Shown here one piece after another: positions 1 to 49,984 of a stretch of 49,984 nt of DNA. Source of the stretch: a virus (lineage: Duplodnaviria > Caudoviricetes); the IMG/VR virus record IMGVR_UViG_3300025110_000020, positions 1 to 49,984 of that record. One strand, given 5' to 3'. The notes beneath the pieces are model-generated. The model was given only the letters and a program-made list of their open reading frames with translations. It was not told where the DNA came from and did not search any database. A program made the position numbers and the translations under genes. Position 1 is the first letter of the stretch. Each line of letters begins with the position of its first letter.

Positions 1-309
1 GGCGGTCGTCTTGACGAACAGCCTGCCAACCCCATGCGCTCGGGATTGGAAGGGCAGATCAGGCCAAGGTTTCCAGGATCGATCAGGTGGCAGACCCCGT
101 CAGCTTCCAGACGTCTTGACCCGCAGTGGCGAGAGTACCTATCTGAACCCACACTTTGTCGAGGAGATGATGGGTTATCCAATCGGGTACCTCGTTTAAA
201 AGCACTTGGCAATACCATAGTGCCGGCTTGTGCTGCCGTTCCTCTTCAGAGAATCAAACACTTATCCACCTACCCCCACTATCACCATGGCGAAGGAAGC
301 ATCACTTGA
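1..309 (+). CDS. C5 cytosine DNA methyltransferase, C-terminal part of main chain (5' truncated by window)
   Basis: Frame is open from base 1; ends ...EPTLCRGDDGLSNRVPRLKALGNTIVP, the motif X region of Dcm-like MTases. Confidence 0.8.
   Translation, partial: GGRLDEQPANPMRSGLEGQIRPRFPGSIRWQTPSASRRLDPQWREYLSEPTLCRGDDGLSNRVPRLKALGNTIVPACAAVPLQRIKHLSTYPHYHHGEGSIT
2..199 (+). CDS. Overlapping alternative-frame chain of the C5 MTase (motif IX-like), 5' truncated
   Basis: LPTPCARDWKG...LNPHFVEEMMGYPIGY in a second open frame nested in the MTase gene. Confidence 0.65.
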   Translation, partial: AVVLTNSLPTPCARDWKGRSGQGFQDRSGGRPRQLPDVLTRSGESTYLNPHFVEEMMGYPIGYLV

Positions 310-799
310 ACCTCTCAATAGTAAAGAGGTTGAGCAATTTCTAGAAGGTCAACGTCGAGCTCAGCAAGACTCCGAATGGAAAACTGCTACTGGAGTAAAA
401 CAAACAATGGCCAAGCTAGATAAACTTCAAAAGAAAAGAGCAGCTGCTAAAAAGCGTAAGCCTACCTTTCGGGAAGCATGGGCTAACCGATTCACTCACC
501 AACTACTAGGTCGAACTATTACTGGACTTAGGTATATGACTAAAGAAGAATGTGATGACTTTGGCTGGAGCAACTCAACACTTGTTCTTGTTTTATCTCT
601 TGGTTCAAGACGTGATCCTGAAACAGATATATTCCTTATTCCTCAAATGGATGATGAAGGTAATGATGCTGGAGTTCTAAACTTTACTCCAATCACACCT
701 AAGAAATGGGACCTAGAGAACTTCGAGGAACTGGCTCCAGTTCTGCCGAGCTATGACCTAGAGAAGACCGACCATTGGATGAATGACAAGAAGTCATGA
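287..799 (+). CDS. Hypothetical phage protein
   Basis: ORF 230..799; ATG at 287 is the more plausible start; C-terminal GRTITGLRYM...PQMDDEGNDAG region. Confidence 0.65.
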   Translation: MAKEASLEPLNSKEVEQFLEGQRRAQQDSEWKTATGVKQTMAKLDKLQKKRAAAKKRKPTFREAWANRFTHQLLGRTITGLRYMTKEECDDFGWSNSTLVLVLSLGSRRDPETDIFLIPQMDDEGNDAGVLNFTPITPKKWDLENFEELAPVLPSYDLEKTDHWMNDKKS

Positions 800-969
800 G
801 TCGTTGGCACAAAAACCCACAGGATCCAGATTGGATAGGATCTGGTCCTGACTTCTACAAGAGAGGATCATTCCATAACAAGTTAGGGATGTGGCTCATG
901 TGGAGCTTCTATATATGGACAGCTCTTATGATTATTCGTCTTATCGTTGTACTCAATTTAAGGAGCTAG
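796..969 (+). CDS. Small membrane protein (57 aa)
   Basis: Translated by hand: MSRWHKNPQD...KRGSFHNKLGMWLMWSFYIWTALMIIRLIVVLNLRS; ATGA overlap with upstream stop; one TM helix. Confidence 0.6.
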   Translation: MSRWHKNPQDPDWIGSGPDFYKRGSFHNKLGMWLMWSFYIWTALMIIRLIVVLNLRS

Positions 970-973
970 GATT

Positions 974-1150
974 ATGAATGGCAAAAAATGGAATCTTGAA
1001 TGCCTAATTGAAATAACTAATAGATATAAGACTCATTTGAATGAATCTTTACTATCAGTTAAAGGCTATCCAGAAGATGAAGAAACTTTTAGAGAAGAAA
1101 TTGAATATATAAACAGAGTTGTAAAAGACGTAAAAGAGGAATGGCTATGA
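974..1150 (+). CDS. Hypothetical protein (58 aa)
   Basis: Translated by hand: MNGKKWNLECLIEIT...KDVKEEWL; AGGA upstream. Confidence 0.55.
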   Translation: MNGKKWNLECLIEITNRYKTHLNESLLSVKGYPEDEETFREEIEYINRVVKDVKEEWL

Positions 1151-1201
1151 AGAATTTAATCAGAGCCTTTATGGAATCCATCTCTATCCTCACTATCCTC
1201 T

Positions 1202-1408
1202 ATGTCATCTTCTACTGAAATCAAACTAGGAAACAAGGAGTGCTTAAGGTATTGGGCACTCCTTAAAGACACAGAAAATCTAGGCCAAGCAGTTGAAGCT
1301 GCTATGAACCTAGATTTAATTGCTGATTTACGTGGATCTCAAAGATTATCAGTTGAGCAATGGACTCAAATACTTGAGGACGTGCTCATTTATGAAAATC
1401 TAATCTAG
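1202..1408 (+). CDS. Hypothetical protein
   Basis: 68 aa ORF, co-oriented with the early genes. Confidence 0.55.
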   Translation: MSSSTEIKLGNKECLRYWALLKDTENLGQAVEAAMNLDLIADLRGSQRLSVEQWTQILEDVLIYENLI

Positions 1409-1506
1409 CAAGCACAAAGTGCTCTAGATTTTGCCATAGAAAGTTGAGCATCATGTAGACGCTGCAACTTCCGCATCCTATTACGGATGAGAAGTAAGTT
1501 GTTCAT
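1405..1506 (-). CDS. Small basic peptide (33 aa) downstream of the YRG peptide
   Basis: Translated by hand: MNNLLLIRNRMRKLQRLHDAQLSMAKSRALCAC; LHDAQ motif recalled from cyanophage DUF4278-associated peptides; AGGT RBS. Confidence 0.6.
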   Translation of the reverse strand: MNNLLLIRNRMRKLQRLHDAQLSMAKSRALCAC

Positions 1507-1513
1507 GCTATAC

Positions 1514-1606
1514 CTATGCGTAAGCTACTTTTCTTACTGGCTTCGAATAGCTAAGACCTCTGTAGGTTAGCTTGACACTTGGTGTCTTGACTGCTGTTTT
1601 AGACAT
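1514..1606 (-). CDS. DUF4278-like YRG peptide (30 aa)
   Basis: Translated by hand: MSKTAVKTPSVKLTYRGLSYSKPVRKVAYA; LTYRG..Y motif; GGAG RBS at 1614-1617. Confidence 0.8.
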   Translation of the reverse strand: MSKTAVKTPSVKLTYRGLSYSKPVRKVAYA

Positions 1607-1622
1607 GGATTAACTCCAGTAA

Positions 1623-1680
1623 TCAGTGCCCCCGTCGTATGACACTGGGTGGGTGCAACCTCTCATAAAGGTCCGACGAT
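1623..1680 (-). ncRNA. Glutamine-II (downstream-peptide) riboswitch-like RNA, variant sequence
   Basis: Minus strand AUCGUCGGACCUUUAUGAGAGGUUGCACCCACCCAGUGUCAUACGACGGGGGCACUGA: P1 CGUCG/CGACG, P2 ACCUUU/AGAGGU, pseudoknot CAGUGUC/GGCACUG; directly 5' of a YRG peptide. Confidence 0.6.
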
Positions 1681-1689
1681 TATACCTAT

Positions 1690-1732
1690 ATCCTAACAAA
1701 CTGTATCAATAGATACTGTATCACCCTGATAC
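1690..1732 (-). promoter_or_regulatory. Promoter with NtcA box(es)
   Basis: GTA-N8-TAC palindrome GTATCAATAGATAC at 1703-1716; adjacent GTATCA-CCC-TGATAC (N9 spacing) at 1718-1732; extended -10 TGnTAGGAT on the minus strand at 1698-1690. Confidence 0.65.
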
Positions 1733-1745
1733 CATTTATTAAATC

Positions 1746-2039
1746 TTAATCTTCTACGAAGTTAGGAATTGGTGGTTGATCAGGAACAGGCACTATCTCT
1801 TTGTAGATAGGCGGTTCATATGCAGGAGGGTGAGGTAAAGGTATAAATCTCGGACGAGGGCGTAGCAATCTGAACCCGTCATACAATGTATATTCCACTC
1901 TATCCACGCTTCTACTGAGACGACGATAAGAATTAGCCATCATAAACTGACCAGTTACAACCGCAACAGTTGCTATACCCCAGAAGATGTAGTAAGCCTT
2001 GGATTTCACTTGCTTGTATTCGTACTCGTTCTTATCCAT
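1746..2039 (-). CDS. Cyanophage membrane protein, Pro-rich C-terminus
   Basis: KSKAYYIFWGIATVAVVTGQ TM segment; start probably MDKNEY at 2039. Confidence 0.7.
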   Translation of the reverse strand: MDKNEYEYKQVKSKAYYIFWGIATVAVVTGQFMMANSYRRLSRSVDRVEYTLYDGFRLLRPRPRFIPLPHPPAYEPPIYKEIVPVPDQPPIPNFVED

Positions 2040-2157
2040 GGTGAAGTTGATCGATATCACATACTGTACAAGTTATGTAGATCCTATCAACTTTTCTTAG
2101 TTAAGATATTGCATCACTATTCCAGCAGGTATAAGATAGTAACCCAGCGGAAAATAA

Positions 2158-2388
2158 ATGATCAGAAAAAGAGCAGTCCTCATCAATTATTTAACTCACG
2201 AAGTCTTAGATCCCAACTATCAACCCTTGCTAACGTCTCGGGAATTAACAGAGGGGAATAAAAACCTAGAGAGAAAGAGATTGATGTGGCGCTTGCGGTG
2301 GCTTAATAAGGTTATTAATATCTCAGGAGAGGCGGAACAAAAAGAACATGCTCAATTGCAATTCAGCACTCCTAGCCATAGCGTCTGA
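2158..2388 (+). CDS. Hypothetical protein
   Basis: 76 aa ORF heading the replication operon. Confidence 0.5.
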   Translation: MIRKRAVLINYLTHEVLDPNYQPLLTSRELTEGNKNLERKRLMWRLRWLNKVINISGEAEQKEHAQLQFSTPSHSV

Positions 2389-2974
2389 GTTCGTAGGTAA
2401 ATTTGCACCGTATCAATCAATAGAAATTACTCCTGCTCCAACAGGAGGAGTTTATATTGCGTCTACTGACAATGGCAAAGTTGCTTGCTTAGCTCATGAT
2501 CCTAGTGCAGAAGGAGATGAATCAATCATCCTATTACCTAATAGCGATTTGATTAAAGCGTCACGAGGAGTCAAGACTGCCGAAAGATCTATTTCAATCA
2601 ATGGCAATATGGCCATGGTTACTACTCATAGGAAGTCAACTTCTGAATCAAAGGAAATTCCTTTCCACCGAAGCACTAGTGATTTTCCTAAGTTATCTGG
2701 TGCAATCAAAGATTGTATCGCTAGATGGGATGAAATAGGTAAGAGCTCTGCAACTGCTGGTAGGTATGACATTACTTACCTCCAACGAGCAATCAAGAGT
2801 TTGAGTTCCATCAACTCATCGGTAACCTTACACTCCTTCGATGGTGGTCCAATGAGGATCCAAGAATCATCAGGCAATATTGTGATCTTGGTAATGCCAC
2901 AAATTGCTTTACCTATTCCTCCTGTTCCTGATTGGCTGAGGCAATATTCTCAAGGGGCACCATCTGTGGTGTAA
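2348..2974 (+). CDS. Putative sliding-clamp (DNA pol III beta)-like protein
   Basis: ASTDNG, DFPK, YDITYL and terminal ILVMP patterns resemble the beta-clamp domains; replication context. Confidence 0.45.
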   Translation: MLNCNSALLAIASEFVGKFAPYQSIEITPAPTGGVYIASTDNGKVACLAHDPSAEGDESIILLPNSDLIKASRGVKTAERSISINGNMAMVTTHRKSTSESKEIPFHRSTSDFPKLSGAIKDCIARWDEIGKSSATAGRYDITYLQRAIKSLSSINSSVTLHSFDGGPMRIQESSGNIVILVMPQIALPIPPVPDWLRQYSQGAPSVV

Positions 2975-3033
2975 CGAAAAGTTGCATACCCCATATACAG
3001 CGTTAGGCTGAATTGCCCACATAAGTAAATAGG

Positions 3034-3720
3034 TTGTCTACTGCAATCCTTACTGTTGCTTTAGGTGCGACCCCAACTCAAGTTGTTGTTAATGGACAGG
3101 AGTTTCTTGAAGCTCCTGCTGTTGCCAGCACACCTGAGCCACTACCAGTCATCCTAAGAGCAAGAGCCACCACCAATACGGGACCAGCTTCCCGATTCCA
3201 AGCTAAGAAACCAGACGAATTTGTTTTGGTTACTGGTGCTTTATCCCTCGGGGAAAAAGACACAGAGCACGATGGTATCCCCATCATTACTATGACTTCT
3301 ATTTGCGATGCAAACAAAGATCAATTCATCAACGAAGCGATGTTTGTTGGACGTTTTTCAAAGGATGGAAAACCAGCAGAGAAGTCAGCTAGTCGTAGCA
3401 TTGCCGTCAACAGATATGTTGCAGGTAATCAACTTACCGACTGGTACAGAGTAAGAGGATACGGTAATTGGAAAGAACGTATTCTTGACTATCCGAAAGG
3501 AAGTTTAGCTGAGGTATTGGGTATGCTGACACCACAGAAAGATGGTAAAGGCAAGCTTTATACAGAAGTTAAATGCCGACGTATTCGTATTCACGAAAGA
3601 ACTAAGGGAGGTGGAGCTGCTAATCCAGCTAAAGATACCTCCGCTTCAGGTTATGCACATGAGGAATTCATGGGTAATGAAGATCCTGGAGATATGCCTG
3701 CCCCTCAATCTTGGAATTAA
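3034..3720 (+). CDS. Single-stranded DNA-binding protein, probably two OB folds
   Basis: FVGRFSKD...IAVNR...TDWYRVRGYG...KGSLAEVLGML SSB signature; acidic tail; TTG start. Confidence 0.75.
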   Translation: MSTAILTVALGATPTQVVVNGQEFLEAPAVASTPEPLPVILRARATTNTGPASRFQAKKPDEFVLVTGALSLGEKDTEHDGIPIITMTSICDANKDQFINEAMFVGRFSKDGKPAEKSASRSIAVNRYVAGNQLTDWYRVRGYGNWKERILDYPKGSLAEVLGMLTPQKDGKGKLYTEVKCRRIRIHERTKGGGAANPAKDTSASGYAHEEFMGNEDPGDMPAPQSWN

Positions 3721-3723
3721 ACT

Positions 3724-4470
3724 ATGGGATTCTTTCCTCCTGACCATAAGTTCGCGACTGAATCAGCGAGCAATTCAACCACTAACGAAAACAATGATAA
3801 GTTCTATGCTCCTGGCAAGGAACTAGATGATGGTGATTCCCATCAGATCATTGTCTGTGGTGGCTTCGATACTGGCCACGTTATTAGTGGTTACAAGTAT
3901 TTTAAGAACGATGGTCAACCACATACCACTCCTTTCTCTGAAGGTTATCCAAAAGATTACAAGGAGGATATTGGTCTTAATTATGATGCTAAGTTCAACC
4001 GCAAGGTTGAATATGGCAACCATACAGAAGACGACCTCGACAAGCCTAAACAAATACTTAGCTTTGTTGGCTACATCAAAGAGAAGAAAGACTTTTCCAT
4101 TATTGAATTCAATACAAAAGCTTTACGTACTGCTCTAGAAGAAATCCTTTCAATGGACTCTTATGAAGTTAGTGAAGAAGGTGTATACAATTTCATGATG
4201 AAACTTTCACGTAAAGGAAGGAAGACAGACACTGTTTACACTTTGACTCCTGCACCACTAAAGGCACCAGCAAGAACTGCTGTAGCAAAGAAGTGGGCAG
4301 AGATTAAAGATAAGTGGTATCTGCCAGCTCTTTACGATAATGCTGATCCTTTTGCAGGTAAACCAGCCGAAGCAAAGACACGAGGTCTTCCGCCTACTCA
4401 TAGAGATGCACTAGGTGCCGACCATGAGATCAAATCATCATCCGAAGAAATCGGAAGTGATTGGGTCTAA
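3724..4470 (+). CDS. Putative ssDNA-binding/annealing protein
   Basis: Phage OB-fold-like pattern (KLSRKGRKTDTVYTLTPAP ... LYDNADPF), acidic tail, next to SSB. Confidence 0.5.
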   Translation: MGFFPPDHKFATESASNSTTNENNDKFYAPGKELDDGDSHQIIVCGGFDTGHVISGYKYFKNDGQPHTTPFSEGYPKDYKEDIGLNYDAKFNRKVEYGNHTEDDLDKPKQILSFVGYIKEKKDFSIIEFNTKALRTALEEILSMDSYEVSEEGVYNFMMKLSRKGRKTDTVYTLTPAPLKAPARTAVAKKWAEIKDKWYLPALYDNADPFAGKPAEAKTRGLPPTHRDALGADHEIKSSSEEIGSDWV

Positions 4471-4547
4471 TGCAAGGTTTCATTGTTCTCTTTTGTGTGA
4501 TCATCTTGATCTACATTCTCTTGCGTAATATCCACTTGAATTATTAA
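4470..4547 (+). CDS. Small TM peptide (25 aa)
   Basis: MQGFIVLFCVIILIYILLRNIHLNY; TAATG coupling on both sides. Confidence 0.55.
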   Translation: MQGFIVLFCVIILIYILLRNIHLNY

Positions 4548-4798
4548 TGCAAGATTCCATTGCTCTTTCATCTCTCCGCGAGGCAACTTGCGGTAGAGAT
4601 GTAAAGCACATCATCGACACCTATGGTCAGGCAGAATGTAATAAAGCTTGGAAACAATTAAGCCCTGTTGAACGAGCCTCATTACAGCTAGCCAATTTTT
4701 TTCACGGAGAAATTATCCATGACTATGCAGAACCCCGACGGGAAGAATCAATACCAGATCCAGTCAGAGATACTCGACCATCTAAAGATGAATGGTGA
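4547..4798 (+). CDS. Hypothetical protein
   Basis: 83 aa ORF, coupled start. Confidence 0.6.
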   Translation: MQDSIALSSLREATCGRDVKHIIDTYGQAECNKAWKQLSPVERASLQLANFFHGEIIHDYAEPRREESIPDPVRDTRPSKDEW

Positions 4799-5102
4799 AT
4801 ACCTGAGTATTATGTCTAAGCAGTTAGAAGATATTAAATATTTACTTAATGGATTCACTTCAGGAGGAGCCAGTCTTAATGGCTATCTTCCTGATTCGTC
4901 TTTATTGGCATACTTAAGTTTGATAGGTCCTGCACTTGCAAGACATTTAGATAAGACTATAGGCCTAGAAGAAATATTGAAAGGAGGTGTGCATCTTTCT
5001 ACTCGAATGGTAGAAGAGTATGCTGCATACCAATCCGAACGACAACCAATCGATACTCTCAAGAATTCATTAGAGTTTCTAGGGCAAACTGAATCTGAAT
5101 AA
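4719..5102 (+). CDS. Hypothetical protein
   Basis: 127 aa ORF with GGAG RBS. Confidence 0.65.
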   Translation: MTMQNPDGKNQYQIQSEILDHLKMNGEYLSIMSKQLEDIKYLLNGFTSGGASLNGYLPDSSLLAYLSLIGPALARHLDKTIGLEEILKGGVHLSTRMVEEYAAYQSERQPIDTLKNSLEFLGQTESE

Positions 5103-5103
5103 C

Positions 5104-5345
5104 ATTTGGGCGTCTGTCTGATCTCACTGCATGAGGGTTTATTGTCCTGCCTTCACTAAAGAAAGCAACTACTCGGGCTATGTGGTTGGTACTAACAAGT
5201 TGCACAGTAATGCACTCTTGTTTCTTTCAATAGTGACTTAACTTATAGGTGTCCATCGAGACCAGTTAGTAGTTCCAACGGGGTTAGACAAGTCCCATTC
5301 ATAGGGCTAACTGACAAGGATAAATAGACAGTGTAAGTCCCATTT
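5104..5345. ncRNA. Candidate structured ncRNA (~240 nt)
   Basis: No ORF of 60 aa or more; nested stems CTGTCT/AGACAG, TCACTA/TAGTGA, AAAGAAA.CAA/TTGTTTCTTT, GTTAG/CTAAC and pseudoknot TACTAAC/GTTAGTA. Confidence 0.55.
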
Positions 5346-5407
5346 TTGTCGCTAATAGTTACAAACTGAAATTAATCGTTACATTAATAGTAGTTATGTA
5401 ATATTTA

Positions 5408-6265
5408 ATGACTGAACCAACTCGTTTTGAGATTAATGGTGAACGTCATTACGCAACAGACAAAGCAGATAAAGCCTACCCTTCAGTAACAACAATTCTT
5501 GGTAAGACTTCTTCCGAAAGAAGTAAGAAGGCACTCTTAAATTGGCAAGCTAAAAACCCAAATGGCGCAATGCTCGCAGCCGAAAGAGGGTCAGCGGTAC
5601 ATGCAGCGTGCGAGGATTATATTCGAGGGAGAGAAATAAAAATAAAAGAAGAATACCTACCATTTTGGAATGGGATGAGTAAACATTTAGATAAATACGA
5701 TGAATTCATCTGGAGCGAAATGCCACTTAGGCCTGAATGGAATTTCTGTACAGGAGAAGATGGTATTAGCAGAGTATGGAGTCATAAATATATGTACTGT
5801 GGTTGTCCTGACCTTCTAGGTATTCGCAACGATACAGTGATTATTGGTGACTTCAAGACCTCTAACCAACCCTACTGTCGCTATTACCCAACCAAGGAAG
5901 CTAGCAGAGAAAATAGATCTCTCTTTACCGGTTGGAATAAGTTCAATAAGTGTGCAATGCAATTAGCAGCTTATGCTCAGGCCTGCAAAGAAACTCTAGG
6001 AGTTGAGGTTAGTTGTGCGGAGATTATTGTCTCTACACCTGAGATTGACCAAAGTTTTATTTTAAATAAAAACGAACTTGCTAAATTCCTAACCAAATGG
6101 CTCCAGAAAGTTCGTCGCTATCAGGAGATAAAAGAGGAAGAAAGCAAAGCCAAACATATCTTGAAAGAATTAAAGGAATCAGAAGATGCCAGGGATCATT
6201 TGACCAGTAGTGATGTAAGCACCGATACCAGCAACAAAACCGATCATTGCAAGGCGACCGTTTAA
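5408..6265 (+). CDS. PD-(D/E)XK exonuclease
   Basis: YPSVTTIL, RGSAVH, GCPD, IGDFKTS, QLAAYA motifs. Confidence 0.88.
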   Translation: MTEPTRFEINGERHYATDKADKAYPSVTTILGKTSSERSKKALLNWQAKNPNGAMLAAERGSAVHAACEDYIRGREIKIKEEYLPFWNGMSKHLDKYDEFIWSEMPLRPEWNFCTGEDGISRVWSHKYMYCGCPDLLGIRNDTVIIGDFKTSNQPYCRYYPTKEASRENRSLFTGWNKFNKCAMQLAAYAQACKETLGVEVSCAEIIVSTPEIDQSFILNKNELAKFLTKWLQKVRRYQEIKEEESKAKHILKELKESEDARDHLTSSDVSTDTSNKTDHCKATV

Positions 6266-6364
6266 TAGCTCTGATTGTTCTGATAAAGAACCAGCTTCAA
6301 TAACTTCAGGAGCTACCTCCTTACCAAACATGTTCTGCTTGCCGTATTCAGTAGTCGTTGTCAT
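6179..6364 (-). CDS. hli: High-light-inducible protein
   Basis: ELLNGRLAMIGF chlorophyll-binding motif and TGQMIPGIF terminus. Confidence 0.96.
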   Translation of the reverse strand: MTTTTEYGKQNMFGKEVAPEVIEAGSLSEQSELLNGRLAMIGFVAGIGAYITTGQMIPGIF

Positions 6365-6446
6365 CGAACCTAAAGAAAATATTACAAACTAAGTATAGCC
6401 ACTAGGTAATATTACTTACTCTTATACCGTCCATTAAGAATTTTAA

Positions 6447-6484
6447 TAAAAATCCCCCTAGGAAATGCAGAAACCTAGAGGGAC
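6447..6484 (-). terminator. Intrinsic terminator
   Basis: Minus strand TCCCTCTAGG...CCTAGGGGGA followed by TTTTT. Confidence 0.6.
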
Positions 6485-6516
6485 AATGCTCGCGCTTCAG
6501 AAGAATACACGCTTGT

Positions 6517-7092
6517 TTAATCTTTGGCAAGATTACTTATATTTTTGAGAATTCCATCAGGCTGATAAAACTGTTGTTTATATATATCTGAATTCCGATA
6601 GTCGAACGATTCCAGTAATCCCACTTTTACTTTTAAGACTTCTCTTAAGGAGAAAGTTTCCATAGCTGGAACCATGTTCTCCTCTACTGCAGTAAGATCA
6701 CTTAGCACTAACCAATACAATCGTTCTTTTTCTTCATCTGTTAGTAACGAACCTTTTATTGACTCATATCTAATCCTAAAGCTATCTGTATAATCTGTGT
6801 ACCTCAGCAAGTCCTCAACGGCCTGAGTACCTATATCATCCTCAACATCGTCAGGATATATAAAAATCTTTTTCTTTGGATCATGCACATTGCGCAGTCT
6901 TCTCGGACTACAACTGACCAAGAATAAACCCGCCAACTGTTCACTGAAAGGCCTTCCTCCTTCTAGGAGACTACTTGCAATCTTTTCGGAATAACCAAGA
7001 AGTGATAGAGGTATCCTCTTATCTGAGAATGCCCAATCATTAACACCTAACTCTTTCAGTTTATTTAAGCCTTCTTTAATATCAACAATCAT
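6517..7092 (-). CDS. Degenerate DUF6817/HD-like protein
   Basis: LKELG...SLLGY...QLAGLFL...IGTQAVE parallels LRELGA..HS..SLLDHL...CLAGLFH...IGEEAE, but without the histidines. Confidence 0.45.
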   Translation of the reverse strand: MIVDIKEGLNKLKELGVNDWAFSDKRIPLSLLGYSEKIASSLLEGGRPFSEQLAGLFLVSCSPRRLRNVHDPKKKIFIYPDDVEDDIGTQAVEDLLRYTDYTDSFRIRYESIKGSLLTDEEKERLYWLVLSDLTAVEENMVPAMETFSLREVLKVKVGLLESFDYRNSDIYKQQFYQPDGILKNISNLAKD

Positions 7093-7666
7093 GGTACCAC
7101 TCCGCTAAATCCTCTCCTACTTCAGAGCCTTTCTTAGCTCCGAAAGCAGTAGCAAAACCAGATGCAACCCAACCGATAATAGGTATGGAAGAAACGGAAG
7201 GAGCGATATACTCAGAAGCTGCCGCAGCGCCAACCGCAGCCCCAACTCCTGCTCCTGCTCCGGCTTTCTTGAGGCAAGCGATTTGTTTTTCAGTAAGCTT
7301 TCCGTCTCCTGATTGAGATTGAAAGATACCTGGTCCTATCAAATGTTGATGACCCTCCATTGTGTATTGCTCTAGTTGATAGATTTTCTTATCCTTCTTA
7401 CTACCAAATAGACCTCCTTGAGGAACCACGATATCCTTACGCATCTCCATCACCTTCGGATCATTCATTCGATGGGTAATGCTATAGCCATCCTTGCTCG
7501 CATCAATTGTGTACTGACTATATGGTCCAACAGGAAGATCAAATCTAGGTAGACCTCCTTCTTTATTGGCTAGCAAGTTAATCATCCAGAGATGGGAAAG
7601 ACCAAACGTCCCTCCTACTAATACAATGATTGTTCTTTGCAACCAATGATTATTTGTTAACGTCAT
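7082..7666 (-). CDS. Cyanophage membrane protein with glycine zipper
   Basis: N-terminal TM, NDPKVM, C-terminal GAGVGAAVGA...IPIIGWVASG. Confidence 0.75.
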   Translation of the reverse strand: MTLTNNHWLQRTIIVLVGGTFGLSHLWMINLLANKEGGLPRFDLPVGPYSQYTIDASKDGYSITHRMNDPKVMEMRKDIVVPQGGLFGSKKDKKIYQLEQYTMEGHQHLIGPGIFQSQSGDGKLTEKQIACLKKAGAGAGVGAAVGAAAASEYIAPSVSSIPIIGWVASGFATAFGAKKGSEVGEDLAEWYHDC

Positions 7667-7742
7667 AAAAAATAAACATTTAAATAAATTTTAGAATAGG
7701 AAAGCAAGATTGCAATCCCTCGAATATTAGGCATACTTTCTT

Positions 7743-7952
7743 ATGCAGTTGTTCAAAAGTAAACCCGAAGTGAAAGAAACTCCAAAGCTAATACTGACAA
7801 CACCTCTAGGTGGTACTGTACACACCTACCCCATCACTGGAGGTAAGACCACTTTTATAAGACACCTAGCCTGCTACTTAGGTTCTTGTAGATTTTGTAA
7901 CGATTTAGAAGAAGCAACTCACCATTTAAAAGAGGTAGAACCACGTGTATAA
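7743..7952 (+). CDS. Hypothetical protein
   Basis: 69 aa ORF overlapping the primase start. Confidence 0.6.
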   Translation: MQLFKSKPEVKETPKLILTTPLGGTVHTYPITGGKTTFIRHLACYLGSCRFCNDLEEATHHLKEVEPRV

Positions 7953-10290
7953 AATTGAATTCAGCGTCCACCCCACGCTGAAAGATAAGCCCAAAGTATG
8001 GGCTTCTTCTTTTGGGCAGAACTGGAACAGGAAGAAAGGAACTTTATTGGACTTACGTGAACACGTAGGTCATGGAGGTGCTTTCATACCAGCTGCGATG
8101 ATTTCCGGACATCGCAACAGTGCAGCATTTGATCACTCTGATTTAGCAGTGGTTGATATAGATAACGGTTTAACACTCGACGATCTAAAAGCTCACCCCC
8201 TCGCTCAAGTAACGGCATGGGTTTATACATCTGCTAGTCATAACCCAGCAGAAAATAAACATCGCTTCAGGGTTGTATTCCAATTACCACAAAGAATATC
8301 CGACGGAGAACTTTACCAATCCATCACAGGACTTCTTATACAATCATTAGGAGGGGATGCTAATTGCTCTGATCGTTGCAGGATTTTCTATGGCAATAGT
8401 CGTGCTCAACATCCTATTTGGCAGCCGAAAGCAATACTACCTCAATCTTTTATAGAAGATGCAGTCTCTCATGCGGCACGCCAACGTACCACTTATCATT
8501 CTCAATCAGCAGATGTAGATGAACATTCCATTAACCTTGCTGCTTACTGCCTCGAGCATGTACTGGAGCCAACCTCCGACGGAGAAAGAGATCAGTTTTG
8601 TAACATCACCAGAGCAGCCAGCACCGGTGGAGACTCATTGTTTTCCTACTGGTCCGATTGGGCATCCAGAGGACATCACGGAAAGGGAAAGAACTCTTCA
8701 CAAACCTCCGAGAAATTCTTCAGAGGATGGAGGGGGAGATCCCTCGCAACAATCTTTTGGGCTGCCGATACCCAACAACCCGGTTGGAGGAAGTCATTAC
8801 CTCCCGAACTAAGAGGAGGTACAGGAGATTTTAAGCTAGGCGTCTATGGAGATTCATTCGCTGGTTATGCACACGAAGATTTCTTGGGGGAGCCAGAGAA
8901 TGTCGAGCCAGTAGAACAATCCCAAGGTTTATTTGATAAGGAGAAGCCTTGGACTCAAATAGCGGTTATCGAAAAACCAAATGAAGAAACTGAACCGGCT
9001 GAAGTCTCTACATTTGACTATGAAGATGTTCCACCTCCTAGGCCAACGACAAGGAGGGAAGGTGATAATCAAGATTTAGTAGAGAGAATTAAAGACCTGC
9101 TCAATATTCAATACAACGGTCTGAGATTAAATTGCATGAGTCAGCAGTTAGTCTACGGACCAAAGGATCGTCCTAGGGAAATTCACGATATATCGCAGGC
9201 GTATGTTTATATTTCCAGAGGACAAGGACAAGTCTTCCCGAAGACATTAGTATTTGATCTCGCTGGAGTTATTGGCTATGAGAACAGATTTCACCCTGTT
9301 AAAACGTATTTGGAGCATTGTGCTGCTAGCTCTGATCCTTGCCCCTATTTTGATCGAATAGCTTCAGAGATCTTAGGGGTACCTAAGGATGACATTCAAA
9401 ATCCAATGATGCCAGACGGTAATCTCTTGGCAGATGTCATTATGAAAAGATTCTTAATTGGTGCAGTAGCTAGAGTCTTATCCCCTGGATGTCGCCATGA
9501 CTGGATGCCTATTCTCATTGGCAATCAAAACTGCGGTAAGACTACCTTCTTCCAATATCTAACACCTCCATCAGTAGAGGATCTAGGTACTTATCCTTGG
9601 GTCGTAACCATGCAGCAAGGAATCGAATACCTCAAAGAGAAACCTCATGCTTTACATGCAGGATTTATTGTTGTCATGGATGAGTTCGAACGTTACTGCA
9701 AACGAAAGTATTCAGAAGAATTAAAGAATCTCATTTCAGTATCAGTCGATAGGTCTGCAAGGAAATATGAGAACGAGAAGTCTTACCCTCGTGCATTTGT
9801 TTTAGGAGGTGCGACTAACAACACAGACTTCCTCTGCGATCCAACAGGTAATCGTAGGTTTATGCCAATAGTTGTTAAGGGCAAGGTTCCTTCTAAAGAG
9901 AACCCCGACCTAAAGATTATTGATTTAGATCGTCTTAAGCAAGACCGCAACTCTATTTGGGCTGCAGCTTACAGGGCTTACTTAGATAATCCAGTGCATG
10001 TGTTCTCTAGCTATGAGCTAAGTCATATTGCTGACTATCAAGATTCATTCACTAGAGATACTCCTATAGATGCAGTCGTTACTAGGGCAGTAGACGAGAA
10101 TAGTAGTGGCTATCATAACGGCCACAAGTATATTATCCTTGCTGATTTGTTTAGTTGGATAGATATTAATGTTGCTCAACAAGGACAAATGAATATTCCT
10201 GTTACTGATTGCTTAAAAAGATTAGGTTATAAACCAAAGAGAATCAAAAGAAATACTAAAAGTCAACGAGTTTGGATCGAAGAAATCTGA
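7945..10290 (+). CDS. Primase-helicase (AEP-like primase + PriCT-like + VirE/VapE helicase)
   Basis: VDID, YTSASH, RFRVVF; Walker A GNQNCGKTT, Walker B VVMDE, GATNN, DPTGNRRF. Confidence 0.92.
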   Translation: MYKIEFSVHPTLKDKPKVWASSFGQNWNRKKGTLLDLREHVGHGGAFIPAAMISGHRNSAAFDHSDLAVVDIDNGLTLDDLKAHPLAQVTAWVYTSASHNPAENKHRFRVVFQLPQRISDGELYQSITGLLIQSLGGDANCSDRCRIFYGNSRAQHPIWQPKAILPQSFIEDAVSHAARQRTTYHSQSADVDEHSINLAAYCLEHVLEPTSDGERDQFCNITRAASTGGDSLFSYWSDWASRGHHGKGKNSSQTSEKFFRGWRGRSLATIFWAADTQQPGWRKSLPPELRGGTGDFKLGVYGDSFAGYAHEDFLGEPENVEPVEQSQGLFDKEKPWTQIAVIEKPNEETEPAEVSTFDYEDVPPPRPTTRREGDNQDLVERIKDLLNIQYNGLRLNCMSQQLVYGPKDRPREIHDISQAYVYISRGQGQVFPKTLVFDLAGVIGYENRFHPVKTYLEHCAASSDPCPYFDRIASEILGVPKDDIQNPMMPDGNLLADVIMKRFLIGAVARVLSPGCRHDWMPILIGNQNCGKTTFFQYLTPPSVEDLGTYPWVVTMQQGIEYLKEKPHALHAGFIVVMDEFERYCKRKYSEELKNLISVSVDRSARKYENEKSYPRAFVLGGATNNTDFLCDPTGNRRFMPIVVKGKVPSKENPDLKIIDLDRLKQDRNSIWAAAYRAYLDNPVHVFSSYELSHIADYQDSFTRDTPIDAVVTRAVDENSSGYHNGHKYIILADLFSWIDINVAQQGQMNIPVTDCLKRLGYKPKRIKRNTKSQRVWIEEI

Positions 10291-10323
10291 GACTCTCAAG
10301 ATTAGATAAATAAATCTCAACTT

Positions 10324-10359
10324 AAGACTGCTGATATAACTCAATCGGCGGTCTTTTTT
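10324..10359 (+). terminator. Intrinsic terminator
   Basis: AAGACTGCTGAT-loop-ATCGGCGGTCTT followed by TTTT. Confidence 0.75.
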
Positions 10360-10366
10360 AATGAGG

Positions 10367-10605
10367 CCCTGACACCGAAAGTACCAGGGTCTTTTCTTAT
10401 TGCTTGTTCTGCTGGAATAAGTCTCATTAAGAAGACCAGGGGTGACACCTTTTTCAAGAACCTCTATTAGGAAGATTAAAAGTTTTTCACTTTTTAGAAG
10501 TCCTAGTATTTACATATGTGAAGAAATTAGTTATAAAGAATTAAGAAGAGAAGAATATACTTAAAAAAGTTTATATACACCCCGTCACCCCCGGCACCCT
10601 GGTAC
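10367..10605. other. Putative replication origin
   Basis: AT-rich core flanked by inverted GTACCAGGGT (10381-10390)/ACCCTGGTAC (10596-10605) and GACACC/GTCACCCC repeats, just after the primase-helicase. Confidence 0.5.
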
Positions 10606-10606
10606 T

Positions 10607-10906
10607 ATGACCCATCCTATGCTCAATTCTGACAAAGATATTGTTAGTCGGCTAGCATCTAAACCACTAGAAGAATTGACCAATGAAGACATTGTTAATG
10701 CAGCCAGACTTCTTATTCGTTATGACGGCGTACCTAGCGGTGAAGATCTTCGAGGTGATATTGTCTTGGCCCTTCATAACTGGAACAAAACTCCCAATCA
10801 ACTTCATATCAAAGCAAGAGAAATCTGGCAAAGCGGGTGGAGGCCCGGACAGCTCGATGATGACGAAATAGGTTCAGGAGCTGATGTTAATGCAGGGTTA
10901 TCTTGA
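10607..10906 (+). CDS. DUF3288 family protein (cyanobacterial host-like)
   Basis: HP...DKDIVSRL...ARLLIRYDG.P...AREIWQSG. Confidence 0.8.
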   Translation: MTHPMLNSDKDIVSRLASKPLEELTNEDIVNAARLLIRYDGVPSGEDLRGDIVLALHNWNKTPNQLHIKAREIWQSGWRPGQLDDDEIGSGADVNAGLS

Positions 10907-11089
10907 AAATAATATATAACTAATAGAATTCGGGTGGTCGTGGACAAAAGGAACGTCTTCCATTACTACGGTACGTGCTTCGTAAGCGTCTCTTGCGTAG
11001 GTACAGACTTCAATTCTTTGTTGTCTGTCGTCTTTGTAACCGACAGTGTAATGATCTGATGATGCCATAATCACTGGACATATATTCAA
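10898..11089 (-). CDS. Conserved cyanophage hypothetical protein
   Basis: HYTVGY.D...EVC.YA.DAYEA...EDVPF..HP.SI pattern. Confidence 0.7.
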   Translation of the reverse strand: MNICPVIMASSDHYTVGYKDDRQQRIEVCTYARDAYEARTVVMEDVPFVHDHPNSISYILFSR

Positions 11090-11137
11090 AGTCTAGTGAT
11101 ACCAAGGCTTATGAGCCAATGCTCATATCTTGTTCTG

Positions 11138-11323
11138 CTAACAGCTCTTCCTGCTCAAATGTTCTTCAGGTCGTCCCATCGACTTGTATTCCAATTGTTC
11201 CTCTAAGAATTTAATATGCTCTGTCTTACCTTTAAGTTCGTCTTCAAGTTCTTCAATGTGGTCTTGATAGACAGTAATCATTTGTTCACTAGATAAAAGT
11301 TTGGTTTCGAGTTCCCAGTCCAC
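11138..11323 (-). CDS. Coiled-coil hypothetical protein
   Basis: MDWELE...QLEYKSMGRP. Confidence 0.65.
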   Translation of the reverse strand: MDWELETKLLSSEQMITVYQDHIEELEDELKGKTEHIKFLEEQLEYKSMGRPEEHLSRKSC

Positions 11324-11545
11324 TCATCTGCGCCCCCGAAGAGGAGTTTCCAGTTTCCTGATTCTCACTTCATGATCCTTGATATCTTCTCTTAACATTA
11401 CTATATCCTTAGAGAGTTCGGATCTAAGTAATTTTACTTCTTTTAAGATTGCTTCCATTCCAGTCTTCATGCTCCCATGAGTGAATGCAATCCTCCACAA
11501 GGCACCAGCCGAGGCTATTCCAATAATGGCGGTAACTTCTAACAA
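11324..11545 (-). CDS. TM + coiled-coil small protein
   Basis: N-terminal hydrophobic helix, HEVRIRKLE coiled coil; GAGG RBS. Confidence 0.65.
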   Translation of the reverse strand: MLEVTAIIGIASAGALWRIAFTHGSMKTGMEAILKEVKLLRSELSKDIVMLREDIKDHEVRIRKLETPLRGRR

Positions 11546-11576
11546 GTGACACCTCTGTCCTACATCTACATTCTAT

Positions 11577-12083
11577 ATGACTTCTCTTAAACCCCCAAAA
11601 TCACCACATCATTGGGATCAACGTTTCCTGTACGCAGCGAGAATGTTTGCAGGGTGGTCTAAAGATCCAAGTACAAAAGTTGGAGCTATAGCAGTACGAG
11701 ACAGGAGAATTTTAGTTCAAGGATATAACGGTCTCCCTGTCGGTATTACTGACTCAGACACAAGGCTCAAGAACAGAGACACTCGGCTAAGCTTGACAGT
11801 TCATGCAGAAATGAATTGTGTTGCCTATGCCTCACGTAATGGAGTTTGTCTGTCAGGAGCAACTATGTACATTTGGCCATTCATGGCTTGCAGTCAATGC
11901 GCTGCTATTTTAATCCAAGCTGATATTGGCAAGATAGTAATACCAGACTATGTAGAGCCTTATCGTTGGCAAGAATCATTCGATAAAGCTAGAGAAATGT
12001 GTGTAGAAGCTGGTGTTTCCGTTCACAAAATTCCAATGGAAGGTGATATAGACGAGGTTGAACATTCTGTCACTGAAGATTAA
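11577..12083 (+). CDS. dCMP deaminase
   Basis: SKDPSTKVGA, GYNG, HAEMN, CSQC zinc motifs. Confidence 0.93.
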   Translation: MTSLKPPKSPHHWDQRFLYAARMFAGWSKDPSTKVGAIAVRDRRILVQGYNGLPVGITDSDTRLKNRDTRLSLTVHAEMNCVAYASRNGVCLSGATMYIWPFMACSQCAAILIQADIGKIVIPDYVEPYRWQESFDKAREMCVEAGVSVHKIPMEGDIDEVEHSVTED

Positions 12084-12118
12084 ACTATCGTAACAATTGA
12101 ATAAACGTTCTTAGGAGA

Positions 12119-12343
12119 ATGTCGGAATTGAAATTGGGTCATCGAGTCACCAACCAATTAGATGGTAGGGATGGATTTATTGTTAGTGCGCCATATAATA
12201 AACTCGTTCCTGTTGCTATAGAACAAAGTACACGAAAAGAGTTGTGGCCAGAAAGCCAAGTAAAACTCAAACCTAAAAGAGATCAACTCATAGCAATGGG
12301 CGGCAAATATAAAGCACCTCCAGGTTTTCCTCTAAATATTTGA
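12119..12343 (+). CDS. Hypothetical protein (SH3-like beta pattern)
   Basis: 74 aa, AGGAG RBS. Confidence 0.65.
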   Translation: MSELKLGHRVTNQLDGRDGFIVSAPYNKLVPVAIEQSTRKELWPESQVKLKPKRDQLIAMGGKYKAPPGFPLNI

Positions 12344-12344
12344 T

Positions 12345-13028
12345 ATGGCTCAGTGGGCAATTCCTCCGAAACTCCACTCTACAACTGAAGGTGGTCCGTT
12401 ATGTTTTCATGCAGATCACAATATTGGATCTAAAGATGGAAGAATTCCACGATACAACGATAGTCATGCCTGCGTTAGATGTGTCAGTGCTTTAACTGAA
12501 GGAAGACTCGGACTCGATGTCCATCGTATTGAAAGAAAATACAGACGTAGATTCTTAGAGTTTTGGTCTTTTGTAGAGATCAGAGGCCCTAATGAATGCT
12601 GGCCATGGAGGGGTAAATATCATTCAAGATCTAACTCAAGTTATTTTCCTATACCTAGGCATTGGGGATCAGGTAGACAATATTCTGCTCCTAGGGTTGC
12701 TGCTTGGTTCACTTGGGGAGACGTAGGTCGTCTACCTATCAAGCCTGTTTGTGGAGATAACAACTGTTGCAACCCCTTGCATCTCAGGATTAAAGGAGTC
12801 CCTCATTATTTTCATGACAGGCACATGCAAATCATGGATCTAGAGTTCAGCTCCAATAAACTATGCGGTGAAACTCAACTCTTCTTGGAAACAACTTACG
12901 ATAAAGATCCTAAAAGATTTGAACAAATCCAAAAAGCTAATAAGATTTGGATAGATTTCAGGCTCGCTGCTAATGGTCCTGTGGATCCTTTGAGTATTCA
13001 CTCCCTTAAGTCCAAGTTAAAGGAATGA
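12345..13028 (+). CDS. His-Cys-type HNH endonuclease-like protein, probably inactive
   Basis: ECWPWRG, APRVAAW, KPVCGDNNCCNPLHL; N-terminal C..H...RY...CVRC finger. Confidence 0.75.
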   Translation: MAQWAIPPKLHSTTEGGPLCFHADHNIGSKDGRIPRYNDSHACVRCVSALTEGRLGLDVHRIERKYRRRFLEFWSFVEIRGPNECWPWRGKYHSRSNSSYFPIPRHWGSGRQYSAPRVAAWFTWGDVGRLPIKPVCGDNNCCNPLHLRIKGVPHYFHDRHMQIMDLEFSSNKLCGETQLFLETTYDKDPKRFEQIQKANKIWIDFRLAANGPVDPLSIHSLKSKLKE

Positions 13029-13060
13029 ATTAATATATAGGTATTGATTAGAGATTCCAA

Positions 13061-14029
13061 ATGTCTTTTAACGCCAAGCCCGGCCCGAATATTAGTAACT
13101 CTGATTGGTCAACTCACAGTTGGAATAAAGGCGGTATACGTGGTAACTATCAAGACTATAGAGACCTGATTGGCGGCGACATACTCTCAGGGTATGGCGA
13201 CGATAACATATTTTCTAGAGACGAATTAAATGCAATAACCAATACAAAATACGATATTCGCGGAGATGGTAGGGCTCCACATACTGGTAATTATTTTGAT
13301 CAAGGAGCAGCTACTCAAGATGCAATTGCTCGCTTAATAACTACAAAAGGAATCACAACAACTGATGACATCCTTCAACAGTATGGTTTAAGGCAGGATC
13401 AAGCAACTGGAGATATTATTTCTAGTGCAGGTTACAATCACAGCGCGTTTGGTTCAGGTGCAGGAAATGAGGCTACTTGGGAAGGCTATGGTTCCAAGGC
13501 CGACTTTGGTGGTTCACATTACTCTTATGGTGATTTCGAAGATGGAAAGATTCCTACATGGAGGTATAAGTATTCTGGCGATTGGACTCCACCTGAGACC
13601 ACGCCTAAAACTCCTGCTCCACCATATGAAACTCCTGACGATCTGATTAAAGAAAAGGCAGAGTGGGAAGCAGCAACACAACCTAAAGGTCCTAAGGTAG
13701 GAGACTTCGGATGGGATCAAGACACATTACCTATAACAGTTGGTGATCTCTTTGGGGATAAACCAGGAGGCAGACTTGGTGTGGATCGCGATGAAGCAGA
13801 ACGCTATGGCAGTATTCCTTTTGTTACAGCTGGTCAGTACTACGGGAACTTAGATCGTCCTAATACTAGATATGGATCTAAGTTTGGCGGAGGTGGAGGT
13901 GATGATAATTTTGTTGGACTACATAAGACTGGTAGCGATTCCTTCGGTGGTTTCCTGAAAGATAATAGTAAATTCAAGGGAGGCAAAACTCTCGCAACTA
14001 AGTTGTTAGATGAAATGAGTATCGGCTAG
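13061..14029 (+). CDS. Gly/Asp-rich hypothetical protein (possible virion protein)
   Basis: 322 aa ORF. Confidence 0.7.
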   Translation: MSFNAKPGPNISNSDWSTHSWNKGGIRGNYQDYRDLIGGDILSGYGDDNIFSRDELNAITNTKYDIRGDGRAPHTGNYFDQGAATQDAIARLITTKGITTTDDILQQYGLRQDQATGDIISSAGYNHSAFGSGAGNEATWEGYGSKADFGGSHYSYGDFEDGKIPTWRYKYSGDWTPPETTPKTPAPPYETPDDLIKEKAEWEAATQPKGPKVGDFGWDQDTLPITVGDLFGDKPGGRLGVDRDEAERYGSIPFVTAGQYYGNLDRPNTRYGSKFGGGGGDDNFVGLHKTGSDSFGGFLKDNSKFKGGKTLATKLLDEMSIG

Positions 14030-14084
14030 TTGACATATATACAAAGCAGTTAACATATAAGTATTAAGGTTTATTGCAAACGAG

Positions 14085-14915
14085 ATGTCAAGTTCCTCAC
14101 AAACTGCGCAAGAGAGAACGAAAGAGTGGATCAAACAAACCTATCGCGACGAATTAGGACGTGAGGCAGGGCAAGAAGGCTTGGACTATTGGTCTAAAGA
14201 TATACAGGGTGGTGCAACCAGAGATGAAGTCTTAGCTAATATTCGTCGCAGTGACGAGAAATGGCTTGGTGATACCTACAAGAAAGAACTTGGCAGAGAC
14301 TTAGGAGATGAAGGTAGAAATTGGTGGATGGGAGATCTTCGTGGTAAGGGTTCAGGAAAGGAAGACTTGACTTATGGATCAGATAGACCTGTTCAAACTA
14401 GAGAACAAGTCTTGGCCAATATCAAAAGATCTGATGAATGGAAAGCTCGCCAAGATCCAGGTGGTGATCCAGGTGGTGATCCAGGTGGTGACCCGGGTGG
14501 AGATCCAGGTGGAGACCCTGGCGGGGATCCTGGTAGCGGCAACGGTGAGTATGAACCAGAAGATATTGATTGGACAAAATATAATCCCAATACCTTACCT
14601 AAATATCAAATAGATCCTAAATCTCCTGGTATTAGCGCAGCAGTGAGTTACGGTAATAGAGCGACTGATCATTTCTACAGTAAATTCTTGCCTAACTGGA
14701 AGAAGACTACTGATCTAGGAACTAGAGAAATAGGTAATTCCCTGCAGAAGACTATGTATGGTCTTGGTAATTGGGAAGATCCTAGTACCCCTGACGACAG
14801 GAGCGATGATGTTCTTACTGGATTAAAGATTACTGTTCCTGACTACGAAGATCCTAAAGACTTGTTTGATTACTATTACGACAAGTTATACGGCGACGAC
14901 GCAAGAAAAGAATAA
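14085..14915 (+). CDS. DUF4214-like repeat protein with DPGG tract
   Basis: Two Y...LGR..D..G..YW units; (DPGG)6. Confidence 0.75.
   Translation: MSSSSQTAQERTKEWIKQTYRDELGREAGQEGLDYWSKDIQGGATRDEVLANIRRSDEKWLGDTYKKELGRDLGDEGRNWWMGDLRGKGSGKEDLTYGSDRPVQTREQVLANIKRSDEWKARQDPGGDPGGDPGGDPGGDPGGDPGGDPGSGNGEYEPEDIDWTKYNPNTLPKYQIDPKSPGISAAVSYGNRATDHFYSKFLPNWKKTTDLGTREIGNSLQKTMYGLGNWEDPSTPDDRSDDVLTGLKITVPDYEDPKDLFDYYYDKLYGDDARKE
14454..14534 (+). repeat. 12-bp coding tandem repeat (DPGG)
   Basis: GATCCAGGTGGT-like unit, about 7 copies with synonymous variation. Confidence 0.9.
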
Positions 14916-15012
14916 TTGTCATCGTAATAAAAATTAATATTGCTTGACTAGGTATATATTGCATTCATAGGAGTTTTTAACTATCTTTGACAAGATGGTT
15001 GAATTACATTAA

Positions 15013-15780
15013 GTGGCTACTGTTCCTTTTGAATCGTCTTCGGTTAAGAAGATATCTGCAACTGAGATGCCACAACGTTTAGTCTATACAGCCCTATTCA
15101 CTGCTCGTTTCGGAGGTTTCCTTACAGAAGAAGAACGTCAGGAGGCTGAAGAACAACAGTATTCAGAAGATGCATGTGGTCGTCTAGTTTCAGATCACTA
15201 CAGGAATACCAGTCATAGGTCTCCTACATGGATGATGTATTCCTTCTTGGAGCACCCATCTATATCTTTTCAAATAAGAGCAGATCATCGTACCTTATAT
15301 GAATTAGCTTTGGAAAGTAATGACATAGTTTTCGCAAATCAACCTCTAGAAGAAGTAGGAGAAGAGACTCAGATAGCTATCCACGAGAAGGATCTACCTC
15401 TAGAGACACTATTCAACGTGAGGCCAGTAGGAAATTACCCAGATCATAAAGGTAATAGGCATCCATGGAGTGAAGACGACAGGGAAGATCAATTATCATT
15501 TGGATTATCTACAGCAATTGACTATAAAACTAAGACTGATGCAGGTGTGTCCAGTCAGCAAGCAACGCAATGGTTGACTATGAATATATTGCAAAACTCA
15601 ATAGCTTCAGGTAGTCTGCGTGCATGGCTACAACTGCTAGACAGTCATGCCAGATCTCATAAAACATATGAGATGAAATCTGTGGTTTCTAAAATCTCGG
15701 ATCAGATTCAGATTTGGATTCCAGAAATCTACAGCTGGTGGTCATCGCAACATCGATCTAAATTAGACCTTAGAGTTTGA
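15013..15780 (+). CDS. ThyX (flavin-dependent thymidylate synthase) homolog lacking the catalytic motif
   Basis: PQRLVY, LEHPSISF, LETLFNVRPVGNYPD.KG, SLRAWLQLLD, WIPEIYSWW match cyanobacterial ThyX; RTHR...QSMRY is replaced by LESN...QPLEE. Confidence 0.8.
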   Translation: MATVPFESSSVKKISATEMPQRLVYTALFTARFGGFLTEEERQEAEEQQYSEDACGRLVSDHYRNTSHRSPTWMMYSFLEHPSISFQIRADHRTLYELALESNDIVFANQPLEEVGEETQIAIHEKDLPLETLFNVRPVGNYPDHKGNRHPWSEDDREDQLSFGLSTAIDYKTKTDAGVSSQQATQWLTMNILQNSIASGSLRAWLQLLDSHARSHKTYEMKSVVSKISDQIQIWIPEIYSWWSSQHRSKLDLRV

Positions 15781-15781
15781 C

Positions 15782-15964
15782 ATGAAAAAATTAATAGAGG
15801 TTACACGTCTACATGATGGATGTAGTGACTTGATTGATGAATTACAGAAAGATAAAGCAATGCATCAATATCTACCGTACGCACGCGCTATAGAAGAAGC
15901 AGCAGATCAATTACTAGTAGATTTCCAACGCATTTATGTAAATGGCAAGACCACAGCCGGTTGA
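15782..15964 (+). CDS. Hypothetical protein
   Basis: 60 aa, coupled. Confidence 0.6.
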   Translation: MKKLIEVTRLHDGCSDLIDELQKDKAMHQYLPYARAIEEAADQLLVDFQRIYVNGKTTAG

Positions 15965-16388
15965 ACTATTAGTTAAATTCTTCCCTGAACTAGTAGACAA
16001 AACAGTTGCTTCTTCCAATAAAGAAGCTTCAAAAGAATTGAATGTCAGAATTTGTGAAGCAATAATGTCTGACATGATTAGACATTTTGATAATATTAGA
16101 AGCTACTTAGGCGATGGAGCAATCATATTAAACCTTCTATCTGAACACGTACAAGACAGATCTAATTATGTGAATGCATATATGATGGAACAGGATTTGA
16201 AAGACGCAGAAGAAAATAAAGATTCAACTGTTATCGAATTCTGCAAAGACGCTTTGGAGATATTTGATAGTACAGATTTCGATAAAGAGATCTGTTTTAT
16301 TTTGCTGGATAATTCTGGTGGCTCCATATTAAAGCTACCTAGAGAGCAACCTGCAAAGAGAATCCAATCCATGATGGATGATTTATAG
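15942..16388 (+). CDS. Hypothetical protein
   Basis: 148 aa, coupled. Confidence 0.7.
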   Translation: MARPQPVELLVKFFPELVDKTVASSNKEASKELNVRICEAIMSDMIRHFDNIRSYLGDGAIILNLLSEHVQDRSNYVNAYMMEQDLKDAEENKDSTVIEFCKDALEIFDSTDFDKEICFILLDNSGGSILKLPREQPAKRIQSMMDDL

Positions 16389-17027
16389 ATGCAAGAACTT
16401 CGAGCTGTAGAACGGCCTGATAAATGTAATTTAGCTCCGCCGATAAATGTCGTTCAAGCTGCTCGATCAGTCTTAGGTTCTATTGACCTTGATCCTTATT
16501 CGACAAAAGATATTAATCGATTAGTAGAAGCTGCTAGATATTACGACCGAGATGAAATGTCTCTAGAAGATATCATTCATAGACATTGGGAAGTGCCTGG
16601 AGAGAAACGTGTATTCGTGGGAGCTCCTACAGGTGCGGCTCTGACAAGAAGATTACTTAATAAAACACTACATGAATATAGAGCAGGCTCTATTAATCAC
16701 GCAATCCTTTGGGTTGCACATAATGAAGCCTTGATAAGGTCACCATGGGTTTGGGACTTTCCTATCTGTATTCCATTCAGGAGATTAAGACCAACTTGGT
16801 GGGATGATGAATTAGAAGTCTTCAGAGGAGTGGCACCTTCTAATTGGTCCGCTATTGTTTATCTTCCTCCACCAGAGTCACATCAACAATTTGATGCGAT
16901 GGTTTCTAGATTCCATACTGCATTCAATCCTTTAGGTCGAATAGTATTCAACGAATACAGTGGCAATAATGATTGGGAAAAATCTTATCAAGTCACGTTA
17001 AAAAAAGCATATAATTATAAATCCTAA
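16389..17027 (+). CDS. Phage N6-adenine DNA methyltransferase homolog lacking NPPY
   Basis: AARSVLGSIDLDPYS SAM-binding region; RVFVGAPTG in place of RVFLNPPY. Confidence 0.75.
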   Translation: MQELRAVERPDKCNLAPPINVVQAARSVLGSIDLDPYSTKDINRLVEAARYYDRDEMSLEDIIHRHWEVPGEKRVFVGAPTGAALTRRLLNKTLHEYRAGSINHAILWVAHNEALIRSPWVWDFPICIPFRRLRPTWWDDELEVFRGVAPSNWSAIVYLPPPESHQQFDAMVSRFHTAFNPLGRIVFNEYSGNNDWEKSYQVTLKKAYNYKS

Positions 17028-17465
17028 ATGTCTATATTTGATCCACTATTTGATAGCTCCCCTCAGGAATTCCAGTCTCCTTCAGGACAAAAATTTTTAA
17101 TGATTAGGTCTATCGTTTACGACTCGTGGATTACATGGAAAGAAGCTTTGCCTGACGACACTAAGCAACACCCACTACTATCCCATGATGTATATAACAA
17201 TATCGTTGAATTAGCTGGTCGTATACACAAGCTTCATCAATCTTTACCTGGGTATAAACAAACTACGGAGAGCCCATTCCAATTTGTCTTATGGTGGGAT
17301 CCAACAGATACAGACGAGAATTGGAACTCAGGAAAAGTCTGTCGATTTATGATCAACGATTATTCTTCTGATGATTTAATTCATTACAACTCTCTTAAGA
17401 GAGTTACTCGTCTAAAGCTCAATCCCTTAACCAGCAGGCTCGTAGAGGCTACTGCAGTGAACTAA
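17028..17465 (+). CDS. Degenerate peptidase M15-like protein
   Basis: ITWKEA...NNIVELA.RI...PFQFVLWWDP...GKVCRF parallels FTW.EA...NI..LA...P..ITSWYRP...H..G.A.D without Zn ligands. Confidence 0.5.
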   Translation: MSIFDPLFDSSPQEFQSPSGQKFLMIRSIVYDSWITWKEALPDDTKQHPLLSHDVYNNIVELAGRIHKLHQSLPGYKQTTESPFQFVLWWDPTDTDENWNSGKVCRFMINDYSSDDLIHYNSLKRVTRLKLNPLTSRLVEATAVN

Positions 17466-17758
17466 GTTCCTAAGGTAGGATAAATATCTTTCTTGACTTC
17501 CCACGCCGCTGAGCGAGCTCCTAAAGCTCCTCTGCCTGCTTCGTCAAATACTTTAGCTTTTGATGCTTGTTCAGCAGAGCGTTGACCAAGGGTAACTATA
17601 CCTCTGCCACCTCTGTCTAAACTCTTAGCACCTCCAACACTGCCGCCATAAGACTGAGCATCCGAGTTTGCTTTCCTAGCTCGTGCCAAATATCGGCGTA
17701 CTAAAGCATCCTTATTATTGTTCCTATAAGGGGCACTTGGGTTTCCTCTTAAGGCCAA
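17462..17758 (-). CDS. Basic hypothetical protein
   Basis: ORF 17462..17860; TTG at 17758 (MALRGNPSAPY) avoids overlap with the divergent gene. Confidence 0.55.
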   Translation of the reverse strand: MALRGNPSAPYRNNNKDALVRRYLARARKANSDAQSYGGSVGGAKSLDRGGRGIVTLGQRSAEQASKAKVFDEAGRGALGARSAAWEVKKDIYPTLGT

Positions 17759-17810
17759 AGACTTGTTATTAGTTGTTTCATTTTCTATCCTAGGCAAAAT
17801 GGAACCATGA

Positions 17811-18131
17811 ATGGAGAAGACACGTTTTGACCTCGTCCCTTGGCAAGCTGTTGGAGACATCGCTGACGTTCTTGGCTACGGTGCTCGAAAGTATAGTTCT
17901 AATAACTGGTGTAGGGGAACCGAGTGGGGACGCTACTTTGCCGCATTATGTAGACACCTCTTCGCTTGGTGGAGAGGAGAGAACAATGATCCAGAAACAG
18001 GCTACTCCCACCTTGCCCACGCCGGATGTTGCCTCCTGTTCCTCATGGAATATCAAAGAAACAATTGGGGAACCGACGACAGATTCACCGGTCCAGACTC
18101 CGAAGACTTTACGAAAGGAGATGGCAGATGA
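17811..18131 (+). CDS. dATP/dGTP diphosphohydrolase domain protein (DUF5664)
   Basis: RFDLVP...VLGYGARKY..NNW..G...RH..AW..GE..DPETG.SHLAHA. Confidence 0.9.
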   Translation: MEKTRFDLVPWQAVGDIADVLGYGARKYSSNNWCRGTEWGRYFAALCRHLFAWWRGENNDPETGYSHLAHAGCCLLFLMEYQRNNWGTDDRFTGPDSEDFTKGDGR

Positions 18132-18208
18132 CTGTTAATACCTTTCTATTAGTATTAATTGTTATTGCCGCTTACTGGAACTTATTGCTGAACATCAGGA
18201 GACGATGA
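18128..18208 (+). CDS. Small TM peptide
   Basis: MTVNTFLLVLIVIAAYWNLLLNIRRR; ATGA coupling, AGGAG upstream. Confidence 0.5.
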   Translation: MTVNTFLLVLIVIAAYWNLLLNIRRR

Positions 18209-18400
18209 CTCTTCTATCTTGCTAATAACAAGCGACATATCTAATAATGTATCGATCTTCATCATCATGTCAGCAATATGTTTACTGATGAAAGGTTTCT
18301 CAGACCTAGCAGCAAAAGCTAATGCTTCCCTTAGATTCAGTTGAGCATTGTTCAATGCTTCTTCAACTGGCTTAGATAAGATCATTTCTCTTGGAATCAT
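18182..18400 (-). CDS. Conserved cyanophage hypothetical protein
   Basis: LS..VEE.L..AQ.NLREALAFAARSEKP. Confidence 0.7.
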   Translation of the reverse strand: MIPREMILSKPVEEALNNAQLNLREALAFAARSEKPFISKHIADMMMKIDTLLDMSLVISKIEESSSPDVQQ

Positions 18401-18843
18401 TTTTTCTCCTCTGTTGGGAAAGGTCTTTGATAGTTGATAGGATCTTGTTGCTCAAATTTATCTAATAATGCTGCAGCTTCCTGCATCGCTTTCATGCTCT
18501 GCTCGTGAGCCTGTAATGACTGTAATTGCTCGGCAGTGAGCTGCGGAGGATTGTTCAGTGGATTGTTCCTTGGAATAACTGGTTGCTGAATGCTTCTCAT
18601 TTCTTGTTGCACAGCTTGCATCACGATGGGAGGCACCTTATTCAATGCCTCTGCTACTTCATTCCTTGGAATAAATGTAGGCAAGGCCTTCTCCACTTGT
18701 TCTAGCCGTAGCTCCGTCTGACTCTCCCAAGCCGCCGAACGACTTATTCTGTTCCCTGCTTGTTTCTTTATTCGGTTAAAGACGGTCTGTCCACACAGCA
18801 ATCCAACCGTAGTTGTTACGACTGCTGCAATAATGCTCTCCAT
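18397..18843 (-). CDS. TM-anchored Gln-rich protein
   Basis: 148 aa, N-terminal hydrophobic helix. Confidence 0.7.
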   Translation of the reverse strand: MESIIAAVVTTTVGLLCGQTVFNRIKKQAGNRISRSAAWESQTELRLEQVEKALPTFIPRNEVAEALNKVPPIVMQAVQQEMRSIQQPVIPRNNPLNNPPQLTAEQLQSLQAHEQSMKAMQEAAALLDKFEQQDPINYQRPFPTEEKK

Positions 18844-18877
18844 TTAATCAATCCAATTGTTTCTTAGTGTATACACA

Positions 18878-19225
18878 TTACTCTCCAGGTTCAAGGACAA
18901 TTGCATCCATGTCTAATTCCATTCCAACATTTTCCTGAACCGTCTCGAGATAATCTTCAGCATCTTCCCACGTTGGAGCATATCCATTGGTCTCTTCAAA
19001 TTCCTCAACAGCAGTCTCAGACATGACAGCTATCCCTTCATTCAAATTAAAACTGATACCTGCTTCTTGACTACTGGCAATAAAGGTTTGCTTCTGTCTG
19101 AACTTCCCCTCCCAACAAGCAAGTAATGCCTCTATCAATTCGTCCTTGGAATAGTCCTGAACCTCCAGAGCTATGCGATGAAGCATGAATTGCTGCTCCT
19201 GTGTCAGCGGTGGAACTTGATTCAT
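18878..19225 (-). CDS. nblA: NblA-like protein with acidic C-terminal extension
   Basis: MNQVPPLTQEQQF.L.....VQ.YS..E....L matches the NblA LSLEQQF pattern; GGAGG RBS. Confidence 0.6.
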   Translation of the reverse strand: MNQVPPLTQEQQFMLHRIALEVQDYSKDELIEALLACWEGKFRQKQTFIASSQEAGISFNLNEGIAVMSETAVEEFEETNGYAPTWEDAEDYLETVQENVGMELDMDAIVLEPGE

Positions 19226-19604
19226 TTTTACCTCCGGTTAAAAACCAATGATCGAATACTTCACAGTGGCGTGGCTCGGTCCATACCTCAATCCTGGCAG
19301 CTCTTGCAGCAGAGAAGAAAGCTTGTGCTTTAAACCAAGACTTCCATTCCTCAGATCCTTTACGAGAATTACAACAAAAGCAAGCAGGTATAAGGTTAGA
19401 CCTCATGCTACTACCACCGTAGGTTCTTGGCCTGATGTGATCCAAGGTTAGATCCAAGGGATCTCCTTCTTCACTATGGCTTTTGCCGCAATAAGCGCAA
19501 CAACCCCATTCGTCTTTTATGGATTGACGAAAACGTCTACGTGCATCACTTCCCGAAAGATCGACAAGCTCAAACACGTAGCTACCCCAGTGTTCTGGTG
19601 TCAA
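19071..19604 (-). CDS. HNH endonuclease
   Basis: CAYCG, LTLDHIRP...GG...NL..AC..CN..KG, all intact. Confidence 0.92.
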   Translation of the reverse strand: MTPEHWGSYVFELVDLSGSDARRRFRQSIKDEWGCCAYCGKSHSEEGDPLDLTLDHIRPRTYGGSSMRSNLIPACFCCNSRKGSEEWKSWFKAQAFFSAARAARIEVWTEPRHCEVFDHWFLTGGKNESSSTADTGAAIHASSHSSGGSGLFQGRIDRGITCLLGGEVQTEANLYCQ

Positions 19605-19705
19605 ATAACGGATTCAGTTGTCTTCACGCTACAATTCCTACTAGGTAGGTTTTTGGTATTCCCTACACAAAACTCTCTACAATTAAAAGTGGCGCCCAAA
19701 TAAAA

Positions 19706-19972
19706 ATGAAAAATCTTCCAACTATCCTTGCTGCAGCAAGCTTGGCCTTGTCTGGGAGCCTTGTTGGTGTAACCATTGCAGGGTATTTCTACCTCAAATC
19801 ACCATCAACTCAAGAAAAAATTAAACAGGCATTAATTGAACAAGTCGGACCTCTGGTCGAATCTCAAATCAAGGGCGCATTACCTGGCATCGGTGGCAGT
19901 TCTTCTGGTAGCACTAGCAGCTTTCTATCTATTCCTAGTTCCACTGGGGGAGTTGTGCCAGTTCGTAAGTAA
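19706..19972 (+). CDS. Membrane protein of the conserved cyanophage cassette
   Basis: N-terminal TM, C-terminal IPSSTGGVVP. Confidence 0.7.
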   Translation: MKNLPTILAAASLALSGSLVGVTIAGYFYLKSPSTQEKIKQALIEQVGPLVESQIKGALPGIGGSSSGSTSSFLSIPSSTGGVVPVRK

Positions 19973-19977
19973 TATCA

Positions 19978-20778
19978 GTGGGCTATATACCACGGATAGG
20001 AGTCAGAGAGATATACGTTCCACCGGTTCCGACATGGGCGATTGATTTACCTTTAAGTATTCCGCAAGCACCTCCTGTTACTCTTCAGATCGGCTTCCCA
20101 ACCGTAGAGATGCCTGGTTGCGTTGAAGCTAGAGAGACACAAGGCAATAACAAATTAATAGAAGACGATCCTCAGGGAACACTAACTCTATGCTCGGGAC
20201 CAGGGATGCCCTATTTCAATCCCCCTGAATTCGATCCAAGCAAAGAATTAGTCGTTATTCCCATGGCTAACAATCCAAACATAGGAGCAGTAGGTGCCTT
20301 AGGAAGTAATACATCGGAGAATAAAAATGAATCGACTACAGAAGGAACAGGTCAAATCACTAATATTCCTGACCTCGATGTTAACGCTATTACACCTGTT
20401 AACATTGATCTTCCCTGCCCCAGACCAGGAAGCCCCCCTCCGGGAGCGTACGGCAAGTATGGTACGAAGATTGTAAAAGGTTATAAAAAGAACTCTGAAG
20501 GAGAATGTATCACGTTATATGAGGATCTTGCTTTACTCAACGTTATCAATAATTACACGCCTCCTCCTCAGACAATCCTGAATACTACTTCGATAGCTGT
20601 AGGCGCAACTCTAGGGGTGGCCCTAGTGGGCCAACCTCTCCAACAGTACTTAATGAAGATTGTGAAGCCTCTTGCGAAGAAAGTGACGAAGATTGTTCTA
20701 AAGAAGATTCTGAAGAAGCCTGAGAAGATCCGGTCTCTTCAAGAACGGAAGACTGAGCAGAGGAAGAATCGAAAGTAA
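19978..20778 (+). CDS. Conserved cyanophage Pro/Cys membrane protein
   Basis: PPVTLQIGFP.VEMPGCVE, CSGPGMP.F.P, ECITLYE, C-terminal TM and basic tail. Confidence 0.8.
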   Translation: MGYIPRIGVREIYVPPVPTWAIDLPLSIPQAPPVTLQIGFPTVEMPGCVEARETQGNNKLIEDDPQGTLTLCSGPGMPYFNPPEFDPSKELVVIPMANNPNIGAVGALGSNTSENKNESTTEGTGQITNIPDLDVNAITPVNIDLPCPRPGSPPPGAYGKYGTKIVKGYKKNSEGECITLYEDLALLNVINNYTPPPQTILNTTSIAVGATLGVALVGQPLQQYLMKIVKPLAKKVTKIVLKKILKKPEKIRSLQERKTEQRKNRK

Positions 20779-21430
20779 TAGGATCTATTGAATGACTGTG
20801 ATTTAATAGCACCCCTGGAGGCGAAGTTAATAAAACGTCTTCACAGATCACCTTGTATTTACTGGTCGGATCCCATACGATACCCTCCTTCGCTAAATTT
20901 CCACAATGCTTAAGTCGTGATATTTCATAGTCCAACACCCTTAGATTTAATGTGGCCTTCCTTAGAGCTATCTCAGTACTAGCGGCCTCTTTGCAAAGAG
21001 ACATCATCTGTTTATCTAATGGCCTACTCCATTGAGCAGTCACTCCCATGTTGAGGGAATAGTTGTCTTTCTGCAGGGTTTGCACTGTCTTGTACCACAG
21101 GATATCCCCTGGATTATCAGGAGCACCATCACCATCTATATCTCGAACATCGTATACAGGATCTTGATAAGTCTCAAAGAAAGGTTCTTTAATATTTGCT
21201 GAGCGACCTACGTATGGAGATATCGTTAACGTCTCTGATTGGCAAACGACACCATTAGTAAATCCTGACTGCATAAAATTTCCTGTCAATACTTGATATG
21301 CATTGACATTCGCTTGACCGGAAGAATTAGCTACCGGATTAGAGGTCGCAGATATTCCTCCCACATCGCTTGCCTTGACGACAGGACAAAAAGGAATTAA
21401 CATTAAGACGCTAAGAACCCTTGGTATCAC
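20585..21430 (-). CDS. Conserved cyanophage secreted protein
   Basis: Start probably GTG at 21430 overlapping the upstream TGA; signal peptide then VGGISATSNPVANSSG, NGVVCQ, SRLKHCG. Confidence 0.8.
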   Translation of the reverse strand: MIPRVLSVLMLIPFCPVVKASDVGGISATSNPVANSSGQANVNAYQVLTGNFMQSGFTNGVVCQSETLTISPYVGRSANIKEPFFETYQDPVYDVRDIDGDGAPDNPGDILWYKTVQTLQKDNYSLNMGVTAQWSRPLDKQMMSLCKEAASTEIALRKATLNLRVLDYEISRLKHCGNLAKEGIVWDPTSKYKVICEDVLLTSPPGVLLNHSHSIDPITFDSSSAQSSVLEETGSSQASSESSLEQSSSLSSQEASQSSLSTVGEVGPLGPPLELRLQLSK

Positions 21431-21915
21431 TGAGAAAATACGGAAACCGATTCTATTGTGGTGTCCGTTTCTATCGTCCTCGTTATGGTCGTGCGATTCT
21501 GAAGTCCGGGTCCTGAATAACTGGATTGAAATTGGAATGATCCCCCTGGGGTTGTCAATGTCCAATCGGGCTTGTTGTTTATATCTAAGCCTGTCCATTT
21601 AGTGGTTATCCCTGACGCAGAAGTTGTATTTGTATTGATTATGGCAGCTGGTTCTATAGATGCACCATTTAAATTAATACCTGTCCCTGTCACCGTGTAT
21701 TGCCAACCGGTAGCAAAATCCTCTGACACTATCGCCTCAGATATCACAGATCGGGACGTTGTTGTTTGTGTGAGCTGTCCGGACGAGAAGTTTGGAACGA
21801 CGGGAACCGCACCTGCAGGAGTGACAAATACAGCCGCCGCAATTACTGCATACTTCAATATCGATATGGCGCCAACAGTTTGGGCAGCCAGTTTCTCGGA
21901 TGCATGAGTAGACAT
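21427..21915 (-). CDS. Conserved cyanophage secreted protein
   Basis: Signal peptide, AVPVVPNF, FQFQSSYSGPGL, ends SVFSQ. Confidence 0.82.
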   Translation of the reverse strand: MSTHASEKLAAQTVGAISILKYAVIAAAVFVTPAGAVPVVPNFSSGQLTQTTTSRSVISEAIVSEDFATGWQYTVTGTGINLNGASIEPAAIINTNTTSASGITTKWTGLDINNKPDWTLTTPGGSFQFQSSYSGPGLQNRTTITRTIETDTTIESVSVFSQ

Positions 21916-21922
21916 AGGACAT

Positions 21923-22453
21923 CTACTTCACATTGAGAGTTGATGTAAATTGTCCAATAGCAGTAGTACCGGCTGCCCCAGCGGTCAATGAAGTTATTGT
22001 GCCACCAGCTAAACTCGAAACCCCACCAGCCAATGTACCTTTAGTACCTCCGGCAAATGTAGTAGTCGAACCAAACGCCGGAATGGACTGTACCTGACCG
22101 GTTGTGGTCGACACGGTTGAACCAGCGTTTATTGCAGGTATGGCGTCTCCTTGGTTATAACTTTCCGCAAAACTGAACTGATTTCCGGTAGTATTAATAT
22201 CGTAAGTTCCATTCAGCATTGTTGGTGCTGCAGTAGCAGAACCAGCCGTTAAGCCTCCAAACACATCACTGTTGCCAGTTCCAACTTTAATATTTGTTCC
22301 AGAGACACTGTACGTCGAAGGAAGTCGTGTAGAAACTGAACTAGCTCCATCAACAGTAAGCTGAACACTAGCACTCAAGGAGTGAGTAATGTCTGCCATT
22401 GCCGGCGCCGCAATCGAAGTGAGCAACAGCGCTGATATAGCTATGCGCTTCAT
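21923..22453 (-). CDS. Conserved cyanophage secreted protein (filament-subunit-like)
   Basis: Signal peptide AMA-ADITHSLSASVQLTVDG; Ser/Thr/Gly-rich; FSFAESY. Confidence 0.82.
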   Translation of the reverse strand: MKRIAISALLLTSIAAPAMADITHSLSASVQLTVDGASSVSTRLPSTYSVSGTNIKVGTGNSDVFGGLTAGSATAAPTMLNGTYDINTTGNQFSFAESYNQGDAIPAINAGSTVSTTTGQVQSIPAFGSTTTFAGGTKGTLAGGVSSLAGGTITSLTAGAAGTTAIGQFTSTLNVK

Positions 22454-22615
22454 AGAAAGGATTCAAAACATCTCTCTTTATAGTAGGTAATTATTTCTTA
22501 GTACAGATTTTCTTTTCTTGCCAACTCTGCATCCTGAATTGCTGTCTAATTATTTCTTGACAATGCTCACAATTACACCCCCTGTACATTAAAGGCTCGG
22601 CAGTGGCTTGAGTCA

Positions 22616-23182
22616 TTATTGATCAGGAAGTAAGTAAAGCATTTCACTTATTTTCTTTGCTGCTACATCAGCAATCTTATCAACCGGACCATCGGAATAT
22701 GTGATGATGACAGAGCCCCATGCATCTGTCTGGCCTGTTATAGGACAGGCTCTTGATAAGAATTTTCTATTAGGTAATTCCGTACATTGAGCCAAAACAA
22801 AATGCCCTATAACTTCCTCATCTCCCGGCATCCAATAACCTGTTGGAATAGGATCAACGGATGTTCTAGGAAAACTAGCTATAGGAACAATGTTTCTAGC
22901 ATCAGGCCAGTCATACAACCAGACAGATTTTATATCTCTGTTCTTATTAAGGATGCCACTTAGAAGAGCTTCTACTTTTAGTTTCTTACTTGGATCTTCC
23001 TCGAACAAAACAGTGATTGCTTCCTCGGCTCCATCATCAATAACTTTTGACTCTGTATAAGCTTTAAAACCAATTAGACCTATGGCTGAAATAGCAGATA
23101 AGCCAACGATCTTCATTAAAAACTTACTCCAATTTTGTTCTGGAGAAATGATGTTTTTAACTGTTTCTATTGCAGCTTTCAT
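22616..23182 (-). CDS. TM protein with GAF-like soluble domain
   Basis: TM near N-terminus; ACPI...WGSVII pattern. Confidence 0.6.
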   Translation of the reverse strand: MKAAIETVKNIISPEQNWSKFLMKIVGLSAISAIGLIGFKAYTESKVIDDGAEEAITVLFEEDPSKKLKVEALLSGILNKNRDIKSVWLYDWPDARNIVPIASFPRTSVDPIPTGYWMPGDEEVIGHFVLAQCTELPNRKFLSRACPITGQTDAWGSVIITYSDGPVDKIADVAAKKISEMLYLLPDQ

Positions 23183-23400
23183 AAGTAGGCCTTAGATATA
23201 TTAGTTGCAAAACCTACGAGAGTAACACCCGCTGCGAGCACTGCTGCAGCCCCAATCACCCACTTCTCTACGACTTTAAGACGTTCACGTAATTCGTCTT
23301 GCTTCTCCTCTAACCTTTCGATTTTAAGAGCTTGCACAGTTAAACGAGTTTCTTGTGCAGCGTCTGAGGCATTTACATGTGAAGGATTTTCGCAAGTCAT
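23179..23400 (-). CDS. Coiled-coil + TM small protein
   Basis: KIERLEEKQDELRERLKVVEKWVIGAAAV. Confidence 0.7.
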   Translation of the reverse strand: MTCENPSHVNASDAAQETRLTVQALKIERLEEKQDELRERLKVVEKWVIGAAAVLAAGVTLVGFATNISKAYL

Positions 23401-23843
23401 GATTTCTTAGAAGAGTCAATTACATCTGCTCCTAATATCTTTATAGGAGTTTCTACGCGGATTGTCTGAAATCCACCCCCTGTATTCATTAACGCCAACA
23501 TTTCTTTTTTACTTAGAGGCTTGTCGTCTCCGCTAGCGTCATAAGTTCCATCACCTTTCTTCTTGGCACTCTTATCCAGGCCAAAGCTAGCAAGCGACGA
23601 AGCCAGGAGACTAGCCGGAAAAGTTATATCCTGTTTTTCCCCTGACGTCAACCCAGGAATTTCTGGCAAATAATTTAAGGTCACTAATGCCCCGGACCAG
23701 GCAACCACGACCAATCTGACTAAAACTGAGATGTATTCAAACTGTTCCTCCTTGTCATCCAGCTTCTCTTTTAGCGTCTGAAAGACACCCTTCTTCTTCG
23801 GCTCTTCCTCTTGTGGAATTTTCTTATCTGCCGTAGTAGCCAT
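23397..23843 (-). CDS. Conserved cyanophage two-TM protein (possible holin)
   Basis: LVRLVVVAWSGALVTLNY...DITFPASLL...FG. Confidence 0.7.
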   Translation of the reverse strand: MATTADKKIPQEEEPKKKGVFQTLKEKLDDKEEQFEYISVLVRLVVVAWSGALVTLNYLPEIPGLTSGEKQDITFPASLLASSLASFGLDKSAKKKGDGTYDASGDDKPLSKKEMLALMNTGGGFQTIRVETPIKILGADVIDSSKKS

Positions 23844-23877
23844 TTCATTTGATTAATCTACATTAATAGTAGACGTT

Positions 23878-24060
23878 TTAAGTTGGATAGTAGGCCGGTA
23901 CTAATGTGCCTCTATCATCATCATCGTCATCGTCTTCGTTGTCACGTCTTAAGTCGTAGCCTAATGCATATGTCACAATAGCGACAGCAATAAGAGGTAT
24001 GAAAGGAAATAAGAAAGCTAATTGAATCGTTGACGGATCAGCTAGTTCATTCATGAGCAT
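23878..24060 (-). CDS. Small TM protein with Asp tract
   Basis: TM followed by DDDDDDRGTLVPAY. Confidence 0.7.
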   Translation of the reverse strand: MLMNELADPSTIQLAFLFPFIPLIAVAIVTYALGYDLRRDNEDDDDDDDRGTLVPAYYPT

Positions 24061-24205
24061 GAGATAATTTTTTGTAGGCTTTTGTAGCCTTTTTGATGAT
24101 CTTACGAGCCTCGTCTCTCGAAGTACATTTCTCTGCTTTTCTCGCGAGACGTATTAATTTATGATGTTGTTTGTTAGTCGTAATCGTAGAGTTCTGATAA
24201 TCCAT
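24047..24205 (-). CDS. Small basic protein (52 aa)
   Basis: Translated by hand: MDYQNSTITTNKQHHKLIRLARKAEKCTSRDEARKIIKKATKAYKKLSHAHE. Confidence 0.55.
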   Translation of the reverse strand: MDYQNSTITTNKQHHKLIRLARKAEKCTSRDEARKIIKKATKAYKKLSHAHE

Positions 24206-25448
24206 AAGTTGCTGCTAGTAATCCGAGTAAACTTCCTGCTGTGTGGCCTGGTCCCCATCTCATAGCCCTTCTACCTCTCTGCTTTGCTACTTCCTGTACT
24301 CCTTTAGATGTGAGCATCTCTGGGCTCTGAGATTGAACAGTAGTCTGAGTAGCAGGAGCAGGTTCTGGCTGAATGGGATCGCCACGATGATACCATGATT
24401 CCTGATGAACAGGCGTACCTGTCAGGTTGGACTGCACATAATTAACTGGACGATCTCTTAAATCCATCTTGGGATTCTGCCAATCTTGCCTATTCATGGG
24501 TGCATTCAAGGCATAAAGCCTATCCTCCATGATCTGCTGCTCAGATAGCATTCTTCTGTGTTGGGTCTGTTCTCCTGGATCCCACGTTTTGCCATAAGCT
24601 AAAGGATTTGTTTCCCCAGAAATATATTGTGCATATTTAGCAGCTGCGACATCTGATAATCCACCTTGTCTAGCTCTGACATAAGCTATTTGCCAATCGT
24701 CCTCTGCTAGTTTCGAAACTCGAGGAAAATATTGGCCAGGTTCAACAGGTCCAATCTCGGAGCTACTAGTTCTGATAGGTACAGGACTCACTAAATCATT
24801 TCCAACTCTTGCGTCCCAATTAGCTCCGTCGCCACGTAACAGAATAGAAGGATCATAGTTAACAGTACCTTCAGCCCCTAGACTCGCTCTGGCAGCGGCT
24901 ATAGCACGTTTATCTTTTTCTCTCCCCGTGCCATATGTAATGTACTCAGGATCTAGTTTAAAAATTCCAGAAGGATACTTATCTTTTCGTTTTCCCATCA
25001 AGATTTTTTCTAGTTCCTCATCGGTCACCTTGATAGGATTACCCTCAACATCTACATCCCCAGGAGCTATATCATATTGTGGAAATCTTTCTATTAGCCC
25101 TTTCTTCTCCAAATCTGACAGCATCGTTTCATTCATATTGCCCCAATTGCCAGTAGCATCTACTCTCATTTCTCTAGCAAGTCGTCGATCTCTTCGATTC
25201 TCTGCCATCTCTCTTTTGAACTGATAATCACTCTTAGCAAAAGGACCACCTGCCCCTCCTGTCATGTCTTGTAAGAATTTAGCGGTCACACCAATATCAC
25301 CAGCAACTTTTGAAACAAGCGCAGCAGCTCCCCTCTCGCCAGCTACGGCTCCCTTCCAGAGTCTGTCAGCCGTAGTTCCGTTACTAGTTGCTAAATCATC
25401 TAGGGCATCTAGAAACTGCTGTAGCATGAATTGTTCGTCTGATCTCAT
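24174..25448 (-). CDS. Hypothetical protein (possible internal virion protein)
   Basis: 424 aa, hydrophobic C-terminal helix. Confidence 0.7.
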   Translation of the reverse strand: MRSDEQFMLQQFLDALDDLATSNGTTADRLWKGAVAGERGAAALVSKVAGDIGVTAKFLQDMTGGAGGPFAKSDYQFKREMAENRRDRRLAREMRVDATGNWGNMNETMLSDLEKKGLIERFPQYDIAPGDVDVEGNPIKVTDEELEKILMGKRKDKYPSGIFKLDPEYITYGTGREKDKRAIAAARASLGAEGTVNYDPSILLRGDGANWDARVGNDLVSPVPIRTSSSEIGPVEPGQYFPRVSKLAEDDWQIAYVRARQGGLSDVAAAKYAQYISGETNPLAYGKTWDPGEQTQHRRMLSEQQIMEDRLYALNAPMNRQDWQNPKMDLRDRPVNYVQSNLTGTPVHQESWYHRGDPIQPEPAPATQTTVQSQSPEMLTSKGVQEVAKQRGRRAMRWGPGHTAGSLLGLLAATYGLSELYDYD

Positions 25449-25452
25449 TGAT

Positions 25453-25848
25453 TTACCAAGGAGTTGGTTCCAATTTGCCAGTCAAAGGATTCAATGTATG
25501 ATTGATTTCTTGCTTCATTGCTATATCTTGACCCAATGTAGAAGGAGCTATGGAGACTTCATTTCTGAGCTCAGGATATAACTTCTCTAATTCTTTCAGT
25601 CTTTGATCGTAAGGCATGCCGTCATAGAAGCCAGGTCTCTTGTTGTAGTCTTCCTCCCATTGTCGATTCTCTTGATATTTCTGCTGCAGTTTTCCTCCTA
25701 TGCTTCTCAACCAGTCCATAATATTGGCTTGGTCTCCCATTTCACCAATAACTCCTGCACTACCATCTCCATAGATAGGTTTAGGTGGATAGCTCTGCAT
25801 GTATCCAATAATTTCTTGAGCAAGAGGATTTTCGTTAGCGAATTTCAT
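25453..25848 (-). CDS. Hypothetical protein
   Basis: 131 aa, in operon. Confidence 0.65.
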   Translation of the reverse strand: MKFANENPLAQEIIGYMQSYPPKPIYGDGSAGVIGEMGDQANIMDWLRSIGGKLQQKYQENRQWEEDYNKRPGFYDGMPYDQRLKELEKLYPELRNEVSIAPSTLGQDIAMKQEINHTLNPLTGKLEPTPW

Positions 25849-25855
25849 GATGTGA

Positions 25856-26380
25856 TTAGAAGTTCATTTGGTATTTTGTGTTGAACTCTGGAGGCTTGCG
25901 ATGACCTAAGTTCATGTTGAAATTCAAATTATATTTATCTCCTTTATGTGTAATACCGACATTGCCGAGAGTAGAAGGATCCGTTGTCATTCCATCATGT
26001 TCTCCTCCTACATAATGATGAACCCCTGCGTGAACGTTCGTCCTACCATCATTTAATATACCAGGAGATGTAACTTGTAAATTTCCACCGGCATCTGGTC
26101 CTGACGCATCAACACCTACGTTGAAATTCCATTTATTGAAATTATTACTACCTTGCGTCTCTGCTTGATTTAATGTCGTCGAGTCGTTTGAGATCGTTGC
26201 TCCCAATGTATTTGATGCTTGGAGATCATTAGCAGCTTGATTGTTCTGCAGCGAATCAATAATCTCATAGACTTCTTCATTCGCACCAGCAAATTCCAGC
26301 GCTTTGTTCTGCAGTTGTCCTTCAACCCAAGCACCAAGCTTGTCTTTGTCTAAGCCGAGGCGTCTTTCTGACACTACCAC
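25856..26380 (-). CDS. Hypothetical protein with beta-strand-rich C-terminus ending in F
   Basis: 174 aa; alternating-pattern strands; terminal KYQMNF. Confidence 0.65.
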   Translation of the reverse strand: MVVSERRLGLDKDKLGAWVEGQLQNKALEFAGANEEVYEIIDSLQNNQAANDLQASNTLGATISNDSTTLNQAETQGSNNFNKWNFNVGVDASGPDAGGNLQVTSPGILNDGRTNVHAGVHHYVGGEHDGMTTDPSTLGNVGITHKGDKYNLNFNMNLGHRKPPEFNTKYQMNF

Positions 26381-26437
26381 ACCAATAGGGTACTCAATTT
26401 ATTCTAGCTCTTTAGTGTTTTAAAGGGTTTATTACTT

Positions 26438-27181
26438 CTATTCGAAAGGAATAAATAAATCACGACTATAGAAATATCCTCTTCTACCTTGGAGTCTATC
26501 AGGAGTAGTCCACTCTTCTTCGATAGGTAAATAACAGAACCAACCAGTAGCTATATATTTGGTCTCTGTAGGACTGACGATTCCACGATGAACGTGAGTC
26601 CAGTCAGAAGGCCATATCACGGTTAATCCTTTTTGCGCTTGCACTTGAAAATCTTGATGGTACCATTCTGTTCCACCTCCATCTTTTACGTCATTTAAAT
26701 ATGTCATCCATACTAAATGCCTAGATATAACGTTTGGATGCAAGGAAGCTCTCTCTGTATGCCATTTAGTGAAACCTTCTTTGGGTTTGTATTTTTGAAT
26801 ATTAAATTGTTCGAAAGCTGCATTACCCCATGGTTGTTGACATTTTTCACAATTAGGAAATTTTTCACAGTAATCATCCAAGACCTCGTTTAATGCTTTG
26901 TTAAACTTGGCAACCCTTGAGTCTTTTACAACATATGGCACTCCCAAGTCTGTTGATGTTTTACCATCTTCCTGCTTATCGCCCTCATCTCCATTAGCCG
27001 TATGGCCTGGTCTTTTGAGACATATAAAATCACCTCTACCTTCATAAGGAATTACATGTCTTCCCATGGGGAATTCTTCGAAATATTCAATCAACCCATC
27101 ACATAGATCTAGGTCAATTTTCCTACCATAAATAAATTCTTTATGAGTAAATTGCATATTTATTCTGCAGTAGATCCACAA
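26438..27181 (-). CDS. 2OG-Fe(II) oxygenase (prolyl-4-hydroxylase-like)
   Basis: NIQKY, WHTE, YLNDV..GGGTE, WTHVHRG, KYIATGW; true start probably MQFTHK. Confidence 0.9.
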   Translation of the reverse strand: MWIYCRINMQFTHKEFIYGRKIDLDLCDGLIEYFEEFPMGRHVIPYEGRGDFICLKRPGHTANGDEGDKQEDGKTSTDLGVPYVVKDSRVAKFNKALNEVLDDYCEKFPNCEKCQQPWGNAAFEQFNIQKYKPKEGFTKWHTERASLHPNVISRHLVWMTYLNDVKDGGGTEWYHQDFQVQAQKGLTVIWPSDWTHVHRGIVSPTETKYIATGWFCYLPIEEEWTTPDRLQGRRGYFYSRDLFIPFE

Positions 27182-27816
27182 TGTTCAAAGGCGTCTTTCA
27201 TCCTTGCATTAAAGGAGACACTAATACGAGGTGTATCTCCTTGATAACGGCGCACCCCATGCTCCAAGTAAGAAGGAAATAGTAATAATGTTCCAGTCCT
27301 AATATTATCTATGGTATAAGATGGTACCCACCCATGCAAAGGAAGTCCCCAATGTCCTGAGACAGGAGTATTAATTGTAAATTTACCTGTTTCATTGTTT
27401 GAAGGATATTGATAATAATAAACACCTGAAAAATGACTAGGTAAATGATTGTGTGTATGAGCAAAATCATTATTATCTAATTTAGTAACCCATGAAGCAG
27501 TAATGTTCATATGTGTTACCAATCGCTCTTTACCTGCCTCATCTACAGGAGTACCTAATCCCTCTCCTATTCCTAGCATGTATTGAATAATTTCATTCTT
27601 CACAATAGAAGGAAACTTCTTTAATCTTGAAAATAAACGATTACCAAAAGTCGGATCACTCAATTTATGTGTTTTACCCCAACCATCGTTATATTCAAGA
27701 GTCTCTTTTTCTATGGCTTGTTTTAACTCTTGTTGTATCTCCTCGAAATACGGCTCTTCATCTAAATCTGCTCTAGCTATATAAGTCGGGAAATAAGTCC
27801 AAATCGTTCTACCCAT
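27160..27816 (-). CDS. 2OG-Fe(II) oxygenase (TIGR02466-like)
   Basis: HNH..SHFSGVYY, FPSYLEHGV, RISVSFN. Confidence 0.9.
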   Translation of the reverse strand: MGRTIWTYFPTYIARADLDEEPYFEEIQQELKQAIEKETLEYNDGWGKTHKLSDPTFGNRLFSRLKKFPSIVKNEIIQYMLGIGEGLGTPVDEAGKERLVTHMNITASWVTKLDNNDFAHTHNHLPSHFSGVYYYQYPSNNETGKFTINTPVSGHWGLPLHGWVPSYTIDNIRTGTLLLFPSYLEHGVRRYQGDTPRISVSFNARMKDAFEHCGSTAE

Positions 27817-27817
27817 T

Positions 27818-27853
27818 AAAAACCGCCCATACTCATTACAGTATGAACGGTTT
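27818..27853 (-). terminator. Intrinsic terminator
   Basis: AAACCGTTCATACT/AGTATGGGCGGTTT hairpin with T tract after the OMP gene. Confidence 0.65.
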
Positions 27854-27868
27854 CATGTCAAAAGCTAG

Positions 27869-28240
27869 TTAGAAGTTGTACTTAATACCTAGTTTTCCAC
27901 CTGTTGCGAAGTCTTCTTTCTCTTCACCTGTAAGGAAGGAAACTTCACCATAAACATCAGTAGCTTCAGAAAGAGCAACACTTGCACCTGCTTTGCCAGA
28001 TATGCGAGTTTCAGTATCTGCATCCTTAACAGCTACGAATGCTGGGCCACCTTGAACATAGTAAGAAAGCTTACCAGTATCATTAGTACCTGCATATCCT
28101 ACGTGTACGTCTGTAGTTGCATTTGTATATTTCTTGTCTGCCCAATTTGCATTGGTTTCAGCATTAATATAAGGACCAGCAAAAGAAGCTGGGGCGCCGA
28201 TAATTGCAAAAGCGGCAGCAGCGTAAATAGTTCTTAACAC
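27869..28240 (-). CDS. Cyanophage outer-membrane beta-barrel protein
   Basis: Signal peptide, GPYINAE.N, YVQGGP, YGEVSF, terminal GIKYNF. Confidence 0.85.
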   Translation of the reverse strand: MLRTIYAAAAFAIIGAPASFAGPYINAETNANWADKKYTNATTDVHVGYAGTNDTGKLSYYVQGGPAFVAVKDADTETRISGKAGASVALSEATDVYGEVSFLTGEEKEDFATGGKLGIKYNF

Positions 28241-28294
28241 AGAATTAAAAATTTTTAATAACAGTTCTCATTTTATATACAATTTGTAGTATTT

Positions 28295-28519
28295 TTACTC
28301 AGTTTGTGCCACTATCTCAACCTTAAACTCTCGTTCCAAGATAGGTTTCAATTCTGAAGGAGGGGGAAAATGTCTAAACAAAGCTTGAGCCTCCCTCCTG
28401 ACCTCCCTAGGAATACGTGGTTCTTCTTTAGGATTCATCAGTCTACGCAAGAAATCACGAGTTGCAATAATAGAATCTACCTTTTGAGAAGGAGAACTAA
28501 GTGGCTGTCTCAGCTTCAT
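28295..28519 (-). CDS. Conserved phage hypothetical protein
   Basis: FL..L..P...PRIP.EVR.EA....RHFP; start probably MKLRQP within ORF 28295..28624. Confidence 0.65.
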   Translation of the reverse strand: MKLRQPLSSPSQKVDSIIATRDFLRRLMNPKEEPRIPREVRREAQALFRHFPPPSELKPILEREFKVEIVAQTE

Positions 28520-28817
28520 GAGAATCCTCCTTGTTAATGTCGCAGTTCTGAACAGGATCAAAATCAAGCCGTACAGGATTTGCTGTATTGCTCGCACGAA
28601 TTTGTCCTTGAGTCTTTTCGTCATGCCATAACTCTACTTGGCGATCAACTTCTCTTTTCCCTAATTCTTTAATATATAAATCAGCTAGTCCTGTGTAAGT
28701 ATTACGTAAAGGAATGGGTGCCTCATCTCGTTTGTACAATTCATACAAATATCCCATAAAATCGGATCTATTCTGATTATTCCTCACTCGTTGAAGAGGA
28801 GTCATGGTATCGTCCAT
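28497..28817 (-). CDS. Cyanophage hypothetical protein
   Basis: R.DFM..LYELY.R......TYTGL. Confidence 0.65.
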   Translation of the reverse strand: MDDTMTPLQRVRNNQNRSDFMGYLYELYKRDEAPIPLRNTYTGLADLYIKELGKREVDRQVELWHDEKTQGQIRASNTANPVRLDFDPVQNCDINKEDSHEAETAT

Positions 28818-28837
28818 GAATAAAATAAGTATCGCTT

Positions 28838-29572
28838 TTAGACAATAGCTAAAAAATCATGGAATGGGCAATTTCGACGAGGAACATAATTGATATTCAT
28901 TACGTACCTTGCTCGAGCATTTGATGTCGTCGTGCCTGTATGTACGAGTTTGTTAGGGAAGAAAACTAATCTATTCTCAACACTTTCAACTTTGTCTCCT
29001 AGGCTGCCATCTTCATTTTTAAACCGTGTATAGCCATCACATGTATTGAGGTAGAAACAAGCATTCATCATATGATCAAATTCTCCTCTCTCACCTTCTC
29101 TGTCTTGGTGGTAAGCCTGTTCTATTACAGTATGAGAATTGAAAGTGATATTTATTTTGGCTCGTATAAGACATAAAGGATTCAATATATTAAAAAGTTG
29201 CAAACAAACATCTTTTAATAAGTCTCCACGAAAATGGAATTCAGCCACGCGAGGATCATTGAAAAGAATATGTTGCATCGGATCATCACATAAACTTATG
29301 GTTCCTTGGAAATTATACTTCTCATCACAACCCCGATCTCCCAGAGGGTCTACTGTCGGGTTTAATACTTTCCTATCTATATTCCATTGAGGTTCACGAG
29401 ACATGAAAAACTCCTGAAATGGTTTAAACACTTCAGGAGTAACTAAATCATCTACGACACCATAGCCAGCTTTCTTATGTAGTTGAACTTCCGTTCCAGG
29501 CTTTGGAAGTGTCACGACATTTTTTCTATGGGTTTTCCGGGCCGTTAGATTCCCCTTTTGGATCTCTGTCAA
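28838..29572 (-). CDS. 2OG-Fe(II) oxygenase
   Basis: RAKIN, YHQD, FYLNTCDGYT.F, SVENR..FF, HTGTT, R..MNINY. Confidence 0.85.
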   Translation of the reverse strand: MTEIQKGNLTARKTHRKNVVTLPKPGTEVQLHKKAGYGVVDDLVTPEVFKPFQEFFMSREPQWNIDRKVLNPTVDPLGDRGCDEKYNFQGTISLCDDPMQHILFNDPRVAEFHFRGDLLKDVCLQLFNILNPLCLIRAKINITFNSHTVIEQAYHQDREGERGEFDHMMNACFYLNTCDGYTRFKNEDGSLGDKVESVENRLVFFPNKLVHTGTTTSNARARYVMNINYVPRRNCPFHDFLAIV

Positions 29573-30035
29573 GTTTCAACAGCGTGGTTAACTTTGCAAT
29601 CGTAGCATCACCTATCACTCCTGCTGCCTTTAAATTAGTTAGCGCATCTTTATATTCTGTATTCTCCGCAACATTTGCCAACCAGATAGAAGCTAAAGGA
29701 GTCTCATCCCATAAACCCTGCATAGCATCAACAGTATCATCGCTGCCGATTTTAGCTTTCCAAGCTTTTCTCTCCGCACGTGTTAACGTTGATTTAAATA
29801 TAGCTTGAGGAGCCTCTTGCTCCTGCTGGCTAAAAGGGGCTATATCTGGTGATATCGTTTTAGGATTACCAGCATGTTTAAACGTGTTATCACTTGGATT
29901 CCTGACATCCCCTTGAAGAGTTCCATCAGGAACATCTACAAATAAAGCTTGTCGGTCTGGATGATAACATTTTGTGATATCAAGAGTACAAACAGTCGTA
30001 ACTATGTTGTCCTCTATGATTGCTTTTGTAGCCAT
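29526..30035 (-). CDS. Tail fibre assembly/chaperone-like protein
   Basis: Follows a Gly-rich fibre; shares HPD...VP....GDVRNPSDNT with 31347..31781. Confidence 0.6.
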   Translation of the reverse strand: MATKAIIEDNIVTTVCTLDITKCYHPDRQALFVDVPDGTLQGDVRNPSDNTFKHAGNPKTISPDIAPFSQQEQEAPQAIFKSTLTRAERKAWKAKIGSDDTVDAMQGLWDETPLASIWLANVAENTEYKDALTNLKAAGVIGDATIAKLTTLLKLDRDPKGESNGPENP

Positions 30036-30057
30036 AAGAAAAGAACTCCGATACTAA

Positions 30058-31344
30058 TTATTCTACGGCGTATTGTAAGACAATAAGACCGAAGCCACCT
30101 ATAGCTTGTCCTCGTGAACCGTAAGGCTCAGCGTCCCAGCCGGAAGCACCTGCTCCACCTGCACAACCAGGCATGCAGGTTCCAACGTATTGACCACCAG
30201 CGCCACCACCTCCTAAGACTCCTCCTCCACCAGCGTGACCACCTCTAGTAGTGGTGCTACTGTCATAAACGTTGTAACTACCACCGCCAGCTCCAGGGCC
30301 TCCATTACCAGATGCAGAACAGGCCTGTCCAGAGGATGCGCGAGTAGCACCACCGCCACCACCGCCGCCTCCGCCAAGAGTAATACCATTAGGATCCCAA
30401 ATAGCTCCACCATGTCCAGACTGTGCTGCTTGGCCACCAGGTCTTAAGTTTTCATCATTTGCCCAACCAACGAGAGAATAACCTCTTCCACCAGCTCCAA
30501 ATAATCCAGCTCCACCGTGACCACCTCTAGTTCTGTAATCTTGGTTCCATCTACCACCGATTCCCCATCCAGCTGTACCTGCTCCTCCAGTGCTATTCCA
30601 AGAACTAGGCCCATTACTACCTGGGTAACAAATAGATGCTCCTGAAGCACCATAGTAACTGGTGTGGCCAGAACCTCCCCTGAATCCATCTCTCCCATCT
30701 GTTCCTTCGTAAACACCTGAAATAGGCCTTGGAGCAGAACCACCTCCACCACCAGATCCACTGCTTGGGTTGACAGAGTGAGAATAGCCTCCTTGACCAC
30801 CTCTCCTATTAATGTCCCCACCAACGCCTATACCGCCCTGACCGCGCCCACTATCAACACTTGTTTGGGGATTAGCGTTCTCCCCTGTAGCATTAGGATT
30901 TCCTGAAGGGTTACTAGTATTAGCTCCGTCATTACCTCCGGTAGCAGAACAATGACTGCCAAAAGAAGAATCTGATCCTCTACTATTTTTAGTACTCCAA
31001 TGTGGTATACCTATCGTGATAGTCTCTGTAGTATTTAAAGACGCAACTGGAATTTTTTTATAAGCATATCCACCTCCACCTCCACCATAACCAGAGTTGT
31101 TACACCCTGAATTACCACCTGGACCCCAAACATGCACTATTAAAGGTACATCTGCCTTCATTGCTGAAGGCTTCGTCCAAGTAAAAGTAGTAGATCCCCA
31201 CGTAGACCAATCACCACCACCTGTATATTCACAAGTAGAAGGTAGTGTCCCTGTATAAACCTCTATTTTATTTCGAGGTCCGGTAATTGTTCCGCCAGTA
31301 CCACCACCACCGGAAGTTAGAAGAATGGAAGAAGTAATAGTCAT
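30058..31344 (-). CDS. Glycine-rich tail fibre/receptor-binding protein
   Basis: FTWTKP, VWGPGG, GGGGG.Y, SSFGS, ends GLIVLQY. Confidence 0.8.
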   Translation of the reverse strand: MTITSSILLTSGGGGTGGTITGPRNKIEVYTGTLPSTCEYTGGGDWSTWGSTTFTWTKPSAMKADVPLIVHVWGPGGNSGCNNSGYGGGGGGYAYKKIPVASLNTTETITIGIPHWSTKNSRGSDSSFGSHCSATGGNDGANTSNPSGNPNATGENANPQTSVDSGRGQGGIGVGGDINRRGGQGGYSHSVNPSSGSGGGGGSAPRPISGVYEGTDGRDGFRGGSGHTSYYGASGASICYPGSNGPSSWNSTGGAGTAGWGIGGRWNQDYRTRGGHGGAGLFGAGGRGYSLVGWANDENLRPGGQAAQSGHGGAIWDPNGITLGGGGGGGGGATRASSGQACSASGNGGPGAGGGSYNVYDSSTTTRGGHAGGGGVLGGGGAGGQYVGTCMPGCAGGAGASGWDAEPYGSRGQAIGGFGLIVLQYAVE

Positions 31345-31346
31345 AA

Positions 31347-31781
31347 TTAGGCGGGATCTTTTCCGTGATTGTTGATCTTAGTTTTAGTAGCAGTACTGAT
31401 AATTGACTTGGTTTCTAAATTATCGATATCTGCCTGAAACTCAGTATCAACAATTTTTGGATCACCATAATCAAAACACTCATAAAAATCTGCTATATCA
31501 TCATCTGTCTTGATGATCTCTTTCAGAGCTTTCCTTTCGGTAGAAGTTAATAAACTCATGAAACCTCCCCGCGATATTCTTCTTTGATCAGGTTGAGCTG
31601 ATCCAGTCGATACCGTAGGTGTCGAGTAGGTATTGTCGGAAGGATTTCTGACATCCCCTGCTTTTACTGTGCTAGGAACCTGCTCACATAATGCAAGCAC
31701 GTCAGGGTGGACCAAATCTGTGGGCTTGTTAGTCCACACGTTTGTCACGTTATTCCCGTCAAATAGAGCCCAAGTAGCCAT
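31347..31781 (-). CDS. Tail fibre assembly/chaperone-like protein
   Basis: WALFDGNNVTNV; F..LLT..ER..L helical C-terminus. Confidence 0.65.
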   Translation of the reverse strand: MATWALFDGNNVTNVWTNKPTDLVHPDVLALCEQVPSTVKAGDVRNPSDNTYSTPTVSTGSAQPDQRRISRGGFMSLLTSTERKALKEIIKTDDDIADFYECFDYGDPKIVDTEFQADIDNLETKSIISTATKTKINNHGKDPA

Positions 31782-31793
31782 TCGTTACACCTC

Positions 31794-33026
31794 CTATTGT
31801 GTGACTTTGTATTGAATAAATATTAGACCATCTCCGCCACGCTGAGACCCCCATAGTTGATCTCCAGTAGCGCTAGAGTTCTGCTGATTACCTCCGACGC
31901 GACCGTCGTAACCAGTACTGCCTGCACCACCTGCATTTCCTCCTGATCCACCAGTACAGTATTGGCCGGCGCCACCACCGCCGCCTAAGACTCCGCCGTT
32001 ACCGCCAAACCACTGAGCATTCTGATTGCTACTGTCGTAGGCAATACAAGAACCACCACCTGCTCCTGGTCCGCCATTTCCAGCATTAGTACCTGTTCTT
32101 TCAGAAGACTGATGAGTAGCGGTACCACCACCACCACCGCCTCCTCCGAGGAAGATATGATTAGCACCCCAGATAGCTGTACCCTTACCATCTTCTGGAG
32201 GTGAAGCCCACATCCAAGCGTTACTGTAAGTAGATGCAGATCCTCCGCGACCACCTGCACCGTTCAATCCTGCACCACCTGGTCCTGCCATCCCTCTATA
32301 AGTAGTAGCACTCCATCTACTAGACATCCCCATTCCAGCAGTACCGGCGCCGCCGCTTCCTGTAAAACTTGTATAAGATCTTGTACCAGGGAAGTTTATG
32401 GATGCACCAGAGGCTCCAGTGTAACTATCCCAATGACCTCCTTTATGTCCGTCGCAATGTCCTTGTGGATGAGGAGCTGATCCACCTCCACCTCCTCCTC
32501 CTGAACCTGGGTTTTGTCCTCCAAGGCCACCTTGACCTCCTCTTCTATTGATATCTCCACCAACCCCTATACCACCTTGGCCGTATCCACTTTGAATGTT
32601 TGTTTGAGGGTTAGAGTTCTCTCCAGTAGCATTTGGATTGCTTGGAGGATTATTTGCATTTTCTCCATCGTTCCCTGCATTAGCTGAGCAATGAGAACCG
32701 AAAGAGGTTATTCCGCCTCTGGAGTTGTGAGTATGATGACCTCCTTCTCCAATTGTGACGGTAACGGTATCACCCGCAGAGAAAGAAGAGATTTCTTTGA
32801 TAGATAAACCACCACCTCCTCCTCCGTAGGAATTACCGGAAGAGTCATCCGTTCCAGCATTACCACCGGCACCCCAGCAATAAACTTTTACAGGAACAGA
32901 ATTGTCAAAATCAGTAGGGACAGTCCACGTGTATGAACCATAAGAATTCCACATTGCTGTAGTATTTCTTGGTCCATCAGTAAAACCACCACTGCTTCCG
33001 CCAACTAAACTCGATAAAGTTGCCAT
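31794..33026 (-). CDS. Glycine-rich tail fibre/receptor-binding protein
   Basis: YTWTVP, CWGAGG, GGDGLIFIQY; paralog of 30058..31344. Confidence 0.8.
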   Translation of the reverse strand: MATLSSLVGGSSGGFTDGPRNTTAMWNSYGSYTWTVPTDFDNSVPVKVYCWGAGGNAGTDDSSGNSYGGGGGGLSIKEISSFSAGDTVTVTIGEGGHHTHNSRGGITSFGSHCSANAGNDGENANNPPSNPNATGENSNPQTNIQSGYGQGGIGVGGDINRRGGQGGLGGQNPGSGGGGGGGSAPHPQGHCDGHKGGHWDSYTGASGASINFPGTRSYTSFTGSGGAGTAGMGMSSRWSATTYRGMAGPGGAGLNGAGGRGGSASTYSNAWMWASPPEDGKGTAIWGANHIFLGGGGGGGGTATHQSSERTGTNAGNGGPGAGGGSCIAYDSSNQNAQWFGGNGGVLGGGGGAGQYCTGGSGGNAGGAGSTGYDGRVGGNQQNSSATGDQLWGSQRGGDGLIFIQYKVTQ

Positions 33027-33027
33027 G

Positions 33028-33354
33028 TTAAGTTACCCTCCAGCCTTGAGCAGTATTGTAATAAGTTAATCGAAAACCAATATTTTTTGTATCAACTACT
33101 AAGTCTTCTGCTAGACCCATAATCTTGAGTCCATTTCTTCCAAGAGTTACATTGTTATCCTTCAGATGACCTGTAGCATCTGCGAAATCAATGTAATCAT
33201 CTTCTACTGCAGCTGCAGGGAGAGTGATCGTAAAAGCTCCTCCAGAAGCGTCTAGGAGCAGCGCATCGCCGGTGACAGCAGTGTAAGCAGCGGACTTGAC
33301 TGTCCAATCAGCATCAGATCCTGCTATGCCATCAAATGAGAGTTTTCTACCCAT
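33028..33354 (-). CDS. Tail fibre adaptor domain protein
   Basis: DASGGAFTITLPA...NNVTLGRNG.KI.G...L.Y.....GW repeat type seen in T4-like proximal fibres. Confidence 0.75.
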   Translation of the reverse strand: MGRKLSFDGIAGSDADWTVKSAAYTAVTGDALLLDASGGAFTITLPAAAVEDDYIDFADATGHLKDNNVTLGRNGLKIMGLAEDLVVDTKNIGFRLTYYNTAQGWRVT

Positions 33355-33384
33355 GTTGGTACCTCGTATGGTGAATACTACTCA

Positions 33385-33723
33385 TCAAGTCTCAATGCCG
33401 TAAGCGGAGAAGGAGATATTCCCTGCACCACTGCCGACCATGATTCGACCAGTATTCTCCAAGGTAACACCAGTGCGTTCCATTGCTGAGTTACCAGACA
33501 ACGAATAATCGAACTCCAACCAATGCTTAGCATCAATAGCACCTGAAGTAGCTGTCGTACCAGAATCTATGATTGCTATACGAACAGTATCCGGCGTTGC
33601 TGCAGTATTACAAGCTGAAATAATAACAGTCGTTGTTGCAGAGGCACTAAATAATTTGTAGGTATTAGTCAGATCCGGTGCGCCACCAGCCGGCTTAAGA
33701 CTACCTTTGATTCCCGAGGCCAT
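33385..33723 (-). CDS. Virion/tail structural protein
   Basis: CN....TVRIAI...LEFD....ERTGVTL...SFSAYGIE. Confidence 0.7.
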   Translation of the reverse strand: MASGIKGSLKPAGGAPDLTNTYKLFSASATTTVIISACNTAATPDTVRIAIIDSGTTATSGAIDAKHWLEFDYSLSGNSAMERTGVTLENTGRIMVGSGAGNISFSAYGIET

Positions 33724-33797
33724 ACGATCTCTATAAAAACAGGTGGGCAGTTGAACTGCCTCGTCACTTTAGTATAGAGCCTATCGAATATCGATAG

Positions 33798-33962
33798 TTA
33801 AGGTCCTATGCCAAAGTCACCATTACGTTCTACTCTTTTACGTAAATTGCTCATAGAGGTACTAGCTCGTTTCATCGCACGAGTATTAGCTTTATCTACT
33901 TTCCTATCTTTTGCTTCTAATTTTTTTAACGCTGCTCTTTGAGCCTTCTTAAATAAAGGCAT
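33798..33962 (-). CDS. Small basic protein (54 aa)
   Basis: Translated by hand: MPLFKKAQRAALKKLEAKDRK...GDFGIGP; TAATG coupling. Confidence 0.55.
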   Translation of the reverse strand: MPLFKKAQRAALKKLEAKDRKVDKANTRAMKRASTSMSNLRKRVERNGDFGIGP

Positions 33963-35131
33963 TAGTTCATTGTTCCGTAGAAGAATGATTGAGCCATCAT
34001 GATAGAACTAGTTGTAAATTGTCCTGAAATAATCGTCTGCCAGTTTGCAACTTCTGTACCGTCTGTAATATTAGTTCCATTAGATAAGTGATCGTTGACA
34101 TTCATATATAAATTCAAGTTCGGAGCACTACCTGTGGTAACCAAATCATTCTTGAAGTAATCAGTTGCATCGGCATATCCACCACGGTAGAACTGACCAC
34201 TTGACATCCTTTCCCAATAGTTATCACCAGTGAAGTTCGTTAAGAAACTACCTCCTGCTGTGTGATTGGTTTGACATCTGTAAGTCTGTCCTAGATGAAT
34301 AACAACATCATCTTTCTTATAAGCAGTTGTAGTTGTCCAACTACCTCTTTGATTTAAAGCTTGTAAGTATAAATCCCAATGAGTCGCAGAAGGAGGCTCG
34401 TTGCCAGTATTTCTAACCTTACAACGCCAAACGTTACCACCAAGAGTAACTAAGTCGTTGAAGTCATACTCGGTAGCTACGTTATAGGCTCCTCTTTCTT
34501 TGAATCCTTCAACAAATATTTTCCAATAAGACGCATTTGGTGGAGCATTACCAGTTGTATCCGCTGTGCAAATATAACGGCAACCGCTAACAGTAACAAT
34601 ATCATTGACCTCGTATGCTGTAGCAGCGTTGTAGTCATTCTGAATATTGAAACCAGCAGCGAATACTGTCCAATAAGAAGCATTAGGAGGTTCTTGATTG
34701 GTGTTATTTGCAGTAGCTATATAATTAATACCATTTAACTGAGCAATATCATTTACTTTGTATGCAGTTGCAGCGTCCCAATCACCTTTATATTTAAAAC
34801 CTTCTAAGAATAGAACCCAGTAAGTAGCGTTAGGAGGTGTATTGCCAACGGTTTGTTGTAACGCACGATAAATGAGACCACTAACTCTAACTAAATCGTT
34901 CTTTTGGTAAGTTGTTCCATTGTTGTAATCACCAAGGTCTGAAAGACCGTCGACCATGTTTGACCAATAGGTTGCATTGCTAGGTAAATTACCTGCGCTG
35001 GCAGTCCTATTGATATAGACGTAAGAGTTGCCACCGAAGGAAACTACGTCATTTATCTCGTAATTGGTTGCTGCGTTGTAGACTCCCCTATATAAAAAAC
35101 GGAGTTTACCAAGATCAATAATGGTGCTCAT
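33962..35131 (-). CDS. Tail protein with tandem CBM5/12-like repeats
   Basis: About 7 repeats of G.(Y/W)...T.Y..ND.V...G..Y......P.NA.YW. Confidence 0.8.
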   Translation of the reverse strand: MSTIIDLGKLRFLYRGVYNAATNYEINDVVSFGGNSYVYINRTASAGNLPSNATYWSNMVDGLSDLGDYNNGTTYQKNDLVRVSGLIYRALQQTVGNTPPNATYWVLFLEGFKYKGDWDAATAYKVNDIAQLNGINYIATANNTNQEPPNASYWTVFAAGFNIQNDYNAATAYEVNDIVTVSGCRYICTADTTGNAPPNASYWKIFVEGFKERGAYNVATEYDFNDLVTLGGNVWRCKVRNTGNEPPSATHWDLYLQALNQRGSWTTTTAYKKDDVVIHLGQTYRCQTNHTAGGSFLTNFTGDNYWERMSSGQFYRGGYADATDYFKNDLVTTGSAPNLNLYMNVNDHLSNGTNITDGTEVANWQTIISGQFTTSSIMMAQSFFYGTMN

Positions 35132-35415
35132 ACGATTTCAACTTGTAAATGTCCTGGATAAACGCCAGCTGTAGTTGGCCAACTAAAATTCAGAAGCTTG
35201 TTTGACCAAACAACTTGGGCATAGTCGTCATTACTTATTATATTATCGTCTGGGAGCTTAACGAAGTCTGAATCGCCATCTAAGCGAACAACATTAAATG
35301 CTCCTGTTGCATAGTCAATTTGAAAACCATAGGCTATCTTGCCCGTTGGTTCTGGGAATTCAATAATTCCCGGTGTCTCAACCTCTTTTAAAAGGGAGAT
35401 GGCATCAAGGCTCAT
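35128..35415 (-). CDS. Virion structural protein
   Basis: Coupled in tail operon; ends GHLQVEIV. Confidence 0.65.
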   Translation of the reverse strand: MSLDAISLLKEVETPGIIEFPEPTGKIAYGFQIDYATGAFNVVRLDGDSDFVKLPDDNIISNDDYAQVVWSNKLLNFSWPTTAGVYPGHLQVEIV

Positions 35416-35789
35416 TAGTTAACATCCTCATAAATAGATAGCCAGCAGCTAAAACTAGTAGTTGCTCCATCATCTACCGTTGGAGCATTCGCAAATACAG
35501 TGTCATAATTGGAAGCTTCACCAACTAGGACTATTTTTTGACCGCTATCAATCAATTGAACAGTCTCACCTGCAGGTACTCTTTTAGATTTTGCTAAATA
35601 ATGCTTGGTTGTTCCACCTGCTTTAAGAATCCATACATCACAAGGAAGATCGAATTCCGTGTTGTTGGAAATAGAAGCTCCTACTACTACGCTTGCCTTA
35701 TTGGCAGGTGTAGCGTATACAGTCACCTCATCACTACTGGGATAATTGGCGTGTCCGAAAGGTAGATTAAATTTTTTAAAACTAGCCAT
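35415..35789 (-). CDS. Virion structural protein
   Basis: VYATPA, GQKIVL, SIYE. Confidence 0.7.
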   Translation of the reverse strand: MASFKKFNLPFGHANYPSSDEVTVYATPANKASVVVGASISNNTEFDLPCDVWILKAGGTTKHYLAKSKRVPAGETVQLIDSGQKIVLVGEASNYDTVFANAPTVDDGATTSFSCWLSIYEDVN

Positions 35790-36295
35790 TAACCGTAGGC
35801 AAGGATGTCGTTAACAGAGCCACCTCCTCCACCACCACCGCCACTGCTGACGATGACCCAAGAATTGAGAGATCCTGCTATATACATACTAAAGGCTCCC
35901 GAGCTTGAGTTATACCACCAATCACCTTCTATCATTCCACTTGTAGGAGCAGTGGCTGCATTGAAAGTTTTATTGCCTGTTGGATTCCAAGCGGAACCTG
36001 TATAAACTTTTAATGTATTAACTGTCGTGTCATACCACAGTAATCCTGTATTCGGAGCACTTGGCGCTGTACCAGCAACTACAATCGTTGATACTGTTTC
36101 ACTAGGCTCTGTCCATGCTGAACCAGTCCATACTTTTAAGATGTTGCCTGTCGGCTCCATCCAAAGATCACCAGTCTTAGGACTGCTAGGAGCAGAAGCT
36201 GCAACAGTGACAGCTCCAATACTACCTAAACGATCTCCAGCCGCTAACTGTTGAGGAAGACCGTCAACATAAACAATAGGTTTGCGATCTGCCAT
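35789..36295 (-). CDS. Tail fibre-like protein
   Basis: Three APS.P..GDLW....LKV..G..W repeats. Confidence 0.75.
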   Translation of the reverse strand: MADRKPIVYVDGLPQQLAAGDRLGSIGAVTVAASAPSSPKTGDLWMEPTGNILKVWTGSAWTEPSETVSTIVVAGTAPSAPNTGLLWYDTTVNTLKVYTGSAWNPTGNKTFNAATAPTSGMIEGDWWYNSSSGAFSMYIAGSLNSWVIVSSGGGGGGGGSVNDILAYG

Positions 36296-36816
36296 CAGCT
36301 CAATTGTATAGGTGTGCTAATTTTGATATCTATTTTATCGTCACTAATTCCTTCTCCTACTAAGACACTAAACTCTCCTGCTGTAGAAGGTGCTGTTGTT
36401 GTTACCCCTCCTGCTGTATCACTCAGGAAATACTGCGTAGTTGCAGCATAACTGCCTGTGTTCTCTAAGGAACCTCTCGTTACAACGGCAACTTCATTGT
36501 CTTGAAGTGCATCTTCTTTGGCGAATCCAAGGACAGTTGCTTTCTCTCGTGTGTCATCGTTTTCTGCTTTGTACACCTTGCCATCACTTTGGATATACAA
36601 AGCATCTCCTTTGGAAACATCTTCTCCAACAGTGAGACTCAGAGCAATAGAAGCACCACTACCTCCTCCTCCAAGAGCACCTTGCAATGCTACTAACGCG
36701 GAAATAATTCCACCAGTATTATTTGGATAACCAGTCGTCAATGTTCCCCCCGCTGCAACGATACAGGCTTGTATAGCGGCAATGATGCCACTAGTGTTTT
36801 CAGGATAAGCTGCCAT
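36295..36816 (-). CDS. Virion protein (capsid cement/decoration-like C-terminal domain)
   Basis: GEDVSKGDALYI..DGKV.KA, YFLS...G..T..AP. Confidence 0.7.
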   Translation of the reverse strand: MAAYPENTSGIIAAIQACIVAAGGTLTTGYPNNTGGIISALVALQGALGGGGSGASIALSLTVGEDVSKGDALYIQSDGKVYKAENDDTREKATVLGFAKEDALQDNEVAVVTRGSLENTGSYAATTQYFLSDTAGGVTTTAPSTAGEFSVLVGEGISDDKIDIKISTPIQLS

Positions 36817-36825
36817 GATTTAATT

Positions 36826-38235
36826 TTACTTGATAATGACAGGGGCATCGGCAGAACTACCATCGACTGATTCAATCATTGGATAATCGACTCCCCCCTG
36901 AGTAACTGTTGATTCAAAAGCTTGAGTTGCACTATTGAAAATTCTCATCTGCTGAGAACCTCTCTTCAGCCACCAATCGTTTTGTCTGCACCAAACAGCT
37001 AATGGTTCAGTAGGATCATTCCATAGCATAGGCAAAGAGGAAGGTCGTATGGACTCTCTTACATCTCCTCCAGGAAATAAATTAATTCCTACCACTTCAG
37101 CTAACGATAAAATATATCGATCATAGTTAATACGATGTCTTGCGTTGTAATCCCTGTAAACCTCGTTATCAAAATCACGTTCCATCTGCACGCCAAAAGA
37201 TCTTAAATCATCATCATTGACTGGGTAATCATTTGGTTCGTACCATGGGATACCACACTCCCACCTCAAGGCATGCATATGTTTACATTCCCTACGTTCG
37301 TCAATTCTTTGAGGTAAACTTCTCCACTGTCTGTAGTAGCCTGCACCTTCTTTCTCCCATTTAGAGAAAACAGTACGACTAGCGTTAGGTAGAGGGAAAG
37401 CATCCATACCTGCATTTTCATTAGGAAATTCTAGGTTCGCTAATGCACCACCTAAGTGATCAGGGCAGCAACAAAATAACTTATGGGCAGAGCATAAATG
37501 ACGGCTACCAGTAGTATTCCATACGTTGGGATCATTAGGATCATAAGCTAACTTCTTCCAATAGATTGTATTATTTACCCTAACCCTTCCATATGCTTTT
37601 GATAAGTCGAATGTCAAAGTCATTCCACCAACGCTTACAGACTTCAGTGTTAATGCAACACTTCCTACAGGTTCTTTGACTACGTCGTCTGGGTAGTTTG
37701 GTCCGCTTGCTGTGTCTTCAAATTGATCACCTATAAAGACATTGAAAATCCCAACCTGAGCTGCTGTTAATACTCCACTAACGTCATATACCAATTCGTG
37801 ATTAGCAGGATCAGGGTCTGAAGTAAAGGTTGTGATAGCAGAAGAACTTAGGGGTTGAGGGAGGATGATACTTCCACGAGTTCTGCAACCCACATACCAT
37901 GTTCTTTCTGGACTGGATTTACTGGGAAACATCACAACAATATCTTTAGATACACCACTCACAGCTCCTGTCTTAAATCGGGTATTGCTATATAAATAAA
38001 CATCGTCCCATGAACGACCTAAGCCGTAGTAATAGGCTTGTCCTAATTGCCAACGTTTATAGTCTGTTGTTCTATTGTAATTTTCTAGGACAGTTGGAAA
38101 TAGGATTGTTCCATATTCACCTGCGCCTGATGTCTTGTTAGGATATAAACCTTTTGCTCTTGTAGTAAGACCACGACTAATTGGTTTCAGACCAAAGCCA
38201 CCACCTAAAGAAGTAGCTCCTAATCCTTTACCCAT
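36826..38235 (-). CDS. Hypothetical protein with SWIM-like Zn finger
   Basis: FCCCPDH ... ECKH. Confidence 0.65.
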   Translation of the reverse strand: MGKGLGATSLGGGFGLKPISRGLTTRAKGLYPNKTSGAGEYGTILFPTVLENYNRTTDYKRWQLGQAYYYGLGRSWDDVYLYSNTRFKTGAVSGVSKDIVVMFPSKSSPERTWYVGCRTRGSIILPQPLSSSAITTFTSDPDPANHELVYDVSGVLTAAQVGIFNVFIGDQFEDTASGPNYPDDVVKEPVGSVALTLKSVSVGGMTLTFDLSKAYGRVRVNNTIYWKKLAYDPNDPNVWNTTGSRHLCSAHKLFCCCPDHLGGALANLEFPNENAGMDAFPLPNASRTVFSKWEKEGAGYYRQWRSLPQRIDERRECKHMHALRWECGIPWYEPNDYPVNDDDLRSFGVQMERDFDNEVYRDYNARHRINYDRYILSLAEVVGINLFPGGDVRESIRPSSLPMLWNDPTEPLAVWCRQNDWWLKRGSQQMRIFNSATQAFESTVTQGGVDYPMIESVDGSSADAPVIIK

Positions 38236-40010
38236 TAGAAGTAATTTTTGTCATAGAAGAAACTACTTTGCTTGTCAGATCCTCTCTTCATTCCAGCTCT
38301 TGCATAAGGTCTATCGTCCTTTGCTTTAGGTCCTACGGTTACAGCACCACGATCATCTGATTTATCGCTCCAACTTGGTCCACCTGATTTGATACTGGTA
38401 GGTTTGATACTTGCTTGATTACCTCCTATAGCAATACCACTCTTTAATCGAGATGTTTCTCTATCTTGATTTCCTCTGATGTATTCATTGACCCTGTTCA
38501 TCATCTCTTTATGATCTACCCCAGCCAAATCAGCCTTGTCCATCATCGTTTGACTCATGAGCCACTTCTGCTCTTTGACTTTATTGTCGTAAGACTGAGT
38601 AGGGTTCTCTTTTGAATAAGCTCCAGAGGGATCATCTAGGGGGTCTGAATTATCTCCAGGTCCCATCCAATTTCCATGATCACTTTTATCGTCAGTAATA
38701 TCTCCAATACCAGGATTGCCACCTGGATCACCACCTGGATCACCACCTGGGTCTCCACCTGGATCTATGTCTTCGCATTTTCCATTCACTAATCTTTGGC
38801 CACTGCCACATGTAGTCGTATTGTCCGCAACACACTTTCCATTAACAAGTGTCTCATTCGCTCCACATTCAATGATTGGATCAGGATCTTTACATCCTCC
38901 TGCACCATCAGGTACCTGAGGCGCTGTACATACTTGTGCTGTAGCTCCACAGCTTCCCGTGCTACTGTTGTAGTTCATAGCTACACCAGTTTTTTGGTAG
39001 CAATCGTATTCAGGGGAGAGTTTGATATTTTTCAGCACATCAGCTCTAGTCTGAGTATCGCCAAGATCTCTTAACCACCAATCTTTTCCTCCGAAACCCT
39101 CGAATGGATGAGTTGAGTGAGTTGAGTGGTCTGCATCATCCCAGTCGGCACCAATACCACCAGTGCCGCCAGAAGGATCTAACCCTTCTAAAGGACGTCC
39201 AAGGATATCTTCGTATGTATCTCTCAACCATTTTTCGTCTGATAAATCTACACTCTCCGCTACCTTGCTAATATCCCAACCATCATTCTTCATGTGGTCG
39301 AACCAATACTCCTTACCCTTAGCGTCTGGATCTCTCTTTAAAACATCTTGATATAGATCATCTAAATTTTCTTTTTGAACTGTTTCATACTCAGGAGAAT
39401 TACGAATACTTTGTTCAACCTTACTAATATCCCAACCGTTATCCTTTATTTGTTTTACCCAGAAATCTAATCCTCCTTGGTCTGCACCTCTCTCTAAGAG
39501 TGAATCATACAATCCCTTAACTGCTGTTACATCGGCATCTTCAGATGACCCTGCAACCGATGAGTTTTGAGGTGAGCTTTGAGGTGCTGGAGCAGGAGAA
39601 GATGATGAGCTACTGCTACTACTACTATTGTTATTGCTAGGCGTAATTGTAAGAGGAGCTGGAGCAGGAGAAGATGATGAGCTACTGCTACTACTACTAT
39701 TGTTATTGCTAGGCGTAATTGTAACCGAAGGTGTGCTCGTAGCCTTGGCTGTCGATGCTGCTTTCTTCGCTACTACTGCTGCCTTGGCTGCTTTGAATGA
39801 ACTTGTATCTTTAACTCCCTTCGCAATACCTGCTGCTTTTCTATCCTTAGCTTCTTTTGATGCTGCAAAACTTTCTTTTATCTTTGATGGACTAACACCA
39901 GAATTTAATGCCTTTGTCCAATACTCTTTACCACCAGCATCTGGCGCTCGACCAAATTCAGATTGGTAAAGATTATCTAAAAAAGAAGAAGCGTTAACAG
40001 CAGAAGGCAT
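38235..40010 (-). CDS. DUF4214-like multi-repeat protein with Ser-rich linker, Cys repeats and DPGG tract
   Basis: Four LY...(F/L)GR..D..G..(Y/F)W units; C......V.GKC repeats; (DPGG)4. Confidence 0.78.
   Translation of the reverse strand: MPSAVNASSFLDNLYQSEFGRAPDAGGKEYWTKALNSGVSPSKIKESFAASKEAKDRKAAGIAKGVKDTSSFKAAKAAVVAKKAASTAKATSTPSVTITPSNNNSSSSSSSSSSPAPAPLTITPSNNNSSSSSSSSSSPAPAPQSSPQNSSVAGSSEDADVTAVKGLYDSLLERGADQGGLDFWVKQIKDNGWDISKVEQSIRNSPEYETVQKENLDDLYQDVLKRDPDAKGKEYWFDHMKNDGWDISKVAESVDLSDEKWLRDTYEDILGRPLEGLDPSGGTGGIGADWDDADHSTHSTHPFEGFGGKDWWLRDLGDTQTRADVLKNIKLSPEYDCYQKTGVAMNYNSSTGSCGATAQVCTAPQVPDGAGGCKDPDPIIECGANETLVNGKCVADNTTTCGSGQRLVNGKCEDIDPGGDPGGDPGGDPGGNPGIGDITDDKSDHGNWMGPGDNSDPLDDPSGAYSKENPTQSYDNKVKEQKWLMSQTMMDKADLAGVDHKEMMNRVNEYIRGNQDRETSRLKSGIAIGGNQASIKPTSIKSGGPSWSDKSDDRGAVTVGPKAKDDRPYARAGMKRGSDKQSSFFYDKNYF
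39586..39724. repeat. Perfect 67-bp direct repeat (72-bp period)
   Basis: 39586-39652 is identical to 39658-39724; encodes TITPSNNNSSSSSSSSSSPAPA twice. Confidence 0.92.
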
Positions 40011-40013
40011 GAC

Positions 40014-40550
40014 TTAGAAGAACCCACCTTGGGCAAAGACGTGGACACGTGTAGTAGAAGCAGGGGCGGTCAGAGCTTCAGAAACTCCTACATATAACAA
40101 TGCACCGGATGGAACATATAAACCTGTATTTTTCTTATCAGTTTCACTTGGGTAGGCTGCCATAGTCGCTGCAGGACTAGCTAAGTTTGGAACTGGTACC
40201 GTTAAAGCAGGCAAGGCTATATTCACTCTTTCTCCAGCCGAAGTAGTTCCTATAGCTCCACTAGCGACGACAACCGTATTGGCTACAGTAATATTCGCAG
40301 GTGTTGTTGCTGTGCTTAGAAAAGCAAGAACAACTTTTGCAGAAGTAGCTGCTTCTGTGGAAACGATTGAAAGACTGTCTATCACAGCTCCATCGTTTGC
40401 GGAGCAATCAACTAGCAAAACACACCCCGCACTTGCAGGAGTGTTGTAATTAGCAGCTGTTGTTAAAGCCGCTGTGCCGCCAATACTGGCAAAAGAATGC
40501 AATGGTCTATCGACCAAAAGCGGCATCTTATTAGAACTTGTGCTGGCCAT
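40014..40550 (-). CDS. Virion structural protein
   Basis: MASTSSNKMPLLVDRPL...AQGGFF; GAGG RBS. Confidence 0.7.
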   Translation of the reverse strand: MASTSSNKMPLLVDRPLHSFASIGGTAALTTAANYNTPASAGCVLLVDCSANDGAVIDSLSIVSTEAATSAKVVLAFLSTATTPANITVANTVVVASGAIGTTSAGERVNIALPALTVPVPNLASPAATMAAYPSETDKKNTGLYVPSGALLYVGVSEALTAPASTTRVHVFAQGGFF

Positions 40551-40594
40551 TTAATACCTCGTCTATATAGATTTTATAGGTTTTTGGAAGACAC

Positions 40595-40867
40595 CTACAA
40601 TCCCGGACCTGCAGGAGCCCACCCTAGGTGACTCCCAGGTTTCCCTGCAGGGATATTTCTTTGAGGGCCACTATTCATTAATCCTAATGCAGTGCTCATT
40701 CCTCGAGACTCTGTACTTCTAGGACTACTAGGCTTTCCAGAATGTAAAGTTACAGGTGCTTTATCAAAGGAAGGATTTCTTTTCCATCTTGGCTTTGCCT
40801 CATGGGAAGGACAATCGCATTTCTTGCCTTGTTTTCCTTTCTTGCACCCGCAAGGTTTCTTCTTCAT
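40595..40867 (-). CDS. Basic Cys-containing hypothetical protein
   Basis: ATGA coupling to upstream gene. Confidence 0.5.
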   Translation of the reverse strand: MKKKPCGCKKGKQGKKCDCPSHEAKPRWKRNPSFDKAPVTLHSGKPSSPRSTESRGMSTALGLMNSGPQRNIPAGKPGSHLGWAPAGPGL

Positions 40868-41829
40868 ATCAAATTCCTCACAACACTAGATGCTACGTTG
40901 CTCCGACTCCGCGATCCAGGTCTGGTAGGATCGTTGCCTGCCTTAGTACTATTCATCCAATTCATTGCTAAGGTGTCTGCTTCTTCTTGAAGTTTTGCAG
41001 CAACACTATCTGAAGTTGGAATCTTCTTCGAGTTTGCCCAGTCATTAGCTGGATTGACGACATTACCATCGAAGCCATTTTGATTGGCAGGTTGAACTCC
41101 CTCTTCGAGAGGGCTCACAACTGCACTAGAAGGTTGCATAGATTTGTTCCCTGCGCCTGTTCCTTTGTCTGGAGCAAATTTATTAGAGATAAAAGGTTGT
41201 ATCTTGGCGTTAGCTGTATCTCTGTTAACCGTTGGATTAGTTAGATTGCCAACTGTCCCAGGATTTGGAGCGAATCCAACTGCCAGAGGGTTATCAGTTG
41301 CTAAATCACCTTTTAAAGTGTTCTCCTTAGTCGCATCACTCAAGTTATTAGCAACAGGGAATGATGCGTTAACTAGTGACTGATTGTGTCCCCATTCGCC
41401 TAGAGACTGCTGCTCTGGTGATTGATTGTTTGGGTTGCCATACTGCTGCAATAACGCCCTCATATCTGATTCCTTTCCAGAGTTAGTAGTAATATTTGTA
41501 CCATTAACTGTTGGGCCTGTATCTCCTGCTGGATTTGGAGGAGCAATCTTTTCTCCTCTAATCCATGCATTCTTTTTGTCTGTATAATTCTTTGACCATT
41601 CAGCAGTCTTAGAAGGAGTAGAAGATCCAAGAGCTGGAGGTAGAGTCTCTCCTGTTAAAGGATCATAATTACCCGATAAATATGGTGCGTAAGCTGCCTT
41701 CTGGGAAGGAGTCATCTTGTTGAATCTGTCCTGAGTTAAAGGAACTAAGTCAACCTTGCTCTTACTCCAAGTAGCGTTGGTGGACATTCCGTTCTTAGAA
41801 CTCCTGTTTTTGTTGCCTTGACCTGCCAC
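40864..41829 (-). CDS. Low-complexity hypothetical protein
   Basis: 321 aa, GTG start with GGAGG RBS. Confidence 0.65.
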   Translation of the reverse strand: MAGQGNKNRSSKNGMSTNATWSKSKVDLVPLTQDRFNKMTPSQKAAYAPYLSGNYDPLTGETLPPALGSSTPSKTAEWSKNYTDKKNAWIRGEKIAPPNPAGDTGPTVNGTNITTNSGKESDMRALLQQYGNPNNQSPEQQSLGEWGHNQSLVNASFPVANNLSDATKENTLKGDLATDNPLAVGFAPNPGTVGNLTNPTVNRDTANAKIQPFISNKFAPDKGTGAGNKSMQPSSAVVSPLEEGVQPANQNGFDGNVVNPANDWANSKKIPTSDSVAAKLQEEADTLAMNWMNSTKAGNDPTRPGSRSRSNVASSVVRNLI

Positions 41830-41835
41830 GAGTGA

Positions 41836-42321
41836 TTACCTCCAGTTTTGTGATCCAACAGCTTGAGCTATCCTTGTGCCAACAGCAGTATCTGCTGGAC
41901 CCTTGATAGCCATGATAAACTCTGATCCTGCTCGATCAAAAGCGTATCGTCTAACTTCATCTCTACGATAGTTGGCTACGTAAAGAGTCTCCGCTAATCT
42001 GTCTACTTCTCTCAAATAGATCTCTCTGTAATCCTTGTCCGCCTTGATAGGATCAGATTGGTAAATAGCACGATCTGTATCTCCAGTAATACGTTCAATA
42101 CGACTTGGTTGAGGCTGACTTTCAACCCTGAAGACTTGAGACAATTTGTAAGTCTTATCGCACCTGTCTAAATGCTCTATAACTCTCGAATAGAAATAAC
42201 TATCCGGAACCCGAGCCATTGCTTCCTCTAGGCGAGCAATATCTCCTGCAGGGAGGTTGGCTCCCGTGTTATAGCCAAGGTGAAACCTAGTTCGGCTTTT
42301 ATCGTAGTCGTTAAGCTCCAA
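41836..42321 (-). CDS. Putative head-completion/adaptor protein
   Basis: DKSRTRFHLGY helical protein downstream of capsid genes; function inferred from position. Confidence 0.55.
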   Translation of the reverse strand: MELNDYDKSRTRFHLGYNTGANLPAGDIARLEEAMARVPDSYFYSRVIEHLDRCDKTYKLSQVFRVESQPQPSRIERITGDTDRAIYQSDPIKADKDYREIYLREVDRLAETLYVANYRRDEVRRYAFDRAGSEFIMAIKGPADTAVGTRIAQAVGSQNWR

Positions 42322-42344
42322 TGGCTGCCTAGTTTATCTCTTCC

Positions 42345-42773
42345 TTATTGTAGGTAAATCAAATCGTTCTTAAAAACTTCATCCCAATCCACTCGACTAA
42401 TCTTCCTTAATTGTTCTAAGTTCTTGAATTTTTCGCCTGGTAGAGACAGGCGTAACTCGACAATCTTCTTAGCTGTCGCATAACCAACACCTTTGACAGT
42501 CTTCGCTATTCCTTCTGCTGTTGCCAAGTTTAGGTTTAATCTATTGTCTGCAGGGATGATTGTTTCAGGAAGTTTATCTTCATCTTCCTCTTTCAAAGAC
42601 ATAGGTTCAATTTTAGTTCCTGTCTTTCCTTTCCCAGGTTCGTAGGATTCAAGATCAGCTAATGCAACGTATTGAACGACACCTCCCGCGTTCTTAACCA
42701 TTGCCCACTCCTTGTCGTGTCGACCAATGAATTCAACGATCTGACCGTTCTTTTGATTTTGGTATAGCGTCAT
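42345..42773 (-). CDS. Helix-hairpin-helix (ComEA-like) DNA-binding protein
   Basis: LNLNLATAE.I...VKGVG..TAKKIVE.R...F.NLEQL; start MTLYQ at 42773. Confidence 0.82.
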   Translation of the reverse strand: MTLYQNQKNGQIVEFIGRHDKEWAMVKNAGGVVQYVALADLESYEPGKGKTGTKIEPMSLKEEDEDKLPETIIPADNRLNLNLATAEGIAKTVKGVGYATAKKIVELRLSLPGEKFKNLEQLRKISRVDWDEVFKNDLIYLQ

Positions 42774-42779
42774 AACAAT

Positions 42780-42808
42780 AAAAAAGGACACCTTTTGCAA
42801 GATGCCCT
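42780..42808 (-). terminator. Intrinsic terminator after capsid genes
   Basis: AGGGCATCTT-GCAA-AAGGTGTCCT followed by TTTTT. Confidence 0.75.
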
Positions 42809-42842
42809 CATCATAGGGACAAACAGAAGTTTTAGCTTCTAT

Positions 42843-43478
42843 TTATGTCTCAGTTATAAAAGGAATGAATGTTGAATTCACATCAGCCACGTCATCTTCA
42901 ACGAAGTAAGCTACTTCAACGATGATTGGTGTACCACCAGTAGCAGTAGAAGATAGGTTACTACCTGTACCGTTACCAGCCGCATTACGTACATAGACCT
43001 TAAGAGTCTCTGCACCAGCTAATGTCTTAGCTTCTACTTCTCCTTTCTTTGCAGAAGTAGGAGCAATAGTTGTAAGAGCAACTGCAATTGTTGGAGTAGA
43101 AACTACTGTGGTGCTGATTGTACCAGCGGCAGAAGCTGCTGCATCCTTAACTGCAATTGTGTCGGTGTTAGTACCAACAAGTCCAGAAGTTGCATTACCA
43201 ACTCCTTTGTCCTTCCTCATGTCAGGAACACGTACACCAACGTGGTATACATTTGCACCTGCAGGGATGGTTAATCCTGTGATGTTCGCACGGACTTTGT
43301 CGTCTGCACGCATATCAGGACTAGGGATAGTTACAGCGAACTCGGTGCCACCTGTGGAGTCAACGAGAGCATAACCAATCTTTTGGAAGTACTGTCTTCC
43401 AGGAAGAGCCACAACGGGCTGACCTTGATAACTACTGAGTGTTGTAACCCAGTTTCCAGGGAAAATCTTTTTAGCCAT
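42843..43478 (-). CDS. Putative minor capsid/decoration protein
   Basis: Directly downstream of MCP, GGAGG RBS, Ala/Thr-rich. Confidence 0.65.
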   Translation of the reverse strand: MAKKIFPGNWVTTLSSYQGQPVVALPGRQYFQKIGYALVDSTGGTEFAVTIPSPDMRADDKVRANITGLTIPAGANVYHVGVRVPDMRKDKGVGNATSGLVGTNTDTIAVKDAAASAAGTISTTVVSTPTIAVALTTIAPTSAKKGEVEAKTLAGAETLKVYVRNAAGNGTGSNLSSTATGGTPIIVEVAYFVEDDVADVNSTFIPFITET

Positions 43479-43495
43479 TGTTATTAGTTACCTCC

Positions 43496-44644
43496 TCAAT
43501 ATACGAATGAGTAAGCAACAGTTATGAAGTCCTTATTAAGGATTTCAAAACCAGCAAACAAGGACCAAATCATAATGATGAAGCGTGAAAAGTCATCATT
43601 ATTGTTTAATAAAATTTGGGCATTGTTTCCACCAATACCAACACCAACTGCTTGAGGACCGAAGAACAACATTGGAGCAATATTGTAGTCTGCTGCGCCG
43701 GCACCGCCAGGAGCAACTGCAATACTTGCATTGATAGTTTTCTCAGGTAAGTTGGTTGATTCGAACCATCTTACGCCTTCAAACAAAAATCCGGTAGGCA
43801 TAACCGGCTGACCGGCTACAAAACCAGCTTGTCCATAAGCTGGACCCATACCTTGGAAGAAGTTAGCGTTAGGAGCTTGCTCAGGAGACATAGGATTAAC
43901 CATGCCGTTACCTGCATAACGAGCAATCTCTCTAAATGCGTCGTTCTGACGAAGATGCATCATTGCTGTTGGATCAGCAATACATCTGTAATATCCATCA
44001 GAGAATGTAGGGACGTTGCGCTTGCGCATGTCCTTAATTACCTGAAGTAAATCAGTCTTAACGTCGAATTTAGCTGCTACACCTGCACCGTATGTGTAGA
44101 AAGGTGCTGCTGCTGCTTTAGCTGTACCGCCTGGGAAGTAGTATCCACCCTGGCTGTCAGATGAGTTTCCATTGGCTTCTGCTTTAAATAGCTCATCCGC
44201 GAAAACTCTGTCACGCCAACGCCTGTAGTCATCCAAAAGTGTAAGGCTACCTATACTCTGATGAAAAACGTTGAGGTTACCAGTGTCTAATAAAAGACGC
44301 TGTGCTGTAAGCAATGTCTCACGAGCAACCTTGAAGGTTGAAGGAGAAGTTGCATCGGTAGGATCTGCAGGACCTGTATACTCTTTCAAGTTGACAAGTA
44401 CTTTATCCTTAACGATATTTCTGCTAGAAGCTGTACCTAGTGTCTGATCTGCTGTACGCTCTCTGGAATCCTTATTACCAGGATTTCCCCAGAAGCGATA
44501 CCTATCGAGCTGGACCGTTTGGCCCGGCTGTTTAGCGAAATCGTGTACCACTACAGGCTCTACAGCCATCTCGACGATATAGCCGGGATGGGGCCTATAG
44601 AGCTCAGCCCCTAACAGTTTTGGGAAATCATTATCAATCCACAT
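43496..44644 (-). CDS. Major capsid protein (N4-gp56-like)
   Basis: MWIDNDFPKLLGAELYRPHP, KQPGQTVQLDRY, GFLFEGVRWFES, DDFSRFI; HK97-like size. Confidence 0.85.
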   Translation of the reverse strand: MWIDNDFPKLLGAELYRPHPGYIVEMAVEPVVVHDFAKQPGQTVQLDRYRFWGNPGNKDSRERTADQTLGTASSRNIVKDKVLVNLKEYTGPADPTDATSPSTFKVARETLLTAQRLLLDTGNLNVFHQSIGSLTLLDDYRRWRDRVFADELFKAEANGNSSDSQGGYYFPGGTAKAAAAPFYTYGAGVAAKFDVKTDLLQVIKDMRKRNVPTFSDGYYRCIADPTAMMHLRQNDAFREIARYAGNGMVNPMSPEQAPNANFFQGMGPAYGQAGFVAGQPVMPTGFLFEGVRWFESTNLPEKTINASIAVAPGGAGAADYNIAPMLFFGPQAVGVGIGGNNAQILLNNNDDFSRFIIMIWSLFAGFEILNKDFITVAYSFVY

Positions 44645-44735
44645 TTGGGATCTCTAACTCCGAAAACATATAGAACAAAAACACGACATATGGCGTGCTA
44701 TTTACTACTATAAGTAAATCGTATAGGGAGAAACA

Positions 44736-45443
44736 TTGGACGTAGCAGACGTGCGTGGATTATTAGGCCTACTTCTTGGAGATGGGAGCTTGGTCCCATA
44801 TCGTACTCCTGGAGGTGGTTATATACAATTAACGCTAACAGCGGGAGCATCTGAGTCTTGTTTTTTAGAAGAAAAGGTCTCAGAATTTCGTCAATTCATT
44901 CAAACCAAGGCCAAGATTGTACCCTATAAGACCACTCCAAGGTCGAACGGCAAGACAACTCCAATCTTAAGATTTCGGGTTTCAACCAATAAATTAAGAC
45001 CTGTTTACAATCTTTTATATCCCTTAGGAGAGAGGCAAATAACAATAACCACTCTCGACTTGTTAGGAGCCCCAGCAGCGGCTTGGTTGTGGGCAGAAGG
45101 AGCTAGGCCTAAGAAAGATCAGACTAACGTGCTCACACGTGTTGGAAACACTAGTGAAGAAGCGCTCATAATCTCTAAATGGCTCAACATGTTGACCGGA
45201 GCCTGTTCGACCTTAGATTCTAATTTTGCTCGTCCTAGGTTGGTTTTTGACGTAGATCAATCCCACAAAATCAAGCAGGCTTTAAATCAATATTCCCCTA
45301 AGAGTAAACAGCACTTATTCCAAGGAGATTTACTGGATGTCAACTCAATTCGTAACGCACGCACTGAGTTGCAGTTTAGGGAGAGGAATGATCAGTCTAA
45401 AAGGAACGAAGAACCGTCCATGGTTGGAGATATCTCGATGTGA
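44736..45443 (+). CDS. LAGLIDADG endonuclease-like protein
   Basis: GLLGLLLGDGSL first motif; second motif AAWLWAEG is degenerate; LYP.GE..IT...L. Confidence 0.75.
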   Translation: MDVADVRGLLGLLLGDGSLVPYRTPGGGYIQLTLTAGASESCFLEEKVSEFRQFIQTKAKIVPYKTTPRSNGKTTPILRFRVSTNKLRPVYNLLYPLGERQITITTLDLLGAPAAAWLWAEGARPKKDQTNVLTRVGNTSEEALIISKWLNMLTGACSTLDSNFARPRLVFDVDQSHKIKQALNQYSPKSKQHLFQGDLLDVNSIRNARTELQFRERNDQSKRNEEPSMVGDISM

Positions 45444-45948
45444 GACTGAAAGACCTTTACTGTCCTATCAAAGCAAGCTGCTAAGACAGCTACATCAGGG
45501 GCCTATCGACTATTACAAGGATCGAATATCGGGTCACGGTTTCTATGACAAGGAACGTTTTAGATTTCACGGCAATCAACTATATAAAGCATATGAATTG
45601 CTATATCCCAGAGATCAACGCTTTGTTTCTCTAGATGTATTAGAGGTTACAGGCAGAAAAGGATTAGCTCTCTTGTGGGCGGATCAAGGACGTATTAACG
45701 GTCGCAGAGGATCTCTAAGAGGTAAATATTCGTCTGAAGAATACAAGAATATTGCTAAATATATGAATACACTAGGTATAGAAGCTAGTCCTCATTCCAA
45801 CCAACTTACAACTATTGAGATTTGCTTATCTAGATCAGGACTCACATTAATGTTAGATATAGTCGAAGATTTTTTACCTAAAGGTGTTTACAATGGATTG
45901 TCCCGTAGAAGAACTATGTCAGGGACATCCCTCCGCCAGGGGTCTTAG
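45337..45948 (+). CDS. Degenerate LAGLIDADG endonuclease-like protein
   Basis: SCSLGRG (vs LGDG), YELLYP, GLALLWADQG (vs DDG). Confidence 0.65.
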   Translation: MSTQFVTHALSCSLGRGMISLKGTKNRPWLEISRCETERPLLSYQSKLLRQLHQGPIDYYKDRISGHGFYDKERFRFHGNQLYKAYELLYPRDQRFVSLDVLEVTGRKGLALLWADQGRINGRRGSLRGKYSSEEYKNIAKYMNTLGIEASPHSNQLTTIEICLSRSGLTLMLDIVEDFLPKGVYNGLSRRRTMSGTSLRQGS

Positions 45949-46016
45949 TTTTTATAGTTTCCTAAGTCCACTAAACGACTGAATGTGCGTATAGCTAGCG
46001 TGCATGGCACCTGGCA
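45899..46016 (+). ncRNA. Candidate structured RNA
   Basis: TGTCCC/GGGACA, GCCAGG/CCTGGC and GGTCTTAG/CTAAGTCC stems, followed by a T-rich tract. Confidence 0.35.
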
Positions 46017-46062
46017 TTTCTTTTTCACCTAAAATAGAGTCGAGTCTTATTTTCGAAGATAG

Positions 46063-46857
46063 TTGACCTCTGTCAGTGATTCAATAGATAAGCTGAAAGG
46101 TGCTTATGGAGGTAGTGATAAAACCTCTGGGTCTTTCCTGCGTCCTGAACATGTCAAATATAATTCTTTCCTAAAAGCAAGAGATTTAGGTAGCGTCGTC
46201 AACCTTAGTACGACAATTACTGGGAATGTAGGATCAGAAGTTGGAGCAAACACTTTATATTTCAAAGTCACCACACTAGGAGAATCTGACCTCCTTTTAA
46301 CTAAACAAAGTATTCATAAACATAAAGACAAGTATATAACTGTAGGATTACTTGATTCTGAGCGTAATCCCATACAAAGGACAGTAAGCGGATTTGGATA
46401 TGCCAATGAAATACTCAATACCATCCCAAAAGAAGCTCAATTACAGCTACCAAAGGGAACTTATTATTTTACGGTCAGTAATTCTCAATGGCAGCAGTTA
46501 CCTTTTCAGATAGGTATTCAAGTTATAAGATATATCTTGATTGATGGTATAGCCGAAGGATCTCTGACCGCAACTGCAAGGGTTGCATTGGTCAAGATAT
46601 TTGGTTTATCTGTAGTCACTGCAGAGCCATCCTTGACACTAACTCCGAAGAATCAGATAAAGGCTTTAGAAGGACAAACAGATGGACAGGCTTTACCAAC
46701 GCTCGAGATAGCTATTTTAAGAGGTACTGCAACTCTCAGTAATATTAACTACGGCAGATTGAAGGCTACGTGGAGGATTGGTGGAACAGCCACCGGTTCG
46801 AGCAATAATACAGCTACACTAAATGTTACGACCCCTGGTGGTGGTTACGGTCCTTAA
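46063..46857 (+). CDS. Putative virion protein
   Basis: ARDLG...YFKV...LPKGTYYFTVS jelly-roll-like domain; Ala/Thr-rich C-terminus. Confidence 0.65.
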   Translation: MTSVSDSIDKLKGAYGGSDKTSGSFLRPEHVKYNSFLKARDLGSVVNLSTTITGNVGSEVGANTLYFKVTTLGESDLLLTKQSIHKHKDKYITVGLLDSERNPIQRTVSGFGYANEILNTIPKEAQLQLPKGTYYFTVSNSQWQQLPFQIGIQVIRYILIDGIAEGSLTATARVALVKIFGLSVVTAEPSLTLTPKNQIKALEGQTDGQALPTLEIAILRGTATLSNINYGRLKATWRIGGTATGSSNNTATLNVTTPGGGYGP

Positions 46858-46901
46858 GGATTTAACTACTGTCAGAATACAGATGAAGAACTAAAGCAAG
46901 C

Positions 46902-47324
46902 ATGGCATTTTCTCAATATCTTGCGACCAAGATTCTGAGTTGGGTAAAGAACTCTACTTTCCCTTCAGCATTGTCAAACGTGTATGTATCTTTACATACA
47001 GCTGACCCTGGAACTGCAGGGACCAATAACGATGTAACAGCCTCCGTGAGAGGTGTGGCGACTCGAGTCGGAATAGCAGCTACTGCTTTCAGCTCAGTAG
47101 GAGCAGCCAGTGGTGGAGGCTATCAAATAACAAATTCTATGGTCAGTCAGCAGACTACAAGTGCTGCTAATACAACTCCAGTAACCATTTCTCATTTCGG
47201 ACTATGGGATACCAGTTCATCTGGCAACTTCTTAGCTTCTGGAACATTGACGACCAACGTAGAAATACAGCAAGGAGATACGGTGCAATTCAATAGTGGT
47301 GCAATGGCAGTTAAAGTTCTATAA
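46902..47324 (+). CDS. Phage tail-fibre-associated protein
   Basis: FSQYLA.KIL...VYVSLHTADPG...HFGLWD..SSGN.L...GD...F..GA. Confidence 0.8.
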   Translation: MAFSQYLATKILSWVKNSTFPSALSNVYVSLHTADPGTAGTNNDVTASVRGVATRVGIAATAFSSVGAASGGGYQITNSMVSQQTTSAANTTPVTISHFGLWDTSSSGNFLASGTLTTNVEIQQGDTVQFNSGAMAVKVL

Positions 47325-48455
47325 CTATCTGATACCTACAAATCCCCCATTGTTAGAGATATCTAAAGTCAAATATCCTTGATCAGGTTGATAATCAATC
47401 TTTCCTCTCCATCTGCTCTTCAACCAATTAAAGAGATGATGTATGTCTTCTTTTCCTGGGCATATATCTAATCCTTCTCCTTTGGAATGAGCTGAATCAG
47501 GTGTGCCTCCTATCTCCCTGTTGAAAGGTTCGGATCTGAAGCCGCCAACAACCCATAAGGGGCCATTCCATGCCTCTCTGACGGCATTAAACTCTTCGAC
47601 AAGACGTATGAGTCGTTCAGCTTCTATGCTGTCCTTCTCGGGTATATTACGAGGGTCATATTGCACTACCTCTCCCACAGTTAGGTATCTACCTAAAGGG
47701 CAATTCAAGTCTGTCCAATCTATATCGGAATCAGTAGGGATATGAGAAGTTAATAGTTCGAAATCGGGCATATATGCAGCCCATCTACCTGGTGTTCCAT
47801 ATATCCATAACCAATTATGTAGATCTCTAGGGATTTCACGGGATTGACTAATTTGTATTATCTCATCTTCTTCGATTCTCTTTTTAGCTGGATCAGCCAA
47901 CCAAATATAATCTAATGTTGCTTTCTTAAGGTAAGTATCACGCTTAGCCTTGAGATATACAGACTTCACGCTCTCTCTATCCCATTCATTTCCTTCAATA
48001 CTGCGTCGATCAAGCAAAGCAGCAGACTCATGCCCTTGATAAGTAGCGTATAAGCTGAATATCTCACTCATCTCTTCATATCTCTCCGGATAATCTATAG
48101 ATGCTTCTAATATTTCTTTAATAGGCCTGAATTCCTCCTTTTTGTAAATATCAAATCCTTTACTCCAACCAAAACTCAGTAATGCTGCCTGTCTTCTATG
48201 TCCTAGCCTCTCCCACCCCGGAAGATTAGTAATATATTGAGACGATTCTTTTTTGATTAAGTCTTTCGTGTACTGATAACAGATGGAAGCTTTACAAACG
48301 TCCCCCATTCGGACAATATCTCCTCCGGGATACGTAACAAGTCCAGTGCAGATTGTGGCAACCCCTTGAGGATCTTGATATGCCTCAGTCTCTACTCCTT
48401 CAAACTTTGTTATCAGCTTGACGGCTCGATCCAGGGTCTTCAGATGTATCGCCAT
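47325..48455 (-). CDS. Endolysin: GH24 lysozyme + peptidase M15 domain
   Basis: FEG....YQD..G..TI..G; GFR..P.N..IGG...SAH..G.GLD. Confidence 0.85.
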   Translation of the reverse strand: MAIHLKTLDRAVKLITKFEGVETEAYQDPQGVATICTGLVTYPGGDIVRMGDVCKASICYQYTKDLIKKESSQYITNLPGWERLGHRRQAALLSFGWSKGFDIYKKEEFRPIKEILEASIDYPERYEEMSEIFSLYATYQGHESAALLDRRSIEGNEWDRESVKSVYLKAKRDTYLKKATLDYIWLADPAKKRIEEDEIIQISQSREIPRDLHNWLWIYGTPGRWAAYMPDFELLTSHIPTDSDIDWTDLNCPLGRYLTVGEVVQYDPRNIPEKDSIEAERLIRLVEEFNAVREAWNGPLWVVGGFRSEPFNREIGGTPDSAHSKGEGLDICPGKEDIHHLFNWLKSRWRGKIDYQPDQGYLTLDISNNGGFVGIR

Positions 48456-48681
48456 AAATCATTGCGAAGCGTAATGTTGGTTTAGCCATAGGCTCTTTAC
48501 CTTCTACCATTGCTATAGCAGTTTCTTCAGCTAATTGCTTGCCGAATCCTTTAGATATCAATAAATCATACGTTGCCAAAAAACTATCCAACTTAGATCT
48601 ACCGTCTTGCACGGCAGAAGATTCTTCATCGAAGACATCAGATAACTTCTGGTACAGTTCATCGTTACCAGCTAATTGCAT
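48400..48681 (-). CDS. Hypothetical protein
   Basis: 93 aa ORF. Confidence 0.65.
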   Translation of the reverse strand: MQLAGNDELYQKLSDVFDEESSAVQDGRSKLDSFLATYDLLISKGFGKQLAEETAIAMVEGKEPMAKPTLRFAMIYGDTSEDPGSSRQADNKV

Positions 48682-48740
48682 TTACTGATATCAAGTGGAT
48701 ATCTTAAATTTTATTACAACTTCCTGACTATGGTGTTATT

Positions 48741-49115
48741 TCAAGATAAGAAATCAAATTTTTCTGGGTGATATAAAGTTTCTAAAGCTAAATTCTTGTG
48801 TGCATCAAGAGCAGTACCTCCTTGTGGAAGCTTGGTTTGCTCTAGTACGCCTATTTGAAAGTTTCTAGCGAGCTGATCTGCAGCATTGTCTTGCGCTGTC
48901 ATCTCTAATAAAGCCGCTTGAGCCTCAGTTTTTGCTTGTGTTTGTGCAGCGGAAGCAGCTGTAGTGAGATCTTGGGTATTACTCTGCAAGTCTTGAGAAT
49001 TCTTGACTGATGCTTGAAAATGAGATGCTTGACCGGGGGCATGATCTAAGAATCTGGCCGGTAGAGCCTCTTGAGAAGGAGGACTTAATGTAACGTTTTG
49101 AGGTAACAATGTCAT
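48741..49115 (-). CDS. Hypothetical protein
   Basis: 124 aa, Ala/Gln-rich. Confidence 0.65.
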   Translation of the reverse strand: MTLLPQNVTLSPPSQEALPARFLDHAPGQASHFQASVKNSQDLQSNTQDLTTAASAAQTQAKTEAQAALLEMTAQDNAADQLARNFQIGVLEQTKLPQGGTALDAHKNLALETLYHPEKFDFLS

Positions 49116-49123
49116 AGGTAGAT

Positions 49124-49141
49124 GCCCCGCGCAAGCGGGGC
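49124..49141 (-). terminator. Stem-loop after psbA
   Basis: GCCCCGC-4nt-GCGGGGC; no clear U tract. Confidence 0.55.
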
Positions 49142-49154
49142 GATAACTACTCGG

Positions 49155-49984
49155 TTAGCCGACTGCAGGTGCAGTTAAAGCTACGTCGCTAGAACCAGCC
49201 GAAGCTAAATCTAGAGGGAAGTTATGAGCATTACGCTCGTGCATAACTTCCATTCCGAGGTTGGCTCGATTGAGTACGTCTCCCCATGTTGGGACGACCT
49301 TACCATTTGAGTCTACAACCGATTGATTAAAATTAAATCCATTTAGGTTGAAGGCCATGGTGCATATACCCATTGAGGTGAGCCATATACAAATAACAGG
49401 CCAAGAAGCAAGAAAGAAGTGAAGACTACGAGAGTTGTTGAAACTTGCGTATTGGAAGATGAGACGACCGAAGTAGCCATGGGCTGCAACGATGTTGTAT
49501 GTCTCTTCTTCTTGTCCAAACTTGTAACCATAGTTCTGTGAATCAAGTCCTGTAGTTTCACGAATAAGTGAAGATGTAACCAGTGAGCCATGCATAGCAC
49601 TAAACAAGGCACCGCCAAACATACCCGCCACGCCTGCCATGTGGAATGGATGCATGAGGATATTATGTTCCGCCTGAAAGACAAACATAAAGTTGAACGT
49701 GCCTGAAATGCCGAGAGGCATACCGTCACTGAATGATCCTTGTCCGAAAGGATAGACGAGGAATACAGCAAAAGCTGCGGAGACTGGCGCTGAGTAAGCA
49801 ACACAGATCCAAGGCCTCATCCCAAGTCGATACGACAATTCCCATTGGCGTCCCATATAGGCGGAGATCCCGATGAGAAAATGGAACACCACGAGTTGAT
49901 ATGGTCCTCCGTTATAGAGCCACTCGTCGATGGTTGCAGCTTCCCAGATTGGGTAGAAGTGAAGACCGATTGCGTTAGATGACG
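49155..49984 (-). CDS. psbA: Photosystem II D1 protein (5' truncated by window)
   Basis: Continuous frame [16 protein letters not shown]...[14 protein letters not shown] with C-terminal extension; Gln at position 130. Confidence 0.99.

Follow-up and report, generated by a model that had tools for sequence, protein, structure and literature searches.

The window (the whole 49,984-nt stretch of viral DNA analysed) carries on its minus strand, from 1681 to 1623 and 25 nt before the gene of a 30-residue peptide with an LTYRG motif, a glutamine-II-like RNA whose fold is that of the known riboswitch and whose ligand contacts are intact. L-glutamine is likely its ligand, and translation of the DUF4278-like peptide is likely switched on when the cyanobacterial host is nitrogen-replete, a reading to which we assign a probability of about 85%. 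Judged from its sequence, the element is probably a new flavour of a known sensor and not a new sensor. The observations behind this reading are the fold elements, the retained contacts, and the covariation of P1, P2 and the outer pseudoknot pairs; to these come the conservation of the peptide and of a −10 box, and a GTA-N8-TAC box that many relatives share.

The record is that of a cyanophage. It carries psbA (49155–49892, minus strand, cut by the window end) and two 2OG-Fe(II) oxygenases (26438–27816, minus strand). When its major head protein was compared with 50,697 phage records, a single match resulted, to the counterpart in Synechococcus phage S-EIV1 (70% identity). Glutamine riboswitches have been reported in phages (available portions of PMC9004378 and PMC9964418). 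A phrog_2000 gene (1746–2060, minus strand) lies just upstream of the cassette and also flanks it at a related locus, L165; a blastn search of 1480–2100 against the phage records matched this upstream ORF only. S-EIV1 gave no RF01704 match and no good match to our covariance model; a weak covariance-model match at 22809–22862 (E 0.17) lies within an ORF, lacks the 3' core and was rejected.

In accordance with the RF01704 match and with the numbering of the crystal structure (C1 = 1678), the aptamer (1623..1681) adopts the P1-PK-P2 topology, all of its parts being on the minus strand. The 5' strand of the pseudoknot helix PK (C1 G2 U3 C4 G5, 1674..1678) pairs with 1637–1633, as its counterpart does in 60 of 60 rows of the alignment described below. 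It is followed by the P1 hairpin (1657..1673, including the closing pair G6.U17), identified by folding and RNAalifold, by the linking strand G18 C19 A20 (1654..1656), of which G18 is a ligand contact and C19 pairs with G41, and by the P2 helix (1647–1641 with 1630–1624; 1624..1647), which encloses the 3' strand of PK (A33 U34 A35 C36 G37 A38 C39 G40 G41 G42, 1640–1631). A Shine-Dalgarno-like GGAG (1617–1614, minus strand), identified by sequence, precedes the ATG of the peptide at 1606. The preliminary description had listed the motifs CGUCGG, UGCA, and ACGACGG and left their strand unstated; they are present on the minus strand, read 5' to 3' from 1678, at 1657–1654, and at 1638–1632, respectively. 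Its assignment of P1, P2, GCA, and pseudoknot to the architecture of the Downstream-peptide class holds as well, with a full-length RF01704 match and the fold elements in place. Folding yields P1 and a 7-bp P2 at 1623..1681, and the folding energy shows no excess over shuffles (z −0.12), the pseudoknot being outside the energy model.

In the Rfam comparison that the same description had proposed, a cmscan of 1400–1900 matched Glutamine-II (RF01704) over the full model (1–60) at 25.1 bits (E 4.1e-4), short of the 33-bit gathering score. When the genome was searched with this family only, the same match had E 9.6e-6, and the 1681–1623 element is the sole RF01704 match in the 49,984-nt record. 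Across the whole window, all Rfam families stay below their gathering scores. Glutamine-I (RF01739) gave no match at E<=10 in the scan of 1400–1900, and the three-way junction with an E-loop that marks glutamine-I is not found in the P1-PK-P2 topology of the element.

The crystal structure (PDB 6QN3; available parts of PMC6698751) allows the core to be compared base by base. There, PK is made up of G36:C5, A37:U4 with G35 as its triple partner, A38:U3, C39:G2 with G18 as its triple partner, and G40:C1, followed by G41:C19, whereas A6 and C17 are coplanar without a bond. The bound glutamine is held by C1 N4, G18 O2', C39 N4, and G40 O6, glutamate is discriminated against through G18 O2' and C1 N4, and water molecules on the bound metal contact G18 together with phosphates 37 and 38. 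According to the same source, all PK nucleotides other than U4:A37 and C5:G36 are more than 97% conserved, and glutamine-I uses the same binding pocket as glutamine-II.

The window RNA is unchanged at C1, G2, U3, G18, C19, A20, A33, A38, C39, G40, G41, and G42, and differs from the crystal at C4:G37 (in place of U4:A37), G5:C36 (in place of C5:G36), A35 (in place of G35), and G6.U17 (in place of A6.C17). All of the glutamine contacts (C1, G18, C39, and G40), together with C19:G41 and A33.G42, are thus intact by comparison with the available parts of PMC6698751; what has changed are two compensatory swaps at the far end of the pseudoknot (4:37 and 5:36), the triple partner 35, and the 6/17 pair. 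Because the swaps fall on exactly the less-conserved PK pairs and the contacts are kept, the “altered core” corresponds to the pseudoknot's variable rim, outside the pocket. The earlier view that the ligand-binding core itself was altered is therefore not sustained, every crystal-defined contact base being retained. The compensatory changes that accompanied this view are real, but they had been placed in P1 and actually lie in the glutamine-II PK helix; this helix is the equivalent of the glutamine-I P1, and the swaps are outside the glutamine-II P1 hairpin. Nearest-neighbour stacking of PK amounts to −7.9 kcal/mol in the canonical form, −9.4 kcal/mol in this core, and −7.6 and −10.3 kcal/mol in the two single swaps, the strongest being the C4:G37/C5:G36 core (−10.3 kcal/mol). 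The changes at 4:37, 5:36, 35, and 6/17 would be structural, making PK ~1.5 kcal/mol more stable, and would at most shift the affinity or the switching threshold.

Relatives were collected by pattern scans of viral, genome and metagenome collections, filtered for helices or for a YRG peptide. The first scan gave 13 loci, 12 of them chance and one real, and in later scans 8/41, 3/21, and 52/120 passed the helix or peptide filter, among the matches listed. At least 30 distinct same-core aptamers were obtained, the window's included; two loci that are the window's own DNA (L135 and L343) were left out before counting, and a locus on an actinomycete contig (L313), which passes the helix filter and has no YRG peptide, was taken as chance. 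A looser scan added at least six further distinct same-core sequences with G at position 34 (at least 36 in all). Given 25 same-core sequences and no structural guide, RNAalifold recovered P1 and P2; nine of the 11 pairs show changes on both sides. In an alignment of 60 rows (30 variant, 4 single-swap, and 26 canonical), 95.8% of cells pair, versus 71.8% in shuffles and 35–49% when slid, figures that are not probabilities, the rows being related and pattern-selected. The five PK pairs are 100% paired in these rows, a matter of compatibility more than an independent test given the pattern selection; position 4:37 is CG in 31 rows and UA in 29, and 5:36 is GC in 33 and CG in 27. The statement in the preliminary description that covariation keeps the fold is upheld: P1, P2, and the outer PK pairs covary among homologs.

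Most homologs were collected with core patterns, so the invariance of the core among them is by construction. To escape this circularity, an aptamer-independent search was made by the upstream promoter motif alone. It returned 98 loci, nine of which have a YRG peptide downstream, and eight of these nine have an aptamer. All eight aptamers keep C1, G2, U3, G18, C19, A38, C39, G40, and G41, and also A20, A33, and G42; the loci are close relatives, which limits the depth of this test. Five of the eight are also matched by a covariance model; the model termed R1 was trained on the window copy, and its score there is circular. When 18 same-core loci were compared with Rfam, nine reached 33 bits (best 46.9), six were below, and three were unlisted at E<=0.5.

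The neighbour genes of the same-core loci, where recognisable, are phage genes. None of the 21 matches in the genome collection, searched with one exact pattern and one genome per species, lies in a cyanobacterial genome, a scope that leaves absence from hosts unproven; the two real matches sit among phage-like genes in marine archaeal bins. These two contigs (L304 and L315) carry the cyanophage cassette and are probably mis-binned phage DNA. Canonical glutamine-II leaders occupy an estimated ~1,800 stretches in viral contigs, some two orders above the variant.

The canonical comparison consists of 100 distinct viral aptamers, among the matches listed in 5 of 64 parts of the collection. In this sample U4:A37/C5:G36 is present in 97 and U4:A37/G5:C36 in three, and position 35 is G in 100/100 though A was allowed. 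Intermediates exist on both sides: the C4:G37/A35 swap alone, with C5:G36, occurs at two loci (L104 and L484), and the G5:C36 swap alone at three (L189, L218, and L296). Every passing C4:G37 aptamer among the matches listed has A35, the scan having allowed G or A. Since A35 always accompanies C4:G37 and both single swaps exist, position 35 tracks 4:37, and 5:36 flips independently. The 6/17 position is G-C in 12 of the 30 variants, A-U in nine, G.U in seven, and A.C in two (28/30 paired), versus A.C in 96/100 canonical viral copies.

The founding alignment of 2010 (PMC2864571, supplement 5, in the portion available) holds both single swaps. The C4:G37/A35 string occurs in it 66 times, the five places inspected being family rows, and the C4:G37/C5:G36 PK pairs also occur in NC_007335; the G5:C36 rows include NC_005070, NC_005071, and NC_007513, with G6.U17 and A6-U17. 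The double swap is absent from the available portion of this supplement, by a term search under several spellings. Each single swap is, by this alignment, already known, and the combination only is previously unlisted. The four accessions are Prochlorococcus and Synechococcus chromosomes. A description of the core variant was not met with in the literature found, within which coverage of subscription papers is limited.

The downstream peptide (1514..1606, minus strand) is basic, 30 residues long, and DUF4278-like, resembling the N-terminus of IF17. Its match to DUF4278 (PF14105) is weak, with 16.2 bits and E 0.014 over 12 residues, below the cut-off of 25.3. A YRG ORF, with its ATG 23–27 nt past the core, is found at 27 of the 30 same-core loci (among the matches listed); these peptides are 30–57 residues long, 22 of the 27 match PF14105 at E<=0.1, and one exceeds the cut-off. 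Variant and canonical phage copies have the same downstream gene class at the same spacing. The downstream gene thus fits the Downstream-peptide class, as had been proposed, though the window peptide itself stays under the Pfam cut-off. Host DUF4278 peptides of this size are likewise without the GS-binding C-terminus of IF17 (PMC6212724, available parts). With at least 30 distinct sequences sharing the core, and 27/30 followed by a correctly spaced YRG peptide, the RNA element at 1681–1623 is confirmed, at the level of sequence, as real and beyond chance. We note that four G34 same-core aptamers (L440, L442, L444, and L515) precede YRG peptides of a distinct type, 55–75 residues long with cysteines and a Trp-Gly tail. 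Just past the peptide stop, a 105-nt stretch (1409–1513) is skipped by RNA-library contigs of a relative and is therefore variable among close phages.

Upstream of the aptamer, a predicted sigma-70-type extended −10 box, TG-n-TAGGAT (1690..1698, minus strand), is recognized by its conservation in relatives; a generic promoter scan did not list it. A TAN3T hexamer starts 14–18 nt before C1 in 30/30 variants (5.5 expected by shuffle), 19 of which also have the TG extension, and in 29/98 canonical viral copies (9.3 expected), among the matches listed. We infer a transcription start near 1683, ~5 nt before C1. Contigs from three metatranscriptome runs (at most two samples) cover 1514–1677 at 95–99% identity and nothing upstream, which fits weakly with a start near C1; these are low-depth contigs of a relative, without a control stretch, and were left uncounted.

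Seven nucleotides upstream of the −10 box lies an NtcA-type box, GTA-N8-TAC (1703..1716, minus strand), centred ~−26 from the predicted start and hence at a predicted repressing position: boxes near the −10 element or the start site are repressing in the available parts of PMC6212724 and PMC6316151, and NtcA sites have been reported in cyanophage genomes (PMC3037559, in part). GTA-N8-TAC occurs within −45..+35 of C1 in 20/30 variants (0.6 expected by shuffle), versus 2/98 canonical viral copies (1.6 expected) among the matches listed; a perfect box is missing in 10/30 relatives, and since the 30 variants fall in roughly five related groups, neither these nor the −10 counts are 30 independent events. 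A second, imperfect NtcA-like palindrome, GTA-N9-TAC (1718..1732, minus strand), seen in the sequence, is conserved in the window's sub-group. The two palindromes are one base apart, and the resulting TGATACAGTA junction is invariant in two promoter groups that otherwise differ (the window, L165, L146, and L158); they may be tandem NtcA sites or the site of another regulator. In one lineage (L341, L352, L359, L360, and L104), GTA-N8-TAC is located inside the P1 hairpin, and L352 and L360 carry the P1 loop in opposite orientations, each with a perfect box. At a further locus (L538, minus strand, after match 301–324), NtcA-type and −10 boxes stand directly before a 51-residue YRG peptide gene without an aptamer; with 9 nt from the −10 box to the ATG, its message would be nearly leaderless.

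The palindromes could instead be RNA hairpins or the operator of a phage protein, which would leave the riboswitch as the sole nitrogen input. The window holds 13 GTA-N8-TAC matches, about chance level, and NtcA binding leaves the tandem boxes with their fixed junction unexplained. We consider this unlikely, however, since the outer GTA/TAC are fixed while the inner bases vary without compensation, and since the box is kept at three places (~−38, the window type; ~−28, where it overlaps the −10 box; and +5 or +11 within P1, off the axis of the hairpin), all of them repressing by the rule given in the available parts of PMC6212724.

In the glutamine-responsive reading that we favour, host RNA polymerase would start ~5 nt before C1, near 1683. 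When nitrogen is scarce, 2-oxoglutarate would activate host NtcA, which would then occupy the box as a repressor; when nitrogen is plentiful, glutamine and a hydrated Mg ion would bind in the major groove of PK, fixing the G18>G2:C39 triple and the C19:G41 pair in place and making the ribosome site accessible. Glutamine binding, the direction of switching and the occupancy of the box by NtcA we infer from the family, by analogy. An NtcA-off, riboswitch-on arrangement would make sense for a ligand that signals ample nitrogen, as glutamine does and 2-oxoglutarate does not. Constrained equilibrium folding gave no consistent release of the Shine-Dalgarno sequence on binding, either in the variant (0.35 free, 0.31 bound, n=30) or in canonical copies (0.34 free, 0.37 bound, n=97), and the ON mechanism is therefore taken from the literature. 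An NtcA box precedes the DUF4278 gene of MED4, the type-2 leader of which raises GFP after ammonium (available parts of PMC6212724 and PMC6316151), and, according to the primer table of PMC6212724, the canonical 5' strand opens each of the two UTRs cloned there.

A more elaborate possibility, which we regard as doubtful, is a phage-restricted glutamine-II sub-class in which the rebuilt 35>4:37 triple and the stiff PK shift the response (toward tighter binding or, in the extreme case, toward a different nitrogen metabolite) and, with a relocatable NtcA operator, form a two-input gate, such that S-EIV1-like phages would express the peptide only within a set host-nitrogen window. It is more improbable still that the all-G-C outer PK and the paired 6:17 fold without ligand, giving a constitutively locked leader and passing nitrogen control to the NtcA box. 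The PK stacking, 1.5 kcal/mol stronger than canonical, is in line with such a leader, as are the minimum-energy folds obtained without constraints for several leaders, among them that of the window, in which the PK strands already form a helix, the far commoner NtcA box in the variant sub-family, and the locus with box and YRG peptide but no aptamer (L538). However, a locked scaffold would not need the unpaired and tertiary bases G18, C19, A20, A33, and G42, which are kept in 8/8; the even stronger C4:G37/C5:G36 core (−10.3 kcal/mol) is a regular family member, for example NC_007335 in the accessible part of the 2010 alignment; and a perfect box is lacking in a third of relatives.

New ligands in variant riboswitch classes usually go together with altered contact bases and a different gene context. 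The suggestion of the preliminary description that the ligand may differ (glutamate, 2-oxoglutarate, or another amino-acid-like compound) could draw on the joint difference of five core-adjacent positions in at least 36 distinct sequences, on the absence of the combination from the available portion of the 2010 alignment, on the metal waters at phosphates 37 and 38, through which an alteration of the 35>4:37 triple could change the shape of the pocket rim (PMC6698751, available parts), and on a promoter and NtcA box of its own (20/30 versus 2/98 canonical phage copies, among the matches listed), yet it is very improbable, as no contact base is changed, the glutamate discriminators G18 O2' and C1 N4 are both present, single-swap intermediates occur in phage loci and each in chromosome records of that alignment, and the downstream gene class is unchanged.

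Set beside known systems, the element shares with glutamine-II (RF01704; 6QN3) the P1-PK-P2 order, C1:G40, G2:C39, U3:A38, G18, C19:G41, and A33.G42, and the distance of 23–27 nt from the start codon of a short YRG peptide; it differs in C4:G37/A35, G5:C36, a 6/17 position that is mostly paired in the phage variant, and a window score of 25.1 against 33. Loci of the Prochlorococcus MED4 yfr6/PMM1846 type (PMC6212724 and PMC6316151, in part) similarly combine an NtcA box in a repressing position, a sigma-70-type promoter, a glutamine-II leader and a short DUF4278-like peptide. There the NtcA box is on the start site, whereas the phage box is centred ~−26, and here the cassette is phage-borne, with a variant PK and a peptide of only 30 residues below the Pfam cut-off. 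Synechocystis gifB (IF17), with its glutamine-I leader (RF01739), has the same ligand pocket and the same NtcA-off/glutamine-on logic, here predicted, but its leader is a three-way junction with an E-loop in place of a pseudoknot, and IF17 has a C-terminal GS-binding part that the phage and sub-family peptides lack.

If the glutamine-responsive reading is true, its value would be modest. The four combinations of the two outer PK pairs would be completed, and the three-way covariation of the 35>4:37 triple would be useful to structure models. RF01704 would be extended to phage copies missed by standard annotation (9 of the 18 checked are under the cut-off). The natural series of canonical form, two single swaps and double swap would allow the tuning of a low-affinity riboswitch by PK stability to be measured, and the 30-residue peptide would be a minimal case for the DUF4278-like peptides of picocyanobacteria and their phages.

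Follow-up and report, generated by a model that had tools for sequence, protein, structure and literature searches.

Why would a phage keep a row of unbroken genes whose products resemble enzymes with replaced active sites? The window analyzed here is a complete virus record of 49,984 bases, and five of its ORFs raise this question (Table 1). The initial annotation had described them as tightly coupled and unbroken, with three of the products derived from a flavin-dependent thymidylate synthase (ThyX), an adenine methyltransferase, and an M15 peptidase. The coupling is as described. All five lie on the + strand, the spacings are 1, −23, 0, and 0 nt, and there are no internal stops. The block is located among replication and nucleotide genes on the + strand, and the structural genes are on the opposite strand. 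The region upstream of the operon is poorly conserved in alignment. A sigma-70 scan found 11 sites, compared with 19.9 in shuffles, and none ahead of ORF1.

Table 1. Features of the operon and its neighborhood (positions in the window).
Feature	Coordinates	Strand	Basis or remark
dCMP deaminase, motifs intact in window	11577..12083	+	Pfam
HNH/His-Me finger relative, upstream	12345..13028	+	PHROG endonuclease matches
ORF1, 255 aa, ThyX (flavin-dependent thymidylate synthase) derivative	15013..15780	+	Pfam Thy1, E 1.2e-6; alignment to intact syntenic orthologues
ORF2, 60 aa, small protein without known family	15782..15964	+	Patchy outside the dead-ThyX clade; dN/dS 0.41
ORF3, 148 aa, family accompanying the motif-less methyltransferase back to S-EIV1	15942..16388	+	114/114 loci (among the matches listed)
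ORF4, 212 aa, Dam (PF05869)-type methyltransferase fold	16389..17027	+	DxDP kept, NPPY replaced by GAPT
ORF5, 145 aa, predicted peptidase M15A fold, conserved tryptophans abundant	17028..17465	+	Zinc-binding His/Asp/His gone
dATP/dGTP diphosphohydrolase-N family gene, downstream neighbor	17811..18131	+	Pfam PF18909; 98/116 loci (among the matches listed)

Among 50,697 phage records, the major capsid protein matched only that of Synechococcus phage S-EIV1, with 70% identity. In the S-EIV1-related cyanophage lineage, the five ORFs (15013–17465) sit within a core block. The psbA gene is 95% identical to those of Prochlorococcus phages P-SSM2 and P-SSM5, which suggests that the virus may infect a Prochlorococcus-like host. 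The available part of one source describes a BAC21E04-like marine cyanophage lineage with a split DNA polymerase, class II RNR, talC, nblA, and psbA (10.1101/325100). Here psbA is present and an nblA-like match fell under the cut-off; no split polymerase, RNR, or talC was found in the 81 scanned ORFs (of 136) of the complete relative G002. At another locus, L030, the block holds a gene whose start looks, by eye, like that of a gene in the terminase region of G002. The eight genome-collection matches are all contigs in metagenome bins of unrelated taxa, and none is a cyanobacterial prophage. No description of the cluster was found in the literature covered, which largely left out subscription journals, bioRxiv supplements, and the original S-EIV1 paper.

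ORF1 scores 28.9 bits against Pfam Thy1 (PF02511), above the cut-off of 24.8. At the motif site, the window reads LALES...ANQPLEE, and its intact relatives read RTHR...DVQSMRY; the product is thus ThyX-derived with replaced motifs, as the initial annotation had it. The H and R positions of the FAD-binding RHR motif are E101 and S102, and the equivalents of S88, R90, Y91, and R174 are P111, E113, E114, and H212. These equivalents follow T. maritima ThyX residue numbers placed on ORF1 by motif. PF02511 enzymes (for example, those of Synechococcus phages ACG-2014f and S-H1) resemble ORF1 in full length and, by sequence, in fold, but they keep RHR, SxRY, and the R147, R174, and H53 equivalents, all of which are replaced in ORF1. 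Intact syntenic orthologues also exist, one of them with an intein-like insert.

The residue counts cover 74 distinct ThyX sequences of 200–300 aa (shorter, cut, and intein-bearing ones were excluded) and are bimodal: 33 retain all five key residues, and 41 retain two or fewer. In the latter, the H53, H79, Y91, and R147 equivalents are never kept (0/41), and R90 and R174 are kept once each. The positions common to intact and degenerate ThyX are chiefly proline, glycine, aromatic, and acidic. In the available parts of the sources, S88, R90, Y91, and R174 have catalytic or dUMP roles (PMC8316439), the RHR motif binds FAD (PMC6514825), and the role of H53 is treated (PMC11940539). As far as these texts go, the residues lost in degenerate ThyX serve folate, FAD, or dUMP binding or catalytic help (PMC8316439, PMC6514825, PMC11940539). 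Because they are gone, ORF1 appears implausible both as a thymidylate synthase and as a sponge for FAD, dUMP, or folate; the earlier proposal of a decoy or sponge is unlikely for this protein where small molecules are concerned. The degenerate copy is the only Thy1 match in five of five records, two of them at least 90% complete. ThyA was not found in any of the five records searched for it (four shared with the Thy1 set), including G001 (95% complete) and G002 (100%). A spare duplicate is ruled out, as the degenerate copy is the sole thymidylate synthase in G001 and G002.

ORF4 is related by sequence to Dam-type proteins of PF05869; the Pfam Dam profile gave no match. Its model (pLDDT 92) has a class I SAM-dependent fold and matches phage N6-adenine methyltransferases in BFVD, and CAPAM, DIMT1, KsgA, and E. 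coli Dam in the PDB (Z 8.0–8.8). Spermidine synthase has the same fold (Z 7.8). In the DxDP motif, which presumably binds SAM, D33 and D35 are present in 163 of 163 distinct sequences and P36 in 156. Motif IV is GAPT in the window, not NPPY, and departs from the consensus (N/D/S)PP(Y/F/W). Across the 163 sequences, the catalytic position is G in 105, A in 44, F in 10, and S in 4; N and D do not occur there, and two sequences have an aromatic residue at the stacking position. The invariant polar residues are N43, E113, C127, and R132. The sequence link, model fold, and GAPT motif bear out an adenine methyltransferase scaffold without NPPY. Dam-family phage N6-adenine methyltransferases of PF05869 share with ORF4 the class I fold and DxDP. 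The nearest Dam-type sequence relatives carry NPPY, NPPG, or NHPF, whereas the ORF4 family has no N or D at motif IV and, unlike them, is always accompanied by ORF3. The ORF4 tree is compatible with one or two motif losses across the two motif-less groups. ORF3 gave no usable match in Pfam, PHROG, PDB sequences, or the ESM Atlas. A complex prediction of ORF4 with SAM and ORF3 scored 0.00 and is uninformative either way.

The ORF5 model (pLDDT 91.5) is closest to the Streptomyces Zn DD-peptidase 1LBU of family M15A (Z 9.3, rmsd 2.9, 108 residues aligned; next match Z 5.5), and it also matches M15A proteins in BFVD. No sequence link to M15 was found through Pfam, PHROGs, or PDB sequences. Against the window's own M15 domain, the ORF5 profile reached a probability of 0.7%, and a search of 1.8 billion proteins gave 70 matches, with M15 in none of the 33 scanned. 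The M15 motif, as seen in the phage's own M15 domains, presumably consists of His, Asp, and His zinc ligands and a substrate Arg. The ORF5 equivalents of Arg/His/Asp/His (D91, W99, R106, and E140) were placed by motif analogy to the intact M15 domains found in these phages' lysozyme fusions. Among 93 distinct sequences, the inferred first zinc ligand is W99 in 90 and never His. Position 91 is D or E in all 93, position 106 is R, L, V, or I, and E140 is present in 84; H67 and H70 are found in 84 and 88. The M15 scaffold without its catalytic set stands, its fold coming from predicted structure only and its positions from motif analogy. M15A peptidases (1LBU, phage M15_3 proteins) share this predicted fold and have the His/Asp/His and Arg set that ORF5, at the inferred positions, does not.

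From the ORF4 profile search, the best 80 of 144 viral loci and the best 80 of 287 metagenome loci were used; these loci are partly redundant. At loci with enough flank, among the matches listed, ORF3 is present at 114/114, ORF5 at 116/116, ThyX at 85/93, and ORF2 at 79/114. In the outer S-EIV1-like group, ORF3 adjoins an FPP(T/N)-type methyltransferase at 17 of 18 loci, and the exception ends at a contig edge; at the outer loci with an NPP- or NHP-type enzyme, it is found at 0/3. S-EIV1 itself carries the adjacent pair, an ORF3 homologue (AHV82251) and an FPPN-type ORF4 homologue (AHV82250).

The losses differ in age. No relative has the motifs in ORF4 (163 distinct sequences) or ORF5 (93), and ThyX is intact in 33 of 74. 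On a tree of ORF3, ORF4, and ORF5 together (53 rows), the ThyX state switches twice, in a low-GC clade of 21 rows that includes the window (SH-aLRT 100; hereafter the dead clade) and in L021/L027. In L025, a single contig, ThyX is 145 aa long, its middle removed by an in-frame deletion. A single origin for all three losses is weakly rejected (AU p 0.04), and ThyX likely degenerated two or three times. In the sister clade L030/L032, thyX is missing both from this position and from three partial genomes, and ORF3–5 stay. Because it is absent from 8 of 93 loci (among the matches listed), thyX is dispensable in one clade. The operon's gene order is rearranged in L021/L027. With losses of different ages, a rearranged order, and thyX missing in the sister clade, the single module that had been proposed is not supported.

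Could these genes simply be decaying because they are unneeded? The L025 deletion and the 8 of 93 loci without thyX would agree with this, but the selection data do not. In the dead clade (Nei–Gojobori, disjoint pairs, dS 0.03–0.6), dN/dS is 0.053 for ORF3, 0.056 for ORF4, and 0.064 for ORF5; it is 0.028 for dCMP deaminase and 0.019 for the HNH-like gene. ORF2 is less constrained (0.41). Degenerate ThyX gives 0.110 (14 pairs) versus 0.080 (7 pairs) for intact ThyX. The highest single-pair value for ORF1 and ORF3–5 is 0.33. No frameshift, internal stop, or split tblastn match was found at 121–144 loci per gene, which were gathered through ORF4 peptide patterns, so that broken ORF4 copies are under-sampled. 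The seven stops flagged (one for ORF4, six for ORF5) all lie upstream of gene starts by coordinates, the one at L056 presumably so. Neither a dN/dS near 1 nor frequent disruption was thus seen. Because dN/dS is low (0.05–0.11) and no copy is broken, decay is excluded for ORF1 and ORF3–5, and we give it a negligible chance overall. The same results favor the selection for a non-catalytic role that had been inferred from full-length retention.

Several of the genes changed together on one branch. With the topology fixed, ORF1, ORF3, and ORF5 have a long stem branch leading to the dead clade (0.76, 1.26, and 1.09 changes per site). The same branch is short (0.07–0.16) for ORF4, dCMP deaminase, the HNH-like gene, the reverse ORF, and the diphosphohydrolase. 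The stem takes up 0.093 of the tree length for ORF3 (0.064–0.114 in 20 bootstraps) and 0.075 for ORF5 (0.042–0.095), with 0.012 for ORF4, 0.022 for the dGTP-diphosphohydrolase, and 0.010 for the reverse ORF. The bootstrap ranges of ORF3 or ORF5 do not overlap with that of ORF4. HNH and dCMP deaminase as controls gave the same stem pattern. At the second loss, the L021/L027 stem shares are 0.031 (ORF3), 0.019 (ORF5), and 0.021 (ORF4); the burst was therefore not repeated. Divergence is approximately three times faster within the dead clade than outside it. The burst fits co-adaptation of ORF1, ORF3, and ORF5 or shared host-facing roles, and their remodeling on one branch suggests partners in common, either each other or host proteins. 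Because the free gene trees disagree on the sister groups, the burst in ORF3 and ORF5 could also stem from a host switch or gene replacement.

Two further genes of the lineage have lost catalytic residues. In the HNH-like gene, the His preceding a conserved Arg is present in 0/64 distinct sequences and the zinc cysteines are kept, which makes its product a candidate fourth pseudoenzyme. In dCMP deaminase, the HxE/CxxC set (H, E, C, C) is lost in 8 of 53 distinct sequences, all from genomes with intact ThyX. Added to the operon genes, these losses mean that enzyme folds are repeatedly retained in the lineage after catalysis is lost. The combined ThyX/dCMP deaminase states are dead/intact in 26, intact/dead in 10, intact/intact in 17, and dead/dead in none. 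We rejected this complementarity as evidence, since each state is confined to one part of the tree.

With moderate confidence, we read these intact, conserved genes with replaced active sites as coding for non-catalytic binding or scaffold proteins that were recruited gene by gene and partly co-adapted. This reading starts from the folds (two of them predicted), the residue loss, the purifying selection, and the phylogenetic pattern. It adds a presumed lack of activity and supposes ligands, partners, and reliance on host dTMP. They would act during infection, each taken up on its own and not as part of a unit built for one purpose. The Dam-fold protein and ORF3 would be the oldest pair, the former likely binding SAM and possibly nucleic acid without methylating adenine. 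The M15-fold protein has likely turned into a tryptophan-lined binding surface. ThyX likely took on an additional structural role before it ceased to be an enzyme; T4 thymidylate synthase is reportedly a structural or multienzyme component. With host dTMP to draw on, the phage would have lost the catalysis and kept the fold, and in the window's clade ORF1, ORF3, and ORF5 would be remodeled on the same branch. Of the one protein complex suggested earlier, partial co-adaptation may hold, through the burst common to these three. A bolder version, which we hold to be doubtful, is that the lineage builds a host-takeover complex of dead enzymes. Pseudo-ThyX, ORF3, and pseudo-M15 would have been remodeled jointly as the lineage moved to Prochlorococcus-like hosts, and would have joined a SAM-binding pseudo-methyltransferase, with ThyX, dCMP deaminase, the HNH nuclease, Dam, and M15 each losing catalysis without being lost.

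Other roles have to be weighed against this. Degenerate ThyX might join host ThyX in mixed tetramers and poison or tune it in a dominant-negative or prozyme-like way; with the phage dCMP deaminase, it would thereby steer dUMP/dTMP pools. Dead paralogues reportedly activate enzymes in trypanosomes, a precedent for such tuning. The available texts describe ThyX active sites drawn from three subunits (PMC6514825, PMC11940539), so that a single dead subunit could disturb more than one site. G001 and G002 have no active paralogue of the phage's own, and the cyanobacterial control genome, that of S. elongatus, has Thy1. However, a phage that needs dTTP would gain little by blocking the host supply, the approximately threefold faster divergence within the dead clade is hard to fit with a fixed host interface, and ORF4 and ORF5 are left unexplained; we consider mixed tetramers unlikely. 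We judge it just as unlikely that ORF4 and/or ORF5 are re-purposed enzymes, ORF4 as a SAM-dependent transferase acting on an acceptor other than adenine or ORF5 as a hydrolase with a rebuilt metal site. The invariant DxDP and polar residues of ORF4 (N43, E113, C127, and R132) and the conserved D91, E140, H67, and H70 of ORF5 could serve different chemistry, which also counts against our preferred reading. S-EIV1 encodes a SAM decarboxylase, and the spermidine synthase fold match would suit such a role. Motif IV of ORF4 nevertheless varies freely (G/A/F/S, T/A/S/V), unlike a new catalytic motif, tryptophan occupies the inferred first zinc-ligand site of ORF5, and new chemistry does not fit ORF1, whose cofactor contacts are lost.

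Anti-defense decoys or sponges, in which ORF4, for instance, would tie up SAM or protect recognition sites against restriction or BREX systems, are quite improbable. ORF4 keeps its SAM-binding motif, BREX is said to need SAM, and one branch saw rapid change in ORF3 and ORF5. Yet anti-defense genes are usually patchy, and the present genes are core, slowly evolving, and at every locus with room (among the matches listed). The ligand-binding residues of ORF1 are absent, and PADLOC profiles gave no match for ORF1, ORF3–5, or the HNH-like protein; ORF2 had a weak AbiEi match (E 0.038). A role in the virion or its assembly would agree with the core conservation, with the likeness by eye at L030 to a terminase-region gene, and with the inactivated poxvirus enzymes in the available part of 10.1101/2022.11.22.517515. 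The block, however, lies with replication and nucleotide genes on the + strand, opposite the structural genes, and we rate this role lowest among those in which the genes are functional.

The preferred reading, non-catalytic binding or scaffold proteins, makes bacteriophage enzyme exaptation traceable on a tree. At this one locus, purifying selection is similar for intact and dead ThyX orthologues, implying that phage ThyX has a second job. Because its Pfam score passes the cut-off, dead ThyX can be mis-annotated as a metabolic gene, and dead copies are included when auxiliary metabolic genes are counted by profile. The ORF3–ORF4 pair, the oldest, is present in cultured S-EIV1 and is directly testable there.

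S-EIV1 (KJ410740) resembles the window in its capsid protein, in its adjacent ORF3 and ORF4 homologues, and in having an HNH-like homologue. It differs in that no ORF5 homologue was found and in that its annotated ThyX, encoded elsewhere in the genome, still shows RHG...STRY and the two R positions on inspection by eye, unlike ORF1. Poxviruses already provide a known case of inactivated enzymes put to new use: the available part of 10.1101/2022.11.22.517515 describes orthopoxvirus enzymes that were exapted with their catalytic sites disrupted, and the enzyme folds with disrupted catalytic sites are as observed here. Unlike the orthopoxvirus example, the present one comes from a bacteriophage and has several of these genes side by side. 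Because both intact and dead ThyX orthologues exist, the point of transition can also be located on a tree.

Replaced or missing catalytic residues were also read in genes outside the operon (ORF1–ORF5). In the M15 domain of the window's lysozyme fusion, Thr occupies the position of the last zinc-binding His, where five relatives read HID or HLD. The loss of activity that this would suggest may be confined to the window genome. In three related loci, phage-lysozyme-like genes adjoin the ORF3–ORF4 pair and, read by eye, seem to be missing the catalytic Glu. The related loci L043, L047, L048, L050, L051, L053, L055, and L061 encode a dCMP deaminase of full length that lacks both the HxE and the CxxC residues; ThyX is intact in these genomes.

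Genes inside and outside the operon
Gene	Location	Strand	Feature
Lysozyme–M15 fusion	window 47325–48455	-	last zinc-binding His of M15 domain replaced
HNH/His-Me finger relative	window 12345–13028	+	catalytic His replaced
Phage-lysozyme-like	L066 8790–9527	-	adjoins ORF3–ORF4 pair
Phage-lysozyme-like	L070 6792–7541	-	adjoins ORF3–ORF4 pair
Phage-lysozyme-like	L075 8937–9668	-	adjoins ORF3–ORF4 pair
Mini-ThyX, 145 aa	L025 3900–4337	-	in-frame deletion of catalytic middle
ThyX with intact motifs, 578 aa	L003 3830–5566	+	large insert, intein-like by eye
Two overlapping LAGLIDADG-like ORFs	window 44736–45948	+	adjoin capsid gene
Reverse-strand ORF, basic product	window 17462–17860	-	overlaps end of ORF5

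The mini-ThyX gene is relocated and inverted, and is known from one contig only. The insert in the L003 ThyX sits immediately ahead of the EH motif and looks like an intein. The LAGLIDADG-like pair is kept in most genomes compared, and homologues of the reverse-strand ORF were found in most loci.

The complete relative G002 (L167–L171; 85 kb, 136 ORFs) yielded neither DNA polymerase nor ribonucleotide reductase among the 81 ORFs scanned. Metagenome bins assigned to archaea and to other bacteria include contigs of the window's phage family (L200–L207); this binning is a likely source of wrong host labels.

The HNH-like gene upstream of the operon has a dN/dS of 0.019, despite the replaced catalytic His. 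Its product is possibly a DNA-binding protein. Each of the 64 distinct relatives has another residue in place of this His, as does the homologue of the cultured Synechococcus phage S-EIV1.
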